Shown one piece after another: positions 1 to 64,000 of a stretch of DNA of 64,000 bases; position 1 is the first letter of the stretch, and every line of letters starts with the position of its first letter. The notes beneath the pieces were generated by a model. The model did no database searches and was not told where the DNA came from. It saw nothing but the letters and a program-made list of their open reading frames with translations. The translations under genes were made by a program, and so were the position numbers. The DNA is from Opitutia bacterium (GTDB taxonomy: Bacteria > Verrucomicrobiota > Verrucomicrobiia > Opitutales > Opitutaceae): the NCBI GenBank assembly GCA_947478395.1, contig CANJVR010000008.1, positions 1 to 64,000 on the forward strand, in the 5' to 3' direction.

Positions 1-81
1 CACTTCCACGATGCTCTTGCCGCCGTCGGCCTCCCGCAAAATGCGGATCTTCTGTTCCGTCGTGTGTCTTTTGCCTTTCAT
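1..81 (-). CDS. IS3-family transposase OrfA, N-terminal part (partial)
   Basis: Manual translation MKGKRHTTEQKIRILREADGGKSIVEV matches the IS3 OrfA HTH N-terminus. Confidence 0.85.
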   Translation of the reverse strand, partial: MKGKRHTTEQKIRILREADGGKSIVEV

Positions 82-148
82 GGTCTGGGCTCCTTTTAGA
101 GCCGCAGACTAACATTACAAGTGGCCCGGATTTCGGGGGATCACCGCA
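1..148 (-). mobile_element. Left end of an IS3-family insertion sequence (terminal repeat plus start of OrfA), running off the window
   Basis: Minus strand begins TGCGGTGATCCCCCGAAATCCGGGCCAC at 148 (IS3-type 5'-TG terminus); AAGGAG ribosome-binding site precedes the ATG at 81. Confidence 0.8.
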
Positions 149-380
149 GATCTATCGTGCGGATCCGGCGCCGAAGGCAGGCGCCGGTGCCAACCTCACT
201 GCCGCCGACGCTCACGGATCAGCCCGAAGGCGTGGCGCTAACCACAACGCGCATTTCGGTTTCGGCGCGATCGCGGCTGAATCTTGCCAACCCGATAAAA
301 TATCCGCGTAAAGACGCGGATATTTTCTCCCGGCGCAAGGGGCCTGCCGCGCCGGCTGACCAACGCTGGGTAACGCAGGA

Positions 381-3224
381 TCAGTTTTCCGGGGCGGCGG
401 AGACGAGCTGGACCGCGCCGAGTAGACCTGAAGGGAGGACTTGGATGCGGTTGAGGTCCTGCGGCTGAAAGCGATTGCCGCCGTAGGTGCGATCCGCGTT
501 CAGCGCCGTGTAATCGGGCAGGGGATGCTTGGCGGTATCGGCCATGTAGTTGACGGCGCGGTTGGCGACTTGGATTTGGATGCGGTTGGCCCCGGGCTTG
601 AGGAGACCGGTGACATCCACGTTGTAAGGCGGGCACCACATCGAACCGGCGCGCTGGCCATTCACGAACACCACGGCGGCGTCGCCGATCGGCGGCTGGA
701 AGTTGGCGCGATAACCTTGGTTACCTCCGGCCACCGTGGCGGCGGAGCCGGAGCCAAAATCGAGGCGCTGAGCGAGGCCCGCCTGAAGCATCGTCGCGGG
801 CACCTCGATCTGTTTTTCGTAAGTCGCGACGCCGGAGAAAAATTTCGTGGCCGGATTATCCGTCCATGAAATGAGGGTGCCGAAATGCTGGGGCGCCGGG
901 TCGGCCTCGGTGGACGAATTCTTGAACGTCACATCCCAATCCTTGCTCAGATCGAGCGGCGTGATGTTGGCCGCGGCGGCGGCTGGTGCGCTCGGCAAGG
1001 TGCGTTTCGTGAAAACGAGAAACTGGGCGCCGTAGGGTGGAAGGTTGATCGCGACCGAGGAACCCTCGCTGGAGCGGGCGACGATTTTCGCAGGGGTCGC
1101 CCGGCCGGTCACTGGATTCCACCATTCCGCTTGTAGATTCTGGACGCGAAACACCGGCGTTTCAGTGATCGTTTGGTTGGAGGTGTTACTGAGAAAATAG
1201 ATTTCACCGGCCTCGGTGTGGCGATGGACGAAGCCGAGGTTGGGCTGCGCCTGCGCGTAGGTCACGTCGGGCTGCAACTTGCTTTTCAACGTCGCGGCGA
1301 GCTGGCCTTCGTCGGGGATGACGATGCCCTTGGCGTTTGCGCCGGTGAAGAGGCGGGTGGCGAGGTCACGAATCGCCTGATGGTTGGCGTCGGTCGCGAG
1401 ATACCCCGGCGCCATCGAGGGTGCTTTGCCCACGGCGATGAGCACGCCGCCGCGGTTGGCGAAGTCTTCGAGTTTTTTCAGGGCCGCGAGTGGGATGCGA
1501 GTGACGTTGGGCAGCACGACAACTTTGTAATTCGAATTGCCGAATGTCAGGGCGCGATCGCCGACGCTTCCGTGGGACGCGAGCAGGCCGTCGTCGACGA
1601 AGTCGAAGTTGAACCCGGCGTCGACGATGGGCGGGATGAATGCGCTCACGAGGCGGTTGAGAATGCCCCGCCCCCCGGCCGCGGCCATTTCGAGCGAGGT
1701 CGGGGTGAAATTGGTGAAGCCGTCCTCCTCGGGCAGATAGAGCGCGACGTCGTTGGCGGGAGCGCCCTGACGGAGCAGATAGCTGGCGCGTGCGAGATAT
1801 TTCGTGACGTCGGGCATCACAATCCACCACGGATTTTTTTCGTTGAAGACCGCGGCCGCATAGAAGCGCCAGCCGGGATATTCGACGCCGGGGGCGGTGT
1901 AAGGCCAGCCGTGGAAGAGGAGCTCGTTGATGCCATTCAGAAACTGCAGATTCGACTCGGCCTTGATGTCCATTGGCGCCGCCATGAATACGGGCGAGTG
2001 CAGCCAGGTGAACGCTTCTGAACTCGTGACGGCGCGTCCGAGCAGATGGCTCGCGGACGAAGCCCAGCGCGTGCCCGAGAATACCTTCACGTTATAGTTT
2101 TCGCCCTCATTGATGTCGGCGCGGGCATAGGTGCTGAGTGTGGTGGGCGGCGTACCGTAAGCCTGGAGGCGAAACCGCGTATGATTCTCCTTGGCGAGTT
2201 TGCTGAACGCATCGACGAACTCGTCATTGAAAATTTCGGCGATGGTGCGGCCGTAGTCGGCGCGAATCTCGGCGGCCTTGGGAAATTCCGCGTCGAACAG
2301 GGCCGGAAGCAGTGGCACCAGATCGTAGCCGCGACGTTTTTTGAATTCCGCGGGCAGATTAGGCGTCCAGCCTTCGGCGGAAATTTCCAAGCTGTCACAG
2401 AAAATGGAGTACGGCGGATTGGCGCCGAGCGCCTTGATTTCGGGCAGGGCGATTTCTTTGATGAACTTGGCGATCGCGGTGGGGTTGTAGTGATCGACGA
2501 TGTAGCCCTCCGCGCCGTAGGCGGGACGTTTGACCTGCATCAGGCCGGCCTGGGCATAACCGAAAAATTTCACCTGTGTCGCGCCGTGCAGATTCGACGG
2601 CAGCTGGGCCGCGCCATCGGTCACGGTGAGCGGAATGAAACGGCTCGCGCCGGGCGCGGCATCCGTGATCGGCCCGAGCAGGGCGGCCACGATGGGACCG
2701 GCCGGGGCGGCACCGCCTCCCCGCCGACCGGCATTGGCGGCGGGTGGGGGCGGGACGACCGAGGTCTGGCCAGCGACGATTTCCGCCGTGCCGGCGTCGC
2801 GGATCGATTGGACGGCTTCTTCGCGGGAAAACATCGGGCCGCCGAAGGGCCAGCCGCTGCCAAGGGTCAGATCCATGCGCAGCTCGAGCTCCTTTGCTTT
2901 GCCGGCGGTGAAACCGAGCATGTCGTAAAACTCGGGAGAGAGAAACTTCAGGTTTTTCAGCCCGGGATACTGGCCATCGAGGGCGAGGGGGTACGTGGGT
3001 TGAACTTCGAAGCCGCCGAAGCCGCCTTCCTTCATCAAGGCCATCTCGCGCTCGAGTTGTGGTTTCACCACGGAGGGCCCGAACCACCACCAGCGGACCG
3101 TCGGCTTCGCTTCATTGGGTGGCGTGTTAAAACCTTGCTGGAGAGTTTCAGTGGCGTCGGCGGCGCAAAGACGGGCGGCAGCGCAGGCCAGTAAAATGGC
3201 GAGAAAACGAGGGGCGGATTTCAT
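381..3224 (-). CDS. Secreted glycoside hydrolase, GH106 (alpha-L-rhamnosidase-like)
   Basis: Signal peptide; PPNEAKPTVRWWWFG, DLTLGSGWPFGGP, FCDSLE and SSEAFTW motifs; C-terminal LPSGLLGAV. Confidence 0.8.
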   Translation of the reverse strand: MKSAPRFLAILLACAAARLCAADATETLQQGFNTPPNEAKPTVRWWWFGPSVVKPQLEREMALMKEGGFGGFEVQPTYPLALDGQYPGLKNLKFLSPEFYDMLGFTAGKAKELELRMDLTLGSGWPFGGPMFSREEAVQSIRDAGTAEIVAGQTSVVPPPPAANAGRRGGGAAPAGPIVAALLGPITDAAPGASRFIPLTVTDGAAQLPSNLHGATQVKFFGYAQAGLMQVKRPAYGAEGYIVDHYNPTAIAKFIKEIALPEIKALGANPPYSIFCDSLEISAEGWTPNLPAEFKKRRGYDLVPLLPALFDAEFPKAAEIRADYGRTIAEIFNDEFVDAFSKLAKENHTRFRLQAYGTPPTTLSTYARADINEGENYNVKVFSGTRWASSASHLLGRAVTSSEAFTWLHSPVFMAAPMDIKAESNLQFLNGINELLFHGWPYTAPGVEYPGWRFYAAAVFNEKNPWWIVMPDVTKYLARASYLLRQGAPANDVALYLPEEDGFTNFTPTSLEMAAAGGRGILNRLVSAFIPPIVDAGFNFDFVDDGLLASHGSVGDRALTFGNSNYKVVVLPNVTRIPLAALKKLEDFANRGGVLIAVGKAPSMAPGYLATDANHQAIRDLATRLFTGANAKGIVIPDEGQLAATLKSKLQPDVTYAQAQPNLGFVHRHTEAGEIYFLSNTSNQTITETPVFRVQNLQAEWWNPVTGRATPAKIVARSSEGSSVAINLPPYGAQFLVFTKRTLPSAPAAAAANITPLDLSKDWDVTFKNSSTEADPAPQHFGTLISWTDNPATKFFSGVATYEKQIEVPATMLQAGLAQRLDFGSGSAATVAGGNQGYRANFQPPIGDAAVVFVNGQRAGSMWCPPYNVDVTGLLKPGANRIQIQVANRAVNYMADTAKHPLPDYTALNADRTYGGNRFQPQDLNRIQVLPSGLLGAVQLVSAAPEN

Positions 3225-3391
3225 GGGAAAGAAAGGAGGAGGATCGCACTGCGCTGTTCGGGCCTCGTCAATGGGGTAAGGATGCCGGGTGTCCCGCGCG
3301 GGCGCGGACAGTCGGACCGGTCGGTCTATTTCTTCGGCGCCGCGGTGACCAACGATCGCTCATCGAACCCGCACCCCTCTCCGCCGCGCGG

Positions 3392-4087
3392 TCAACGTGA
3401 GCGGCGTTGCAGCAGCGTGACGCCGAGCAGCAGGGCGAAGGAAAGCGCGAGGAGAATACCCGCAAAGGTATGGGCGGAGTCGTAGTCGAGCCGCTGCACT
3501 TCATCGTAGAGTGCAATGCTGGCGACTTTTGTGACTCCCGGAATGGCGCCGCCGATCATGAGCACGACTCCGAACTCGCCGAGCGTGTGCGCAAAGCCGA
3601 GCGTGAGGCCGGCGGCGATTCCCCGCCAGGCCAGCGGAGCGTGCAGCCGGAAAAACACGCGCCGCGGCGACGCCCCGAGCGTGCTGCCGGCATCGAGCAG
3701 TTCACGCGGCACGCCGCGCAGCGCGGCCTGAAACGGCTGCACCGCGAAAGGCAGCGAATAAAAAACCGAGGCGATCACCAGCCCGGTGAAGGAAAACGCC
3801 AGCGGACCGCCGGTCAGGGCGAGCCACCAGCTCCCCGGGGCGTGGCGCGGCGAAAGCGCGACGAGCACGTAGAATCCGATTACGGTCGGCGGCAGCACGA
3901 CCGGCAGGGTGACGAGCGTTTCCAGCAGCGGTGCGATGCGCGCGCGCGTGGTGTTGAGCCAGTGCGCCAATGGCAGGCCGATGAGGCCGAGCACGACCGT
4001 GGTGATCGCCGCCAGACGCAACGTCAGCGCCAGCGATTGCCAGAGCGGCGCGGCAAGTCCGAGGAACGTGGGGGCGGAGGTGGGCAA
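3392..4087 (-). CDS. modB: Molybdate ABC transporter permease
   Basis: LPVVLPPTVIGFY, YSLPFAVQP and FAHTLGEFGVVLMIGG motifs; downstream of modA. Confidence 0.92.
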   Translation of the reverse strand: MPTSAPTFLGLAAPLWQSLALTLRLAAITTVVLGLIGLPLAHWLNTTRARIAPLLETLVTLPVVLPPTVIGFYVLVALSPRHAPGSWWLALTGGPLAFSFTGLVIASVFYSLPFAVQPFQAALRGVPRELLDAGSTLGASPRRVFFRLHAPLAWRGIAAGLTLGFAHTLGEFGVVLMIGGAIPGVTKVASIALYDEVQRLDYDSAHTFAGILLALSFALLLGVTLLQRRSR

Positions 4088-4153
4088 GTGACGAAACGCT
4101 CAACGCCCAAGGCCGGGCGCTCAACGTTCAATTGAGGCTAGGCGGCGAGGAAT

Positions 4154-4231
4154 GTAGGCGGGGTGTCCGCACCCCGCGGCGGTGGAGTGAAATTGGCGAC
4201 GTCGATGGCGGGTGAGGGCACCCGCCCCGCA
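4154..4231. repeat. Degenerate GTAG-type REP doublet between modA and modB
   Basis: GTAGGCGGGGTGTCCGCACCCCGC followed by an inverted related unit GCGGGTGAGGGCACCCGCCCCGC. Confidence 0.55.
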
Positions 4232-4250
4232 TATATTACCAAGGCTGAGA

Positions 4251-5003
4251 TCACGGCACGCCGTATCCGAATCGCACCAGGATTTTTTTCGCCGTCTCGC
4301 TCCGGAGGAATTGCAGGTAGCGCACCGCTGCCGGATTTTTGGCGCCGTGCACCGTGATCACCGCGCCGTGTTCGAGCGGCGCATATAATGCGGCGGGCAC
4401 CTCGAACCAGCGGCCGGTGTTTTTCAGTTTGGGCGAAAGGACGAGCGACATCGCCACGAAGCCGGCGTCGGCATTGCCGGTCTCTACGAATTGCGCGGTT
4501 TGCGTGATGTTGTCGCCGGTGACGACCTTGGGTTGCGCCTCGGTCCATGCCCCTAGTTTTTCCAGCGCCTGCTTCGTCGCCCGGCCATAGGGCGCAGTGT
4601 CGAAGTTGGCGATGGCTAGCTTCCGCACCGCTGGGTCGCGCACGGCGGCGGCGACGTCAGTGATTTTGATCTCGGCCTTGGTCGTCCACAGCACAAGCCG
4701 ACCGATGGCGAAAGTGGTCAGCGATTTCCCGTCGGCCTGGCCGGCCTTGATGAGAGCCTGGGGATAATCGAGGTCGGCTGAAAGCAGCACGTCGTAGGGC
4801 GCGCCGTTTTTTATCTGGGCCACGAGGTTGCCGGAGGCGCCGGAGGAACAAGTGACCGTGACGTCGGGTGCCGTCTTGGCGAACTCGGCATTGATCGCGT
4901 CTAGCGCGTAGACGAAATTTGCGGCGGCAGCGACCGAGAGGCTTTCGGCGCGGACCGCCGCGGCGCCGAACACGAGAAGGGCAAGACCGGTGAGAAGGCG
5001 CAT
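4251..5003 (-). CDS. modA: Molybdate ABC transporter substrate-binding protein
   Basis: Signal peptide; VAAAAN, GASGNLVAQIKNGAPYDV and APYGRA motifs. Confidence 0.93.
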   Translation of the reverse strand: MRLLTGLALLVFGAAAVRAESLSVAAAANFVYALDAINAEFAKTAPDVTVTCSSGASGNLVAQIKNGAPYDVLLSADLDYPQALIKAGQADGKSLTTFAIGRLVLWTTKAEIKITDVAAAVRDPAVRKLAIANFDTAPYGRATKQALEKLGAWTEAQPKVVTGDNITQTAQFVETGNADAGFVAMSLVLSPKLKNTGRWFEVPAALYAPLEHGAVITVHGAKNPAAVRYLQFLRSETAKKILVRFGYGVP

Positions 5004-5081
5004 GGGGCGGATGGAAAGGGTGATTTTGAGAACGTAAGTTCACGCCGGGGCCCAGCGGATCGCGGGGCCATCGTCGGGATG

Positions 5082-5105
5082 CGTTATATCGAGTCAAATA
5101 TAACG
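5082..5105. promoter_or_regulatory. ModE-binding site
   Basis: Perfect inverted repeat CGTTATAT-N8-ATATAACG about 80 bp upstream of modA, matching the ModE operator pattern; a modE-like gene lies nearby. Confidence 0.85.
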
Positions 5106-5187
5106 TATGCCGCGCGGCGGCGTAAGTGGCGGTGGCATTACGAAAAAAAGTTGAATCAAAGCGCGGGCCGGACGACAAAAGTTTCCC

Positions 5188-5775
5188 ATGAAAAACTTAC
5201 CCTTCGTTACTGGATTGCTGTTGTGCACGAGTCTGGCCCTCGCCCAGCCCCCGGCCACTCCGCCGGCCGCGGCCGCGGCCCGGCCGCCAGCCACGCCCGG
5301 ACTGACTCTCACGTCCCCCGCCTTCGCGGACGGCGCGATCGTTCCGAATCAATATTCTCAAGCCGTACCCAATCCCGTTTCGCCGAAGCTCGAATGGTCC
5401 AACGCGCCGGCGGGCACCGTGAGCTTTGTGCTGATCATGCACGATCCCGATACCGCGCCGCAGAAGAAGAACGTGGATATTCTCCACTGGATGGCCTTCA
5501 ACATTCCCGCAACGACCAAGGAACTCCCGGAAGGTGTGTCCGCGGACGCGAAGCTGGCCGATGGCACGATCCAGGCGAAGAGTTTTCGCGGCGCGGTGGG
5601 CTACATGGGCCCGGGAGCCGGTGCGGCCGGTCCCTACCATCACTACACGTGGGAGCTTTTTGCGCTCGATATCAAACTCGACCTGACGCCCGACGCCACG
5701 CGCGCCGAGGTGCTCGCGGCGGCAGATGGCCACATCTTGGGCAAGGGCGTGCTGGTGGGACGGTTTCACCGCTGA
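5188..5775 (+). CDS. YbhB/YbcL family (PEBP/Raf kinase inhibitor-like) exported protein
   Basis: LTSPAF, MHDPD, HW and GYMGP...HHYTWELFALD motifs; signal peptide. Confidence 0.88.
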   Translation: MKNLPFVTGLLLCTSLALAQPPATPPAAAAARPPATPGLTLTSPAFADGAIVPNQYSQAVPNPVSPKLEWSNAPAGTVSFVLIMHDPDTAPQKKNVDILHWMAFNIPATTKELPEGVSADAKLADGTIQAKSFRGAVGYMGPGAGAAGPYHHYTWELFALDIKLDLTPDATRAEVLAAADGHILGKGVLVGRFHR

Positions 5776-5783
5776 GTGGGTCT

Positions 5784-5876
<93 letters not shown>

Positions 5877-5888
5877 CTTCGCGCACGC

Positions 5889-6245
5889 TCACTCGGCCAA
5901 TAACCGGCTGAGCGCCTGCCAATCGGCGGCAGTGGCGGCGCGACACGCCCCTTCCATGCGGGTGTAGCGGGCGAGGACATCCTCGCCCAAGGGCGTGAGC
6001 GCGGCGCCGCCGCCGCTGCCACCACCGCGCGCCACGGCGACGAGGGGTTCGCTAAAAAGTTTGTTCATGCCTTTCACCAGCAGCCAGGCTCGGTTGTACG
6101 ACATACCGAGTTCGGTGGCCGCAGTGCGGATCGAGCCCGTGGCCGCGATATGACGGAGCAACTCGGCCTTCCCCGGGCCGAATGCCGCCGGACTGCCGTT
6201 GGGAAATCGCAGGCGAAATTCGAGCTGGGGCAGGGCGCGTGGCAT
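5889..6245 (-). CDS. modE: Short ModE-family regulator (winged helix only, no molybdate-binding domain)
   Basis: FGPGKAELLRHIAATGSI..A..LGMSY.RAW.L and RGGGSGGGAALT; only 118 aa. Confidence 0.85.
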   Translation of the reverse strand: MPRALPQLEFRLRFPNGSPAAFGPGKAELLRHIAATGSIRTAATELGMSYNRAWLLVKGMNKLFSEPLVAVARGGGSGGGAALTPLGEDVLARYTRMEGACRAATAADWQALSRLLAE

Positions 6246-6307
6246 GCGAGGACGCTGCGCGGAGCATCTGCGCTGGTCAGTTCAAAAAAGAACCGTTCAG
6301 TGCCAGC

Positions 6308-7471
6308 GTGCCCGATTCGATATCTTTTCGACCGCCAGTGACGGTGCTCAGTGGTTTTCTCGGAGCGGGGAAAACCACCCTGCTGCGTCATCTGCTCGGA
6401 CAGAGCGAGGGGCGCCGCTGGGCGGCGATCGTCAACGACGTCGCGTCGGTGAACGTCGATGCCCAACTCGTCGCCGGCGCCGGGGCTGAACGCGTGGTGG
6501 AACTCGGCAATGGTTGCGTGTGTTGCTCGGTGCGCGACGAGCTGGCCGAGACCATCGCGGAATTGGCGGCGGACGGAAAGTTTGAGCGCGTAATCGTCGA
6601 AACCACCGGCGTGGCGGAGCCCAGGGCCATCGCCGACCTCTTTGTGCGGCCCAATGCGTTTGGTCGCAGTCTCAGTGATTTTGCGTCGCTTGAAGCGCTG
6701 GTCAGTGTCGTCGACGCCCACGGATTTTTAGCGGAGCGCGCAAAAGCCAGCGCCGCGTCCCCCCTGTCGGCCGGCGCCAAGAAACCGGTGTTTGAATTGA
6801 TGCTCGATCAGGTCGAGTGCGCCGACGTGATCGTCGTGAATAAATGTGATCTGGTGTCGCCGGCGGAGTTGGCGCCACTGGACGAAATTTTGCGGAGCCT
6901 GAATCCGCGCGCGGAAATTCTGCGGACCGAGCGCGGACAGGTCGCGAGCGAAGCGCTGCTGGGCCGGCAGCGGTTTGACCCGGTGGTCACGCTGGGTGCG
7001 GCGCGTTGGATCAAGGTGTTGAACCAAACGCCGGGTCCGCAGGCGGTTTATGTCGGGACGGGCGGGCGGCCCGTGCTCGCGGCCCGGCATGACGCGGAGT
7101 ACGGCATCGGGAGTTTTGTGTTTTCGGCGCGCCGACCTTTTCGGCGGGAAAAATTTCTGGCGTGGCTCGCCGATGGATTGCCCGAGGGTCTCTTGCGCGC
7201 GAAGGGTTTTTTTTGGCTGTCGGAGCAGCCGGCGGACATCGGGTTCCTGTCGGTGGCCGGCGGACTGGTGCGCTGGGAATTTATCGGCGCGTGGGCCGCG
7301 GCGCTCGTGGAACGACGGGTAATCAGCGCAAGCGATGTGCCGGCGGCGGCGCGCGCAAAATGGCAAGAACCCGGCGGTGATCGACGCCAGGAGCTGGTTT
7401 TGATTGGCACGAACCTCGACGAGCCCGCGCTGCGTACGGCGCTCGCCGCATGTTTGGAGGAAATTTCCTGA
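6308..7471 (+). CDS. COG0523/CobW family G3E GTPase metallochaperone (YciC/ZigA-like C-terminus)
   Basis: [33 protein letters not shown] and GDRRQELVLIG; GTG start at 6308 chosen by eye. Confidence 0.9.
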   Translation: MPDSISFRPPVTVLSGFLGAGKTTLLRHLLGQSEGRRWAAIVNDVASVNVDAQLVAGAGAERVVELGNGCVCCSVRDELAETIAELAADGKFERVIVETTGVAEPRAIADLFVRPNAFGRSLSDFASLEALVSVVDAHGFLAERAKASAASPLSAGAKKPVFELMLDQVECADVIVVNKCDLVSPAELAPLDEILRSLNPRAEILRTERGQVASEALLGRQRFDPVVTLGAARWIKVLNQTPGPQAVYVGTGGRPVLAARHDAEYGIGSFVFSARRPFRREKFLAWLADGLPEGLLRAKGFFWLSEQPADIGFLSVAGGLVRWEFIGAWAAALVERRVISASDVPAAARAKWQEPGGDRRQELVLIGTNLDEPALRTALAACLEEIS

Positions 7472-7536
7472 TGAAACGGCGCGATGAGAGAAAAAATTTA
7501 TTGAAACACCGCGGTGAGATGCGCGTCGAAGGGGGC

Positions 7537-8571
7537 ATGCAATGCAGACTTGGTGCGAGCCGATTTCAGGCGTGGTTGGCGTTGATGCTCGTCGCCTGGT
7601 GGGGTGGGAATATTTTCGCGGCCGACGCCATGGCGGGCGCGCGCGACACCCTCGTCTATAAGGATGGCGACCGGGTACAGGGGAAATTGGTCGAGCGCAC
7701 CGCCGACGTGATTGTTTTTCAGTCGGAGCGGTTTGGGGCGCTGCGCGTGTCGGCGAAAGATGCGGTGGTAATTGTGGCGGACCCGGCGCTGGCTGCGACT
7801 CCGGCCGAAGCGGCCAATGTAGCCTCCGAGCGGGCCGACGCGGAGCGCGTGAGGATCTGGGAATGGTTTTCTCCCTTCGTGCTGACCGCGCAGGTCCGGA
7901 GTTTTTTTGGATCCTGGCAGGGGCGCTTCGCGTTTTCCTCCGAAGTGGTCTCCGACTCGTCGGAGCGAACCAATCTCGCGTTGGAAGGACACATGCAACG
8001 CAAGTGGAAGGCGGATGAACTTCAGCTTACGGCGCGCTACGATTACAGTGAAACTAACCGACTGGCCGCGACCGATACCGTGAAGGCGTCGGGTTCGTAC
8101 CGGCATGATTTCTCGAGCGCCCGCTTTGCGCTTTATCGTCCTTCGCTCGAGTGGAACCGGGCGAGCCTGCGCAACGGTTTGCCCAACGATTACCTGCTCA
8201 TGCAGCAGGAAATCGGTGCCGGCTGGAATCTGCTGAGCAAACCGGGGCGCAATCTGCGCGCGGGTTTCGCGGAGAATCTTTTCGATCTATGGAATACCGC
8301 GCCGACCCATCAACACACCTCCCGCACGGTGGAGTCGCTGTTCGAGGAGACGGAGGTTGCCCTCCCGTGGAGAATAACCGCTGCGCAACGCGGCGTGTGG
8401 TACGTGCCGATCAAAGGTCGTACCGATGGGTGGGAAAATCGCATCGAAGTGAACAAGAAGCTAACGGAAACCTTGAGCGTCGCGATCCGGCATGAGATCC
8501 GGCGCAACAATCCGGACGGCAGCGCGCAGGATTACACCCGCCTGCGGCTGTTGCTGGGCCTGGATTTCTAG
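7537..8571 (+). CDS. Putative outer-membrane beta-barrel protein (DUF481-like)
   Basis: Signal peptide, DTLVYKDGDRVQG N-terminus, amphipathic beta pattern, terminal Phe (LGLDF); start uncertain. Confidence 0.6.
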   Translation: MQCRLGASRFQAWLALMLVAWWGGNIFAADAMAGARDTLVYKDGDRVQGKLVERTADVIVFQSERFGALRVSAKDAVVIVADPALAATPAEAANVASERADAERVRIWEWFSPFVLTAQVRSFFGSWQGRFAFSSEVVSDSSERTNLALEGHMQRKWKADELQLTARYDYSETNRLAATDTVKASGSYRHDFSSARFALYRPSLEWNRASLRNGLPNDYLLMQQEIGAGWNLLSKPGRNLRAGFAENLFDLWNTAPTHQHTSRTVESLFEETEVALPWRITAAQRGVWYVPIKGRTDGWENRIEVNKKLTETLSVAIRHEIRRNNPDGSAQDYTRLRLLLGLDF

Positions 8572-8605
8572 ATCGGTTTAACCAGAAGCTTAGCGGCTCC
8601 GAGAG

Positions 8606-8640
8606 CGCCGAACCCGGCAGGCAGGGACGCCTGCTGCTAC
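8606..8640. repeat. REP family A, partial copy
   Basis: CGCCGAACCCGGCAGGCAGGGACGCCTGCTGCTAC matches the right arm of the copies at 18441, 22674, 53619 and 61438. Confidence 0.85.
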
Positions 8641-8947
8641 CCAAAGCGGCCGCGGGAAAGCTCGAACCGCTCCTGGCGTTTTCCGCGGTCCTGCGGCGAG
8701 TTTTCAGCGGGCGGGGCGGAATGAGAGTTTTGAAATCGACCGCCGTCGGCGTTGCAAAACCGGGTGGCGCGGGTGGGGTCGGAGGCGGGACTCGCGCGAG
8801 TCACATTTTTCCGTCGGAGATGCCGACTTCGGCGGAGGCTCCGGGGAGTTGGGTTTGCGCCGAGAACGAGACTTGAATTGCGCAGATGAAAGCCAAACTC
8901 GCAACCGAGCGGCGCGGCCAGAGGAGAGAACGCAGGGACATCAGCAT
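8641..8947 (-). pseudogene. Possible decayed N-terminus of an exported protein (class A acid phosphatase-like)
   Basis: Signal-like start, in-frame TGA at 8803, then AVDFKTLIPP and, after a 1-nt shift, PAENSPQDRG; ends at a REP copy. Confidence 0.3.
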
Positions 8948-9059
8948 GCGCCCTGGGTGCTTATTTAATCCTGCGTTGCCCAATAAAATGACGAACTGCG
9001 CGCGATGCCGAAATGGCGCGTTATGGCTAACGAGCCCTATCCAAGTTTAGTCGCTGGCC

Positions 9060-10280
9060 TCAGGCCTCACATTTCAGCACGTAGACCGCGCCTTTTTCCG
9101 TGCCAATGGCGAGGAGACGGTCGTCGGGCGACCAGACGAGTTTCGAGGCTGGGTGCGGCATTTTCACGGTGGCGCGCAGCGGCTGCTTGCGCTCGGGACT
9201 CCAGAGTTGCACGACGCCGTCAGCGCTCGCCGTCGCGAGCAGGCCGTGCGCGTACTGAAAGGCTAGGGCGCAGATGGGCGCATCGTGCGGAAACATCCCG
9301 GGTTCACGACCTTCGGGGCCGGCGCCGCTGCAATCCCAGAGGCACGCATCCCGCCCGCCCCCGGTCGCCAGCCAACGTGAGGTGTGATCGAACGAGAGGT
9401 GTTTCACCTTGGACTCGTAACCGCTCATCTGCAGTTCGATGTCCTCCTCGGGAATCCAGAGGTGAACGCTGGGATCCTGATTGCCGGAGACGAGCCACCG
9501 GCTGTCGGGCGACCAGACGAGGGCGTGAATGCCGTTGGCGTAGGGAAAGTTTTTTTGCAGGACGCAGTCGTCGGCGTCCCACAGTTGCACGCCGCCGAAA
9601 TGCGACGCGGCGAGACAGCCGCCGGCCGGCTGCCACGCGAGCGCCGAGATGGTTTTAGGCGCGGGGGCAAACGCGTGGCGGACGGAAGCGTCGGCGTTGA
9701 GAAAAGAAAGCGCTTTGCCCGCGGCGGCGGCGAGGGTGGCCGCTGCTGCTGCGGCGGCCGGTTTTGAGTTTCGGGTTTCGGGTTTCGGGTTGGGAGCTGA
9801 GAGCTGAGCGTGGGACGCGACTGATTTTGCTTCCGGGCTTTGAGCGCTAAGCTCTGAGCTCTGGGCTGCGTGCTGCGCGGGTCGCCAGGCGAGGTGTTCG
9901 ACCCAGGCGGTGCCGAGATGGGCGGTGGCGGTGTGCTGGCCGGCGTCGGCGTCCCAGAATTTCACGGCGCCATCCTGACCACCACTCGCCAAGAGCGACT
10001 TGGGTTTTGAGTTTTGGGTTTCGGGTTTTGGGTTGGGATCGGAATCAGCGTTTTGGAGGTTGGGTGCGGGAGTTGGGGATTTTGCCAGCGGCTGCCAGGC
10101 GAGGCAGTTGGTCCCTTGGGTGTGTCCGGGGAGTTCGTGGAGTTTCGCGCCGGCGGTGGCGGAGAAAATCGAGAGCGGCCCAGCGGCGCTGGCGGCGGCG
10201 AGGAGGGCGCCGTCGGGAGACCACGCGAGGTCGATGGCGTAATCGTCGAGCGTCACAGCCCAGTGTTTGGTGAGTTGCAT
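9060..10280 (-). CDS. WD40-repeat protein associated with a COG0523 GTPase, carrying two repeat-derived insertions
   Basis: Repeats such as LASGGQDGAVKFWD, LVSGNQDPSVHLW and LATASADGVVQLW; ATG at 10280 (MQLTKHW). Confidence 0.88.
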   Translation of the reverse strand: MQLTKHWAVTLDDYAIDLAWSPDGALLAAASAAGPLSIFSATAGAKLHELPGHTQGTNCLAWQPLAKSPTPAPNLQNADSDPNPKPETQNSKPKSLLASGGQDGAVKFWDADAGQHTATAHLGTAWVEHLAWRPAQHAAQSSELSAQSPEAKSVASHAQLSAPNPKPETRNSKPAAAAAAATLAAAAGKALSFLNADASVRHAFAPAPKTISALAWQPAGGCLAASHFGGVQLWDADDCVLQKNFPYANGIHALVWSPDSRWLVSGNQDPSVHLWIPEEDIELQMSGYESKVKHLSFDHTSRWLATGGGRDACLWDCSGAGPEGREPGMFPHDAPICALAFQYAHGLLATASADGVVQLWSPERKQPLRATVKMPHPASKLVWSPDDRLLAIGTEKGAVYVLKCEA

Positions 10281-10776
10281 CGGATGAGTAGCGAGTAGTG
10301 AGTGGTCGGTAGCGAGCAGGACAAGCCCAAGCGCTCGGCTCACGCTGGAACGATTCGATTAAAACGATGCCGAAGCGGCCCGACATCACCGTGGGCATCG
10401 AGGCGCTGGGGCGTCGGGGGTTGGGGCCGGTTCTCGAACGTAGCGCGTTTGGTTTCGAGAATGATCAGGTGGCTGGTGTTGCGCTTTGCGATCGCGGCCC
10501 GACGGCAGTGGGTCGACGGCCAACCAAGTCCGGGGCGAGCGCGACGTGCTCGCCCCCTTTCAATTTTAACATGGTAACCTCACGCTCGACGAAGCCGGGG
10601 CGAAGCGGCGGGTCGCGTTGCATGTGGCGGGGCCTGCGTCCGCCGACTGCTCGTTCTTGCGCCTGCTCAAAAAGACGGGCCGCGAACGATCGGAGAGGCG
10701 GAGTCGCCGCCTAAATTTCCGCCGCAGCGGTAAACGCCAAAATTATTTACGGCGCGGCCCGTCGGTTGGAAGACGC

Positions 10777-12225
10777 TCAAGCGAGGCACGCCTTGAACGC
10801 TTCCGTGAGCGCGGTGCGGTCGAGGTTTTTGCCGATGAAGACGAGGGTATTTTGGCGGACTTCTTCTTTCGTCCACTCGCGGTCGAACTTCGCGTCGAAG
10901 AGCATGTGCACGCCTTGGAATACGAGGCGCTTGTTGCTGCCTTTCACGGTCAGCACGCCTTTCATGCGGTAGATGTCCCCGCCTTTCACGCGGAGTAATT
11001 CACTGATCCAGTCGTTGAGCTTTTTGCCGTCCAGATCGCCGGGCGTGCTGATCCCCACGGAGGTGACAGCATCGTTATGCTCATGCGCGGCGTGGAAATC
11101 TTGCTGCCAGGCCGGCTTGGCGGTCTCGCCCATCACATGGATGTGCAGCGGATCGTGGCCGCAGGATTCGAAGACGAGATAGAAACCGGGCTCCTTGAGT
11201 TTAAGCTGAAACCGGCCGTTACCTTCTTTGAGGAGCAGGCGGTGGAGCGTCGCGCCGGGAATGAGGGGATCGCCTTCCTTGAGGCGGGTTTCCCAGTCGG
11301 CGAAGGCACGCACGGCGGCCTCCGTCGCTGCAGCGATGGAGGCCATGGCCTCGCGCGAGGTGAGGTCGCCGTTAATCGGCAGCTTCACGGGTAGGACGAC
11401 GACATCGAGTTCGTTGGGATTGCCGTGATGGTGGTGGTGCCCGTCGTGCCCGTCACCGTGCGCGTGGTCGTGACCTTCGTGGGAATGATCATGGCCGTGA
11501 TCGTGACCATGATCGTGATGTCCGATGACGAGTTCGTGCGTGCCGACGGGCAGCGCATAAGCACCGGCCCATTCGAAGGGATATTCCTGCTCGAGAAACT
11601 TAGGATCGAGTTCGGTGGCGCGGCCGAGATTAAAGCCACCGACGTTCAGCACGCGGTCGAGTGGCACGTCGGCATTTTGAGCGCGGTAGATCTTCGCGAC
11701 GGCGTTGATGCGTTTGATCCGGGCCTCGAGCGCGTCGAGTTCCGCGGGAGTCGCGAGATCGGTTTTGTTGAGCACGATCACGTCCGCGAATGCCAGTTGT
11801 TTCACGGCTTCGTCGTCGGTGTCGAGGTGGAGGAGAACGTGTTTCGCGTCGACGACTGTCACGATGGCGTCGAGGCGGAAGTTGGCCTTCATCTCGTCGT
11901 CGGTGAAAAACGTCTGCGCGACGGGGCCGGGATTGGCGAGGCCGGTGGTTTCGATGAGAATGCCGTCGAGCTTGTCCTTGCGCTTCATCAGGCGACCGAG
12001 AATCCGGATGAGATCGCCGCGCACGGTGCAACAGATGCAGCCGTTGTTCATCTCGAAGAGTTCTTCGTCGGACTGAATTACGAGCTGATTGTCGACCCCG
12101 ACCTCGCCAAATTCGTTCTCAATCACGGCGATTTTTTTGCCGTGTTGCTCGGTGAGGATGCGGTTGAGGAGGGTGGTCTTGCCGGCGCCAAGAAAGCCGG
12201 TGAGGACGGTGACGGGAATGCTCAT
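10777..12225 (-). CDS. COG0523/CobW family GTPase metallochaperone with a His-rich inserted domain
   Basis: [29 protein letters not shown] and FQGVH motifs; long HHDHGHDH tract. Confidence 0.93.
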
Positions 12226-12335
12226 GAAAAATTATTTTAGGAAGCAGGATGGGAGAGGGTGCAAGCGTGAGTGCCGTCCGACAGATTGCAAATGTCCGTC
12301 CGGGCCGCCCTTCGGGAACCGCCCACGCCCTGTGA

Positions 12336-12358
12336 CATGTCACCTATTAAGTGACATG
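12336..12358. repeat. Short AT-cored palindrome, copy 1
   Basis: CATGTCACCTATTAAGTGACATG; near-identical copy at 49775. Confidence 0.75.
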
Positions 12359-12398
12359 TGAGGGCGGGGGATTCGGTGATAGTGCAGTCGGCGGACGA

Positions 12399-12887
12399 TC
12401 AATCGTTGTCGTTGCCTTTGGGAAAATTGAAGGCGACGGCGGGAAAGGTCGTGCCGCGAATTTCGATTTTGGTGAGTACGGCGTCGAAGCCGGCGGTGGT
12501 CTTGATCCAGTCGGCGCTGGCTTCGAATTGCGCGGTATCGCCGATTTTTTCGCCGGTGACGGCGTTTGCGATCGCTTGAAAAACGAGCGGCGTGGGTTTG
12601 CCGCCGAGGGTGGCGATCACCTCAACGGAGGGCGCGGCGACGCGCACGAAGTTTTCCAGTTCGCCGTCCATCACGTACAGGGTGAGTTTGCCGGCGCTGG
12701 CGTCGCGAACGAGCTCGAGGTGGTAAACTTCTGCGCCGAGTACGACGGGTGTGCCACCGTGCGGCGGGTTGTGCTCATGTTTGTGCGGAGCGCCGGCCGC
12801 GGCAGATGCGGGGTTCTCTTTTTTTGAACAGGCGGGCAGCGCAGCGAGGGCGATCAGCACGACGATGGAGCGGAAGGTCATTTTCAT
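12399..12887 (-). CDS. Putative His-rich metal-binding lipoprotein
   Basis: Lipobox-like ALPAC; HKHEHNPPHGG...YHLELV motif. Confidence 0.7.
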   Translation of the reverse strand: MKMTFRSIVVLIALAALPACSKKENPASAAAGAPHKHEHNPPHGGTPVVLGAEVYHLELVRDASAGKLTLYVMDGELENFVRVAAPSVEVIATLGGKPTPLVFQAIANAVTGEKIGDTAQFEASADWIKTTAGFDAVLTKIEIRGTTFPAVAFNFPKGNDND

Positions 12888-12974
12888 GCGGGCGAGTGCA
12901 AACAGCCGGACGCTTGGCGGCGACTTTCAAATGGAGTTCCCGGCCTGCTGGGTTCGCAAGCGGGAGGAACTCCA

Positions 12975-12992
12975 CCTTTCAAAACTGTAAGG
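12975..12992. promoter_or_regulatory. Candidate CusR/CopR-type response-regulator box
   Basis: Imperfect palindrome CCTTTCA-AAAC-TGTAAGG about 75 bp upstream of the degP-like gene. Confidence 0.4.
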
Positions 12993-13065
12993 TTCGGGCA
13001 ACACCCCGGAAGGGTCGGTGTGCGATCGTGGACGCAGTTCGAAATCAACCTTCCAGCAACGAAAC

Positions 13066-14628
13066 ATGATTTACCCGATGAAATTTCCTTCCACCTCTCA
13101 CCGCCGTCGCACCGTTCTTTTGGCGGCAATAATTCTCGGCGGAGCAGCCGGCGCCGCTTGGTCCGTGTCCGCCGCGACCGCGCCCAGCCCGACCATTGCC
13201 ATCAAGGTCGATGACAAACCGGTGTCAGCCGCCAACTCGCCTCTCGGGCCCAGCTATGCGCCCGTCGTCAAACGCGTCGCGCCAAGCGTCGTGATGGTGC
13301 GCGTCACCGAAAAAGCAAAAAACGTCCCAGCGAATTTTGCGCCATTTCTAGATCAGCCTGGGTTGCGTGAATTTTTCGGCGATCAATTCGGCGGGTCCCA
13401 GGGTGCTCCCGGTCGGCGTGGTCAGAGCCAGGGTCAGATGCGCCAGCCGCAACAAGAAGGCCTGGGCTCGGGTGTGATCGTTAGCTCGGACGGCTATATC
13501 CTCACCAACAGTCACGTCGTCAAAGGAGCTGACGCCATCAAGGTCTCGCTCAACGACGGTCGTGAACTCACGGCTAAGGTCGTCGGATCCGACCCGCAGA
13601 CCGATCTCGCGGTCATCAAGGTCGACGCCAAGGACCTGCCCGCGATCACATTTGCCGACAGCGAGAAAGTTGAAGTCGGCGATCGCGTCCTCGCAGTGGG
13701 CAATCCCTTCGGTATCGGACAAACCGTGACCAGTGGTATGGTCAGCGGTCTTGGCCGGGCCACGATGGGATTGGACTACGAGGATTTCATTCAGACCGAC
13801 GCCGCCATCAACCCGGGCAATTCGGGTGGCGCGCTCGTCGACGGCGAAGGCCGTTTGATCGGGATCAACACCGCGATCCTTAGCCGCAGCGGCGGTTCGC
13901 AGGGCATCGGTTTCGCGATCCCGGCCAATCTCGCCCATTCCGTGATGGAGCAACTCGCGGCCACCGGTAAAGTGGTGCGCGGCTACGTCGGTGTGATTTT
14001 ACAGGATATCACGCCGGAACTGGCCGCTCAGTTCAAACTGGCTAAACCGGAAGGCGCGTTGGTGACCGATGTGAAGCCCGATAGTCCGGCGGAAAAAGCG
14101 GGTCTGCAGGAAGGCGATATCGTCACGAAATTCGATGGGAAGGGGGTCAAGGACCTACGTCATCTGAGATTTACGGTGGCGATGATGGCGCCCGGCCAGA
14201 AGGCCTCGATGGATGTTCTTCGGAACGGAAAGACGCAGAGTATCGATTTGAATATCGGTTCGCAGCCCAAGGATCGTGGCGTGGCTCGCGGTGAACGCGG
14301 CCGTCAAAGTCCGGAAGCTCAAGACGACGACAACGGCACACTCAACGGGGTGGGCGTGGCCGATCTCGATGCGCAAGCACGCCGCGAGTTCGATGTGCCC
14401 GCGGCGGTCCGCGGCGCGCTCGTCACGAGCGTTGATCCCGATTCAGCCGCGGCGACCGCTGGCCTCCAGCCCGGCGATGTTATTCAGGAAATTAACCGTC
14501 AGCGCGTGAAGAATGCCGAGGAGGCGGTGAAGCTGACCGAGAAAACGGAGACGAAGAAAACATTGCTGCGGGTCTGGAGTCAGCGCGGCTCGCGCTTCGT
14601 CGTGGTCGATGAGACTGCGGCGCCGTAA
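13066..14628 (+). CDS. Do/DegP/DegQ family periplasmic serine protease with two PDZ domains
   Basis: GLGSGVI, TNSHVV, TDLAVIK and QTDAAINPGNSGG motifs. Confidence 0.95.
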   Translation: MIYPMKFPSTSHRRRTVLLAAIILGGAAGAAWSVSAATAPSPTIAIKVDDKPVSAANSPLGPSYAPVVKRVAPSVVMVRVTEKAKNVPANFAPFLDQPGLREFFGDQFGGSQGAPGRRGQSQGQMRQPQQEGLGSGVIVSSDGYILTNSHVVKGADAIKVSLNDGRELTAKVVGSDPQTDLAVIKVDAKDLPAITFADSEKVEVGDRVLAVGNPFGIGQTVTSGMVSGLGRATMGLDYEDFIQTDAAINPGNSGGALVDGEGRLIGINTAILSRSGGSQGIGFAIPANLAHSVMEQLAATGKVVRGYVGVILQDITPELAAQFKLAKPEGALVTDVKPDSPAEKAGLQEGDIVTKFDGKGVKDLRHLRFTVAMMAPGQKASMDVLRNGKTQSIDLNIGSQPKDRGVARGERGRQSPEAQDDDNGTLNGVGVADLDAQARREFDVPAAVRGALVTSVDPDSAAATAGLQPGDVIQEINRQRVKNAEEAVKLTEKTETKKTLLRVWSQRGSRFVVVDETAAP

Positions 14629-14677
14629 GGCAATTTCTGACATTTTTGGGGTTCATTAGTGTTGGGTTAAGCCAGCG

Positions 14678-14709
14678 GGCTCCGGGCGGAAACGCCCGGA
14701 GCCTTTTTT
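14678..14709 (+). terminator. Intrinsic terminator after the degP-like gene
   Basis: GGCTCCGGGCG-GAAA-CGCCCGGAGCC followed by TTTTTT. Confidence 0.85.
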
Positions 14710-14773
14710 CGGATAACGGCATGGCTGCACTTCGTGATTTCATCCTGCGAATCGATCCCCACACTTTTTTCCC

Positions 14774-15445
14774 ATGCGCGTGCTCGTAGTCGAAGACGAC
14801 GCCAAGATCGCCTCCTTCTTGGTCAAAGGCCTGAAGCAGGAAGGCTATGGCGTGGATCACGCGGTCGATGGCGACACCGGCCTCGCGCTTGCCACCTCGA
14901 CGCCTTACGACGCGGCCATCGTGGATGTCATGCTACCCGGGCTCGATGGGCTAAGCCTGGTGCGTCGCCTGCGCATAGAGCGCGCGCACATGCCGGTATT
15001 GTTTCTTAGTGCGCGGGTCACGGTGGATGATCGCGTGCGGGGTTTGCAGGCGGGCGGTGACGATTATCTAACCAAGCCTTTTGCCTTCGCCGAACTGTCG
15101 GCGCGTTTGCAGGCGTTGATCCGCCGGGCGAGTCGCGCGCCCGAGGCCACGAAGCTTTCCGCCGGGGACGTGGTCCTCGATTTGGTGGCGCGCGTCGTGA
15201 CGGTCGGCGGCCAACCAGTGGAGTTGCAGCCGCGGGAATTTGCCCTGCTCGAATATCTCCTGCGTCACGCCGGCCGGCCTGTGACCAAAGTGATGATTCT
15301 CGAGCACGTGTGGGATTACAGTTTCGATCCGCAGACTAACGTCGTGGACGTGCTGGTGTCGCGCCTGCGGAGTAAAATCGATCCGGATAAAACGCGCATC
15401 GAGACGCTGAGAGGAGTGGGCTATGTTTTTAAACGCACCGCTTGA
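14774..15445 (+). CDS. OmpR/CusR-family response regulator
   Basis: VVEDD, DVMLP, DDYLTKPF and VWDYSFDPQTNVVDV...RLRSKID. Confidence 0.93.
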   Translation: MRVLVVEDDAKIASFLVKGLKQEGYGVDHAVDGDTGLALATSTPYDAAIVDVMLPGLDGLSLVRRLRIERAHMPVLFLSARVTVDDRVRGLQAGGDDYLTKPFAFAELSARLQALIRRASRAPEATKLSAGDVVLDLVARVVTVGGQPVELQPREFALLEYLLRHAGRPVTKVMILEHVWDYSFDPQTNVVDVLVSRLRSKIDPDKTRIETLRGVGYVFKRTA

Positions 15446-16841
15446 TCGCTGGCGCCGCTCGCTGGCGGTCCGGCTGAGCTTCTGGTTTGCCGCGCTCTTC
15501 GTCGTGGGATTCACGGCGATTTTCGCGCTGCTTTATTGGTCGCTCGGGCGCCAGTTGGAGTCGCGAGACTACGAAGCGCTGCAACTGCGACTGCAACAGT
15601 ATGCCGATATTTACGCGGCGTCGGGTCTTGACGGATTGCGGCAGCGGGTGGCCGAAGACAGCCAGGGACCGCATGTGCGCTCGCTCTTCATTCGGCTTTC
15701 GGGTCCAGGGGGTGAGGCGGTCTGGGGGAAAATTCCCCCGGACTGGATTGAGTCCGATGTGCGTCGAGTGCAGATGCCATTTGGCGGTGTGCTGGAGGAA
15801 AAAAATTCCCGTCTGCGGGTACCGCGGGACGAGGAACAGGATCTAGCGGTGGTGGGTCGCCTGCTGCCCGATGGGCTTGCGCTGCAGGTCGCGCGCAGCA
15901 GCGACAGCCGGGATGTGCTATTGGCGCCGCTGCGCCACACGTTTTTGTGGATCGGCGGTGTAGTGGTCGTGATTGGCTTCGGCGCGGGTCTCGCGACGGC
16001 CCGACGTGCGACGCGTCCCTTGCGCGATGTAGTCGACACTGCGCAGCGGATTATCGCCACCGGCGCGCTCGATGCGCGCGTGCCTGCGCCGAAACGTGAG
16101 GACGATGTGGCAGAACTGGTGCGGGTTTTTAATACGGTCCTCGACAAAAACGCCGGCCTGTTGCGGGCGATGCGTGAGGCGCTGGATAACGTCGCTCACG
16201 ATTTGCGCACGCCGCTGACGCGACTGCGCGGCACGGCGGAACTCGCGCTGCAATCGGCGGCTTCCGGCGGAACCGTGCAACATGAAGCCCTCGCTGAATG
16301 CGTAGAGCAGACCGACGACGTGTTGAGACTGTTGCGGGCGTTGACCGAAATTTCCGAGGCCGAGGCGGGCGTGCTCAAATTGGAAAAGACGGCGTGCGAT
16401 TTGGGCGCCGTCGCCCGCGATGCGGTGGAGCTTTACGCGGAAGTGGCGGAAGCGAAACCGGTGCAGCTCAGCGTCGAAATCAAGGAGGCGTCTCCCGTGC
16501 TGGCCGACGCGACGCGACTGCGGCAGGCGATCGCCAATCTCGTCGACAATGCGGTAAAATATACCCCGGCCGGTGGCAGTGCGGTGGTGCGGGTGACGGC
16601 GATCGACGGTGAAGCTGTTTTAACCGTCTGCGACACCGGCCCCGGCGTGCCGATGGCGGAACAGGCGCGGGTATGGGATCGGCTGTATCGCGGCGACGCG
16701 AGCCGGGCCCAGCGCGGTCTTGGTTTGGGACTAAGCTTGGTGCGGGCGATTATCGAGGCGCACGGCGGGCGCGTGGCTTTGGGCTCGGCGCCCGAAGGCG
16801 GTGCGGGGTTTGAAATCCGACTGCCGCTCAAGCGAGACTAA
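15423..16841 (+). CDS. Membrane sensor histidine kinase with HAMP domain
   Basis: Two TM segments; AHDLRTPLTRL, NLVDNAVKY, DTGPG and GLGLGL. Confidence 0.93.
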   Translation: MFLNAPLDRWRRSLAVRLSFWFAALFVVGFTAIFALLYWSLGRQLESRDYEALQLRLQQYADIYAASGLDGLRQRVAEDSQGPHVRSLFIRLSGPGGEAVWGKIPPDWIESDVRRVQMPFGGVLEEKNSRLRVPRDEEQDLAVVGRLLPDGLALQVARSSDSRDVLLAPLRHTFLWIGGVVVVIGFGAGLATARRATRPLRDVVDTAQRIIATGALDARVPAPKREDDVAELVRVFNTVLDKNAGLLRAMREALDNVAHDLRTPLTRLRGTAELALQSAASGGTVQHEALAECVEQTDDVLRLLRALTEISEAEAGVLKLEKTACDLGAVARDAVELYAEVAEAKPVQLSVEIKEASPVLADATRLRQAIANLVDNAVKYTPAGGSAVVRVTAIDGEAVLTVCDTGPGVPMAEQARVWDRLYRGDASRAQRGLGLGLSLVRAIIEAHGGRVALGSAPEGGAGFEIRLPLKRD

Positions 16842-17005
16842 GCTGCGGACGTCCGCTGGATCGGCGTTAACGAAAAGCGTAGCCGCCGGCGTCCCTGGCG
16901 GCCGAAACGAGGCCATTCAACCCGGCAGGCAGTGACGCCGGCCGCTTCGCAAAACGGCCACGGAAAAATTAAACCGCGCAAGAGTGCTTATCGATTGCCG
17001 CGGAC

Positions 17006-17962
17006 TCAGCTTTCACTCCGAGGCTTGAACGCCGATTTGGCCGCGAGTTCTTCCCAAAGCAGCTTTTCGTCCGGTGACACCGTCGCCGGCGTTTTGAGAT
17101 GCATCACCACGTAGAGATCGCCGCGTCCGCCGCTTTCGCGGTGGAGTCCGAGACCGCGGAGACGCAACTGGCTCCCGCCGGCGGTGCCCGGCGGCACGCG
17201 CAGCGACGTGGTTCCGTCGAGCGTGGAAATTTTTACCTGCACACCGAGCACGGCTTCCCACGGTGCGAGGTCGAGGTCGTAGGAGAGATCGGCGTCGTGC
17301 ACCGTGAAGTCCGGATGTTGGGCCAGGCGCACGCGCAAATAGAGGTCGCCCGCCGCGGCTCCGCCGGTCCCTGCGCTCCCTTGCCCGGCCAGGCGGATGC
17401 GCTGTCCCTCGCGCACCCCTTTGGGGATTTTTACCTGATAGGTGTTCCGGCGCTCGGGTTCGCCTTCCTCGCTGCCGCGTCGGAGGGTGATCGTGCGCGT
17501 GGCGCCATGCAGCGCTTCCGCGAGCGTGACGAGCAGATCGGCTTCGACGTCGCGACCTTGATGGGCAAACGACCGCTCGCCGCCGCCCCCGCGAAATCCG
17601 CCGCGCCCGCCCCCGAAAAACGATTCGAAGAAATCGCTGTAGCCCGTGCCGCCGAACTCGAAGTCCGTTTCGCCGCCGGGGGCCGCCGTCCGTCGACGGA
17701 ATCCACCCGCGCCGGGCGGCGGCGCGGCACCTTCCTGCCAGTTCGGCCCTAGTTCGTCGTAGCGCTTTCGTTTCTCCGGATCGCCGAGAACCTCGTAGGC
17801 CTCGTTGATCTCTTTGAATTTCACCTCGCCCGTCGCCTTGTTCTTAGCGACGTCCGGATGATACAGCCGCGCCAGTTTGCGAAAGGCCTGCTTGATTTCA
17901 TCGGCTGAGGCGGTGCGGGCGACGCCGAGCGTCTCGTAGTAGTCTTTGAATTTCACGGCCAT
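17006..17962 (-). CDS. DnaJ-class chaperone (CbpA-like, no zinc finger)
   Basis: [12 protein letters not shown] motif, G/F-rich region, DnaJ C-terminal domain, no CxxCxGxG repeats; start trimmed to the ATG at 17962. Confidence 0.92.
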
Positions 17963-18440
17963 GTTTAGCGGGAAGCGACTACCGCTTCGGTTTCGTTCCA
18001 AAGCGAGATAATCGGGCGGTTCAATTGATTCTGCTCGAAGCGCAACATCCCCCGCGCGGCCGTGCTCAAGCCAAAGCGTTGCGCGTGAATCATGGGAAAG
18101 CTCGCCCGCGCCAACGCGAACAGGCGCAGGAAATTTCCGGGCGAAAACACCGCGACATTGCCCGTCCGAAGCCCGTGCCCGGAGCGACGAGAGCGCGGAC
18201 AAGATATTCGAGGGCTGAGAACGGCATGGTAACGTGCGGCACAGACCGGAATCACCGTGGTTTGTTACCGCATATTATTTTTGCGACGGGAAAATCGACG
18301 ATAGGAAGCGATCTTCGCGGCGCAGCGGGAAGTGCGATTGACGGCGCCAATGGATTTCATGGCGCAACTTCCTGCCGGTCATTATTCCACGCGCAGCGGA
18401 ATCCCTCGAAACGATTTACGCTCAGCGTAGCGCTAACACC

Positions 18441-18510
18441 GGAGCGGCAGGAGTCCCAGCCTGCCGCAACGAGGACGCCGAACCCGGCAGGCAGAGACGC
18501 TTGCCGCGAT
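18441..18510. repeat. REP family A doublet (degenerate)
   Basis: GAGCGGCAGGAGTCCCAGCCTGCC...GACGCCGAACCCGGCAGGCAGAGACGCTTGCCGC. Confidence 0.8.
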
Positions 18511-18541
18511 ATAAAACGGCCGCGGGAAAACTTAAGCCCAT

Positions 18542-19780
18542 CTAGGGCGGGCCGAAAATCAGGAGCGTGGCGCCGATCGCGGCCGCGGCGCCGAAGCCAA
18601 AGCAAACCCGCCGCCGGAGAGATTTTTCGCCGAGGGCGACGACCATGCCGGCCTTAAAAGCGAGGTTGGCCATCGCGGCGACGACGATGAGCCGCCAGCC
18701 TGTGCCGGGGGCGACTTCCAGGTTTTTAACGAGCTGAGAGACGGAGAGGGTGATCGCATCCATGTCGGTCAGCCCGGAAATCACGCTCGCGACGTAGAGG
18801 CCCTGCTTGCCGAAGTGCTGGTTGGCGGCGGCGACGACGAGGAGGATGAGCGCGTAGAGCAAGCCGAACATGACCGCCGGTTTCAGTTCTGCGGGGTTGG
18901 CTTGGTCGGGCTGGTCCGTCGGAGCGTTGCCGCTGCGGGAGAGACTCCAACTGCCAAGGAGGGCGAGCACGCCGAGCATCGCGCCGAGAGGAAGCGCGAC
19001 GGCGGGGAGAAAGGGGGGGACCGTTACCCCGACGAGCAGGCCGACGCGCAAAAGCGAGACGGCGGACGCCATCAGAATTACAAAGGTTGCGACCTCCGGG
19101 TTGCCCGGGACTTGCCGGCTCCGCCGTGCCACGCTCACGGTGGTGGCGGTGCTGGAAATCAAACCGCCTAGCACACCACTGGCCCAGGCCCCGGCGCGGA
19201 CGCCGATCAGCTTGTAGGTGACATAGCCACCGAGGCTGAGTCCGACGATGAGGACGACCATCAGCCAGATTTTGAAAGGATTGAGGATGCCGAACGGGCC
19301 ATACACGTGGTTCGGCAGCACGGGTAGAATCACGAGTGAAATCAGCGTGAACTGCATCATCGCGCGGAAGTCGCGGTCGCCGATTTTCTCCGCTAGCGAG
19401 TGGAGCTGTGGTTTCAGGTGTAGCAATACGGCGACTGCGCCGCAGGTCGTGATCGAGACCGCGAGTGCGCCGACCATCGTGTACGCTCCGACGACGAACA
19501 TGAGCAGCATCGTAACCTCAGTCGTCACGCCGGGATGCTCCTCGCCGGTCCGCATCAGCGGAAGATTCCCGCCGAGGATGATAAGCGCCAACGCGCCGAG
19601 TCCGCCGGCTATGATCCATTGACCGAAGTCTTGGGCCAACAGTGCGCACAGCGCTCCGAGTAACGTGATGAGCGGAAACGTGCGAAAGCCCGCGAGCCGG
19701 GCGTCGGTGCGCTGGCGTTGCAGGCCAATGAGCAGACCAAGCCCAAGCGCGATCCCGAGTCGGCTGAAAAGTTCGGTCAT
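18542..19780 (-). CDS. MgtC/SapB family membrane protein with DUF4010 domain
   Basis: GLLIGLQR...AGFRTF, NPFKIWLMVVLI, GGLISSTATT and GLTDMDAIT. Confidence 0.85.
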   Translation of the reverse strand: MTELFSRLGIALGLGLLIGLQRQRTDARLAGFRTFPLITLLGALCALLAQDFGQWIIAGGLGALALIILGGNLPLMRTGEEHPGVTTEVTMLLMFVVGAYTMVGALAVSITTCGAVAVLLHLKPQLHSLAEKIGDRDFRAMMQFTLISLVILPVLPNHVYGPFGILNPFKIWLMVVLIVGLSLGGYVTYKLIGVRAGAWASGVLGGLISSTATTVSVARRSRQVPGNPEVATFVILMASAVSLLRVGLLVGVTVPPFLPAVALPLGAMLGVLALLGSWSLSRSGNAPTDQPDQANPAELKPAVMFGLLYALILLVVAAANQHFGKQGLYVASVISGLTDMDAITLSVSQLVKNLEVAPGTGWRLIVVAAMANLAFKAGMVVALGEKSLRRRVCFGFGAAAAIGATLLIFGPP

Positions 19781-19941
19781 GGGTGGGGAAGCCGAGGTTG
19801 CGCAGGGTCTCCGTAAAACTCCAGCTCAGGCGCGGATTGCTCCGGAGGCTCGCGGTGGATAGCTCGGAAGACCGGTTGGGGCGAGGCGGGGATTGAAGGA
19901 GCTTGATGGACCGCACCGTGGATTCGGGGCGATCGAAGCGC

Positions 19942-21036
19942 TCAGGATTCTCCCGTGATTTCCCGGGTGCTTCGGCCGTGCGGGGACCAAATCTCCAGCA
20001 ACACCATCGTGATCGTGAGCACGACCGGGCCGAGAATCAGGCCGGCGGGGCCGAAGACGATGAGGCCACCGACAAGGGAGATGAACGCGAGGATCGTGTG
20101 CTGTTTCAGGCGTTTTCCGACGAGGATCGGGCAAAGCAAGTTGTCGACGGTGCCAACGACGACCACGCCCCACGCCGTAAGAATCAGGGCCTTGCTCCAC
20201 TCCCCGTCCAACCCGAGAAACAGAGCCGCCGGTATCCAGATGATAAACGCCCCGAAGACCGGGACAATGGCGAGCAACGCCATCACCGTGCCCCAAAGCA
20301 ACGGGGTGGGCAGATCGAGCCACCAGAACATCAGCCCGCCGAGCAAACCTTGAACGCCGGCGACGGCGAGCGTGCCGTAAACCGTGGCGTGGATCGTGTC
20401 GCCCACGCGGCTGAAGAGCCGGTCCATCTCGGCGGAAGTCAGCGGCAGCAGGGTACGGAGCGATCCGAGTGCCGCGTGGCGGTCGCGCAGAAAAAAGAAA
20501 AGCAGGTAGAAGATCAGAAAAAACCCGGTGACTTGGAAGATGGAGCCCTTGACGATCGAACCGGTCGTGGTGCTCAGCCACGCAGTGAGGCGCTGGACGG
20601 TGCCGGGGAGATCGATTTGTTGTTCGATGCGATTCACGAGCGGGGTGAGGCGCGGCTCGCGTTGGAGGGCTTCCCGCCACTGGCCGGATATGATTTTCGA
20701 TTCCAACCGTTCCGCGCCTTTGGCGGCCTGCACGACCATCTGCTGGCCCACGAACATGGCGGGGACGACGACGATTACGCCGATGGCCAGCGAGGCAATC
20801 AGGGCCGCTGCGCTGGGGCGCTTGAGCTTGGCTTCCAGCCAGCGTTGGAACGGCGCGAACAAAACCGCCAGGGCGAGTGCCCACGCGAGCGCCGGAATAA
20901 ACGGTCCGGCCATGAGGTAACACAGATAAATTCCTGAAGCGGTCGCCGCCAGAAGCACGAGAGTCTGGAGGTGATGACGGGGGTCGCGGTCGGTGGCGGC
21001 GCGGGCCGTCGGTTCCTTGGGGTCGGGTTCGTTCAT
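19942..21036 (-). CDS. AI-2E family transporter
   Basis: FFFLRD, DNLLCP and GGLIVFGPAGLILGP; multiple TM segments. Confidence 0.88.
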   Translation of the reverse strand: MNEPDPKEPTARAATDRDPRHHLQTLVLLAATASGIYLCYLMAGPFIPALAWALALAVLFAPFQRWLEAKLKRPSAAALIASLAIGVIVVVPAMFVGQQMVVQAAKGAERLESKIISGQWREALQREPRLTPLVNRIEQQIDLPGTVQRLTAWLSTTTGSIVKGSIFQVTGFFLIFYLLFFFLRDRHAALGSLRTLLPLTSAEMDRLFSRVGDTIHATVYGTLAVAGVQGLLGGLMFWWLDLPTPLLWGTVMALLAIVPVFGAFIIWIPAALFLGLDGEWSKALILTAWGVVVVGTVDNLLCPILVGKRLKQHTILAFISLVGGLIVFGPAGLILGPVVLTITMVLLEIWSPHGRSTREITGES

Positions 21037-21352
21037 GCGTCCATGTTGCGAGAAAGCCGGATGGGAGCAATGGGTGTTGTCCGAAGACTCGGGTCATCGC
21101 GTCGACCAAGGCAGACAACGTTTGCCGGCCGATCGCAATGGAGGCGGTGGCGACATGTGCCCGTTGCTCGGCCGCCAAGGACATGGCGGCTAAACGGCTC
21201 GTTTTCGGAGCTGTAAGCGGGCTGCCCTCAATCCGCAAAACGTCGCAGCGGGAATCCACGTCGGTGCGCGGTCAGCGCATCCCGCCCAAAAATAATTGGA
21301 GCGGGGCGGTGGCAGGGCGCGGTCGCTCGACGTGAGAGTTTCAGGGAACGGT

Positions 21353-22615
21353 TCAGGTTGCACTGAGCGCCGCGATCTCACGCGCGCCGACCGCGAGGAA
21401 GGCCACCATCACGAGGACCAGCACGACATTGGTCAGCGGACGATTGTGCCGGAGTGGCGCTGGAAACGGCACGCGGTTGTTCAGATAGAGCAGGGTGCCC
21501 GCGACGAAGGGAACGAAAAGGCTGCCGATCACGGTGAATACGACGATCACGGCCAGCGGGCGTGCGGTGAAAGCGAATGGTACCGAGGCCGCGGCCATGA
21601 AGCCGAGCCCGGTGCGATAGACCGGCGAGGTGCTTTGCAGAGCGGCCTGGCGTTTTTCGTCCGGCAGCTGGCGAAGGACACCGTAGCAGTCGGCGGCGAT
21701 GTTCGGCACGCTCTGCCAGACTCCGAAGAGCGAAGCGACGACGGCGGCCCAGAAGCCGAGCGAGTAGATCCATTTTCCGGCCGGGCCCATCAAGGCGCCG
21801 AGATGGGAGGCCATGCCCGAGACCGCGTCGGTGCCGCTAACGGTGGTGCCGGTCGCGTGAAACGCGCGGCCGGCGATGAGCATGATGGCGATGCCGAAGA
21901 GCGCGGTGAAAATATAAGCGAGCGCGAGATCGCGGCGGACGGCGGGGAGTTCGCCATGACTGATTTTTCCCTCGGCGCGCAGGAGATAATTATAACTCAG
22001 CAACGTGATCGAACCGCCAATCCCGCCGATCACGGAAAGCACGTAAGCGCCGCCGCCAGTGGGAACTGTTGGCCGCATCAGGCCCTTGAGCGCGGCGACG
22101 GGCTCGCGAAAAGAAAATGCGGCGCAGAGCACCACGCTCACAAACATAACAACGACGAGCGGCTTCATCGCGCGGGCGAACCCGCGGGTCGGGGCGGAAT
22201 AAATGAAAACGAACGCGACCAGCGCGTGCGCGAGCGCGCCCCAGCGATGCGACACGGCCCCGCCGGTGAGATTCTCCACGGCGAGGCCGCAACCGGTGAT
22301 GAGCGCGCCGCTGACTGCGATCGACCAGAGTACGACATAGACCGCAAATGCGATCAGCACCCAGCGCGGAAGATAGCGCGCCCAGCCCTCAAGCATCGTG
22401 GTGCCCGTGGCGAGTTGCCAACGCGCCATGCCCTCACTTAGGACGAACTTAAAAAACGCGCCAAGCGCGACGGCCCAAAGCAATTGTGGTCCGTAGGTCG
22501 CGCCACCGATCGTGGCGGTCATCACATCGCTCGCGCCGATCCCGCTCGCGGCCATGATCAAGCCCGGGCCGAGCCAGCCAAGAGTCGGTGCCCTCGCGGT
22601 CGGTGGAGTCGTCAC
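21353..22615 (-). CDS. NRAMP-family-like divalent metal transporter
   Basis: LGPGLIMAASGIGASD, YG.QLLWA and RWQLATG; many TM segments; lacks the canonical DPGN. Confidence 0.7.
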   Translation of the reverse strand: MTTPPTARAPTLGWLGPGLIMAASGIGASDVMTATIGGATYGPQLLWAVALGAFFKFVLSEGMARWQLATGTTMLEGWARYLPRWVLIAFAVYVVLWSIAVSGALITGCGLAVENLTGGAVSHRWGALAHALVAFVFIYSAPTRGFARAMKPLVVVMFVSVVLCAAFSFREPVAALKGLMRPTVPTGGGAYVLSVIGGIGGSITLLSYNYLLRAEGKISHGELPAVRRDLALAYIFTALFGIAIMLIAGRAFHATGTTVSGTDAVSGMASHLGALMGPAGKWIYSLGFWAAVVASLFGVWQSVPNIAADCYGVLRQLPDEKRQAALQSTSPVYRTGLGFMAAASVPFAFTARPLAVIVVFTVIGSLFVPFVAGTLLYLNNRVPFPAPLRHNRPLTNVVLVLVMVAFLAVGAREIAALSAT

Positions 22616-22673
22616 GCGCGAGACTCGGTCAGTAATCGCGGCGGAACGCGAATAAAGTTCGCGCGCTCACGAC

Positions 22674-22743
22674 GTAGCGGGAGGCGTCCCTGCCTGCCGA
22701 ATCGACGACGCCGAACCCGGCAGGCAGAGACGCCTGCCGCTAC
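22674..22743. repeat. REP family A doublet
   Basis: GTAGCGGGAGGCGTCCCTGCCTGCCG...CGGCAGGCAGAGACGCCTGCCGCTAC. Confidence 0.9.
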
Positions 22744-22799
22744 ACAACACGATCACGGAGCAACCTGAACGTTTCTAAAAAATTGGCACCAACGCTCGA

Positions 22800-25700
22800 T
22801 CACGCCGCTCGCCCCAATTTCCGACCGTGCAGCCAGACGAAAATCACCGGCGTAACGACGAGAATATGAATGAGGGAGGACAACATTCCGCCCACCACGG
22901 GTGCGGCAAGCGGCTGCATGACCTCGACGCCGGTGCGCGTGCTCCAGAAAATCGGGAGCAGGCCGGCGACAGCGGTGGCGACCGTCATCACTTTGGGGCG
23001 AAGGCGGAGTCGGGCGCCTTCCTTTACGGCGGCGATGAGTTCGGGAAGGGTTAATTGTAGAGCGGGATCGGCCGCGCCCGGACCACTCCGCATCCGTTTC
23101 GCGTCGGTGGCATTTTTCACGGCTTCGTTCAAATAGACGACCATCACCACGCCGGTCTGAATCGCGGTCCCAAACAGCGCGATGTAACCCACCCACACCG
23201 CCACGCTGAAATTGAAACCCATGAACCACTGGAGCAGCACGCCGCCGGTGAGCGCGAACGGCACGGCTAGGATGACGTGGGCCGCTTCGGCCGCGGAGTG
23301 AAACGTGAGCGTCAGAACGATGAAAATGATCGCGAGCACGACGGGAAGAATCAGGCGAAGCGTCGCCCGGGCGCGGAGTTGGTTTTCATACTGCCCGCTC
23401 CATTCGACGGTCATTCCCGGATCCATTTTCACCTCACGATCGACGCGAGTCTTCGCCTCGTCGACGAATGAACCGAGATCGCGTCCGGTCACATTGGCCT
23501 GAACGAAAACCCGGAGCCGCCCATTCTCGCTGGCGATCTCGTTGGGGCCGATCACGCGTTCGATGGTGGCAATCTGGCCGAGCGGAATCGTGCGCATCGC
23601 GGCGCCATTTTCCCCCGGGATCGAAACGGGCAGCGCGCCGAGTCGGTCGAGGTCTTCGCGGTCGGCCCGTTCGAACCGGACCTGCACGGGCCAGCGCTCC
23701 CGGCCTTGGATGCTCGTGCTGAAATTTTTTCCACCGATGCCGGTTTCGACCACGGCGAGCACGTCTGCAACGTTGAGTCCGTAACGCGCCAAGGCCGCGC
23801 GGTCGGGCGTGATTTCGAGATAAGGTTTCCCCTGCACCCGCGATGGTGCCACGCCGGTTGCCCCGGAGATTTTGTTCACGACCTGTTCCACTTCGAAGGC
23901 TTTTTTTTGCAGCGCGTCGAGATCGTCGCCAAAAATCTTGATGCCGAGCTGCGCGCGGATTCCGGTCGCGAGCATCAGGATGCGATTTTCAATCGGCTGT
24001 AAAAATCCGGGCACGTAGCCGGGCACCTGGGTGAGCTTGGTCGTGAGTTCGGCGATGAGTTTTTCCTTGGTCATCCCGGTCCGCCACTGCGAAACCGGTT
24101 TTAACATGATCGTCGTTTCGATCATCTCGGTTGGCGCGGGATCGGTCGCCGTATCGAACCGGCCAAGCTTGCCGGCGACGCTGGCCACTTCGGGCGTCTC
24201 GCCGATGACGCGATCCTGCCAGGCCATGATGCGCTTCACCTCCGTGAGCGACGTGCTCGGGAGGAGAACCGGCATGAAGAGCAGCGACCCTTCCTGCAGC
24301 GTCGGCATGAACTCGGAACCGAAGCCAGAGAGACGCGCAGAGAGCTGGGGGCTGAAGGTGGAGAGCGGATCACGGACGAACCGCGGGACGCCGAAGGCGA
24401 CCACGACGCAGGAGGCGAGGAGCGTGGCCGCGAGCGCGAGCACGGTTTTGCGGCGGCGAAGGGCCCAGTCGAGGACCGGATCGTAGACGGCCAGCAAGCC
24501 ACGCATGACCCAGTTGCGTTCCTCGGGGTGGAATGGACCGCGCACTAGAAAAGTGCACAACACCGGGACGAGCGTGACGGCGAGAACGGTGGCACCGATC
24601 ATCGCGAAGGTCTTGGTCCACGCGAGAGGATGAAATAAATTTCCCTCCTGTCCGGTGAGTTGAAAGATCGGGATGAACGCCAGAATGATGATGCCCATCG
24701 CAAAAAAAATGGGGCGGCCGACGTGCAGGGAAGCGGTCAGGGTCACCTGCCACGTTTCTTCACGCGTGAGCGGGCGGCTGAGTTTTCTCTCCTCGAGTTC
24801 GCAGTGCCGAATGACGTTTTCGGTCATCACGATCGCGGCGTCCACCAGCACGCCGATGGCGATAGCGATTCCGGTCAGGGACATGATGTGCGACTGGATG
24901 CCGAACTCCTTCATCAAAATAAACGCGACGAGGATCGAGGCCGGCAGCGGCACCGTGACGATGAGAATGCTCCGGAAGTGGAAGAGGAAAATCACGTGCA
25001 TCAACGTCACCAGAATGACCGCCTCCCAGAGCGTGTGCTTGAGCGTGTCGATCGCGCGATCGATCAAGTCGCTGCGATCGTAGAACGACTCAATCGTGAT
25101 GCCGGGCGGCAGCCCGCCGCTGATTTGCGCGATCCGGGCTTTTACGTCCTTGATGACTTGATCGGCGTTTTCTCCCGTGCGCATGACGACCGCGCCGCCG
25201 ACGACTTCATGGCCGTCGACGTCGAGGAGTCCGCGGCGATAGTCGCCGCCGACCTGCACGGTGGCGACATCGCGGAGGTACACCGGTGCGCCCTCGCGGA
25301 CCGTGAGCGCGATGACCTCGAGATCGGCGGCGGACGTGATCAGGCCGCGTCCGCGCACGACGAACTCCAGACCGTTTTCCTCCAGCGTGCGGCCACCGAC
25401 GTTGAGATTGTTTTTGCCGATGGCGTCCATGATCTGCTCCAGCGAAACGCCGAGCTGTTTCATGCGGAGCGAGGAGATCTCGACCTGCCACTGGCGGACG
25501 AAGCCGCCGATGCTCGCGACTTCGGCGACACCCGGAACGGCGGCGAGTTGGTAACGAACGAAATAATCCTGAAGCGCGCGCAGGGAACCGAGGTCCTGTT
25601 TACCCGACGTATCTTTTAGATAGTATTGAAACACCCAACCGAGGCCGGTGGCGTCGGGCCCGAGGCGGGGCGTGACGCCGGCGGGCAGGATGTTACCGAG

Positions 25701-26048
25701 ATAGTTGAGCCGCTCGAGGACGCGCGTGCGGGCGAAATAATTGTCGAGCTTGTCCTCGAAGATCACGGTGATCAGCGAGAATCCAAACATCGAGGAAGCG
25801 CGCACGGTGCGCACCCCGGCCAGACCCTGCAAATTGACCGAGAGCGGATAGGTGACTTGGTCCTCGACCTCGCGGGGGCTGCGACCTTCCCAGTCGGCGA
25901 AGACGATCACCTGGTTTTCGCTGAGATCGGGGATCGCGTCGACCGGCACGTGACGCACCGCGAAAATGCCCCAGCCGAAGAGGAGCAGCGTTGCGCCGAG
26001 AACCATGAAACGGTTCTCCATCGACCAGCGAATGAGGCGCGAAATCAT
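22800..26048 (-). CDS. cusA: CusA/CzcA family heavy-metal RND efflux pump (Cu/Ag type)
   Basis: DAIPDLSENQVIV, GPDATGLGW and RLRPKVMT; Met residues equivalent to the CusA Cu(I) triad in EGSLLFMP, APTEMIET and NRILMLATG. Confidence 0.92.
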   Translation of the reverse strand: MISRLIRWSMENRFMVLGATLLLFGWGIFAVRHVPVDAIPDLSENQVIVFADWEGRSPREVEDQVTYPLSVNLQGLAGVRTVRASSMFGFSLITVIFEDKLDNYFARTRVLERLNYLGNILPAGVTPRLGPDATGLGWVFQYYLKDTSGKQDLGSLRALQDYFVRYQLAAVPGVAEVASIGGFVRQWQVEISSLRMKQLGVSLEQIMDAIGKNNLNVGGRTLEENGLEFVVRGRGLITSAADLEVIALTVREGAPVYLRDVATVQVGGDYRRGLLDVDGHEVVGGAVVMRTGENADQVIKDVKARIAQISGGLPPGITIESFYDRSDLIDRAIDTLKHTLWEAVILVTLMHVIFLFHFRSILIVTVPLPASILVAFILMKEFGIQSHIMSLTGIAIAIGVLVDAAIVMTENVIRHCELEERKLSRPLTREETWQVTLTASLHVGRPIFFAMGIIILAFIPIFQLTGQEGNLFHPLAWTKTFAMIGATVLAVTLVPVLCTFLVRGPFHPEERNWVMRGLLAVYDPVLDWALRRRKTVLALAATLLASCVVVAFGVPRFVRDPLSTFSPQLSARLSGFGSEFMPTLQEGSLLFMPVLLPSTSLTEVKRIMAWQDRVIGETPEVASVAGKLGRFDTATDPAPTEMIETTIMLKPVSQWRTGMTKEKLIAELTTKLTQVPGYVPGFLQPIENRILMLATGIRAQLGIKIFGDDLDALQKKAFEVEQVVNKISGATGVAPSRVQGKPYLEITPDRAALARYGLNVADVLAVVETGIGGKNFSTSIQGRERWPVQVRFERADREDLDRLGALPVSIPGENGAAMRTIPLGQIATIERVIGPNEIASENGRLRVFVQANVTGRDLGSFVDEAKTRVDREVKMDPGMTVEWSGQYENQLRARATLRLILPVVLAIIFIVLTLTFHSAAEAAHVILAVPFALTGGVLLQWFMGFNFSVAVWVGYIALFGTAIQTGVVMVVYLNEAVKNATDAKRMRSGPGAADPALQLTLPELIAAVKEGARLRLRPKVMTVATAVAGLLPIFWSTRTGVEVMQPLAAPVVGGMLSSLIHILVVTPVIFVWLHGRKLGRAA

Positions 26049-27655
26049 GGCACTTCCGCGCCGCAATCCGGCATCGTGGAACCGAAGAAAGGATTTTTAA
26101 GCGGCTGACTCCGTTGCACCCAGCGGCCTTTGCCGGCAACGGGAGCCATCGGGCATTGAAAAATCTTCACCCCCAGTCGGGCGCGGTGTGGTTTGAGCAA
26201 ATCTGCGACGGCCGTGCTCCAAGGCTCAAAGGACCGCCGCGCGGATTTTAGGTCGGCCCCGGGATCGATTTGGGGCAGCGAAAACGCTTTCGCGGCGACG
26301 CTGAGAGCGGGGAAAATTTTCTGATAGGCCGCGTAGTCATCGGCGCCGAGCGCGGCTGCTGCGTCGATGGCCGCAACCGCCAGCGCGGCGAGCGGATCAG
26401 CGGCCTTCGCGATCAGTGTAGGCGGGGTGGCCTCACCCCGCATGATCGCGCCCGTGGCGGGTGAGGGCACCGGACCTCCATTAATAATTTCAACGGAGGG
26501 CGCGCTTGCCTCCGCGGCCAGCTGGGCTTGCGCATCGAGCAGGAGCGCGCCGTGGGTGACGACCTTCTCGTTCTCCGTCAGACCAGCGAGGATTTCGACG
26601 AGACTGTCGCCGCGTCGGCCGAGGGTGAGTGGCCGTTGCTGGTAGCGACCTTCGCCCATATCGACATACGCCACGGGTCCGCGGCCGCGATCGAGGATCG
26701 CCGCGCGGGGCGCCGCCAGCACCGCCGGCGATTCCATCAGGACGCGGCCCTCCGCGAGCACGCGGTGCGGCAGACGGTGGGGCACGCCGCCGACACTGTA
26801 GTGTGGGTTCGGCAGAATCGCGCGGACTTTCGCGGTGCGGGTGGTTTCGTTAAAATTCGGGTCGATGAAATCGATCGGCGCGTGCATCACTTCGCCCGGT
26901 ACGGCGCGCGTCGTGAATTCGATTTGCTGCCCGACGCTGAGCCATGGGATGTCCTGTTCGTAAGCGTCGAAGACGAACCACATGCGGGAAAAGTCGGCGA
27001 GTTCAAGGAGGCGATCGCTCGCGCCGACGTACTGGCCCTCGTAGACCGATTTCGAAACGACGGTGCCGGCGAACGGCGCGCGCACCGTGATGGTCGCCGA
27101 AGGCTGAAGGGAATTTTCCAGCACGGCGACATCCGCGGCGGTGAGCCCGAGTTCGAGTAAACGCTCACGCGCCGCGGCGAGATCGGTCGCGGCGATCGCT
27201 GCGCTGGCGCGGAGTCGCTCAACATAGATTCGCTCCGCGGTGAGCACCTCGGGGCTGAACAACGTGACGAGTGGCTGGTCGGCCTGGACCTCGGCGCCGA
27301 CGTAGTTGATGTGAAGTTTTTCGACCCGGCCGGGCACGCGGGCGGCGACGACGCGATGCCGCGTGTCGTCATCTTCAATCCGGCCCGTGACCCGCAGGGT
27401 GTGGATCAACGGCTGGCGCGAGACCGTGGCGGTCTCGACGCCGATGACGGTTACGCTGGAGGGCGATAGCGCGACGAAGCCCGCAGGGGCCATTTCGCTG
27501 CTCGCCGCGACGAGCGGCATGCCGCAGATCGTGCACTTCGCACCGGCGTGGTCGGCGTGAATCCACGGGTGCATCGGGCACCGGTAAACGGTGCCGGCGG
27601 CGTGGACCAGTGCGGCGGCCAGAAACAAAGTGAACGTCAAAAAATAGCGGAGCAT
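26045..27655 (-). CDS. cusB: CusB-like periplasmic adaptor with N- and C-terminal heavy-metal-binding domains
   Basis: YRCPMHP...KCTICGM N-terminus, membrane-fusion core, FQCPM...KNPFFGSTMPDCG C-terminus; overlaps the cusA start. Confidence 0.88.
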   Translation of the reverse strand: MLRYFLTFTLFLAAALVHAAGTVYRCPMHPWIHADHAGAKCTICGMPLVAASSEMAPAGFVALSPSSVTVIGVETATVSRQPLIHTLRVTGRIEDDDTRHRVVAARVPGRVEKLHINYVGAEVQADQPLVTLFSPEVLTAERIYVERLRASAAIAATDLAAARERLLELGLTAADVAVLENSLQPSATITVRAPFAGTVVSKSVYEGQYVGASDRLLELADFSRMWFVFDAYEQDIPWLSVGQQIEFTTRAVPGEVMHAPIDFIDPNFNETTRTAKVRAILPNPHYSVGGVPHRLPHRVLAEGRVLMESPAVLAAPRAAILDRGRGPVAYVDMGEGRYQQRPLTLGRRGDSLVEILAGLTENEKVVTHGALLLDAQAQLAAEASAPSVEIINGGPVPSPATGAIMRGEATPPTLIAKAADPLAALAVAAIDAAAALGADDYAAYQKIFPALSVAAKAFSLPQIDPGADLKSARRSFEPWSTAVADLLKPHRARLGVKIFQCPMAPVAGKGRWVQRSQPLKNPFFGSTMPDCGAEVP

Positions 27656-27740
27656 GGGCATGGAATGAAACGAGAACACCGGCGCGTGGAACTCGGTTTC
27701 GCGGTCGGCGATGACCTGAAACCGAGTTGGCCGACGCGGC

Positions 27741-28040
27741 TTACGGTTTCTTGGCCTTGGCCGCATCAAGTTTCGCGAGGTATTTGGCGGGCTCTTTTTC
27801 GAAATCCTTCACGCAATCCTTGCAGCACAACTGAACCACGCGGTCCGGTTTGCCTGCTGCCTTGTAGATATATTCGAAGGGCTTGCCCATTTCGCCGAGC
27901 TTGTCGCCGGAGACGACGCAGGTTTCAGACTTCGCGGGAGCCGGATCGGTGGCGGTCGGCGCCGTGTGATCAGCCGCAAGGGCGGTAAGGGCCAAGAGGC
28001 CGGCGATAAGTGCGGGCGGAAGGACGTGACGGATTTTCAT
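27741..28040 (-). CDS. Small exported YHS/TRASH-like metal-binding protein
   Basis: Signal peptide; CVVSG..LGEMG.P and CCKDC...F...P.KY. Confidence 0.8.
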   Translation of the reverse strand: MKIRHVLPPALIAGLLALTALAADHTAPTATDPAPAKSETCVVSGDKLGEMGKPFEYIYKAAGKPDRVVQLCCKDCVKDFEKEPAKYLAKLDAAKAKKP

Positions 28041-28081
28041 GATTATGATGATTTGAAACAGAGAACTCGTTTACCCAAACC

Positions 28082-28148
28082 ACTACACCCGTCATCCGTG
28101 AAACCCTCAAAATTTTTTCAAGGGATTTTCCGCTGAGCGGGGTATAGT
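28082..28148. promoter_or_regulatory. Candidate back-to-back ECF sigma promoters
   Basis: Plus strand AGGG-N16-GGTATAGT and minus strand AGGG-N14-GGTGTAGT, each pointing at one divergent operon. Confidence 0.45.
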
Positions 28149-28163
28149 AGCGTGATCGATCCG

Positions 28164-28469
28164 ATGAAGACACCCGAAACCAAAGATTTCCTCTCTCGCG
28201 CCTTGGACGAATGGCGCATCACGCCGCGCCGCAGTCCCAACCTTCGGGCTGCAACGTGGGCCCGGATCGAAGCCACGCGAGCCGGCCGGACTTGGTTGGA
28301 GTACGCTGCGGCGCACCGAACCCTGGTCGCCAGCCTAGCCGTCGTCGCGCTTTTGGTCGGGGGCTGGATTGGCCGCGAGCGCGCTCAGCTCCGCCGGGAA
28401 GTCGATCGCGCGCAACTGGCGGAAAGCTACGTGCGGTCGCTCGATGCGCGTACGATGAATCTCCAATGA
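28164..28469 (+). CDS. Putative single-pass anti-sigma factor (CnrY-like position)
   Basis: About 100 aa, one TM segment, LSRALDEW...WARI N-terminus; ATGA overlap with the next gene. Confidence 0.6.
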   Translation: MKTPETKDFLSRALDEWRITPRRSPNLRAATWARIEATRAGRTWLEYAAAHRTLVASLAVVALLVGGWIGRERAQLRREVDRAQLAESYVRSLDARTMNLQ

Positions 28470-28894
28470 AGAATTTTCTAATCACGCTGTTGGTCGCCGT
28501 CGCGGCGGGGGTCGTCGCATTTGGCGTGGGTTACGCGGCGAATACTCAACCCGCACTCCACCGTGCCGCCCTCGAACGGGACGCGATGGCGTGGCTGCGC
28601 ACGGAGTTTCAGCTCAACGACGCCCAATACGCTTCAATCGGGAAACTGCACGACGACTACGGGTTGGTCTGCGGCGAACACTGCACGGCCATCATGGCGG
28701 CGAAAAAAAGAAACGCACCCGCCGCTGAAATCGGGGCGCTGGAAAAAATCTGCGTCAACGCGATGATGGAGCATTTCCAACGGGTGGCGGCGCTGATGCC
28801 GCCGGGACAGGGCGCGCGCTATCTCGCGATCGTGCGGCCGCGGGTGGATGACTACGATCATGCGGCCGCCCCAACCGTGCAGGTGAAACCTTGA
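28466..28894 (+). CDS. Periplasmic heavy-metal sensor (CnrX-like), Cys/His/Met-rich
   Basis: N-terminal TM; WLRTEFQLNDAQ, LHDDY..VCGEHC and ICVNAMMEHF..V...M.P.Q..RY. Confidence 0.7.
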   Translation: MKNFLITLLVAVAAGVVAFGVGYAANTQPALHRAALERDAMAWLRTEFQLNDAQYASIGKLHDDYGLVCGEHCTAIMAAKKRNAPAAEIGALEKICVNAMMEHFQRVAALMPPGQGARYLAIVRPRVDDYDHAAAPTVQVKP

Positions 28895-29493
28895 GTCTGC
28901 GTCGCCAAGGCACCGCTGGCCAGGGCCCGGAGGAATCCGGGTCGGCGGCGATGAATGATCGGGAATTGATGCGGGGCGTCCAGTCGGGCGACGAGACGGC
29001 GCTGGGTGTTTTGATGGAACGGTGGGAATTGCCGATTAAACGCTTCATCGCGCGGATCGTGTTCAACGCGAGCGAGGCCGAGGAGCTGGCCCAGGAAACC
29101 TTCGTGCGCGTGTGGACGCAGCGCGAAAAATTTCGCCCGGAGGCCGAGTTTCGTCCGTGGATTTTTTCGATCGCGGTCAACCTCGCGCGAAACCGTCTGC
29201 GCTGGTGGCGGAGCCGACCGAACGTTTCGCTGGAGGACTGGTTTGAATCCAGTAGCGGGATCGATCGGTCCGGTGGTTCGGTAACACTGGAGCGGGCGGA
29301 GCGGGCGGTGGCGGTGCGCGATGCAGTGGCGGCGCTGTCACACGAACTCCGCGAGGCGCTGGTGCTGTTTCATTACGAGGAATTGTCCCAGGCTGAAATC
29401 GCCGTGGCGCTTGGGTGCTCCGTGAAAACCGTGGAAACGCGCGTGGCTCGCGCACGGGAAAAGCTGCGCATCAGTCTTAGGGCGCTGGAGTGA
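28891..29493 (+). CDS. ECF RNA polymerase sigma factor
   Basis: AEELAQETF, WIFSIAVNLARN and region 4 EIAVALGCSVKTVETRVARAR; alternative start at 28951. Confidence 0.93.
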   Translation: MSLRRQGTAGQGPEESGSAAMNDRELMRGVQSGDETALGVLMERWELPIKRFIARIVFNASEAEELAQETFVRVWTQREKFRPEAEFRPWIFSIAVNLARNRLRWWRSRPNVSLEDWFESSSGIDRSGGSVTLERAERAVAVRDAVAALSHELREALVLFHYEELSQAEIAVALGCSVKTVETRVARAREKLRISLRALE

Positions 29494-29526
29494 GATTCTT
29501 CGCTTTGGTAGAGATCGCGGGGCCGA

Positions 29527-31803
29527 TTAAAATCGGCCGGTAACCTCGGCGATCAACGTGCGCTGCGGGAAAGGGTGAAAGAGGAAATATTTTCGGTTGA
29601 GAACATTGTCCACGCCGAGGCTGGCCTTCCAGTGTGACGTTATCTTGTAGTTAACGTGGAGGTCGGCGACGGCCCACGCGGCGAAACCTTGATGGGTGTT
29701 CGCGTTGACGTCGGTGTTATCGAGCGTCGTCCAAAGCTTGTCGCTGTAGCGGCCGGCGACGGTGAAGACCCAGCGATCGTTTGGGCGATACGTCGCCACA
29801 ACGCTCGCGCGCCAATCGGGGATGTTGGGCAGCTTTTTCCCGATCGCGTCGCCAGGCGCGGCGGTGCCGCTGGCGCGGCCGGAGAGGGCAAGCGTCCTTG
29901 CGTCGAGGTACGTGACGCTGCCAGAGATCTCGAGGCGGCGAATAAACACGTCGCGCTCTACGAGCACGAGTTCGATGCCGCGCGCGCGGACGTGGTCGAC
30001 ATTGGAGGCGAAGCTGAAGAGCTGCGTGGAGCCGGGGAGGAGCGGGTTGAACTGCGCGATGATCGCGTCGTGGACGTCGTCCTGGAAAAACGACACGCGG
30101 GCGGATCCGTTCTCGAAGCGGCGTTCGATCTTCAATTCGGCGGCGAGCACGTTGTCGGGTTTCAAGTGCGGGTTGGGCGAGGTGAACGTGGTGCCCGTGG
30201 AGACGAGTTGATAAAGCTCCGAGGCGGTGGCGAAACGGTAGGCTTTGCCGACCAAGGCGGAGACGATCCACGCGGGGGCGGGCGTCCACGCGAGCGTGGC
30301 TTTGGGCGAATATTTTTTCGCGCCGACGGACGGTTGGTTTACGACGACGGCGCCGTTGACGTTGTAGCCGTCGTAGCTGCGCCATTCCTCGTAGCGGACG
30401 CCGGCGGTGGCTTTTAACTCGCGCGTGATTTGCCAGATGTCCTGCACGAAGAGCGCTTGCGTGCGGGTCTTGCCGTCGCCCTCGGTCGCGGTGGTCGTGG
30501 CGGGAGCATCCGCGAGCCAGTCGGTGGTGTTGACCGTCGGGTTGTAGAGTTTGTAGCGGTCGTCGTGCGCGCCGAAGCTCACGGTGTGATCGGGATTTTT
30601 CGGGACGGAGCGCCAGGTGCCTTTGACGTCGAGCGTGGACCAGCCGGTGCCGCCGAGGATGGCGTAGCGGCCCGCGGTGCCGAAGCCCGTGCCGGTGGCG
30701 GTCGCGGTGGTCGGCGTGCGCTGCTTGTCTTTGTCGAAGCGATAGAGCGCGGCGGCGGTTTCGAAATCCCAATTGCTCTTCGTGTCGGTGCGGAGCGAGA
30801 GACTGTGCGAGGAATGCTCCTGCAACAACCGGTAGTAGCCGCTGGCGAAACCGGCTTGTCCGGCGAAGGTCGGATGGCCGGCGGCATCGCGCAGGTAGGT
30901 GTCGACGGAGGCGTCGGCGTTGTTTTTCCAGTAACCGAAACTATAGGCGGCGCGGAGGATCGGCGTGAGATCGTAGGCGATTTTGAATTTCGCGTTGGTC
31001 ATGCGCGTGTGGAGCAGTCCGCTGGCGCCGAGGATGTTGGCGGCGGCGCCGAGTTTGTTTTGCGCGGCGTAAGCGCCGGTGGTGCCGGCGGGAAACGTGC
31101 CGCTCGTGACGTAGCTGAGCGGCTGGCTGTGGCTGTCCTGATAGTTGGCGCTGACCCAAAACGCGAATTTGCCGGCGCGGTTGCCGGCGGTCACGGCGGT
31201 CTGGAGCGTGCGATAGGTGTTTTCGGTGCCGTACAGTTTGAAGCTCTGCCATGCGGCCGTCTCGGTGAGGGCGGCCTCGAGTTTTTCGGGGAGGCGCGTG
31301 GTGATTTCCATCACGGCGCCGATGGAGTTGCCGGCGTAAGCGGCGGAAAACGGGCCATACATTAGGTCGATCCGCTCGATCTCGGCGGGAGCGACCAGGC
31401 CCCAGCGTGGGCCGCCGATGTTGTTATTATTGGCGATGAGCGCCGTGAGCGGCACGCCGTCGGCGAAGATGAGGCTGCGCGCGCTGGAGCTCACGCCCCA
31501 CACGCGGGTGGCCATCACGGCTTGCGTGTCGCCGTAGTTGCGTTTGCGCAGAAAAACGCTCGGCAGGTATTTGACGGCGTCTTCGGTGTCGACGGCGTTG
31601 ATGGTTTCCTCGATGCGCTGGGCGGTGACGCTGGCGGTCACGGGGAGAGTGAGGGGAAGAATCGGTGATGCGGCGCCGCGTCCGGCGTTGACGTCGACGC
31701 GGTCGAGTTTGACGGGAGTTTCGGGCTCCGCGGTTTTGGTCGCTTGCGCGTGGAGGGCGCCGGTAAGGAGGAACGAAAGGGTCAGAACGGGAAATGGTTT
31801 CAT
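29527..31803 (-). CDS. TonB-dependent receptor
   Basis: Signal peptide, plug IERIDLMYGPFSAAY, GVDNVLNRKY and terminal Phe. Confidence 0.93.
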   Translation of the reverse strand: MKPFPVLTLSFLLTGALHAQATKTAEPETPVKLDRVDVNAGRGAASPILPLTLPVTASVTAQRIEETINAVDTEDAVKYLPSVFLRKRNYGDTQAVMATRVWGVSSSARSLIFADGVPLTALIANNNNIGGPRWGLVAPAEIERIDLMYGPFSAAYAGNSIGAVMEITTRLPEKLEAALTETAAWQSFKLYGTENTYRTLQTAVTAGNRAGKFAFWVSANYQDSHSQPLSYVTSGTFPAGTTGAYAAQNKLGAAANILGASGLLHTRMTNAKFKIAYDLTPILRAAYSFGYWKNNADASVDTYLRDAAGHPTFAGQAGFASGYYRLLQEHSSHSLSLRTDTKSNWDFETAAALYRFDKDKQRTPTTATATGTGFGTAGRYAILGGTGWSTLDVKGTWRSVPKNPDHTVSFGAHDDRYKLYNPTVNTTDWLADAPATTTATEGDGKTRTQALFVQDIWQITRELKATAGVRYEEWRSYDGYNVNGAVVVNQPSVGAKKYSPKATLAWTPAPAWIVSALVGKAYRFATASELYQLVSTGTTFTSPNPHLKPDNVLAAELKIERRFENGSARVSFFQDDVHDAIIAQFNPLLPGSTQLFSFASNVDHVRARGIELVLVERDVFIRRLEISGSVTYLDARTLALSGRASGTAAPGDAIGKKLPNIPDWRASVVATYRPNDRWVFTVAGRYSDKLWTTLDNTDVNANTHQGFAAWAVADLHVNYKITSHWKASLGVDNVLNRKYFLFHPFPQRTLIAEVTGRF

Positions 31804-32003
31804 GGCGGTACGGACTACGTTGAACGGTGTTAGGTGAACCGGTGCGTCGGCGCGGTGCGCGGATCGCAGCGGTCGGACGACACTTCCCGGCGCGGCGCGC
31901 CATCATGCTGCGCTAAAGCTACGGATGACCGGCCCCTTTTAAGAGGAGCGCGGGGAGTGCGGACAGGATGAGCTTGTCGGGTCGGCGACCCGTGAGGCTC
32001 GGT

Positions 32004-32399
32004 TTAGGCCTGCGCGCGCGGGGGCGGCAGGGATGGCGGCGGCCGGTCGGCGCTCGTGAGCGCGGGGACGGCAGCGGTCAGGCCCACGCACGAAGGGGCG
32101 GGCGAAGCGAAGACGAGCGGGGCCGGTGCGCTCGCAAGAAAAATCTTAGTCGGCGCTTTGTTGCCAGGGGCCTTCGCCCCGGCGGCGTCTTGTTGCTGCT
32201 TGGCCGTGGAAACTACCGCACAAATTTCGCAGCGGCCCTCGACGGAAAAAGTTTTGTTCACCGCGGCCTCGAAACTCATCGACTGTGAGTAGCTCGCAAA
32301 CATGCGGCCCCACGCGAACGTCTGCAGCAAATCCCATTGCCCGCCGGAAGCGAGCAGCCACGCGAAGAGCGTGAAGATGAGGGGAAGTTGGCGGCGCAT
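32004..32399 (-). CDS. DUF2946-like small protein with CxxC and Pro-rich C-terminus (putative regulatory upstream ORF)
   Basis: Hydrophobic N-terminus, CEIC, C-terminal RPPPSLPPPRA; directly upstream of the TonB receptor. Confidence 0.65.
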   Translation of the reverse strand: MRRQLPLIFTLFAWLLASGGQWDLLQTFAWGRMFASYSQSMSFEAAVNKTFSVEGRCEICAVVSTAKQQQDAAGAKAPGNKAPTKIFLASAPAPLVFASPAPSCVGLTAAVPALTSADRPPPSLPPPRAQA

Positions 32400-32657
32400 A
32401 CGGCGGCGGGGAGGAAGCTATGGCGTCTAGCGGATGGCAAGTCGCCAGACCGCGTTAGAAGCGGAGCGTAACGGTTCGGTTGGAGCTTTAATGGGCACGA
32501 CCGGTGTGAGTCTTCAGGGAAAGGGCAGGGGCGCGAACGCTTCTTCCCTGCCCTTATGAGACCCGGAATGGATGCGCTGCTTGCGCTGGTGCAGCCCATG
32601 CCAACCGGAGGTGACGGGCACGCCGCCCCATCGATCAGCTCAGATCGTTTTCAGCGC

Positions 32658-34100
32658 TCAGCGCACGGTCCGGAGTTGCACGCTGTCGACGACGCGATCC
32701 TGCGAGACGATATCGGTCGCGACGATCAGCTTGTCGCCGACTTGGATGGTCCCGGCGCGTTTCAATACCGTGATCGCATTTTCGATCGTCGCGTCGGGGT
32801 CGGACGAAAACGGCATCAGAAACGGCTCGACCGCGCGCAGCAGGCGCAGCTGACGAAAAACCTCTGGGGCCGGGGTAAATGCAAGGATCGGCGAGTGCAC
32901 GGGACGGAGCGCCGCGAGGCCGTTGGCCATGAATCCGTGCCGCGTGAACGTCAGCAGTTTCGAGTGCGGCAGCTGGTTGGCGAGAACGACGGCGGAATGC
33001 AACACCTGCATCCGGTCACCGGTGAAGACCGACGGCGAGCGCAGTTCCTCCGGCTTCTCCTGCTCGATGCGGCGGGCGATCTTGTCGAGCATCTGCACGG
33101 CTTCGTACGGATATTTTCCGATCGTGGTCTCGCCGGAAAGCATCACGCAGTCCGATTGTTCATACACCGCGTTGGCTACGTCCGTGATTTCGGCGCGGGT
33201 CGGCACGGGCTGCGTGATCATCGATTCGAGCATATGGGTGGCGATGATGACGGCTCGGCCCTGCGAGATACAGGCGTTGACGATGCGGCGCTGGATTACC
33301 GGCAGTTCTTCAAAGGGGCATTCGATCCCGAGATCGCCGCGCGCGACCATGACGGCATCGGACACGCGCACGATTTCGTCCAAGTTGGCGATACCCGATT
33401 GGTCCTCGATTTTTGAGATGATGCGGACCTTTGATTTTTTATCGGCGAGAAACGCGCGCAGCAACTCGACGTCAGCTGCCTCCCGCACGAACGACAGCGC
33501 GATATAATCCAATCCTTCTTCCAGCCCTACCTCCGTGTCGCCCCGGTCTTTTTCCGTGAACGCAGGCAGATTCACCTTCACTCCCGGCAGGTTGATGTGG
33601 CGGCGGGACGAAAGAGCGCCGGGGACGAGCACGCGGCAGCGGATGCGCACGTCGTCCTTGCTGAGCACCTCGAGCCGGATCAACCCGCTGTCGACCAGCA
33701 CGGTGTCGCCGACCTTGATGTCGTTGACAAGGTCGCGGTAATTCACGTCGACCGAGCGGATTTCCTCGGCGTTCTCGCCGTCACCCGAGCCGGGTTTGAC
33801 GGTAAAATCGAAAATCTCACCGGGCTTTAATTCGATCGGCGCCTCAACATCGCCGGTGCGAATTTCCGGTCCTTTGATATCCATCATGATGGCGACATCG
33901 CGGCCGACCCGTGCGCTGACCGCCCGGATGCGGCGGATGACCTTGCGCGTCCATTCGTGCTTGGCGTGCGCCATGTTGAGGCGAATGACATCGGCGCCGC
34001 TGCGAATTAGCTTCTCGAGCATTTCTTCGCTTTCCGTGGCCGGACCGAGGGTGAAGATAATTTTGGTACGGCGGAAGACGTTGATCGGCGGTATTGTCAT
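32658..34100 (-). CDS. pyk: Pyruvate kinase
   Basis: RRTKIIFTLGPA, DIKGPEIRTG, MVARGDLG and VMLSGET. Confidence 0.97.
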   Translation of the reverse strand: MTIPPINVFRRTKIIFTLGPATESEEMLEKLIRSGADVIRLNMAHAKHEWTRKVIRRIRAVSARVGRDVAIMMDIKGPEIRTGDVEAPIELKPGEIFDFTVKPGSGDGENAEEIRSVDVNYRDLVNDIKVGDTVLVDSGLIRLEVLSKDDVRIRCRVLVPGALSSRRHINLPGVKVNLPAFTEKDRGDTEVGLEEGLDYIALSFVREAADVELLRAFLADKKSKVRIISKIEDQSGIANLDEIVRVSDAVMVARGDLGIECPFEELPVIQRRIVNACISQGRAVIIATHMLESMITQPVPTRAEITDVANAVYEQSDCVMLSGETTIGKYPYEAVQMLDKIARRIEQEKPEELRSPSVFTGDRMQVLHSAVVLANQLPHSKLLTFTRHGFMANGLAALRPVHSPILAFTPAPEVFRQLRLLRAVEPFLMPFSSDPDATIENAITVLKRAGTIQVGDKLIVATDIVSQDRVVDSVQLRTVR

Positions 34101-34212
34101 GGTCGGATTGGTTTTAATGCAGGTGCTGCGCCGCTGGCCAGCTGGGAGATGATTGAGCCGGTGATATTCGCGTCACGGGGACGAGTCTTTCTGGCCGCCC
34201 GTGGAAACGAGT

Positions 34213-35016
34213 TCACACGAGATCGTAAAATGGCGTGCCTTCGCCCGCGCCGACAACCGCGAATTCGCAGGCGCACAGGGCGGCGCGGACCTCGCTCAGC
34301 GCTGTTTCCACCGCGGCGCGCGAATTGCAGTCGCGCGAGAGATGCGTGAGGTAGATGCGGCGCCACCGTGGGCTCGCGACGCTCGCGAGCAGTTCGCGGG
34401 TGCCCTCATTCGAAAGATGGCCGTGGCGACCGCTGATGCGCTGCTTGGTCGACCAAGGGCGGCGGGTGTCGGCCTGGAGCAGCTGCGGACAGTGGTTGGC
34501 CTCGACCACGACGACGTCGCATTCCCGGATATGTTCGCGCACGTGTTGAGGAGCGTGGCCCAAGTCGGTCAGCCAGGCGAGGCTCCGGCGCGGGGCAAAA
34601 AGATCGCCTTCATGGCCGCTCGTGAATCGAAAGCCCACCGGATCGTGCGCGTCGTGCGGCACGGCGAAACTCTCCACCTCGAGATCGCGAAAACAAAACC
34701 GCGCGCCGGTCTCGAACACCTGCCAGTCGGGCTGGTACGATAGCCCGGCCTGGATCGCGCGGCGGGTGGCGCCGTTGGCAAACACGCGGATGTGTGGAAA
34801 TTTTTTCAACCCGTCGATCGCCGCTGCGTGATCGCCATGCTCGTGCGTGAGGAAAATCGCATCGATGCGCGCGAGCGATTCCCCCGCGAGCGTGAGGAGC
34901 TGGTCGAGCTTCCGCGCTGAAAATCCCGCATCGACCAGAACGCGCGCGCCCTCGGTGACGAGCAGGGCACTGTTGCCTGAGCTGCCGCTGCCGAGGATGG
35001 AAAAACGCATCGCCAT
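34213..35016 (-). CDS. MBL-fold metallo-hydrolase (YycJ/WalJ-like)
   Basis: LGSGSSGN, THEHGDH, VPHDA.DP, GHLSN and HLS..CN. Confidence 0.9.
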   Translation of the reverse strand: MAMRFSILGSGSSGNSALLVTEGARVLVDAGFSARKLDQLLTLAGESLARIDAIFLTHEHGDHAAAIDGLKKFPHIRVFANGATRRAIQAGLSYQPDWQVFETGARFCFRDLEVESFAVPHDAHDPVGFRFTSGHEGDLFAPRRSLAWLTDLGHAPQHVREHIRECDVVVVEANHCPQLLQADTRRPWSTKQRISGRHGHLSNEGTRELLASVASPRWRRIYLTHLSRDCNSRAAVETALSEVRAALCACEFAVVGAGEGTPFYDLV

Positions 35017-35211
35017 GAGATTGGCCGCAGCAAGCGCGCGCGCACCGCGGGCGACAAATCATTTTTGCGGCGGGCGTCCGCGTGCGCTCAAAGCGGGCAT
35101 AAATCACCGTCCGCCCCTGCGTCATCCCGCAGCGCACTGATCTCCACCGATTACGTCCGACTGAAGGGTCGCGTTGACCAAGGGGCGTTTTGTGCTACCT
35201 GATATTCCTCA

Positions 35212-35706
35212 ATGCCAAAAGCAGCCACTGTTTCCAAGTCAGCGAAGCGTTCCGCGCGCCCCAAGGTGCCGCGCGTGCTGCCGGGCGTGGTGTCGATCAC
35301 GCGCCAGGTCCATTTCAACTCCGCGCACCGCCTGCACAATTGGTCGAAAAGCCAGCAGTGGAATACCGACCACTACGGCCTCTGTACCAACCCCCACTGG
35401 CACGGTCATAATTACGTTCTGGAAGTCACCTTGCGCGGCCGGCCCGATCCCGAGACGGGTTACATCATGGATCTCGGCGCGCTTAAAAAAATCCTGCACC
35501 GGGCGGTCGTGGACAAGTGCGATCATCACAATCTGAACGATGAGGTGGATTTTCTTCGCGGAATCATTCCGTCAACGGAAAACTTGGTGATCGCGTTCTG
35601 GAACGAGATCGAGCCGCACATCAAGGCGGGCCGGCTGCACTGCGTGCGGCTGTACGAAACGCCGCGCAACTTCGCGGAATACCACGGCCCCGACGCGAAG
35701 GATTGA
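35212..35706 (+). CDS. 6-pyruvoyl-tetrahydropterin synthase family protein, C-X5-HGH (PTPS-II) type
   Basis: FNSAHRL, CTNPHWHGHNY, DHHNLN, STEN and LYET. Confidence 0.9.
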   Translation: MPKAATVSKSAKRSARPKVPRVLPGVVSITRQVHFNSAHRLHNWSKSQQWNTDHYGLCTNPHWHGHNYVLEVTLRGRPDPETGYIMDLGALKKILHRAVVDKCDHHNLNDEVDFLRGIIPSTENLVIAFWNEIEPHIKAGRLHCVRLYETPRNFAEYHGPDAKD

Positions 35707-35794
35707 GCGCGAAAATCCCGGCCTCTTTTAAATTTTCCTCGGTTGTTATCGTAACCCAACCGCGGCCACCAGCAAACCTTCCAAAAACGAAATC

Positions 35795-36766
35795 ATGAAA
35801 CAGATGTATCTCCACCGCTCAAGCAGCGGGCAGGCGCCGCTGATCAAGCGGGCGTATGACAAAAAATTTCGGGCCAGCCCGGCCTACCGCGCGGCGCTGC
35901 CGGATATGATGGAGGTGGCGCATGAAGCCATCCAGGGCGCGCAAGTGCCGATCCAGCAGGTTGGCATCCACAATTTCAAACTGCCGCTGAAGTACCGGAC
36001 GAAAGCCGGCAAAACGATGGTGCTGGAAACAAGCGTGACCGGCACGGTTTCCCTCGAGGCGGACTTAAAGGGCATCAACATGAGCCGGATCATGCGCTCA
36101 TTCTACGAGCACAAGGATGGCATCACGACCGGCGAGTGGATGGGGAAAATTCTCAAAAGCTATCTGCGCAACGTGGACAGCAAGGACGCGCGCCTGAAGA
36201 TCGTCTTTTCCTATCCGATGATTCGCGAGAGCCTGCGCAGCGGGCTCAAAGGCTATCAGTTCTATAACGTCGCCTTCGAAGGGGTCATGACCCGCGACGG
36301 AGTTTACCGGCGGTTTATCCATTTCGACTTCGTTTACTCGTCGGCGTGCCCCTGCTCAGCGGAACTCTCTGAACACGCGCGCGACCAGCGGGGCGCCTAC
36401 ACCGTGCCGCATTCCCAGCGCAGCAAGGCGCGCATCACGTTGGAGGAAGTTGCCGGAAAAAAAATCTGGATCGAGGACGTGCATGCATTGTGCCTGCGTG
36501 CGCTTCAGACCGAAACGCAGGTCATGGTGAAACGCGAAGACGAGCAGGCGTTCGCTGAACTCAACGGCGCGTACTTGAAGTTTGTGGAGGATGCGGCGCG
36601 GCTTTTGTACAAGGAGTTCGACGGCGAAAAACGGATCAAAGATTTCCGCATTGCGTGTTCCCATTTGGAGTCGTTGCACTCGCACGATGCCGTGAGCGTG
36701 ATCTGCAAAGGCGTGAAGGGCGGCTTCACCGCCGACTTCATGGATTTCGGGTTGTTGGTGTGCTGA
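35795..36766 (+). CDS. folE2: GTP cyclohydrolase IB
   Basis: KGINMSR, SACPCS, HSQRS, VKREDE, FVEDAAR and ESLHSHDA. Confidence 0.95.
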
Positions 36767-36993
36767 AAGGGCGTCCGCGAGGCAGGTCTGTCCTTCTGAG
36801 ATTTGGAACGGGCGCGCAGCCTTCGCTGGCGCGCCTCATGACTGCTTTTTTTGGGGCGCACCCCGTCCACCGCGATCAGCGGCCGGTCCGCGGGGATATC
36901 GGCAGCGCATGGCGGGTGCGCCGCAAAAGCAACGGACTGTGCCGCTGGCAGATTTTGCGTGCCTTCCCTCCGCTGCGCTGCCGCGATTGTGCG

Positions 36994-37701
36994 ATGAAAC
37001 CAGTCGTCCTTATTACCGGTGCTTCGCAAGGAATCGGCGCCGCCATCGCGCATGTCTTTGCCCGTGAAATTCGCGGAGTGAGCCTGGTCCTTGTGGCCCG
37101 GAACGCCAAGAATCTTGCGACGGTCGCGCGGCGCTGCTCGAAGCTCGGTGCGACCGCGGAGCTTTTCCCGTGTGACGTCAGCGATGAGAGTTCGGTCGCC
37201 GGGCTGGCGAGCGCGGTCGAAAAGCGTTTCGGCACGATCGACGTGCTGATCAACAACGCCGGCAAATTCGAAGGTGCACCATTAGGGGAAATGAGTGTCA
37301 CGCAGTTTGATCGTATGATCGCGGCAAATTTGCGCAGTGTGTTTCTCATGTCGCGGGCGTTTGTCCCGGCCATGGCGAAACGCGGCCGGGGCGATGTGTT
37401 CAATATGAGTTCGATCGCGGGGCTTGATGCTTATCCGGGAGGCGCCGGCTATTGTGCCGCGAAGTTTGGCGTTACGGGCCTGAGCAAAGTGATGCGCGCC
37501 GAATTGAAGACGAAGGGCGTGCGCGTGTGCTGTGTTTATCCGGGTGCAACATGGTCGCCCTCGTGGGAGGGCGCGGGCGTGCCCGCCACACGCATGATGC
37601 CCGCGGCGGACGTGGCGCGGGCGTTTCTCGATGTGTATCGTCTTGGTCGCAGTGCCGTGGTCGAGGAGATCATCCTCCGGCCTCAACTCGGCGACTTGTG
37701 A
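36994..37701 (+). CDS. SDR oxidoreductase, sepiapterin-reductase-like (Chlorobium type)
   Basis: TGASQGIG, NNAG, YCAAK and C-terminal VVEEIILRPQLGDL; start trimmed to the ATG at 36994. Confidence 0.8.
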   Translation: MKPVVLITGASQGIGAAIAHVFAREIRGVSLVLVARNAKNLATVARRCSKLGATAELFPCDVSDESSVAGLASAVEKRFGTIDVLINNAGKFEGAPLGEMSVTQFDRMIAANLRSVFLMSRAFVPAMAKRGRGDVFNMSSIAGLDAYPGGAGYCAAKFGVTGLSKVMRAELKTKGVRVCCVYPGATWSPSWEGAGVPATRMMPAADVARAFLDVYRLGRSAVVEEIILRPQLGDL

Positions 37702-37803
37702 GAAAGAGCGCGGCTGAAGCGCCGCGCTACGTCATCAGCCAACCCGCGTTCGTCCGCGTACACTTGGGGCAACGAACCGATGCCTCCGCGCCGCGAGCGG
37801 GCT

Positions 37804-40800
37804 TCAGGGTCGCTTTGACCAGCGGCGGTCTTGCTTTAACTCGAGCCGCCTGGTTTCGATTTGGACGCCGGCGATGGCGGGATGCGCGCGGAGTTGCTGG
37901 AACGACGGGCCATTGAGTTTCCAGGTGAGCGCGGTGCTGGCTTCCGCGAACGGCGCGATGCGATCTTCAAACACAAAGGCAAACTCCACGCGCGTGTCGC
38001 CGACCTGGACGTTGAGCGTCTCACGGAGCTGGCGGAGAAAAGCAGGGAGCTCCGGATGCGTCGGCTGCACAAGCCACGTGACTTTGCGGACATTGGCGGT
38101 GATCTGCGCGTCGAGCGGATAGCACTCCTTGATATTGATGCGCGGCCCCTCCGTGCCGACGATGATATTGCCGAGCACGATCACGGGAGCGTTTTCAGTC
38201 AGCACGGTACCATAGGCCGCGTAGCCGTCGGCAAACAGGTTGAGCGCGACTGAGGCTTTCTTAGTCGCGAGCGTAAACGCGGCCCAGGGGCGGTTGTCCT
38301 TTTTGGAAAGTCGTTTGACGATGTTGCTGATGATCCCGCAGAGACGGAACTCGGTGCGGTCGGGCTGGCGCAGCAGATCATCGATGACGAAGGTGTCGAT
38401 GGACTCGGCGAGTCCGGCGTAAACGTTCATCGGGTGGCCCGAGACATAGAAGCCCAGAAGCTCTTTTTCGAAAATGAGGCGTTCAGCAGACGTGAAGTCG
38501 CCGCCGCCATCGGCGGATTTGGGATTTGAAATTTGAGATTTGAGATCGCGAGCTGGAACCTCGGCCGCGGCAAACACGTCGAGGAAGCTGTGCTGACCGG
38601 CGGCTTTATCGCGGGCGTTGGCGGTGGCACCAGCCATCGCGGCGTCGATGCCGTCGAACAGTTTTTTGCGCGAGGCGCCGCTGAAATCGAAGGCCCCGGT
38701 TTTGGCGAGATGCTCGAGGACGCGCTTGTTGATCGCGCGGCCGTCGACGCGCGAGACCATGTCGTCGAAATCCTTGTAGGGACCCTTGGCGTCGCGTTCG
38801 GCGATGATTTTTTGGGCGGCGAGTTCACCGACGCCTTTGACGCCGGCGAGGCCGAAGCGGATCGCCGCTTCGCCGCGGGTCTGACTTCCGGGTTCTGAGT
38901 TCAGAGTTTCGGGGCGCGGAGCTCCGAACGCGGAACCTGGAACCTTTTGTTTCGCCCCGCGGAACACCGGCGTGAACATCTCGCGCGACTCATTTACGTC
39001 TGGGCCGAGGACTTTGAGGCCCATCGCTTCGCACTCGGCGATAAAATGGGCGGATTTTTCGGAGTTACCCAGTTCGGAGCTGAGCATGGCGGCCATGAAC
39101 TGCACCGGGTAGTTCGCCTTCAGGAAACCGGTCTGGTAGCTAAGAATCGCGTAGGCGGCTGAGTGGGATTTGTTGAAACCGTAGCCGGCGAATTTGTTGA
39201 GAATGTCGAAGATCGAGTCGGCGGTTTTCGCGTCGATGTTGTTTACGCTTTTGGCGCCCTCGACGAATTTGGTGCGCTCCTTCGCCATGGCCTCGGCATC
39301 TTTTTTGCCCATGGCGCGGCGGAGCATATCGGCGCCGCCGAGCGTGTAGCCAGCGATGATCTTCGCGGCCTCCATGACCTGCTCCTGATAGACCATGATG
39401 CCGTAAGTCTCGCGGCAGACCTCTTCGAGGAGCTTGTGCGGATAGGTGACGGTGCTCGGATCTTTTTTGCCGCGCACATAGTCGGGAATCCACTCCATCG
39501 GACCGGGCCGGTAGAGCGCGATGAGCGCAACGATCTCGTCGATCGTCGAGAGACTGATCTGGCGGCAGAGGTTTTGCATGCCGCCCGACTCGAGCTGGAA
39601 CACGCCGGTGGTGCGGCCGGAATTGAGCAGGGCAAACGTCTTCGCGTCTTCGAGCGGAATTGCTTCGATGTCGAATTTCGGATCGGCCGTGCGGCGGATG
39701 TTTTCGACGGCATCGGCGATGACGGTGAGCGTTTTTAGCCCGAGGAAATCCATCTTCAACAGGCCGAGCTTGCCCACGGCGTTCATGTCGAACTGCACGG
39801 TGACGTCGTCTTCTTGCAGCGTGAGCGGGACGAATTCCTCGAGCGGCCGGTCGGTGATGATGATGCCGGCGGCGTGTTTGCCGGTGTTGCGGACCATGCC
39901 TTCGAGGACGCGGGCCTGGTCGAAGATTTTTTTGGCGACGGGATTGCGGGCGACCTCGTTGCGCAGTTCCTCGGATTTTTTGACCGCATCCTCGAGCGTG
40001 ATGTTGAGCTCGTCGGGAATCATCTTCGCGAGCCGGTCGGCGTCAGCGTACGGGAGATTGTGCACGCGCGAGATGTCGCGGATGACCATTTTGGCTCCGA
40101 GGGTGCCGTACGTGATGATGTTGGCCACGCAGTCCTTGCCGTATTTTTCGCGGACGTAGTCGATGACCTCGCCGCGGCGCCGCATGCAGAAATCGATGTC
40201 GAAGTCGGGCGGGGAAACGCGTTCGGGATTCAGGAAGCGTTCGAAGAGAAGTTTAAAACGCAGCGGATCGAGATTGGTGATCCCGAGGAGGTAGGCGACA
40301 AGACAGCCGGCGCCGGAGCCGCGGCCGGGCCCGACGGGGATGTTTTGTTTTCGGGCCCAGTCGATGAAGTCCCAGACGACGAGGAAATAGTCGATGAAGC
40401 CGGTCTTGCCGATGACGCTCAGCTCGTAATCGAGGCGGGTGCAGAGGGTGCGGGCGAGGAGGAGTTCAGGGTTTTGGGTTTCGGGTTTCGGGTTCGGAGA
40501 CTCGGAACTCGGAGGCTCGGACTCGGTACTGGTGGAAGATTGATATTCTACGCCGTAGCGGCGCTTGAGGCCCGCGATGCAGAGATCCTTGAGATAGCCC
40601 GAGCGATCCATCTTCGATGAAATCTCGGGCGGGAGCGGATATTTGGGGTAACGTTCGCTGCCCTTGGGAAACGGAATCGTGAGGTCGCACATCTCGGCGA
40701 CGATTTGCGTGTTCGTGATGGACTCCGGGACCTCGGTGAAGAGGCGTTCCATCTCGGCGCGCGACTTCAGGTAAAATTCCTGGCCGGAGAAACGCATGCG

Positions 40801-41523
40801 TTTCTCGTCCTCGATTTTTGCGCCGGTCTGGATGCAGAGCATGGCGTCGTGCGGACCGGAGTCGGCCGAGTTCACGTAATGAACGTCGTTCGTGGCGATG
40901 ACCTTGAGGTTGAACTCCTCCGCGAGCTTAAGCAGGCCGGGGATGATTTTCTTCTGTTCCGGGATCCCGTGATCCTGGATTTCAACGAAATAGTTTTCGC
41001 GGCCGAAGATATCGACGAAGCGGGCGCAGGCTTTGCGGGCATCCTCGTCGCGGTCGTGGAGCAAATGCTGCGGCACGAGCGAGGCGAGGCAGCCGGTGAA
41101 GCCGATCAGGCCGCCGGCGTGTTTTGCGAGCGTGTCGAGATCGGTGCGGGGCTTGTAATAAAAGCCTTTGAGGTGCGCATCCGAAACCAGCTTTAGGAGG
41201 TTCTGGTAGCCGATGAGGTTTTTCGCGAGCAGGCCGAGATGGAAGATGCTTTTGCCGTCGTCGTCGGAGCGGCCGTGTTTTTCGAGGCGGGAGGTTTCGA
41301 CGAGGTAGAGTTCGCAGCCGATGAGGGGCTTGATGCCTTTGGCTTTGGCGGTGTTGTAGAAATCGATCGCGCCGAAAAGATTGCCGTGGTCGGTGAGGGC
41401 GAGGGCCGGCATGCCGAGGGCGACGGCGCGGTCCATGAGACGGTCGATCCGGCAGGCACCGTCGAGCAGGCTGTAATCGGAATGAACGTGAAGATGGACG
41501 AAATTCTGGTCGGCAGACGGCAC
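37804..41523 (-). CDS. dnaE: DNA polymerase III alpha subunit
   Basis: FVHLHVH PHP domain, GPGRGSGAG, PDFDIDF, LLKMDFLGL and YGFNKSH; probable GTG start at 41523. Confidence 0.97.
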   Translation of the reverse strand: MPSADQNFVHLHVHSDYSLLDGACRIDRLMDRAVALGMPALALTDHGNLFGAIDFYNTAKAKGIKPLIGCELYLVETSRLEKHGRSDDDGKSIFHLGLLAKNLIGYQNLLKLVSDAHLKGFYYKPRTDLDTLAKHAGGLIGFTGCLASLVPQHLLHDRDEDARKACARFVDIFGRENYFVEIQDHGIPEQKKIIPGLLKLAEEFNLKVIATNDVHYVNSADSGPHDAMLCIQTGAKIEDEKRMRFSGQEFYLKSRAEMERLFTEVPESITNTQIVAEMCDLTIPFPKGSERYPKYPLPPEISSKMDRSGYLKDLCIAGLKRRYGVEYQSSTSTESEPPSSESPNPKPETQNPELLLARTLCTRLDYELSVIGKTGFIDYFLVVWDFIDWARKQNIPVGPGRGSGAGCLVAYLLGITNLDPLRFKLLFERFLNPERVSPPDFDIDFCMRRRGEVIDYVREKYGKDCVANIITYGTLGAKMVIRDISRVHNLPYADADRLAKMIPDELNITLEDAVKKSEELRNEVARNPVAKKIFDQARVLEGMVRNTGKHAAGIIITDRPLEEFVPLTLQEDDVTVQFDMNAVGKLGLLKMDFLGLKTLTVIADAVENIRRTADPKFDIEAIPLEDAKTFALLNSGRTTGVFQLESGGMQNLCRQISLSTIDEIVALIALYRPGPMEWIPDYVRGKKDPSTVTYPHKLLEEVCRETYGIMVYQEQVMEAAKIIAGYTLGGADMLRRAMGKKDAEAMAKERTKFVEGAKSVNNIDAKTADSIFDILNKFAGYGFNKSHSAAYAILSYQTGFLKANYPVQFMAAMLSSELGNSEKSAHFIAECEAMGLKVLGPDVNESREMFTPVFRGAKQKVPGSAFGAPRPETLNSEPGSQTRGEAAIRFGLAGVKGVGELAAQKIIAERDAKGPYKDFDDMVSRVDGRAINKRVLEHLAKTGAFDFSGASRKKLFDGIDAAMAGATANARDKAAGQHSFLDVFAAAEVPARDLKSQISNPKSADGGGDFTSAERLIFEKELLGFYVSGHPMNVYAGLAESIDTFVIDDLLRQPDRTEFRLCGIISNIVKRLSKKDNRPWAAFTLATKKASVALNLFADGYAAYGTVLTENAPVIVLGNIIVGTEGPRINIKECYPLDAQITANVRKVTWLVQPTHPELPAFLRQLRETLNVQVGDTRVEFAFVFEDRIAPFAEASTALTWKLNGPSFQQLRAHPAIAGVQIETRRLELKQDRRWSKRP

Positions 41524-41598
41524 GGTTAAGTTAAGCAACCCTGCACCGGAGGCCGCGCAAGGCGGAAACCTGATTGGCGGAAGAATTCGAACCGGATT

Positions 41599-41677
41599 GC
41601 CCGCTAAACACCCGAAATATACGGAAAAGAACGCCCCATGGAGGGTGTTTTCCGTGTATTCCGGGTGTTCCGCGGGC
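41599..41677. repeat. Long imperfect inverted repeat with about 9-nt internal periodicity between dnaE and rpsU
   Basis: 30-nt arms at 41599-41628 and 41648-41677 with 26/30 complementary. Confidence 0.8.
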
Positions 41678-41789
41678 GACCAATTCAAGGGTGTGGTTTC
41701 GCGCGGATTTAGCCGGAAAAAAGCCATTGACGCGTGCCGCGCGGGTTGGCTTGTTAGCGGGCTTTCCTTTCACCAACCGTCCGCTGAAC

Positions 41790-41987
41790 ATGTCCATCGA
41801 AATCAAAATCCGCAAAAACGAGCCCATCGACCGTGCGATTCGTCGCATGAAAAAGAAGCTCGAGCGCGAGAACATCATCAAAGGCACGCGCGCGAAACGC
41901 TATTTCGAGAAGCCGTGTGAGAAGCGCCGTCGTAAGGAGAAAGTCATGGCTTTCACCGCGATGCTGCGCCGCCGTCACGCCGACTGA
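41790..41987 (+). CDS. rpsU: 30S ribosomal protein bS21
   Basis: 65 aa basic protein with EPIDRAIRRMKKK and RYFEKP. Confidence 0.95.
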   Translation: MSIEIKIRKNEPIDRAIRRMKKKLERENIIKGTRAKRYFEKPCEKRRRKEKVMAFTAMLRRRHAD

Positions 41988-42013
41988 GTCCATCCGGCCC
42001 AGACTATTTCCCT

Positions 42014-42053
42014 GACCGCCGTCCGAAAAATTTCGGACGGCGGTCTTTTTTTT
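42014..42053 (+). terminator. Intrinsic terminator after rpsU
   Basis: GACCGCCGTCCGAAA...TTTCGGACGGCGGTC followed by T8. Confidence 0.9.
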
Positions 42054-42186
42054 GGAAATCGGAGCCCCGAAGGGACTGCTCAAGTGGCGTGGGCAATTGG
42101 GGAAAAAACGCCGCGCCTAATTGGGTTTCGCCGGCCCGACGTGAACGCGGCGGCCGACGACCATCAGCCGGTCTGAAGGGCGCAGT

Positions 42187-43233
42187 CTATTTTTTCAAAC
42201 GCGCCGCGAGAATTTCCGTGATCCACCGCCGGTGGGGGCCGGACAGCGTGATTTCGTCGAGCGTGGTGAGCGGAATCCAGACGAGTTCTGGCGAAATTTT
42301 CCCGCGAGGCGATACGCCGGCATGGATCGTTTCGGTGATTTGAAAGCGAGTGATAGAGCGTTTTCTCTTGGCGATTAAAACGCCTTGCGTGGCGGTGGCC
42401 TCGGAAACGCCGACCTGTTCGGGCGTGGGCAATTCATGTTGATGAGCGAGGCGCTTGGAATCGGCCGCCGCGCGATGGAGCAACAACGCGCCGTCTCGCT
42501 CGCACCACACGCGCGTCACCCTGCGCTGCTCGATCAGCTTGGGAGCGAGCCGCGGGTACGCCGTGGGATTCCCGTGGCGCGCGCCGGCGCAGAATGTTCG
42601 CACCGGGCACGTGAGGCACAGCGGCTTTTGGCGAAAACACACGGTGGCGCCGAGCTCCATCATCGCCTGGTTGTGATCGCCGGGTGACTGCGATGAGAGC
42701 AACGCCTCAGCGAGAGAGGTAAATGCCTTCGCCGCCGACGCGCTGTCGCGGTATTCGCTGCCGTCGGCGGTGATGCGGGCGAGGATCCTGACCACGTTGC
42801 CGTCCACGCAGGCGGCTGGCGCTGCGAACGCTATGCTGGTGATCGCCGCCGCGGTGTAGGGTCCTACGCCAGGCAGTTCGCGCCACTCCGCGGGCGTGCG
42901 GGGCGGCGTGGGCAAGGCGGCGACCGCGCGCGCGAGCTGGTGCAGATTGCGGGCGCGCGAATAGTAGCCGAGCCCTTCCCAGAGTTTGAGCACCCGAGTT
43001 TCGGAAGCGGCGGCGAGGGCCGCGAAGTCGGGTAACGTGGCGAGCCAGCGGGCGAAATAGGGCAGGACGGTTTTCACCTGCGTTTGCTGCAGCATTAACT
43101 CGCTCACCACGGTTTTATAGAGCGAAGGATTTTCCCGCCACGGCAGAACCCTCGCGTGGCGACGATACCACGTGAGCAGGGCCGACTGAAAATCGAGCTT
43201 GGCGGCGATGAGCTGGACGGAGGAGTTGGCCAC
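42187..43233 (-). CDS. mutY: A/G-specific adenine glycosylase
   Basis: SELMLQQTQV, WEGLGYYSRARNL, LPGVGPYTA, VDGNV and Fe-S motif C-X6-C-X2-C-X5-C; start uncertain. Confidence 0.95.
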   Translation of the reverse strand: MANSSVQLIAAKLDFQSALLTWYRRHARVLPWRENPSLYKTVVSELMLQQTQVKTVLPYFARWLATLPDFAALAAASETRVLKLWEGLGYYSRARNLHQLARAVAALPTPPRTPAEWRELPGVGPYTAAAITSIAFAAPAACVDGNVVRILARITADGSEYRDSASAAKAFTSLAEALLSSQSPGDHNQAMMELGATVCFRQKPLCLTCPVRTFCAGARHGNPTAYPRLAPKLIEQRRVTRVWCERDGALLLHRAAADSKRLAHQHELPTPEQVGVSEATATQGVLIAKRKRSITRFQITETIHAGVSPRGKISPELVWIPLTTLDEITLSGPHRRWITEILAARLKK

Positions 43234-43314
43234 GAAAAGCACGAGAAGACACAAAAAAGCAGAGGCGGAAAGCAGGGTTTTCTTTTTCGTGCGTTTTGGC
43301 GCTTTTTGTGGCCA
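43227..43314. repeat. Imperfect inverted repeat filling the mutY-rnhC divergent intergenic region
   Basis: TGGCCACGAAAAGCACG... and ...CGCTTTTTGTGGCCA arms with repeated CACGAAAA-like units. Confidence 0.7.
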
Positions 43315-43322
43315 GTACCTTT

Positions 43323-44330
43323 ATGGCGAAGAAGACCGCGGATGACGCGGAAAAACCCAAGAAGCTCAGCACCTACACCATCAAGCTTGATGATGTGCAG
43401 ATGGAGAAGCTGCGCGCGATCTGCGTGGCGCGGCAGTTCGAGCCATTCGACGTACCGTATGCGCGCTTCGCGTTTCGCGGGCTCGACGTCAACGTGACCG
43501 CCTACGACAAACGCAAGGTGGTCGTGATCGCGGGCAAGGGGACCGAGAATTTCGTGACGATGACGCTCGAGCCGGAAGTCACGATGGCGGCCACGCTCGG
43601 CTACGACGAAGTGTTGCACCCGGATTGGTTCGAGTCGCACGCCGGACTCGACGAAAGCGGTAAGGGCGATTTTTTTGGCCCAGTGGTCGCGGCCACGGTG
43701 ATTGCCGACAAAGGCATGATCGAGGCGTGGCGCGAGGCGGGCGTGCAGGATTCGAAACGCATCGCGGCTCCCCAAATCATGCGGCTCGATGCGCTCATTC
43801 GCGGGACGAAAGGCGCCGTCGTCGAGGTGTGTTATTGTCGCACGATGGCGCGGTACAACGAGCTGATGGGTCGACCGCGAGCCAACCTCAACCGTCTGCT
43901 GGCATGGCAGCACGCGACCGCGCTGTCCGATGCGCTCGCGAAAAAGCCGGTGCCGTGGGGGCTGCTCGACCAATTCACCGAACAGCCGCTCGTGCAACGC
44001 GAACTCACCAAGAAAGGCGTGGAGAACTTTGAGCTGCGCATGCGGACCAAGGCGGAATCCGATCCGGTGGTCGCGGCGGCTTCGATCGTGGCGCGGGCGG
44101 AATTTGTCCGGGCGATGCACAGTCTCTCCAAGGAATTTGGCGCGACGCTGCAATTCGGGGCGAGCGCGCTCGTGAAAGTGCAGGCGAATGAAATCATCCA
44201 GAAATTTGGGGCGCGGGCGCTGGGCGATTTTGCCAAACTGCATTTTCGCACCGCGTACGAAGTCGTGGCGGCGGCCGGAAAACTCGATGAGCTGCCGCTG
44301 AAGCCACCACCGCCAAAGATGGAGTGGTAG
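43323..44330 (+). CDS. rnhC: Ribonuclease HIII
   Basis: N-terminal extension plus GLDESGKGDFFGP, GVQDSK, DQF and VAAASIVAR. Confidence 0.93.
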   Translation: MAKKTADDAEKPKKLSTYTIKLDDVQMEKLRAICVARQFEPFDVPYARFAFRGLDVNVTAYDKRKVVVIAGKGTENFVTMTLEPEVTMAATLGYDEVLHPDWFESHAGLDESGKGDFFGPVVAATVIADKGMIEAWREAGVQDSKRIAAPQIMRLDALIRGTKGAVVEVCYCRTMARYNELMGRPRANLNRLLAWQHATALSDALAKKPVPWGLLDQFTEQPLVQRELTKKGVENFELRMRTKAESDPVVAAASIVARAEFVRAMHSLSKEFGATLQFGASALVKVQANEIIQKFGARALGDFAKLHFRTAYEVVAAAGKLDELPLKPPPPKMEW

Positions 44331-44654
44331 CGTCACGGGCGCGGAGACGGAACTGATCAAATCCGGAGGGTTGGAGGCTAAGATTCGCGGCATTTTTAGG
44401 CCTCTTCGTCGTCAACGCTCTGCAATCACCGGAGGCGCATCTTTACCTATTTTCGGTTTCGGTCAGCTGGCGGATGTGGCGCGTGAAATCCTCGTCTTCG
44501 CCTGCGAGCAATTCAGGCCGTGCGGAGCGAACGTCGAAACGGCGTACCGTTTCGCGCATGATCCGGCCAAGCGAATGGGGTGTCCGGCCAAAGCCCAGCG
44601 CGGGAGAGCGTGGACCGCGCTTGCGCGGCGGGAGCAGTTTTCTTCACATGCGCC

Positions 44655-45407
44655 ATGAAACGCCGTCAATTGCGCGGCTTTGACCTCAAACAAATCGAAA
44701 ATGTTGCCAGCCTGATCGGCGTCGATGAGGCCGGCCGCGGTGCCTTGGCCGGACCGGTGGTGGCGGGCGCGGTGCTTGTGACGCGGGAGTTTCTGGAAAG
44801 CCGCTGGGCCGATGTGAATGCGCGCCGGATCAATGACTCCAAACAGCTGACTGCGGCGGAGAGGGACTCGTTGTGGCTCGATTTCGAGGCGCTCGCGGCC
44901 GAGGGAAAAATCCACGCGCACTTCGGCTCGGCGGATGTCGCCGAGATCGCGCAGCTCAATATTCTCGGCGCGACAAAACTGGCGATGCGGCGCGCGCTCG
45001 AAGGCATTTATCCGCCGAGCGCATTCGAGCGAAAGGTAGAGCCCGATCTTTTTTCGGCGTTGGAGGAGGTGGCGAATTTTCAGCCGACCGTCTCGGCGAG
45101 GGTTTTGATCGATGGGCTGCCATTGAGAAATTTTCCGTATCCTCATATCGGGCTCGTGCAGGGGGATGCGCGTTCCCTCTGCATCGCGATGGCTTCGATT
45201 ATCGCCAAGGTCACGCGGGACCGGCTGATGAGCGAACTGGACGCGCAATTCGCCGGTTACGGTTTTGCGACCCACAAAGGCTACGGCACGGAAGAGCATC
45301 GCGAGGCGGTGCTCCGCCTCGGGCGTACGCCGCAGCATCGGGAGATGTTTTTGCGCAAGCTCCTGGCGGGGCGCCCCGATCCGGCGCAAATCGATTTTTT
45401 AGCCTAG
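44655..45407 (+). CDS. rnhB: Ribonuclease HII
   Basis: GVDEAGRGALAGPVV, DSK, ASIIAKVTRD and HKGYGT. Confidence 0.95.
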   Translation: MKRRQLRGFDLKQIENVASLIGVDEAGRGALAGPVVAGAVLVTREFLESRWADVNARRINDSKQLTAAERDSLWLDFEALAAEGKIHAHFGSADVAEIAQLNILGATKLAMRRALEGIYPPSAFERKVEPDLFSALEEVANFQPTVSARVLIDGLPLRNFPYPHIGLVQGDARSLCIAMASIIAKVTRDRLMSELDAQFAGYGFATHKGYGTEEHREAVLRLGRTPQHREMFLRKLLAGRPDPAQIDFLA

Positions 45408-45662
45408 CGCGAAGGCGCGAAGACGACTCGCCATCCCCGCCTTGGCGCACCGTTCGCAGGAGGACAAATCCGGTCCGTCGCGGCGCAGAAGATCCGAGCC
45501 CTTTCTATGGCAGGGGCGGCACGCCGCTCGTTTTCCGACAAGCTCAGGGCCTCGAGCGGGCCGGTAAGGCGACAGGGCGTGGGTGGTTCGCCCGCCCGGA
45601 GCGCCGACGGGATCCAGCGCCGTCGTTGACCGCGCTGCGCGCATGGGCCACACCTTGTGCTG

Positions 45663-46865
45663 ATGGCTGGTAAGAAAAACTCCTCGCTCGACCGCATGCT
45701 TGGACGGCTCGATACGCTCGACTCCGTCAATCTCGCGAACCTCGTTCAGCGGCTCGCCCGCGAACGCGGTCTGTTCGAGGAAATTTTCAACACGCTGCAG
45801 GAGGGCGTGCTCGTCATTACCGCCGACGGCGCGATCGAATACGCCAACGACGCGGCGCACCAGTTGATCGGTTTGTCCGAGGACGAGCTCGTCGGCCAGA
45901 CCTTGTGGCGGCTTGTGCCGGGATTGCGGCCGACGCTCGGCTTGGCGATGGACGAGGATTCGGCGGTGCTGCCGATCGTCGCGCGTGAATTTGAACTGAC
46001 CTATCCGGAGCCGCGGACGGTACGGCTCTACATGGTGCCGTTTCGCGGGGCGGGGCGGGGCGCGGAGCGGCGTTTTGCGGTTATCCTGAGTGATGTGACG
46101 CGGGACCGGCAGACCACCGAGCGCCGCGTCGAGGACGAACGCACGTCGTCCATTTTGCTGCTCGCTGCGGGCGTCGCGCACGAATTGGGCAATCCGTTGA
46201 ACTCGCTGACGATTCACCTCCAGTTGATGGAGCGAAAACTCAAAAAGCTCCGCGCCACGGCGAAGGCGGCGAGCGAAACTGATTCGCTGGCCGAGTCGGT
46301 GCGAGTTTGCCGCGACGAGGTGGCGCGGCTGGATGGCATCATCGCCAATTTTCTCGACGCGATCCGTCCGCGTCCGCCGGATCTAGCCGAGACGAATCTG
46401 GCGGATGTGCTCTCGGAGGTGCTGCGCTTCCAGCAGCGTGAGTTTGCCGACCGCGGAATTAAGATCGAGGCGGAGACGCCCGCCGATCTTCCGTCGGTGA
46501 TGGCTGACCGCAACCAGCTCAAACAGGTTTTTTTCAACATCACGAAGAACGCGATGGAGGCGATGCAACCTGGCGGGAAATTGAAAATCAAGTCACGCGC
46601 CGACGACGATTCGGTATTTTTGCTTTTCGGCGACAGCGGCAGCGGCATCCGGCAGGAGGATCTTGTCCGCTTGTTTCAACCTTATCACACGACGAAGCCG
46701 GGTGGCCATGGATTGGGGCTGATGATTGTGCAGCGCATCCTGCGTGAGCACGGCGGTCAAGTGGGCGTGGAGAGTCGCGAAGGCATCGGCACGTTGGTGA
46801 CGCTGCAATTTCCGCGGAAAGATCGTCGCGTGCGGATGCTCGGCGCCCCGACCGGAGCGGCTTAA
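45663..46865 (+). CDS. Cytoplasmic PAS-domain histidine kinase (NtrB-like), no cognate regulator adjacent
   Basis: AHELGNPLN, KNAMEAM, DSGSG, PYHTTKPGGHGLGL. Confidence 0.9.
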   Translation: MAGKKNSSLDRMLGRLDTLDSVNLANLVQRLARERGLFEEIFNTLQEGVLVITADGAIEYANDAAHQLIGLSEDELVGQTLWRLVPGLRPTLGLAMDEDSAVLPIVAREFELTYPEPRTVRLYMVPFRGAGRGAERRFAVILSDVTRDRQTTERRVEDERTSSILLLAAGVAHELGNPLNSLTIHLQLMERKLKKLRATAKAASETDSLAESVRVCRDEVARLDGIIANFLDAIRPRPPDLAETNLADVLSEVLRFQQREFADRGIKIEAETPADLPSVMADRNQLKQVFFNITKNAMEAMQPGGKLKIKSRADDDSVFLLFGDSGSGIRQEDLVRLFQPYHTTKPGGHGLGLMIVQRILREHGGQVGVESREGIGTLVTLQFPRKDRRVRMLGAPTGAA

Positions 46866-47045
46866 CCCGTCGTCAGGCCGAACGATTCAATCACCAGCTA
46901 CACCCATTTCACGAAATGAATTTCGTGCGACGGGATGAGAGGCTGACTCAGAACGGTGGCGCGGGTCAGCTCACCTCTGGCATGATCACGCGCCCGCCTT
47001 TTTCAGGACCCCTTCGAGCGTGGTGTCGTTTCTGCGGCGTCGCGG

Positions 47046-49529
47046 CTACGGCCTGATCGGCCCCGTGGCCAGCTTCAGTCGGAGCGGTGCGATCAGGGTG
47101 TCGTCCTTCGCGTAAAAAAGATCCTGGGGAAATACGCGGAGGCCCACCATCTCGGTGTAGGTGCCGGCGCCCTCGTTAGAATTGAGCTGGCGGCCGGCGA
47201 GGTATTGCAGGCGGAGGTTGCGGTCGCGGTTGATCTCGGCCGGGGCCAGCCACGCTTTCAAATCCGCGTACCGGCCGGTGTAGGACGAGAGCAGTCCGAC
47301 TGGCGTATCGAGATCGAGGCCGACCAGGGCATTGATGACGCGGGCGTGATCGGGCCGAGCCATCTTCGCGGTCAACGCAGCGACATCCACGCGCAACGGT
47401 TCGGCTTGTCCCAGCATGACGGTGTCGTAGCCGGAGCCATCGTCGTCGTTGCCCCAAATCGTGCCCTGGGGAAACACGGTGAAGAAGGTCGCTATTTCAC
47501 TCAGCACGACCGCGCGATCCGATTCGTAGAGCGGCACCCATTGCGTGACAAATCCGCCTGGATTGAGGTGCTGGCGGCAGAGCTCGAAATATTCCTGCGA
47601 GTAAAGCACGGCCGACCCTTTCACCCAGGGATGAATCGGATCGGACGTGATGATGTCGAAGTGCTCCTTCGTCGTGGCGATGAAATGGCGGGCGTCGTCG
47701 TAGACGATCTCGACGCGCGGATCGTGGACGACGTCATTATTTTCGATTTTGAAAAAGGTGGAAACCACCTGGGGAATCAGCGGTTCGATGTCGCAGATCA
47801 CGATGCGCTCGATGGAAGGATGGATTACAAACGAGCCGGCGGTGACGCCCGCTCCGCAGCCGACGATGAGAACGGATTTTGGATTCGGGTGCAGCAAGGC
47901 CGGGATGTGGCCGAGCATGCGCTGGAGCCGCATATCTTTTTCGATGCTGGACGCCTCCGTTTTTCCGCTGACGTGAAAGAAACGGGCGCCGCCGGGGTTT
48001 TCCGTAACGTTGACGGACGAATTCATGCCTTCGCCCAAAAACAAAGACTTGGCCCCGTAGTCGGTCGTGGCGATCTGCCGGCCATAGGCCACGAGCTGCC
48101 ACGGAATGCCCGAAACGACCGGTGCGAGCCCAACGATGACCGCGAATCCCGCGAGCGCCGCCGGCAAGCCGAATGCAAGACGTCGAAACAGGACCAGCGC
48201 CGCGCTGCCGAGCGAAACGGCGAGCAGGATCTGCTGGGTGTGTTGGGTCCCGAAATGTGGAATCAACCAGAGGCTGGCGCCGAGGGCGCCGGCAATGGCG
48301 CCGAGGGTGTTGGCGGCATAGGTGCGGCCGACCAGGCGCGCGGGATCCAGGCCCGGCTGCGCGAGGGCCGCGAGGGCGAGCGGAAAACTGGCGCCCCACA
48401 GCAAGGCCGAAGGCAGAATCGCGAACGCGCACCGGACGACGTCGTAGAGCGGTCGGGGCACCGCCGCCCATTGGTGGGTCACGATGCCGACTTTAAATTG
48501 GGCCCAGCGTCCCGCATTGGGCAGAAGTTCCGCTGGCCAGTACGGGAGTGAAACCGCGATGGCGTAAGCGGCCCACGCGATCCCAGCAACCTGCAGCAGC
48601 TGGCAAAGGCCCAACGCCACGCGCGGTCTTAATCGACTGCGTCCGATCGCCGCACCGGCGCTGCTGCCTAAGCCCAGCCCGACGAGAAACACCGCTAGGA
48701 TAATTGAAAACGTGTAGACCGTAGCTCCGAGCAACAGCGACAACGTCCGTGCCCAAACCACTTCCGCCGCCAGCGCGCAGAGTCCGGAGAGCGCGATCGA
48801 GACCAGCACCACCCGCGAGCCGGCCACCGGCTGGGAAATGGACTGGACCGCGGCGGTCTCGGACGGCGCTTCGTCCGGGGCTTTGCGATGAGGCGCCCGA
48901 CTTGCGAGGGCCAAGGCGAGGGCGGCGACCAGGAGATTGATCACCACGGCAAACCAGGTGGCGGTCGCCATATCGTAGGTGGGCAGCAGATAAAAACCGG
49001 CTAGGACACAGCCGGCGACGGCGCCGGCGGTATTGCCGCCGTAGAAATAACCAAGCCAGGAAACCCCGCGCGGCGTGGTCTCGATCCAGCGTGCCACCGC
49101 GGGGAGGGTAGCGCCCATCATGATCGTCGGTGGCAGCAGACAAATGGCGCAGACCAGCGCTCGCAGCGCGATGCCGGCGACACCGTGTCCGACGAGCGCG
49201 GTGTAGACCCGGCCCACGACCGGCATCGCGAACAAGACCACGAGGCCAGAAACGGCGATGCCAATTTCAAGTAACGCATACAGTCGCAGCGGGTGGCGCT
49301 GGGCGGAGATAAATCGGGGTAGAGCAAAACTACCGAGGCACATCCCGCCCATGAACGTGCCGAGCAGCACGGCCAGTGAAAACGCCGAGGAACCGATGAC
49401 CAGCTGCAGGAGTTGCAGCCACACGATCTCGTAGATCAGCGCCGCGCAGCCGCTGCCGACAAAGAGCAGAAGCAACAAAGGCAGGAAACGCGGCGAGTGT
49501 GATGGAGAAGATGCAGACGATGAAAACAT
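47046..49529 (-). CDS. Fused multi-TM/spermidine-synthase-like protein
   Basis: SGCAALIYEIVW duplicated TM module; VLIVGCGAGVT, DDARHF and DIITSDP. Confidence 0.85.
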   Translation of the reverse strand: MFSSSASSPSHSPRFLPLLLLLFVGSGCAALIYEIVWLQLLQLVIGSSAFSLAVLLGTFMGGMCLGSFALPRFISAQRHPLRLYALLEIGIAVSGLVVLFAMPVVGRVYTALVGHGVAGIALRALVCAICLLPPTIMMGATLPAVARWIETTPRGVSWLGYFYGGNTAGAVAGCVLAGFYLLPTYDMATATWFAVVINLLVAALALALASRAPHRKAPDEAPSETAAVQSISQPVAGSRVVLVSIALSGLCALAAEVVWARTLSLLLGATVYTFSIILAVFLVGLGLGSSAGAAIGRSRLRPRVALGLCQLLQVAGIAWAAYAIAVSLPYWPAELLPNAGRWAQFKVGIVTHQWAAVPRPLYDVVRCAFAILPSALLWGASFPLALAALAQPGLDPARLVGRTYAANTLGAIAGALGASLWLIPHFGTQHTQQILLAVSLGSAALVLFRRLAFGLPAALAGFAVIVGLAPVVSGIPWQLVAYGRQIATTDYGAKSLFLGEGMNSSVNVTENPGGARFFHVSGKTEASSIEKDMRLQRMLGHIPALLHPNPKSVLIVGCGAGVTAGSFVIHPSIERIVICDIEPLIPQVVSTFFKIENNDVVHDPRVEIVYDDARHFIATTKEHFDIITSDPIHPWVKGSAVLYSQEYFELCRQHLNPGGFVTQWVPLYESDRAVVLSEIATFFTVFPQGTIWGNDDDGSGYDTVMLGQAEPLRVDVAALTAKMARPDHARVINALVGLDLDTPVGLLSSYTGRYADLKAWLAPAEINRDRNLRLQYLAGRQLNSNEGAGTYTEMVGLRVFPQDLFYAKDDTLIAPLRLKLATGPIRP

Positions 49530-49774
49530 GCGGAGGGTGCGGGTGGGTCTTGAGGCGGCAGCGCAAAGGGGTACGGCACGACGGCGCGCCAGAGAATGAC
49601 ATGCTTACCTTCATGGGCCGCTTCGAAGTGGCGCAAGAAAAGATCGTGCCGCCCGGTCAGACGCACCGGCCGGGGAAGCGTTGTGCACATTGGTCAGTTG
49701 GATCCGACCGCACATCAATCGGACCGCTGTCCAAACGAAATTTATTTCTACGAACCCCGGAATTGTTCGGAGCC

Positions 49775-49797
49775 AATGTCACTTATTAAGTGACATT
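49775..49797. repeat. Short AT-cored palindrome, copy 2
   Basis: AATGTCACTTATTAAGTGACATT. Confidence 0.75.
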
Positions 49798-49928
49798 ACG
49801 GGGGGAAGATTCCCGCGAAATTCGGGGTGGTTTCTTCTGCTCCGAGGTCGAGCGTTGCGGTGGGCTGGGATAAGCACCTAAAACCTACCCGTCTTCGTCA
49901 CGCCTAGCGCCCGCCCCTCCCCACTACC

Positions 49929-51185
49929 ATGACTCTGAAAAAAATTACCCCGTTTCAATCTGCGCTGCTCGCCAGCCTGCTTTTACCGGTGTCGCTGACG
50001 TTCGGCGCCGACGCCACCGCCGCAGCGGCTCCGGCGGCTGCGACCGCGGTCAACGCTCCAACCTTGCCGCCGATCCCGGCCATGCTGGGCGTGCCGCATC
50101 CCGGCCCGGTGACGGACGCCCCTTATGCGCCCCAGCCGATTTTGTCGGGCGGGGTCGTAATTCCGCTTTTTCCGCCGGGCTCGCCTTATCTGAAGATGGA
50201 CCGCGTCCGCGAGGCTGAGAAGTACAACCTCGGCGGTGGCGGCCAAATTGGCTCCATCGTGAACATCCACAATCCCTCGATCGAATTTCATCCGGGCAAC
50301 CGTTCTCTTAATACCGGCGTGGTCATCATTGTCGTCGCAGGCGGCGGTCACAACACCTTGAACGTCGGCAGTGAAGGCGCGGACTTCGTCCCGTTCTTCG
50401 CCAGTTACGGGATCAATACGGTCATTCTGAGAAACCGGATGCGCGTGGATGGCTACAACGCGAAGACTGATTCCGTCTACGACGCCCAACAGGCGATCAA
50501 AATGGTCCGCGCCTACGCGAAAGAGTGGCGCCTCGATCCCAACCGGATCGGCATCATGGGATTTTCCGCCGGCGCCGAACTCGCGGCGCCCGCGGCGATC
50601 GACTGGGCGGCGTTCGATGCGAAAAACGATCTGCCGGAAAATCCCCTGGCGAAAATTTCTTCGCGGCCCGATTTCGTCGGTATCATTTATCCGGGCCCGA
50701 CCCCGTTCGCTCGCGGTGCCAACCCGCCAATTCCCAAGGACACCCCGCCTTCGTTTATTACCTGTGCTGGCTGGGGCGATAAAGGCCACGCGGTCTGGGC
50801 GAACGAATGGTTCACCGCCATGCTGAATGCCGGCATCCCCAATGTTGAAATGCACATCTATGCCCGCGGGCATCATCCGGGCGACCGCGTCACCGGAGAT
50901 GAGCCACCGTCCACCGGTGGCCTGACCAGCCGTGGTTTTATTGCGTATGGTTCATGGCCGGCGCGTTTCATCGAGTGGACGCGCGATCTCGGTTTTCTGA
51001 ACAAAACCGGCGTTGAAACCCAGGCGGCAAAAGACGTCCTCGCGAACGTGAATCGCGTCGACCTGCCGCGCGGCGGCGGGCGGCGCGGCGGGCCGGCTGG
51101 GCCGGCCGGGCCAGGCGCGCCGGTTGCTTCTCCGGTTGAATCGGTGGTACCCCCGGCGGCGGGCGCGCGACCAGCGACGCCCTGA
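49929..51185 (+). CDS. Exported alpha/beta hydrolase (carbohydrate esterase-like)
   Basis: Signal peptide; AGGGH, IGIMGFSAG nucleophile elbow, RPDF and EMHIYARGHH. Confidence 0.85.
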   Translation: MTLKKITPFQSALLASLLLPVSLTFGADATAAAAPAAATAVNAPTLPPIPAMLGVPHPGPVTDAPYAPQPILSGGVVIPLFPPGSPYLKMDRVREAEKYNLGGGGQIGSIVNIHNPSIEFHPGNRSLNTGVVIIVVAGGGHNTLNVGSEGADFVPFFASYGINTVILRNRMRVDGYNAKTDSVYDAQQAIKMVRAYAKEWRLDPNRIGIMGFSAGAELAAPAAIDWAAFDAKNDLPENPLAKISSRPDFVGIIYPGPTPFARGANPPIPKDTPPSFITCAGWGDKGHAVWANEWFTAMLNAGIPNVEMHIYARGHHPGDRVTGDEPPSTGGLTSRGFIAYGSWPARFIEWTRDLGFLNKTGVETQAAKDVLANVNRVDLPRGGGRRGGPAGPAGPGAPVASPVESVVPPAAGARPATP

Positions 51186-51320
51186 GGCAAATCTTGCGGA
51201 CCGGTTTTTCGGGGCTCGCTGGACCCAGATCCGGAAGGACGCAGGCGGATTGGGCGCCGCCGCCGCTGGCCGGCGGGCGTTTCTGTGATTGAAATTCGCC
51301 CGGCGACCGGCGCCGATCCG

Positions 51321-53477
51321 CTACAAACCGCCGGGGGCCGTTCCGGCCGGCGCGAGCCCGCGCCGCAGCAAGAGCGGTTTTAAGTCGAGTTCGCCGCCCG
51401 TGAAGTTTTTGAAAAGCGTCATCGCGTCCTCGCTACCACCACGCGAAAGCAGGACCTGACGGAAGCGATCGCCGTTCGCGCGCGTCAGACCGCCGTGCTG
51501 TTTGAACCACTCCACGCTGTCGGCATCGAGTACCTCACTCCAAATGTACGAGTAGTATCCGGCGGAATATCCGCCGGAAAAAATATGCTGGAAATAGGTG
51601 CTGCGATAACGCGGCGGCACGACGGCGTAATCGGCGCCGGCTTTTTTCAATGCGGTGGCTTCAAAAGCGGGCACGGCGGTGGCACTCGGAATTTCCCCCG
51701 GTTTGAGCTGATGCCACGCCTGGTCGAGGAGCATGGCGGCTAATAGCTCGGCCGTTTTGAAGCCCTGATTGAACCGGCTGGCGGCCTCGACCTTTTCGAC
51801 GAGCGCGAGCGGCATCGGTTCGCCGGTCTTATAATGCTTCGCGTAGTGCTTCAAAACTTCCGGCCAGGTCCGCCACATTTCGTTCACCTGCGACGGATAT
51901 TCGACGAAGTCGCGGGGGACGCGCGTGCCGCTGAATCGCGGATAGGTCACATTGGAAAACATGCCGTGCAACGCGTGCCCGAATTCGTGGAAGATCGTGC
52001 GCGTTTCATCCCACGTGAGCAGCGTGGGCTCGCCGGCGGTGGGCAGCGGGATGTTGAGATGGTTGGCAACAACCGATTGGGTCCCGAGCAGTTTCGACTG
52101 GGAAACGTAGGCGTTCATCCACGCTCCGCCGCGCTTCGAGGGCCGGGCGTAGTAGTCGCCGATAAAAATCGCGAGCGGTTTGCCGTCGGCATCGAACACG
52201 TCGAAAACGCGCACCGTCGGTTCGTAGACCGGCAGGTCGTGTCGTTCCTTGAACGTCAGTCCGTACAGTTTTTCCGCGGCGTAGAACACGCCGTCGATCA
52301 AAACGTGATTCAGTTCGAGATACGGCCGCAGCTGGGCCTCGTCGAATGCGTAGCGCGACTGGCGCAGTTTCTCGGCGTAGAAAGCGCGGTCCGCGGCGGT
52401 GATGGCGAAGCCACCGTGGTCGGCGTCGACGAGGGCCTGTTCGTCGGCCACTTCGCGACGGGCGTTGGCGACGGCCGGAACGGCGAGATCGGCCAGCAGT
52501 CGGTTGACGACAGCGACGCTGCCGGCGGTTTGCTCCTCGAGTTGGAAAGCGGCGTGGTGTTCGTAGCCGAGCAGTTGGGCGCGCTCGGCTCGCAGCCGTG
52601 CGATGTGGGCGACGGTGGCGGTCAGGTCGAAGGGCCCGCCGCGGCTGCCGCGGGCGAGGGCAGCGGCGAGCAGTTTTTCGCGCGTGGCCCGGTTTTGCAG
52701 TGACTCCAGTTGCGGCTGGCCGGAGGTATTTTGGAGTCGCAGCAGAAATTTTCCGTTCTGGCCGGCGGCTTTCGCGGCGGTGGCGGCCGCATCGATTTCT
52801 TTTTCGCTGAGACCGGCCAGTTCGGCGCGGGAGTCGATGATTGCGCCGGCCGCATTGGTTTCGTCGAGGAGCGCCTGGGAGAACTGCGTCGAAAGAGTGG
52901 CGAGCTCCGCGTTGATGGCCTTGAGCTTGGTTTTGTTCGGGTCGGAGAGACGGGCGCCGGCGCGGACGAAATCGGTTTGGTAGCGCCACAGTAGGCGGCT
53001 CGCTTCGGCGTCGAGACCGAGTGCGCCGCGCGCCTCGTACAGCGTTTGAACGCGGGCGAAGAGCGTTGGGTTGAGCAGAATGGCGTCGCGCTGCGCGGCG
53101 AACTTGGGCGCCATGTCGGCCTCGATTTTCTTGAGCTCAGGATTGGTATGCGCACCTGCGAGGCTGGAGAAAATAATTTCGGCCCGATTGCGGAGCGCGC
53201 CCGCTTTTTCGAGCGCGACGATCGTGTTTTCGAACGTGGGCGGCGCGGGATGGTTTGCGATGGCGTCGATTTCCTTGAGCTCGTCGGCGAGGCCTTGAGC
53301 AAACGCCGGGGCGAAGTGTTCCGTCTTGATCAGATCGAATCGCGGATAGTGAAACGGTAGTGAGCTCTCGACGAACAGGGGATTCGACGGCGTTTCGGCG
53401 GCGCGAACACGGGTGTTCGCGATTACGCAGAGCGCGGTGACGGCGATAACGGCGGCGCAGGGAATTTTTCTTGGCAT
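51321..53477 (-). CDS. dcp: M3 family metallopeptidase (peptidyl-dipeptidase Dcp-like)
   Basis: FHEFGHALH, KRGGAWM, RDFVEYPSQ and GYSAGYYSY.WSEVLDAD. Confidence 0.92.
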   Translation of the reverse strand: MPRKIPCAAVIAVTALCVIANTRVRAAETPSNPLFVESSLPFHYPRFDLIKTEHFAPAFAQGLADELKEIDAIANHPAPPTFENTIVALEKAGALRNRAEIIFSSLAGAHTNPELKKIEADMAPKFAAQRDAILLNPTLFARVQTLYEARGALGLDAEASRLLWRYQTDFVRAGARLSDPNKTKLKAINAELATLSTQFSQALLDETNAAGAIIDSRAELAGLSEKEIDAAATAAKAAGQNGKFLLRLQNTSGQPQLESLQNRATREKLLAAALARGSRGGPFDLTATVAHIARLRAERAQLLGYEHHAAFQLEEQTAGSVAVVNRLLADLAVPAVANARREVADEQALVDADHGGFAITAADRAFYAEKLRQSRYAFDEAQLRPYLELNHVLIDGVFYAAEKLYGLTFKERHDLPVYEPTVRVFDVFDADGKPLAIFIGDYYARPSKRGGAWMNAYVSQSKLLGTQSVVANHLNIPLPTAGEPTLLTWDETRTIFHEFGHALHGMFSNVTYPRFSGTRVPRDFVEYPSQVNEMWRTWPEVLKHYAKHYKTGEPMPLALVEKVEAASRFNQGFKTAELLAAMLLDQAWHQLKPGEIPSATAVPAFEATALKKAGADYAVVPPRYRSTYFQHIFSGGYSAGYYSYIWSEVLDADSVEWFKQHGGLTRANGDRFRQVLLSRGGSEDAMTLFKNFTGGELDLKPLLLRRGLAPAGTAPGGL

Positions 53478-53618
53478 GGCCGCAGCTTGCGGCCGATGCG
53501 GGCCGTGGCAAGGCGGTCGTGGGCGAACGCGCTCCGGCGTTGCGCGCCGACCCGCTCAAGAGGGAAATCGAACTAACGCAGTTTAAGTTTTTCCGGGGCC
53601 GTTTGATGTGGCTAGCCC

Positions 53619-53666
53619 GTAGCGGCAGGCGTCCTCATGACGGCAGGCAGGGACGCCTGCCGCTAC
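53619..53666. repeat. REP family A doublet with internal deletion
   Basis: GTAGCGGCAGGCGTCC-TCATGA-CGGCAGGCAGGGACGCCTGCCGCTAC. Confidence 0.85.
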
Positions 53667-53781
53667 GTCGCGAGCTACTACGCTTTCCGTTTCGACCAAT
53701 CGAGCGAACCCTCGACGGAGGAGAGACTCTGCAAATTCCACTCGTGGGGAGGGTGACCGCCGGGCGGGGTGTGTGCGGGAA

Positions 53782-55140
53782 CTACACCCCGGCCAGACGC
53801 GCGTCGGCGTCCCCGAAGCGTGGGAGCTGCACGCCCGCACGATCCATCAGCGAGAGATAGAGGCTGCAGAGTTTGCGGTTTTCGTTGCCCTTGTCCGTGT
53901 AGTCGAGCACCCGCCCGGTTTCCAACGTGCCGCCGAGGCCTCCGACCGTGACGAGCGGCACCTTGCTGTTGTCGTGCCGTGTGCCGGAAAACATGTTCGA
54001 GAGATACATGAGGCAGGTATTGTCCAGCACCGTGCCCTCGCCCTCGGGCATCGCGTCGAGGCGGCCGGCGAGATAAGCGAGATTGCTGACATAATATCGC
54101 GCGATGCGTTCGTAGTCCTCCGACTGGTCGTCGTGGGAAGCGCCGTGGTGCGCTTTTTTCACGTTGAGGAACGGATAAAGCAGACCGGAAATATCGCGGC
54201 ACAAAAGCAGCGAAACGACGCGTGTTTTATCGGTCTGAAACGCGAGCGCGACGATGTCGCACATGAGTTTCATATGCTCGCGAATGTCTTCGGGGAGACC
54301 GTTGTCCGGCCGCTTCATCGCGACCAAAGGCTGGCCCCGATTTTTCGCATTATCTTCCGCCTTGGCTTGATCGCCGCGCATGCGATCCACCCGCTTCTCC
54401 ACCTCGCGCACGCTGCTGAGATATTCGTCCAACTTTACATGATCGGCCGCGCTGATCTGGCGGGTGAGCCGGTCCGCGTCCTCTTTGACGCGATCGAGAA
54501 TGCTCTGCGAGCGGCGACTGCCGCGGTTTTCGAACAGACTGTCGAAAGCGAGCGACGGATAAACCTCCATTGGCACCGGCGAATCGGCGTTCTCCCATGA
54601 GATATGGGAGCCGTAGGCCATGGAGAAGTTTGTCTCATGGTAACCCGTGGTCGGCTGCTCGCATCCCAGAACCATGCTGGGCTGCATCGTCTCTTGCCCC
54701 AGCCGCGTGGCGAGCACCTGGTCCATGCTCACGCCACCGTGAAGCACCGCGCCCTTCATGAGTGGCATACCGGAAAGGAGATTCCCCGTCATGCCCGGAT
54801 GAATGCCGACCCCCGTGGCGAACTTGTTGTAGAGCCCGTTGATGACATTCAGTTTAGTTCGGAATGGCTCAAGTGGCGTGAGCGTTTTGCTGAGCTCCAT
54901 GTCCGCACCCGCACCCTTGGCCCACCAATGGTTCGGACTGATGCCGTTAGCTTGGAACAAGACTGCAAAGCGCTTCGGATAAGGATTGGGCGTGGCCGCT
55001 GTGGGCAAAGCCTCGCTGCCCCAAACCGGAAGCGACTCGAGCCACGGGAGCGACATCATCACGCCGGCGCCATGGAGAAATCTGCGCCGTGAGATTTGGT
55101 AACGGAGGACGTCGGGGGTATTTTGATTATTCGCGGACAT
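53782..55140 (-). CDS. DUF1552 (HxxSH) domain protein with Tat-like signal
   Basis: ISRRRFLHGAG...LPWLES, SMDQ, AFQTDKTRV, HHGASH and GTVLDN. Confidence 0.88.
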   Translation of the reverse strand: MSANNQNTPDVLRYQISRRRFLHGAGVMMSLPWLESLPVWGSEALPTAATPNPYPKRFAVLFQANGISPNHWWAKGAGADMELSKTLTPLEPFRTKLNVINGLYNKFATGVGIHPGMTGNLLSGMPLMKGAVLHGGVSMDQVLATRLGQETMQPSMVLGCEQPTTGYHETNFSMAYGSHISWENADSPVPMEVYPSLAFDSLFENRGSRRSQSILDRVKEDADRLTRQISAADHVKLDEYLSSVREVEKRVDRMRGDQAKAEDNAKNRGQPLVAMKRPDNGLPEDIREHMKLMCDIVALAFQTDKTRVVSLLLCRDISGLLYPFLNVKKAHHGASHDDQSEDYERIARYYVSNLAYLAGRLDAMPEGEGTVLDNTCLMYLSNMFSGTRHDNSKVPLVTVGGLGGTLETGRVLDYTDKGNENRKLCSLYLSLMDRAGVQLPRFGDADARLAGV

Positions 55141-58100
55141 AGTGGGTAACGGTGGCGAAGATTTCGGGGGTGCGTTTGGTTAAAAATTGCGGGCTCGTTA
55201 CGATGCTTTCCACGAGCGTGCTGAAACGATGGCCGTTGGCGGCGAGCTTGGAACGCATCTCGGCAATGAGCAGATCGTCGGATGGAAGCAACGTCCGCCC
55301 CAACGCGTAGGAGGTAAGTTTGCGGCTCAGGTTGTCGACGAAGTCGGCCTCCCGGGAGTCGTGCAGAAATGCCCGCAGGCCCGCGACGCCGCTGCGCTCG
55401 CTCCCGCCGGGAAACTGGGCCCGGGTGTCGACCGCACGGTCACCCAGATCCTTTTCCCTTCGCTCGCCGATGGGGCCGAACCCCTCGAAGACCAGGCCGA
55501 AGGAATCGAAGCGGGCGTGGCAGCTCGCGCAGGATTTATCCTCGCGGTGCCTGGCCAGCGCATCGCGCAAACTGAGGCCAACCATCTTGGATTCATCGGG
55601 GGGCAGCGCAGGGACATTGGGGGGCGGAGCCGGAATGCGTTCACCGAGGATGCGGCGCACGACCCAGTTGCCGCGCTTCACGGGACTCGTGCGCAATCCG
55701 GGTGAGTTGGCCGTGAGGAAAACCGCCATCGGCAGGAGACCGCCGCGATCGAATTTATCCGCATGATCCACGCGCACCCAATGATCGGGGGCGCCGGCGA
55801 CGGCGGGCATGCCGTAGTGTTGGGCGAGCCCGGGGTTCACGAAGGTATAATCGCCATAGATAAAATTCAGCACTGACTTGTCGCTTTGAACGAGATCGAG
55901 GGTGAAGCGCACGGGCTCCTCGAACATCGCTTCGCGCAGCTCATTCGTGAATGCCGGGAAACGCTCGCGATCGACCGTGTTGCTTTCCTCGAAGCGGCGG
56001 AAGTCGAGCCAGTTGCCGCCGAACTCAACGCTCAGGTGGCGAATGCGGTCGTCCTTGAGCATCCGGCGGGCTTGGGCGGCGAGAACCTTGGGTTGGTGCA
56101 GATCGCCCGCGGCCGCATGGGTCAGCAATTCGGCATCGGGCATCGTGGACCACAGAAAATAACTCAACCGGCTTGCGAGCGCATAATCCGATAGCGGCTC
56201 GGTTTCAGCCAACTGCGGCCGCGCCGGCGCCAAAGGTCCGAAGCTCCTAAAGAGAGATGCAAACCAGCCCTTTTTCGCCGGCGTGGCGGCGACCTGAGGC
56301 GGATTCGCCGATACGCCGAGATCGATGCGATAAAGAAAATTCGGCGACATCAAAACGCGGGCGATGCAGTCGCGCATCGCCTCTTCGTGATCGAGGCCGC
56401 CCTGTGCGCGCGCCTCATGATAGAAGGCCAGAATGCGCTCGCCTTCCGTGGGCGCGAGCGGCCGCCGATAGGCGCGAGCCGCAAAATTCTGCACCGCTGT
56501 GAGGTGGCTGACCTCGGCGGCGGTGTGGGCTGCGTCGAAATGCTGGATTTCAGCCGCGGTGCGTTGAAAGTGATCCTTGATCGCCGCCTGGACGGCCTCG
56601 TTCGCCTTCATTCGGATGGCCTTCGCGAGATAGAGCTCGCCGAGTTGTTTAACTTTAGCCGGCTCCGTCACGGATTTATCCTCGGAGCGGAAGGCAAAAA
56701 ATTCTTCTGAATTCAAAAAAGCCGAATCCGTGTGCTCATACCAAAGCTGGCCGGTGTAGGTCCGCTGCGGGATCGCCGCCACATAGAAGAAATCCTGCCA
56801 CATCGCATCGAGCTCGCGGCGCCCGGCATCACTGAGAATCAAATCGTACAACGGACCGTCGTCGCGGAAGTAGCCCGTCATACTGTGGTAGCCCGCGCTC
56901 AACAGGCGGCCCGAGAGAATTTTCTCGGCCTCCGGATTGGCGTAAACGCGCGCGCGCTCGCTAATGTAGAACGTGTCGGGAAACACGGAGGCAAAACGCG
57001 CGAAAGACGCCTCGTAGGCCGGGCGCTGCGCCGGATCGGCCGGAATGACGAGCTCGGGCTCCGGCACCCGCGTGCGGGACGCCGCCATTTTGTAGGTCGC
57101 GGACGTGGCCGCGTTCGGGTTGACGGGGACCGGGCGACGCGGACCGCTTCCACCCGCGGTCGGGGCGCTGCCCGCCGTTGCAGTTGGTTGCACCACGGGT
57201 TCACCTGCGACCTGTAAGGCCGTCGGATCGTAGCGCCGGCGGTTCGCTGCCATCTCGCGGTTTTTCCAGAGAACGAACACGGGCGAGCCATCGATGATGC
57301 CAGGTGAACGCATGTTCGCGATGTCGGGAATGATCTGGTCGCGCAGCTTCATCACATAATTGCGCATCATCTCGCAGCCGGCGCGCAAAGCGGGATCGGA
57401 CGGTGACGTCGCAGCCGGTAGCGCGCGCCACATCGCTTGGAGCTTGGCGACGGGCCCGACCTTTTCCGGCGCCTCCGCGAGGAACGACCACACCATCGCG
57501 AGATATTGCGGTGCGAGTTTCGATTCAGCGGCGATGGTGGTGAGCGTGGCCTTTGGCTGGTTCAGCGCGGTGCGATTTTGGAAACGCCAGGCCGCTTGAA
57601 AGTAGTCGGCGAAATCGGTCGGCTGCCGTTGATAGAAATCGATAATTTTCTGGGTGAAATACAGGTCGCGGTCTGTGTCGGCGAGGACGGGGTTGGGCGC
57701 GAAGTCGATGCCGTCGAGTTTCAGGACCAAGTGCTCCGCGACTTTCTGCGCGGCACCGAGGTATTTTTTCAACAGGGCAGGTGACATCGCCAGGGATTCT
57801 CCCGTGTTGTCGAAGCCGGCCTGATTAGCGGGATCGACCGGAAATTCCTTGGTGGGCCGGAGGTCGGCGCCGGTCAGATCGCGAATCGTGTAATCATACT
57901 CGGCGTTGCTGAGCCGCCGGGCGAGAACGGGACCGGGGTCGCCGGCGTGCTTGGACGCTTCATTTTTTCGCAGCTCGCGGATCCACGTCACGACTTCCTG
58001 GCGCTGTTTGTCCGACGGAAATTTCTTCGCCTTCTCCGCCGGCATCTCGCCGGCTTCGACCCGTTCGAGAATGAGATTCCAGTGATCGAAATCGCGGAGC

Positions 58101-58312
58101 ACCGCACGGAGGCTCGTGAACTGGGTTAGATCGAGCTCGGCCTCGGGCTTGTCCTGACCGTGACATGAAAGGCAGTAGGTTTCCACGAACGGGTGCACCG
58201 TGGTTTTGAACGTGCGCTCAAGCGTGGCCTCGGCGGTCTCCGCAGAAATGGCCGGACGTACCAGCAGAGCAGAGGTCGGGAGAAGAATCGCGAAAAGGGC
58301 GCGGGATATCAT
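55127..58312 (-). CDS. DUF1592/DUF1588-type planctomycete cytochrome c domain protein
   Basis: Two CxxCH motifs (CLSCH, CASCH); RRLSNAEY, LASRLSYFLW and TSPVKRG. Confidence 0.9.
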   Translation of the reverse strand: MISRALFAILLPTSALLVRPAISAETAEATLERTFKTTVHPFVETYCLSCHGQDKPEAELDLTQFTSLRAVLRDFDHWNLILERVEAGEMPAEKAKKFPSDKQRQEVVTWIRELRKNEASKHAGDPGPVLARRLSNAEYDYTIRDLTGADLRPTKEFPVDPANQAGFDNTGESLAMSPALLKKYLGAAQKVAEHLVLKLDGIDFAPNPVLADTDRDLYFTQKIIDFYQRQPTDFADYFQAAWRFQNRTALNQPKATLTTIAAESKLAPQYLAMVWSFLAEAPEKVGPVAKLQAMWRALPAATSPSDPALRAGCEMMRNYVMKLRDQIIPDIANMRSPGIIDGSPVFVLWKNREMAANRRRYDPTALQVAGEPVVQPTATAGSAPTAGGSGPRRPVPVNPNAATSATYKMAASRTRVPEPELVIPADPAQRPAYEASFARFASVFPDTFYISERARVYANPEAEKILSGRLLSAGYHSMTGYFRDDGPLYDLILSDAGRRELDAMWQDFFYVAAIPQRTYTGQLWYEHTDSAFLNSEEFFAFRSEDKSVTEPAKVKQLGELYLAKAIRMKANEAVQAAIKDHFQRTAAEIQHFDAAHTAAEVSHLTAVQNFAARAYRRPLAPTEGERILAFYHEARAQGGLDHEEAMRDCIARVLMSPNFLYRIDLGVSANPPQVAATPAKKGWFASLFRSFGPLAPARPQLAETEPLSDYALASRLSYFLWSTMPDAELLTHAAAGDLHQPKVLAAQARRMLKDDRIRHLSVEFGGNWLDFRRFEESNTVDRERFPAFTNELREAMFEEPVRFTLDLVQSDKSVLNFIYGDYTFVNPGLAQHYGMPAVAGAPDHWVRVDHADKFDRGGLLPMAVFLTANSPGLRTSPVKRGNWVVRRILGERIPAPPPNVPALPPDESKMVGLSLRDALARHREDKSCASCHARFDSFGLVFEGFGPIGERREKDLGDRAVDTRAQFPGGSERSGVAGLRAFLHDSREADFVDNLSRKLTSYALGRTLLPSDDLLIAEMRSKLAANGHRFSTLVESIVTSPQFLTKRTPEIFATVTHYVRE

Positions 58313-58674
58313 CGGTGGGGCGGACGGGGTAGGATCGAGCGAGCCAGGAAAACGAAGGGGAGAGTCTGTGGCGAAAAGACGGCTGAAGTCCCGAAAAGAA
58401 TTGAGTCGCGCGGGTGAATTCTGGCGCCCGTCTCCGTTTTGGGAAATGCGGTCAGGCGCCGATCCAAATTACCGGGCAGCTCCAATTGGGAATGTCTTGG
58501 CGAGATGGACTAAGCGCGCTGGGCCGAACCAGCGGGATCCCTTTGTCGCGGGGCGGCGCGCCGTGACCATGACTCGAACATCCCCGTAAATGCGGCATCG
58601 CCGGGGACGGAAGGACGGTAAATGCTCGCCAGACCTTCACCGCCTCTCTCCCGATTCCTGCACCACCGCCGCCC

Positions 58675-59286
58675 ATGAAAATAAAATCCGCCGAATTCAA
58701 GATTAGCGCGCCCGAATTGCGCGACTGCCCCGATTGGCCCTTGCCGGAATTCGCGTTCATCGGTCGGTCCAACGTCGGCAAGTCATCGCTGATCAACCTG
58801 CTGACTGAGCGGCGCGATCTCGCCAAGGTCTCCGACGCGCCGGGCAAAACGAAGCTCATTAACTTTTTTATCGTGAATGGGGCGTGGGCACTCGTCGATC
58901 TGCCGGGCTACGGTTACGCGGAGGTGGGCAAGCAGCGGGGCCTTGAGTTCAATGAGGCCGTGGCGGGTTTCCTCGCGGGCCGGAGGAATCTGCGCTGCGT
59001 TTTCGTGCTGATCGATTCCCGACTTCCTCCTCAACCCATCGATCTCGAATTCCTGCGCTGGCTCGAGGGCTGCACGGTGCCGTATGCCCTCATTTTCACG
59101 AAGACCGACAAACAATCGGCGGGGAAAGGTCAGGCCAACATCGACGTTTTCATGAATGCCGTGGCCACGTGGCGGGCCGAGTTGCCGCCCGTGCTGGCGA
59201 GTTCGTCGAAAACCCGCATCGGGCGCTCCGACATTCTCGGTTATATCGCGAAGGTTCTGGCGGAGGCCAACCGGTCGAGTGGTTGA
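58675..59286 (+). CDS. engB: Ribosome biogenesis GTPase YihA/YsxC
   Basis: GRSNVGKSSLIN, PGKT, DLPGYG and TKTD. Confidence 0.95.
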   Translation: MKIKSAEFKISAPELRDCPDWPLPEFAFIGRSNVGKSSLINLLTERRDLAKVSDAPGKTKLINFFIVNGAWALVDLPGYGYAEVGKQRGLEFNEAVAGFLAGRRNLRCVFVLIDSRLPPQPIDLEFLRWLEGCTVPYALIFTKTDKQSAGKGQANIDVFMNAVATWRAELPPVLASSSKTRIGRSDILGYIAKVLAEANRSSG

Positions 59287-59397
59287 TGGGACGGAACGAT
59301 CGCGCCAAATTCCGCGGGTGAGATGCGATTCCGCGACCGGCAGGCCGCGGCGCGCAAAATCTCGACAGGACTCGGACGATACGCGGAGATCGCGGAC

Positions 59398-59724
59398 ATG
59401 GCCCTGCCCAACACACCAGTCGACCGCCTGCGATTCATCGCATTTTGGGAGGGAATTTCATTTTTACTCCTGCTCGTCGTCGCGATGCCGTTGAAATATT
59501 TTGCCGGCTGGCCCCTCGGCGTCCGCGTCGTGGGCATGGCGCATGGGATCTTGTTCGTTCTTTACGTCGGTGCGACGGTCATGGCGGCTCGCAGTGGCCG
59601 TTGGTCGTTGGGCCGCACGGCGCTGGTGCTCGTAGCGAGCGTACTGCCGGCCGGGCCCTTTATTGTAGACGCAAAAATTCTGAGTTCCGCCGGTAAAAGT
59701 CAGACGGGCTCAGAGCGCGGCTAA
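59398..59724 (+). CDS. DUF3817 family membrane protein
   Basis: EGISFLLLL.VAMPLKY...VGMAHG.LF..Y. Confidence 0.85.
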   Translation: MALPNTPVDRLRFIAFWEGISFLLLLVVAMPLKYFAGWPLGVRVVGMAHGILFVLYVGATVMAARSGRWSLGRTALVLVASVLPAGPFIVDAKILSSAGKSQTGSERG

Positions 59725-59899
59725 GAATCACGGCGCGCACGGGGCTCGTTTGCGATCGCGCTGAGCGGCGACGCCGGCGGCTTGCCCCACGTCGCGGGCT
59801 CGGGTCCATCCGACGTTGAACCGCTCGCTTGAAGCGCGAAATCGCGGACGGTGAAATTGTCGAGGGATGTGTCCCCGGCGACGTCACTAGGCCGTCGGC

Positions 59900-60583
59900 T
59901 CACCAGGAAAATTCGCTGGTTTCGTGCCGGTCTTTTTTCCGGATGGGTTTTTCCGGCGGTGGTTGATCGACGCGGACCATTTCGCCCGGATAGGGAACGC
60001 AGTGAGCTAGGACGCGATCGGCCACCATCGGCTCGGCGCCGATCCAAGTGTGCGGGCCTTCGGCGGAAAGGATCACTGGCATTCGGTCGTGCGGCAGGGC
60101 GGCGATCAGCGCGTTGGGCTTCGTGGTGACGATGGCAAAGCCCCGTCCTTTTTTGTCGGGGTCATCGGCCCACACGCCGGCAAAGTAGAAATTTTTCTCC
60201 CCGGGCAGGTGAAAGAGCACCTGCCATTTATGGCCCTTCGGTCCCGCCCACTCGAAGAAACCGTCGGCGGGGATGAGGCATCGGCCGTGATTCACGGACC
60301 ACCGCCAAATGTTTTTTGAGAAAAGGGCGTCGTCGCGGGCGTTGACGACTGGCCGGCTCGGTAGAGTTTTCTCGTGGTGCGGCCAGACGCCCCAGCGCAT
60401 GGAGGTTAACCGCCGCGCGCCGGCGTCCGCGTAGATCACGGGCATCCGGTGCTTGGAATAACCATACGTGTCGCCGGGAAAATCCGCGTCGAAATCACGG
60501 CGGTCCGATACCATCGAGCCCCACTCTTGGAGTAGGAGTTCGCGCCGCTCAGCGCTCTTGCTCGCTTGGTATCGATTACACAT
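59900..60583 (-). CDS. SOS response-associated peptidase (SRAP/YedK/HMCES family)
   Basis: N-terminal MCNRY (Cys2), RWG, NAR, RCLIPADGFFEW and HDRMPVIL. Confidence 0.92.
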   Translation of the reverse strand: MCNRYQASKSAERRELLLQEWGSMVSDRRDFDADFPGDTYGYSKHRMPVIYADAGARRLTSMRWGVWPHHEKTLPSRPVVNARDDALFSKNIWRWSVNHGRCLIPADGFFEWAGPKGHKWQVLFHLPGEKNFYFAGVWADDPDKKGRGFAIVTTKPNALIAALPHDRMPVILSAEGPHTWIGAEPMVADRVLAHCVPYPGEMVRVDQPPPEKPIRKKDRHETSEFSW

Positions 60584-60658
60584 GGCGCAAGCAGGGCGGC
60601 CGGACGCGGTGGGGGAAAATGTCGGCGCGGCTCGACCGCGTGCGATGCTGGCTTCGGC

Positions 60659-61183
60659 TTAGCTGGCCGGGACGAGCTTCACGCTTTCGAGGGCGACGCG
60701 CTCGATCGGGGTGCTCTTTTCGCCGCCGCCGCCGGACTTGGTAGGGACGTTGGCCAATTTTTCCAGCACGTCATCGCCCGCGACGATTTCACCGAAGGCG
60801 GTGTACTGGCGGTCGAGAAATTTCGCGTCGCCATGGACGAGGAAAAACTGGGAACCAGCCGAATCGGGATCTGAGGAGCGCGCCATCGAGATGACGCCGC
60901 GCACGTGCGACTTGGCATTGAACTCCGCCTTCACCTGCCAGCCGGGACCGCCCGTGCCGGGCATGCCTTTTTCGCCGGCCTTGGTGTTGGGGCAGCCGCC
61001 TTGGATCATGAATCCCTTGATGATGCGGTGAAACGCGGTGCCGTCATAAAAGCCCGAACGCGCGAGCTTCTTGAAATTCTCCACGGTCTTCGGCGCGACA
61101 TCGGACCAGAAGGCGATCGTGATGTCGCCGTACGACGTTTTGAGGACAGCATTTTCTTTAACCGAGGGCTTGGGAGTGCTCAT
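60659..61183 (-). CDS. Cyclophilin-type peptidyl-prolyl isomerase
   Basis: APKTVENF, FHRIIKGFMIQGG and SMAR...SAGSQFF; start trimmed to the ATG at 61183. Confidence 0.95.
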   Translation of the reverse strand: MSTPKPSVKENAVLKTSYGDITIAFWSDVAPKTVENFKKLARSGFYDGTAFHRIIKGFMIQGGCPNTKAGEKGMPGTGGPGWQVKAEFNAKSHVRGVISMARSSDPDSAGSQFFLVHGDAKFLDRQYTAFGEIVAGDDVLEKLANVPTKSGGGGEKSTPIERVALESVKLVPAS

Positions 61184-61437
61184 TAGAAGGGCCAGCGAAC
61201 CGGTCGCTTTTCCGCGCGGCAAGACCAATTTCGCTGACGGGATTTTGACCTCTGCTTCCCACCGAGAGCAGGCTGGCGCGGATGCGGCCTCGGGCTCGAT
61301 CGCCAGGGCTGCCACCGATTGCCGCCGCGGCGGTTTAACCATCGTGGTCACAGCCCTGGCGTCGCCGAGATGGGGGAGCCGCGCGTTGTCCGGCGAACTT
61401 ACTAGAGGGGTTTAGAAAAAGCCTCGCTGCGAGCGAC

Positions 61438-61507
61438 GTAGCAGCAGGCGTCCCTGCCTGCCGAAACGAGGACGCCGAACCCGGCAGGCAGGGACGCCTG
61501 CCGCTAC
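61438..61507. repeat. REP family A doublet (most intact copy)
   Basis: GTAGCAGCAGGCGTCCCTGCCTGCCG-AAACGAGGACGCCGAACC-CGGCAGGCAGGGACGCCTGCCGCTAC. Confidence 0.9.
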
Positions 61508-61527
61508 AAAAATCGGTCACGGAAAAG

Positions 61528-62343
61528 CTAAAGCGGAAATTCCGCGACGATGCGCCCCGGGTGAAACTCTCCACGGCGCGGAACGACGCGGCGGACAACG
61601 AGCCGGTCATCGCCGATGTCGACCGCCCAGGCGCCGAACGGGCGGCTGAAGGATCCGGTGTTGATCACCGTGACGCCGGACCGCGTGGTCCAGCAGCCGG
61701 GTTGGTGGAGATGACCGATCAGCGCGAATTTTGCGGCGGGACGGTGCACAGCGGTGATCGCGGCCGCGCGTTCCGGGGTCTCGCGCCACGCCTGCAGAAT
61801 GCTCAAGGCCCGCGAGGGCGGCCACATCGTATCGGCCGCCAGACGCAGCGCGTGTTTGAAGGGGTTGGGTTCCGCTTGATGGCGTTGCGGAATCGACGCG
61901 CACACGCGGCGAAAAAGTTGGAGACGCGGCTCGAGCTGCTGGCGTTCGGACTCTGGCATTTGGGCCAGCCCGGCCTGGATGCGGTCCGAGATCGTCGCGG
62001 CGTCCCGGCTCCACGGGACGATGTTTTCGAAAATGATATCGCCGTGCGTCACGAAGACCCGACCGGCCGCCAGATCGATTGCGTGATACGGGGAAATATC
62101 CGGATCATGATTGCCGGTGACAAACGTGACCGGGCCCGAGCTGCGGTTGAAAAACTCGGTGACGGCTGCCAGGTCGCGCGCGGTCGCCGCCGCGTGCGGG
62201 CCAATGCGGGTGTCGATCGTGTCGCCGTTGAGAATCACGCGGTCGACGTCAGCCAGCAAAGGCCGCAATTGCCCCAGCGAACGCACGGTGCTCATCCGGT
62301 CGCCGTAGTGAATGTCGGAGAAAATGCGGATGAGTGCGGCCAC
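61528..62343 (-). CDS. Calcineurin-like metallophosphoesterase
   Basis: SDIH, NGD, GNHD, THGD, GHLH and NTGS; start uncertain. Confidence 0.88.
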   Translation of the reverse strand: MAALIRIFSDIHYGDRMSTVRSLGQLRPLLADVDRVILNGDTIDTRIGPHAAATARDLAAVTEFFNRSSGPVTFVTGNHDPDISPYHAIDLAAGRVFVTHGDIIFENIVPWSRDAATISDRIQAGLAQMPESERQQLEPRLQLFRRVCASIPQRHQAEPNPFKHALRLAADTMWPPSRALSILQAWRETPERAAAITAVHRPAAKFALIGHLHQPGCWTTRSGVTVINTGSFSRPFGAWAVDIGDDRLVVRRVVPRRGEFHPGRIVAEFPL

Positions 62344-62565
62344 GGTAAAAGGGCAATAAAAACGCCGGGCCAAAGAGCGGCAACGCTTTTGGCGGACAAC
62401 AAAAAGGTCGCGGCGAAAACTGCGGCCGGAACGACCGACGCGTGCGCGGAAGAAGGCGGGGATAAATTTTCACGTGGGCCCAGAATTAAAAAATGGGACG
62501 GCGCAGACCATAATCCTTGGTTTCGGGTCTTGCCTGCGTGACGACGGCGGCGTGAATTTCGGCGC

Positions 62566-63066
62566 ATGGCTCTCTACGGTTCGCTTTCCACCCTGCGCGC
62601 TCAATTGACCCGGCCGGAACATTTCGCGGCGGCGTTTGCCTTCGTCGAGGAAGCCGGTCGTGCGGGCAGTGCGGCGCATCGGCAACTCTTTGGGCTCGCC
62701 GCGGGCCAGACCGAGCGCACCGAGCTGGCGGGCGGCGCGTTTGCCCTCTCGCAGGTTTATCTGACCAAGCCGCGCGCGGAGGGAAAGTGGGAGACGCACC
62801 GCGCCTACATCGATGTCCAGGCGGTATACGCTGGTGACGAGACCATGGAGATCGCCGATCGCGACCGGCTCGTGCTGGCCGAGGATCTCACGCCGGCGCG
62901 GGACGTGATTTTTTATCAGCCGTTTGAGCGGGGCAGCGTCCTGCGTTTTGGGCCGGGTTCGGTAGGCGTTTATTTTCCGCCGGACGCCCACATGGGCGGC
63001 CTCGCGATTGCCGCGCCGGTGCTGGTGCGCAAGGTGGTCGTCAAGGTGCCGGTACTTTCGGCGTGA
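62566..63066 (+). CDS. YhcH/YjgK/YiaL family protein
   Basis: ETHRAYIDVQ, FPPDAH and VRKVVVKV. Confidence 0.9.
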   Translation: MALYGSLSTLRAQLTRPEHFAAAFAFVEEAGRAGSAAHRQLFGLAAGQTERTELAGGAFALSQVYLTKPRAEGKWETHRAYIDVQAVYAGDETMEIADRDRLVLAEDLTPARDVIFYQPFERGSVLRFGPGSVGVYFPPDAHMGGLAIAAPVLVRKVVVKVPVLSA

Positions 63067-63959
63067 ATTACCGCCACCATTTTCACGCCGGCAACTTCGC
63101 CGATGTGATGAAGCACGCGCTTCTCGTGCAGCTCGCGCGTGCTCTGCAGAAAAAGGAAAAAGGTTTTCTTTACCTCGACACGCACGCCGGCCGCGGGGCC
63201 TACGATTTGGAGGCGGCCGCTACGGGCGATTCGCTGGCGCGAACGCCCGAATGGCCGGAGGGCATCGGCCGCTTGTGGTCGGCGGCGCGCGACGTGGAGA
63301 ACGCGGAAGCGACGGGAGAAAAATTTCCGGCGTCGCTGGCGGACTATGTGGCGCTCGTCCGGGAGTTTGACCGCCGGGAGGGCAACCGTGCGCTTTTACC
63401 CCGTTACTATCCCGGTTCGCCGAGTCTGATCGATTTGATCGCGCGGCCACAGGAGAGGTTGATGTTGTGCGAGCGCCAGCCGGCGGAGGCGGCGGCGCTG
63501 CAGGAAAATTTTCAGTTCAAGCTCGGCGTGCGCGTGCGGGCGGGCGATGGCTACGCCTCGTTGCGGGCCATGCTCCCGCCGCCGGAGAAACGGGCGCTGG
63601 TGCTGATTGATCCTCCGTTCGAGGCGCAAGACGAGTGGGCGCAGATCGTGGCGGCGTTGAAGGAAGGGCTCCGCCGTTTTCCGAGTGGGGTGTACGCGAT
63701 CTGGTACCCGCTGACCGAGCGGGCGAAGGTGGATTTTTTCTTCGCGGAACTGCAGGCGCTCGATTTGCCGCCCACGCTCGCGGTGGAATTGGTGGTGAAT
63801 CCCGCGGCGTTAAAGATGAAAGGCTGTGGCTTGGTGATCGTGAATCCGCCGTGGCAGTTTGCCGGTGAGGCGGAGACGACAGTGAAATTTCTGGCCCGTG
63901 TGCTCGCGCAGGGCGCCGGTGCGCGGGGCGATGCGATCTGGCTCGTGTCCGAGAAGTGA
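63063..63959 (+). CDS. rlmJ: 23S rRNA (adenine2030-N6)-methyltransferase
   Basis: MNYRHHFHAGNFADVMKH, DTHAG, YPGSP, LIDPPFE and WYP. Confidence 0.95.
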   Translation: MNYRHHFHAGNFADVMKHALLVQLARALQKKEKGFLYLDTHAGRGAYDLEAAATGDSLARTPEWPEGIGRLWSAARDVENAEATGEKFPASLADYVALVREFDRREGNRALLPRYYPGSPSLIDLIARPQERLMLCERQPAEAAALQENFQFKLGVRVRAGDGYASLRAMLPPPEKRALVLIDPPFEAQDEWAQIVAALKEGLRRFPSGVYAIWYPLTERAKVDFFFAELQALDLPPTLAVELVVNPAALKMKGCGLVIVNPPWQFAGEAETTVKFLARVLAQGAGARGDAIWLVSEK

Positions 63960-64000
63960 GGCGGAGCGGGACGGAGTTGAGCGGAATCAGGGTTTTGGCC

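What the first reader, a model, noticed from the sequence alone, without database searches (positions are those of the whole stretch)
35212..37701. Candidate complete tetrahydrobiopterin pathway: PTPS-II, FolE2 and a sepiapterin-reductase-like SDR
Seen: three co-oriented genes. The PTPS has C-X5-HGH (CTNPHWHGH). Known: this is the signature of BH4-type PTPS-II, as opposed to QueD (C-X3-HGH) or the folate-bypass PTPS-III (E-X2-HGH). The SDR (LITGA..GIG, YC..KFG, V.PGA...P.W, VVEEIILRP..GD) closely resembles the Chlorobium tepidum sepiapterin reductase as I recall it. GTP cyclohydrolase I, PTPS and SR are the three steps of de novo BH4 synthesis. Inference: a biopterin pathway fed by the Zn-independent type IB cyclohydrolase, in a lineage where I know of no such description; automatic annotation would probably label it queD plus a generic SDR. 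Caveat: a 227-bp gap precedes the SDR.
Basis: partly seen in the sequence, partly recalled or inferred. Interest (0 to 1): 0.75.

Follow-up and report, generated by a model that had tools for sequence, protein, structure and literature searches.

The report
Bacterial biopterin operon, possibly dual-purpose
Three neighbouring genes in an Opitutaceae bacterium most likely make a biopterin-type cofactor by a known route, and because many of these genomes keep the queuosine tRNA-modification pathway but lack its usual QueD enzyme, the biopterin synthase may also do that second job.

Summary
The three genes and all motifs are as described. The PTPS is closest to animal PTPS, the SDR to Chlorobium sepiapterin reductase, and FolE2 passes its cut-off. 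In 120 Opitutaceae genomes the SDR occurs only with this PTPS (83 of 83; 76 linked within 4 kb), not with FolE2, the family's general GTP cyclohydrolase (119 of 120). All 15 phenylalanine hydroxylases and 71 of 77 pterin-recycling dehydratases fall in SDR genomes; this genome encodes an NO synthase. A biopterin-type pathway is therefore likely (about 0.75, no assay). It is not wholly undescribed: a 2016 supplement already lists the Opitutus terrae orthologue as PTPS. The new point: this genome has queC, queE, queF and tgt but no other QueD-family gene. 45 of 110 queC-positive relatives are alike, none lacks both genes, and three carry a QueD-type motif in this enzyme. It may be a dual PTPS-II/QueD (about 0.5). 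Stereochemistry and the main pterin consumer are open.

The parts
35212..35706 (+). PTPS-II-type 6-pyruvoyltetrahydropterin synthase (C58-X5-H64-G-H66; H39, D104-H105, E123, E149); the only COG0720 gene found in the genome; candidate dual PTPS-II/QueD
   Evidence: PF01242; best PDB hits human and rat PTPS, E 2e-29 and 3e-29, versus QueD 1e-8; model TM 0.92 to human PTPS versus 0.78 to QueD; single hit in own genome
35795..36766 (+). FolE2, GTP cyclohydrolase type IB; the only GTP cyclohydrolase I found in the genome, shared by folate, queuosine and biopterin synthesis
   Evidence: NF010200 277.8 bits, cut-off 215; PDB FolE2 hits; no FolE IA in own genome; single tblastn hit
36767..36993 (.). 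227-bp intergenic gap; no consensus promoter or terminator inside it; holds an inserted small ORF in several relatives
36994..37701 (+). SDR of the Chlorobium sepiapterin reductase type (S140-Y153-K157, R36, W191, C-terminal GD)
   Evidence: best PDB hit 2bd0 E 7.9e-39; profile 1e-56 versus next 1.3e-47; Foldseek rank 1, TM 0.95, rmsd 1.5; conservation

Best explanation
This is the de novo tetrahydrobiopterin-type pathway of most Opitutaceae, built around the housekeeping folE2. FolE2 turns GTP into 7,8-dihydroneopterin triphosphate (family assignment shown). The zinc PTPS eliminates triphosphate to give 6-pyruvoyl-tetrahydropterin, and the NADPH-dependent SDR reduces the side-chain carbonyls to a tetrahydrobiopterin isomer, perhaps L-threo as in Chlorobium (inferred from homology, residues and gene linkage; about 0.75). 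The product is recycled by PCD and can serve phenylalanine hydroxylase or NO synthase where present (inferred). Part of the dihydroneopterin triphosphate goes to folate through FolB-FolK. In genomes such as this one, with queC, queE, queF and tgt but no QueD, the same PTPS probably also releases some 6-carboxy-tetrahydropterin for QueE (inferred from gene distribution only; about 0.5).
For: Homology and fold. The SDR tracks the PTPS: 83 of 83 SDR genomes carry this PTPS type, 83 of 89 PTPS genomes carry the SDR, 76 of 83 on the same strand within 4 kb. In 16 of 16 fetched folE2 loci from genomes without this PTPS there is no PTPS and no SDR orthologue, and 5 keep the upstream MBL-fold neighbour. 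Pterin users: PF00351 in 15 of 120 genomes, all SDR genomes; PCD in 71 of 83 SDR genomes versus 4 of 31 without the PTPS; NO synthase in own genome and 13 of 120, 10 of them SDR genomes. Four genomes keep PTPS and SDR with no queC or queE found. The curated PTPS label for the O. terrae orthologue. Dual role: 45 of 110 queC-positive genomes have only this COG0720 gene, 43 of the 45 have queE, none has a hit to the family's own QueD profile, and 0 of 110 lack both kinds (10.2 expected if independent). The state is scattered: 25 genera, 11 mixed genera, at least 20 changes on the PTPS tree. The three C-X3-HGH variants among 91 orthologues all lie in such genomes.
Against: No biochemical test. SDR identity to 2bd0 is only 35% and other SDRs score close. 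Chlorobium Phe99 aligns with G94, not Phe; a near-invariant F92 lies two residues earlier. 58 of 83 SDR genomes have neither phenylalanine hydroxylase nor NO synthase. Bacterial NOS usually uses tetrahydrofolate, and 3 of 13 NOS genomes lack the SDR. Kin are not independent, so the Fisher p of 2e-7 overstates. For the dual role: the enzyme folds like animal PTPS rather than QueD; it has Gly where E. coli QueD has His25 (role of that residue recalled, paper not held); no column separates QueD-less from QueD-bearing genomes (best raw p 3e-4 over 134 positions, S/T121); the three C-X3 variants are one clade, so one event; 29 genomes keep both this PTPS and the family QueD.
Confidence: 0.7

Rival explanations
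1. Biopterin operon as proposed, but the PTPS is single-function. QueD-less genomes get 6-carboxy-tetrahydropterin from an unrecognised enzyme or from outside, or their queC/queE are no longer used.
For: PTPS-II-like fold and motif; no distinguishing residue in QueD-less genomes; most genomes are draft assemblies; QueE scores below NCBIfam equivalog cut-offs.
Against: queE is intact and well conserved in 43 of 45 such genomes; single-contig genomes G051, G070 and G106 show the pattern; no queC-positive genome lacks every COG0720 gene and all 6 genomes without COG0720 lack queC; no conserved candidate gene beside queC-queE in 7 loci.
Confidence: 0.33
2. The PTPS is only a QueD with an unusual C-X5 motif, clustered with its upstream enzyme folE2; the SDR is a generic neighbour.
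For: Only COG0720 gene in a genome with the queuosine pathway; QueD tolerates a C-X4 spacing (PMC9894224); C-X3 variants exist in the same synteny.
Against: 29 genomes keep a separate family QueD as well; four keep PTPS and SDR with no queC or queE found; the SDR appears and disappears with the PTPS and its best solved match is a sepiapterin reductase; phenylalanine hydroxylase and PCD track it.
Confidence: 0.08
3. The pathway is real but the end product is not canonical biopterin: another stereoisomer, a singly reduced pterin, or a glycosylated pterin used as antioxidant or photoprotectant rather than as an oxygenase cofactor.
For: Chlorobium makes L-threo-BH4 and glycosylates it (PMC5683033); Phe99 is not in register; 58 of 83 SDR genomes lack the two users searched.
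Against: PCD in 71 of 83 SDR genomes points to oxygenase-type turnover; no glycosyltransferase was recognised among recurring neighbours (genome-wide search not done). This reading partly overlaps the best explanation.
Confidence: 0.15
4. The PTPS is a folate-bypass enzyme (PTPS-III).
For: It lies next to the only GTP cyclohydrolase I.
Against: No E-X2-HGH motif; folB and folK are present and adjacent.
Confidence: 0.02

Closest known systems
Chlorobium tepidum sepiapterin reductase (PDB 2bd0; L-threo-BH4 pathway)
   Same: Best sequence, profile and structure match; Ser-Tyr-Lys triad, Trp196 equivalent (W191), C-terminal EEIILRPxxGD
   Different: 35% identity; Phe99 aligns with G94, with a conserved F92 nearby; no linked pteridine glycosyltransferase recognised
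PTPS-II subfamily of COG0720 (animal PTPS; bacterial PTPS-II curated in SEED, including Opitutus terrae)
   Same: C-X5-HGH, three zinc His, Asp-His pair, two Glu; co-occurrence with a sepiapterin-reductase-like SDR
   Different: Linked to FolE2, whereas the PTPS-II neighbourhood reported in PMC5445326 has FolE; often the sole COG0720 gene beside queC/queE; C-X3 variants inside the clade
QueD (PTPS-I), QueD2 and the dual PTPS-I/III enzymes
   Same: Same fold and substrate; precedent for dual-function members and shifted cysteine spacing
   Different: Below the TIGR03367 cut-off (67.9 versus 89.25); C-X5 motif and long pre-cysteine helix; a dual PTPS-I/II was not found in the papers searched
FolE2 (GTP cyclohydrolase IB)
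   Same: Above the NF010200 cut-off; CPCS, HxQR and ESLH motifs conserved
   Different: Nothing unusual; housekeeping copy in this family

Membership tests
PTPS-II | C-X5-HGH motif | tested here: met
   CTNPHWHGH; 88 of 91 orthologues C-X5, 3 C-X3; motif definition read in PMC5041015
PTPS-II | Closest to animal PTPS in sequence and fold, catalytic residues kept | tested here: met
   H39, C58, H64, H66, D104, H105, E123, E149 invariant in 131 aligned loci, which include duplicates of one genome
PTPS-II | Co-occurrence with sepiapterin reductase | tested here: met
   83 of 89 genomes, assuming the SDR assignment
PTPS-II | Makes 6-pyruvoyl-tetrahydropterin | not testable with these tools
   needs an assay
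QueD (PTPS-I) | C-X3-HGH (or C-X4 in QueD2) and TIGR03367 cut-off | tested here: not met
   C-X5; 67.9 bits versus 89.25; the C-X3 variant tested also falls below. Not filed as QueD.
QueD (PTPS-I) | Clustering with queC/queE/queF | tested here: not met
   queC-queE on C3, queF on C1, this gene on C8
QueD (works like) | Only candidate for the QueD step in genomes with queC and queE | tested here: met
   own genome and 43 of 45 relatives
QueD (works like) | Makes CPH4 or complements a queD deletion | not testable with these tools
   needs an assay
PTPS-III | E-X2-HGH and absence of folB | tested here: not met
Chlorobium-type sepiapterin reductase | Best match among solved SDRs; Ser-Tyr-Lys triad; Trp196 | tested here: met
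Chlorobium-type sepiapterin reductase | Phe99 | tested here: inconclusive
   aligned position is G94 (variable); F92 is F or Y in all 103 rows covering it; no residue-level structural overlay was available
Chlorobium-type sepiapterin reductase | Groups with the Chlorobium enzyme in a tree | not tested
Chlorobium-type sepiapterin reductase | NADPH-dependent reduction of sepiapterin; L-threo product | not testable with these tools
   needs an assay
FolE2 | NF010200 above cut-off | tested here: met
   277.8 versus 215

The most novel reading that the evidence does not exclude
The Opitutaceae C-X5-HGH enzyme is a natural dual PTPS-II/QueD: one active site that releases 6-pyruvoyl-tetrahydropterin for biopterin and, by the further retro-aldol step, 6-carboxy-tetrahydropterin for queuosine. 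This let the family QueD be lost many times, and one lineage shortened the motif to C-X3-HGH while keeping the reductase. Wide retention of SDR and PCD without phenylalanine hydroxylase or NO synthase further hints at an unrecognised pterin-dependent oxygenase.
Probability: 0.45. Interest if true: 0.68.

Novelty: new variant of a known kind. Interest (0 to 1): 0.5.

Why it matters
The pathway itself is known chemistry and the PTPS was already labelled in one member of the family. What would matter: (1) the C-X5 versus C-X3 motif is the standard rule for telling PTPS-II from QueD; a dual enzyme would break it and change queuosine predictions for genomes that seem to lack QueD. (2) The C-X5 and C-X3 orthologues are a natural pair for finding what makes this fold stop at the pyruvoyl product or go on to the carboxylate. 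(3) It places a biopterin-type cofactor, an NO synthase and possibly an unknown pterin user in an abundant freshwater and soil family. All of this can be tested in E. coli.

Tried and rejected
A missed QueD in the own genome: profiles of the three other PTPS types found in relatives, run with hmmsearch --max over 47,145 six-frame segments, hit only the window gene; the family QueD profile found nothing in the own genome or in any of the 45 single-PTPS genomes. Phenylalanine hydroxylase and FA_hydroxylase (AGMO-type): none in the own genome; FA_hydroxylase was not searched in relatives. Neighbours of PCD (20 loci), PAH (6) and queC (7) gave no candidate pterin user or QueD substitute. Promoter and terminator scan: nothing above shuffles, none in the 227-bp gap. 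RNA runs: five with small shares, four laid; contigs in two runs bridge the PTPS-folE2 junction, none covers the folE2-SDR gap or the SDR beyond short matches that run on unlike the stretch; contigs cannot show transcription, so this is not used as evidence. Asp87, at the position of QueD Asp54, is not diagnostic: C. elegans PTPS and curated bacterial PTPS-II also have it. The SDR homologue search returned only close relatives with generic names; the representative search gave unnamed dual-domain and single-domain relatives. The careful tree did not finish; the quick tree was used. Earlier findings of this scan: nothing by place, words or sequence. Phillips 2012, Miles 2014 and McCarty 2009 are not held.

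Full report
Observation. The window carries three co-oriented genes at 35212-35706, 35795-36766 and 36994-37701, separated by 88 and 227 bp. All quoted motifs are in the translations. Record titles of the closest relatives are nearly all Opitutaceae or Verrucomicrobiota. The genome is 98.8% complete in 9 contigs.

What each gene is. The first is a PF01242 protein below the QueD cut-off. Its best solved relatives are human, rat and C. elegans PTPS (E 2e-29 to 4e-25), far ahead of QueD (1e-8); a confident model (pLDDT 95) matches human PTPS at TM 0.92 and QueD at 0.78. The second is FolE2. The third is an SDR whose best match by single sequence, by a 40-sequence profile and by fold is Chlorobium tepidum sepiapterin reductase 2bd0 (E 7.9e-39; 1e-56 versus 1.3e-47 next; TM 0.95, rmsd 1.5). 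The triad S140-Y153-K157, R36, W191 and the C-terminal GD are invariant in the 40 aligned orthologues. A review passage names Trp196 and Phe99 as the substrate-binding residues of the Chlorobium enzyme (PMC7520308, passages). Trp196 is matched. Phe99 aligns with a variable G94, with a conserved aromatic at 92. The margin over other SDRs is real but modest, and identity is 35%.

Linkage and distribution. I searched one fixed sample of 120 same-family genomes reported as at least 90% complete (one is slightly over 5% contaminated; counts exclude the own genome). The PTPS orthologue (type A) is in 89, the SDR orthologue in 83, all 83 in type A genomes, 76 of them on the same strand within 4 kb. 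FolE2 is in 119 and FolE IA in 5, so FolE2 is the housekeeping enzyme. In 16 folE2 loci fetched from the 31 genomes without type A there is no PTPS and no SDR orthologue (one unrelated SDR at 29%), and 5 keep the upstream MBL-fold gene. PTPS and SDR thus come and go together around folE2. In a phylum sample, close orthologues were in 14 of 15 Opitutaceae; among the other 185 genomes 5 had only distant matches at 35-38%.

Who could use the pterin. Phenylalanine hydroxylase-family genes are in 15 of 120 genomes, all SDR-positive, but not in the own genome. PCD is in 77 of 120: 71 of 83 SDR genomes, 73 of 89 type A genomes and 4 of 31 others. The own genome has a stand-alone NO synthase oxygenase (G000:C3:485386-486390, E 1.7e-129) aligning well with mammalian and Bacillus NOS; it occurs in 13 of 120, including all 3 same-genus genomes, 10 with the SDR and 3 without. 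A review states that most bacterial NOS bind tetrahydrofolate (PMC9500659, passages), so NOS is a possible, not a required, user. 58 of 83 SDR genomes have neither enzyme; their user is unexplained.

The queuosine gap. The own genome has queC-queE adjacent, queF and tgt and folB-folK, but only one COG0720 gene. Relatives show three other types, all C-X3-HGH: a stand-alone family QueD (type B), one inside queC-queD-queE operons, and a short canonical one (20 loci inspected). Of 110 queC-positive genomes, 45 have type A only, 40 have type A plus another PF01242 match (29 type B; of the other 11, three were seen to be the short type and eight were not inspected), 25 have another type only, and none has neither; the 6 genomes with no PF01242 match all lack queC. 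Eight low-scoring matches were counted but not listed by place. 43 of the 45 have a queE match and none matches the type B profile. Three of them are single contigs (G051, G070, G106). The state occurs in 25 genera, 11 of them mixed, and needs at least 20 changes on a quick tree of 87 scored PTPS proteins (shuffled labels 23-35, so there is kinship signal but many separate events). Three of 91 type A proteins have C-X3-HGH; they form one clade, all in QueD-less genomes, all with the SDR, two with phenylalanine hydroxylase. QueE needs 6-carboxy-tetrahydropterin (established pathway; PMC9894224, passages), and QueD passes through a sepiapterin-like intermediate before losing acetaldehyde, so a PTPS that sometimes completes the second step is chemically modest. 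Against: the fold is PTPS-like, no residue marks the QueD-less group, Gly stands where I recall E. coli QueD using His25 (recalled; paper not held), and four genomes keep PTPS and SDR with no queC or queE found, which shows the biopterin role stands without queuosine but says nothing for the dual role.

Mechanism, with status. GTP to dihydroneopterin triphosphate by FolE2: family membership shown. To 6-pyruvoyl-tetrahydropterin by the PTPS: inferred, strong. Reduction by the SDR to a tetrahydrobiopterin isomer: inferred, about 0.75; L-threo plausible but unproven. Side flow to 6-carboxy-tetrahydropterin for QueE: inferred from distribution, about 0.5.

What is known. PMC5041015 (section 5 read whole, other passages, supplement passages and part 1 of 37) defines the motifs, says about 50 bacterial members are predicted to make BH4 from co-occurrence with sepiapterin reductase, describes dual PTPS-I/III enzymes, and lists an Opitutus terrae protein as 6-pyruvoyl tetrahydrobiopterin synthase; by eye it is an orthologue of the window's protein. 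PMC5445326 (passages) gives FolE and a nudix family as PTPS-II neighbours and FolE2 for PTPS-IV. PMC9894224 (passages; supplement searched with no hit) counts PTPS-II at 21% of the family. PMC5683033 (part 1 of 2) covers L-threo-BH4 and its glycoside in Chlorobium. I found no account of a dual PTPS-I/II or of biopterin synthesis in Opitutaceae in searches (listings only; the two papers were not opened). The library lacks most subscription papers, including Phillips 2012, which may hold the relevant complementation test.

Verdict. A real, conserved operon for a known pathway, already half annotated in this family. It is a new variant through its FolE2 linkage and the probable QueD-covering role. 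Interest 0.5; 0.68 if the dual function is shown.

Noticed in passing
G000:C3:485386-486390 (L258:1486-2631, -): Stand-alone NO synthase oxygenase, in 13 of 120 family genomes; the nearest upstream ORF on the same strand (L258:2918-3358) ends in two short Cys/His repeats that resemble CDGSH iron-sulfur motifs (resemblance recalled, not scanned), a possible redox partner. In G102 and G025 the open frame is much longer (973 and 884 aa), perhaps with fused domains.
   Followed up: partly
G000:C8:90013-91056 (L185:535-2808, -) and G000:C1:673134-674210: Two full-length tgt genes; the one on C8 is fused to an MnmC-like methyltransferase domain.
   Followed up: partly
L060, L062, L063, L069, L071, L079, L094, L125, L131, L145, between folE2 and the SDR: A roughly 124-aa ORF with a GPGLDEKLY motif (GxxExxY-like family, label recalled) is inserted in the gap in several relatives; L070 has a cytosine methylase and a GIY-YIG nuclease there instead.
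   Followed up: partly
L069 (G106), L072 (G077), L178 (G036): Orthologues of the window's PTPS with the motif shortened to C-X3-HGH, one clade, all in genomes without another QueD.
   Followed up: yes
G000:C1:71519-71788 (L157) and L238-L257: PCD sits beside the undecaprenyl diphosphate synthase-like gene in 20 of 20 loci, not near any hydroxylase.
   Followed up: partly
G021 and G068 (L235): These two same-genus genomes keep queC but no queE was found with the query used.
   Followed up: no
window 34213-35016 (-) and 32658-34100 (-): A divergent MBL-fold gene and a pyruvate kinase-like gene (named from its sequence, not scanned) precede the operon in 44 and 36 of 80 related loci and also precede folE2 in some genomes lacking the PTPS.
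   Followed up: partly
window 27741-32399: Small cluster of an ECF-type sigma-like ORF (28891-29493), a putative anti-sigma pair and a TonB-dependent receptor-like ORF (29527-31803), read by eye only.
   Followed up: no
window 43296-44330 (+) and 44580-45407 (+): Two adjacent RNase H-like ORFs (HIII-like and HII-like by eye), next to a MutY-like gene at 42187-43254.
   Followed up: no
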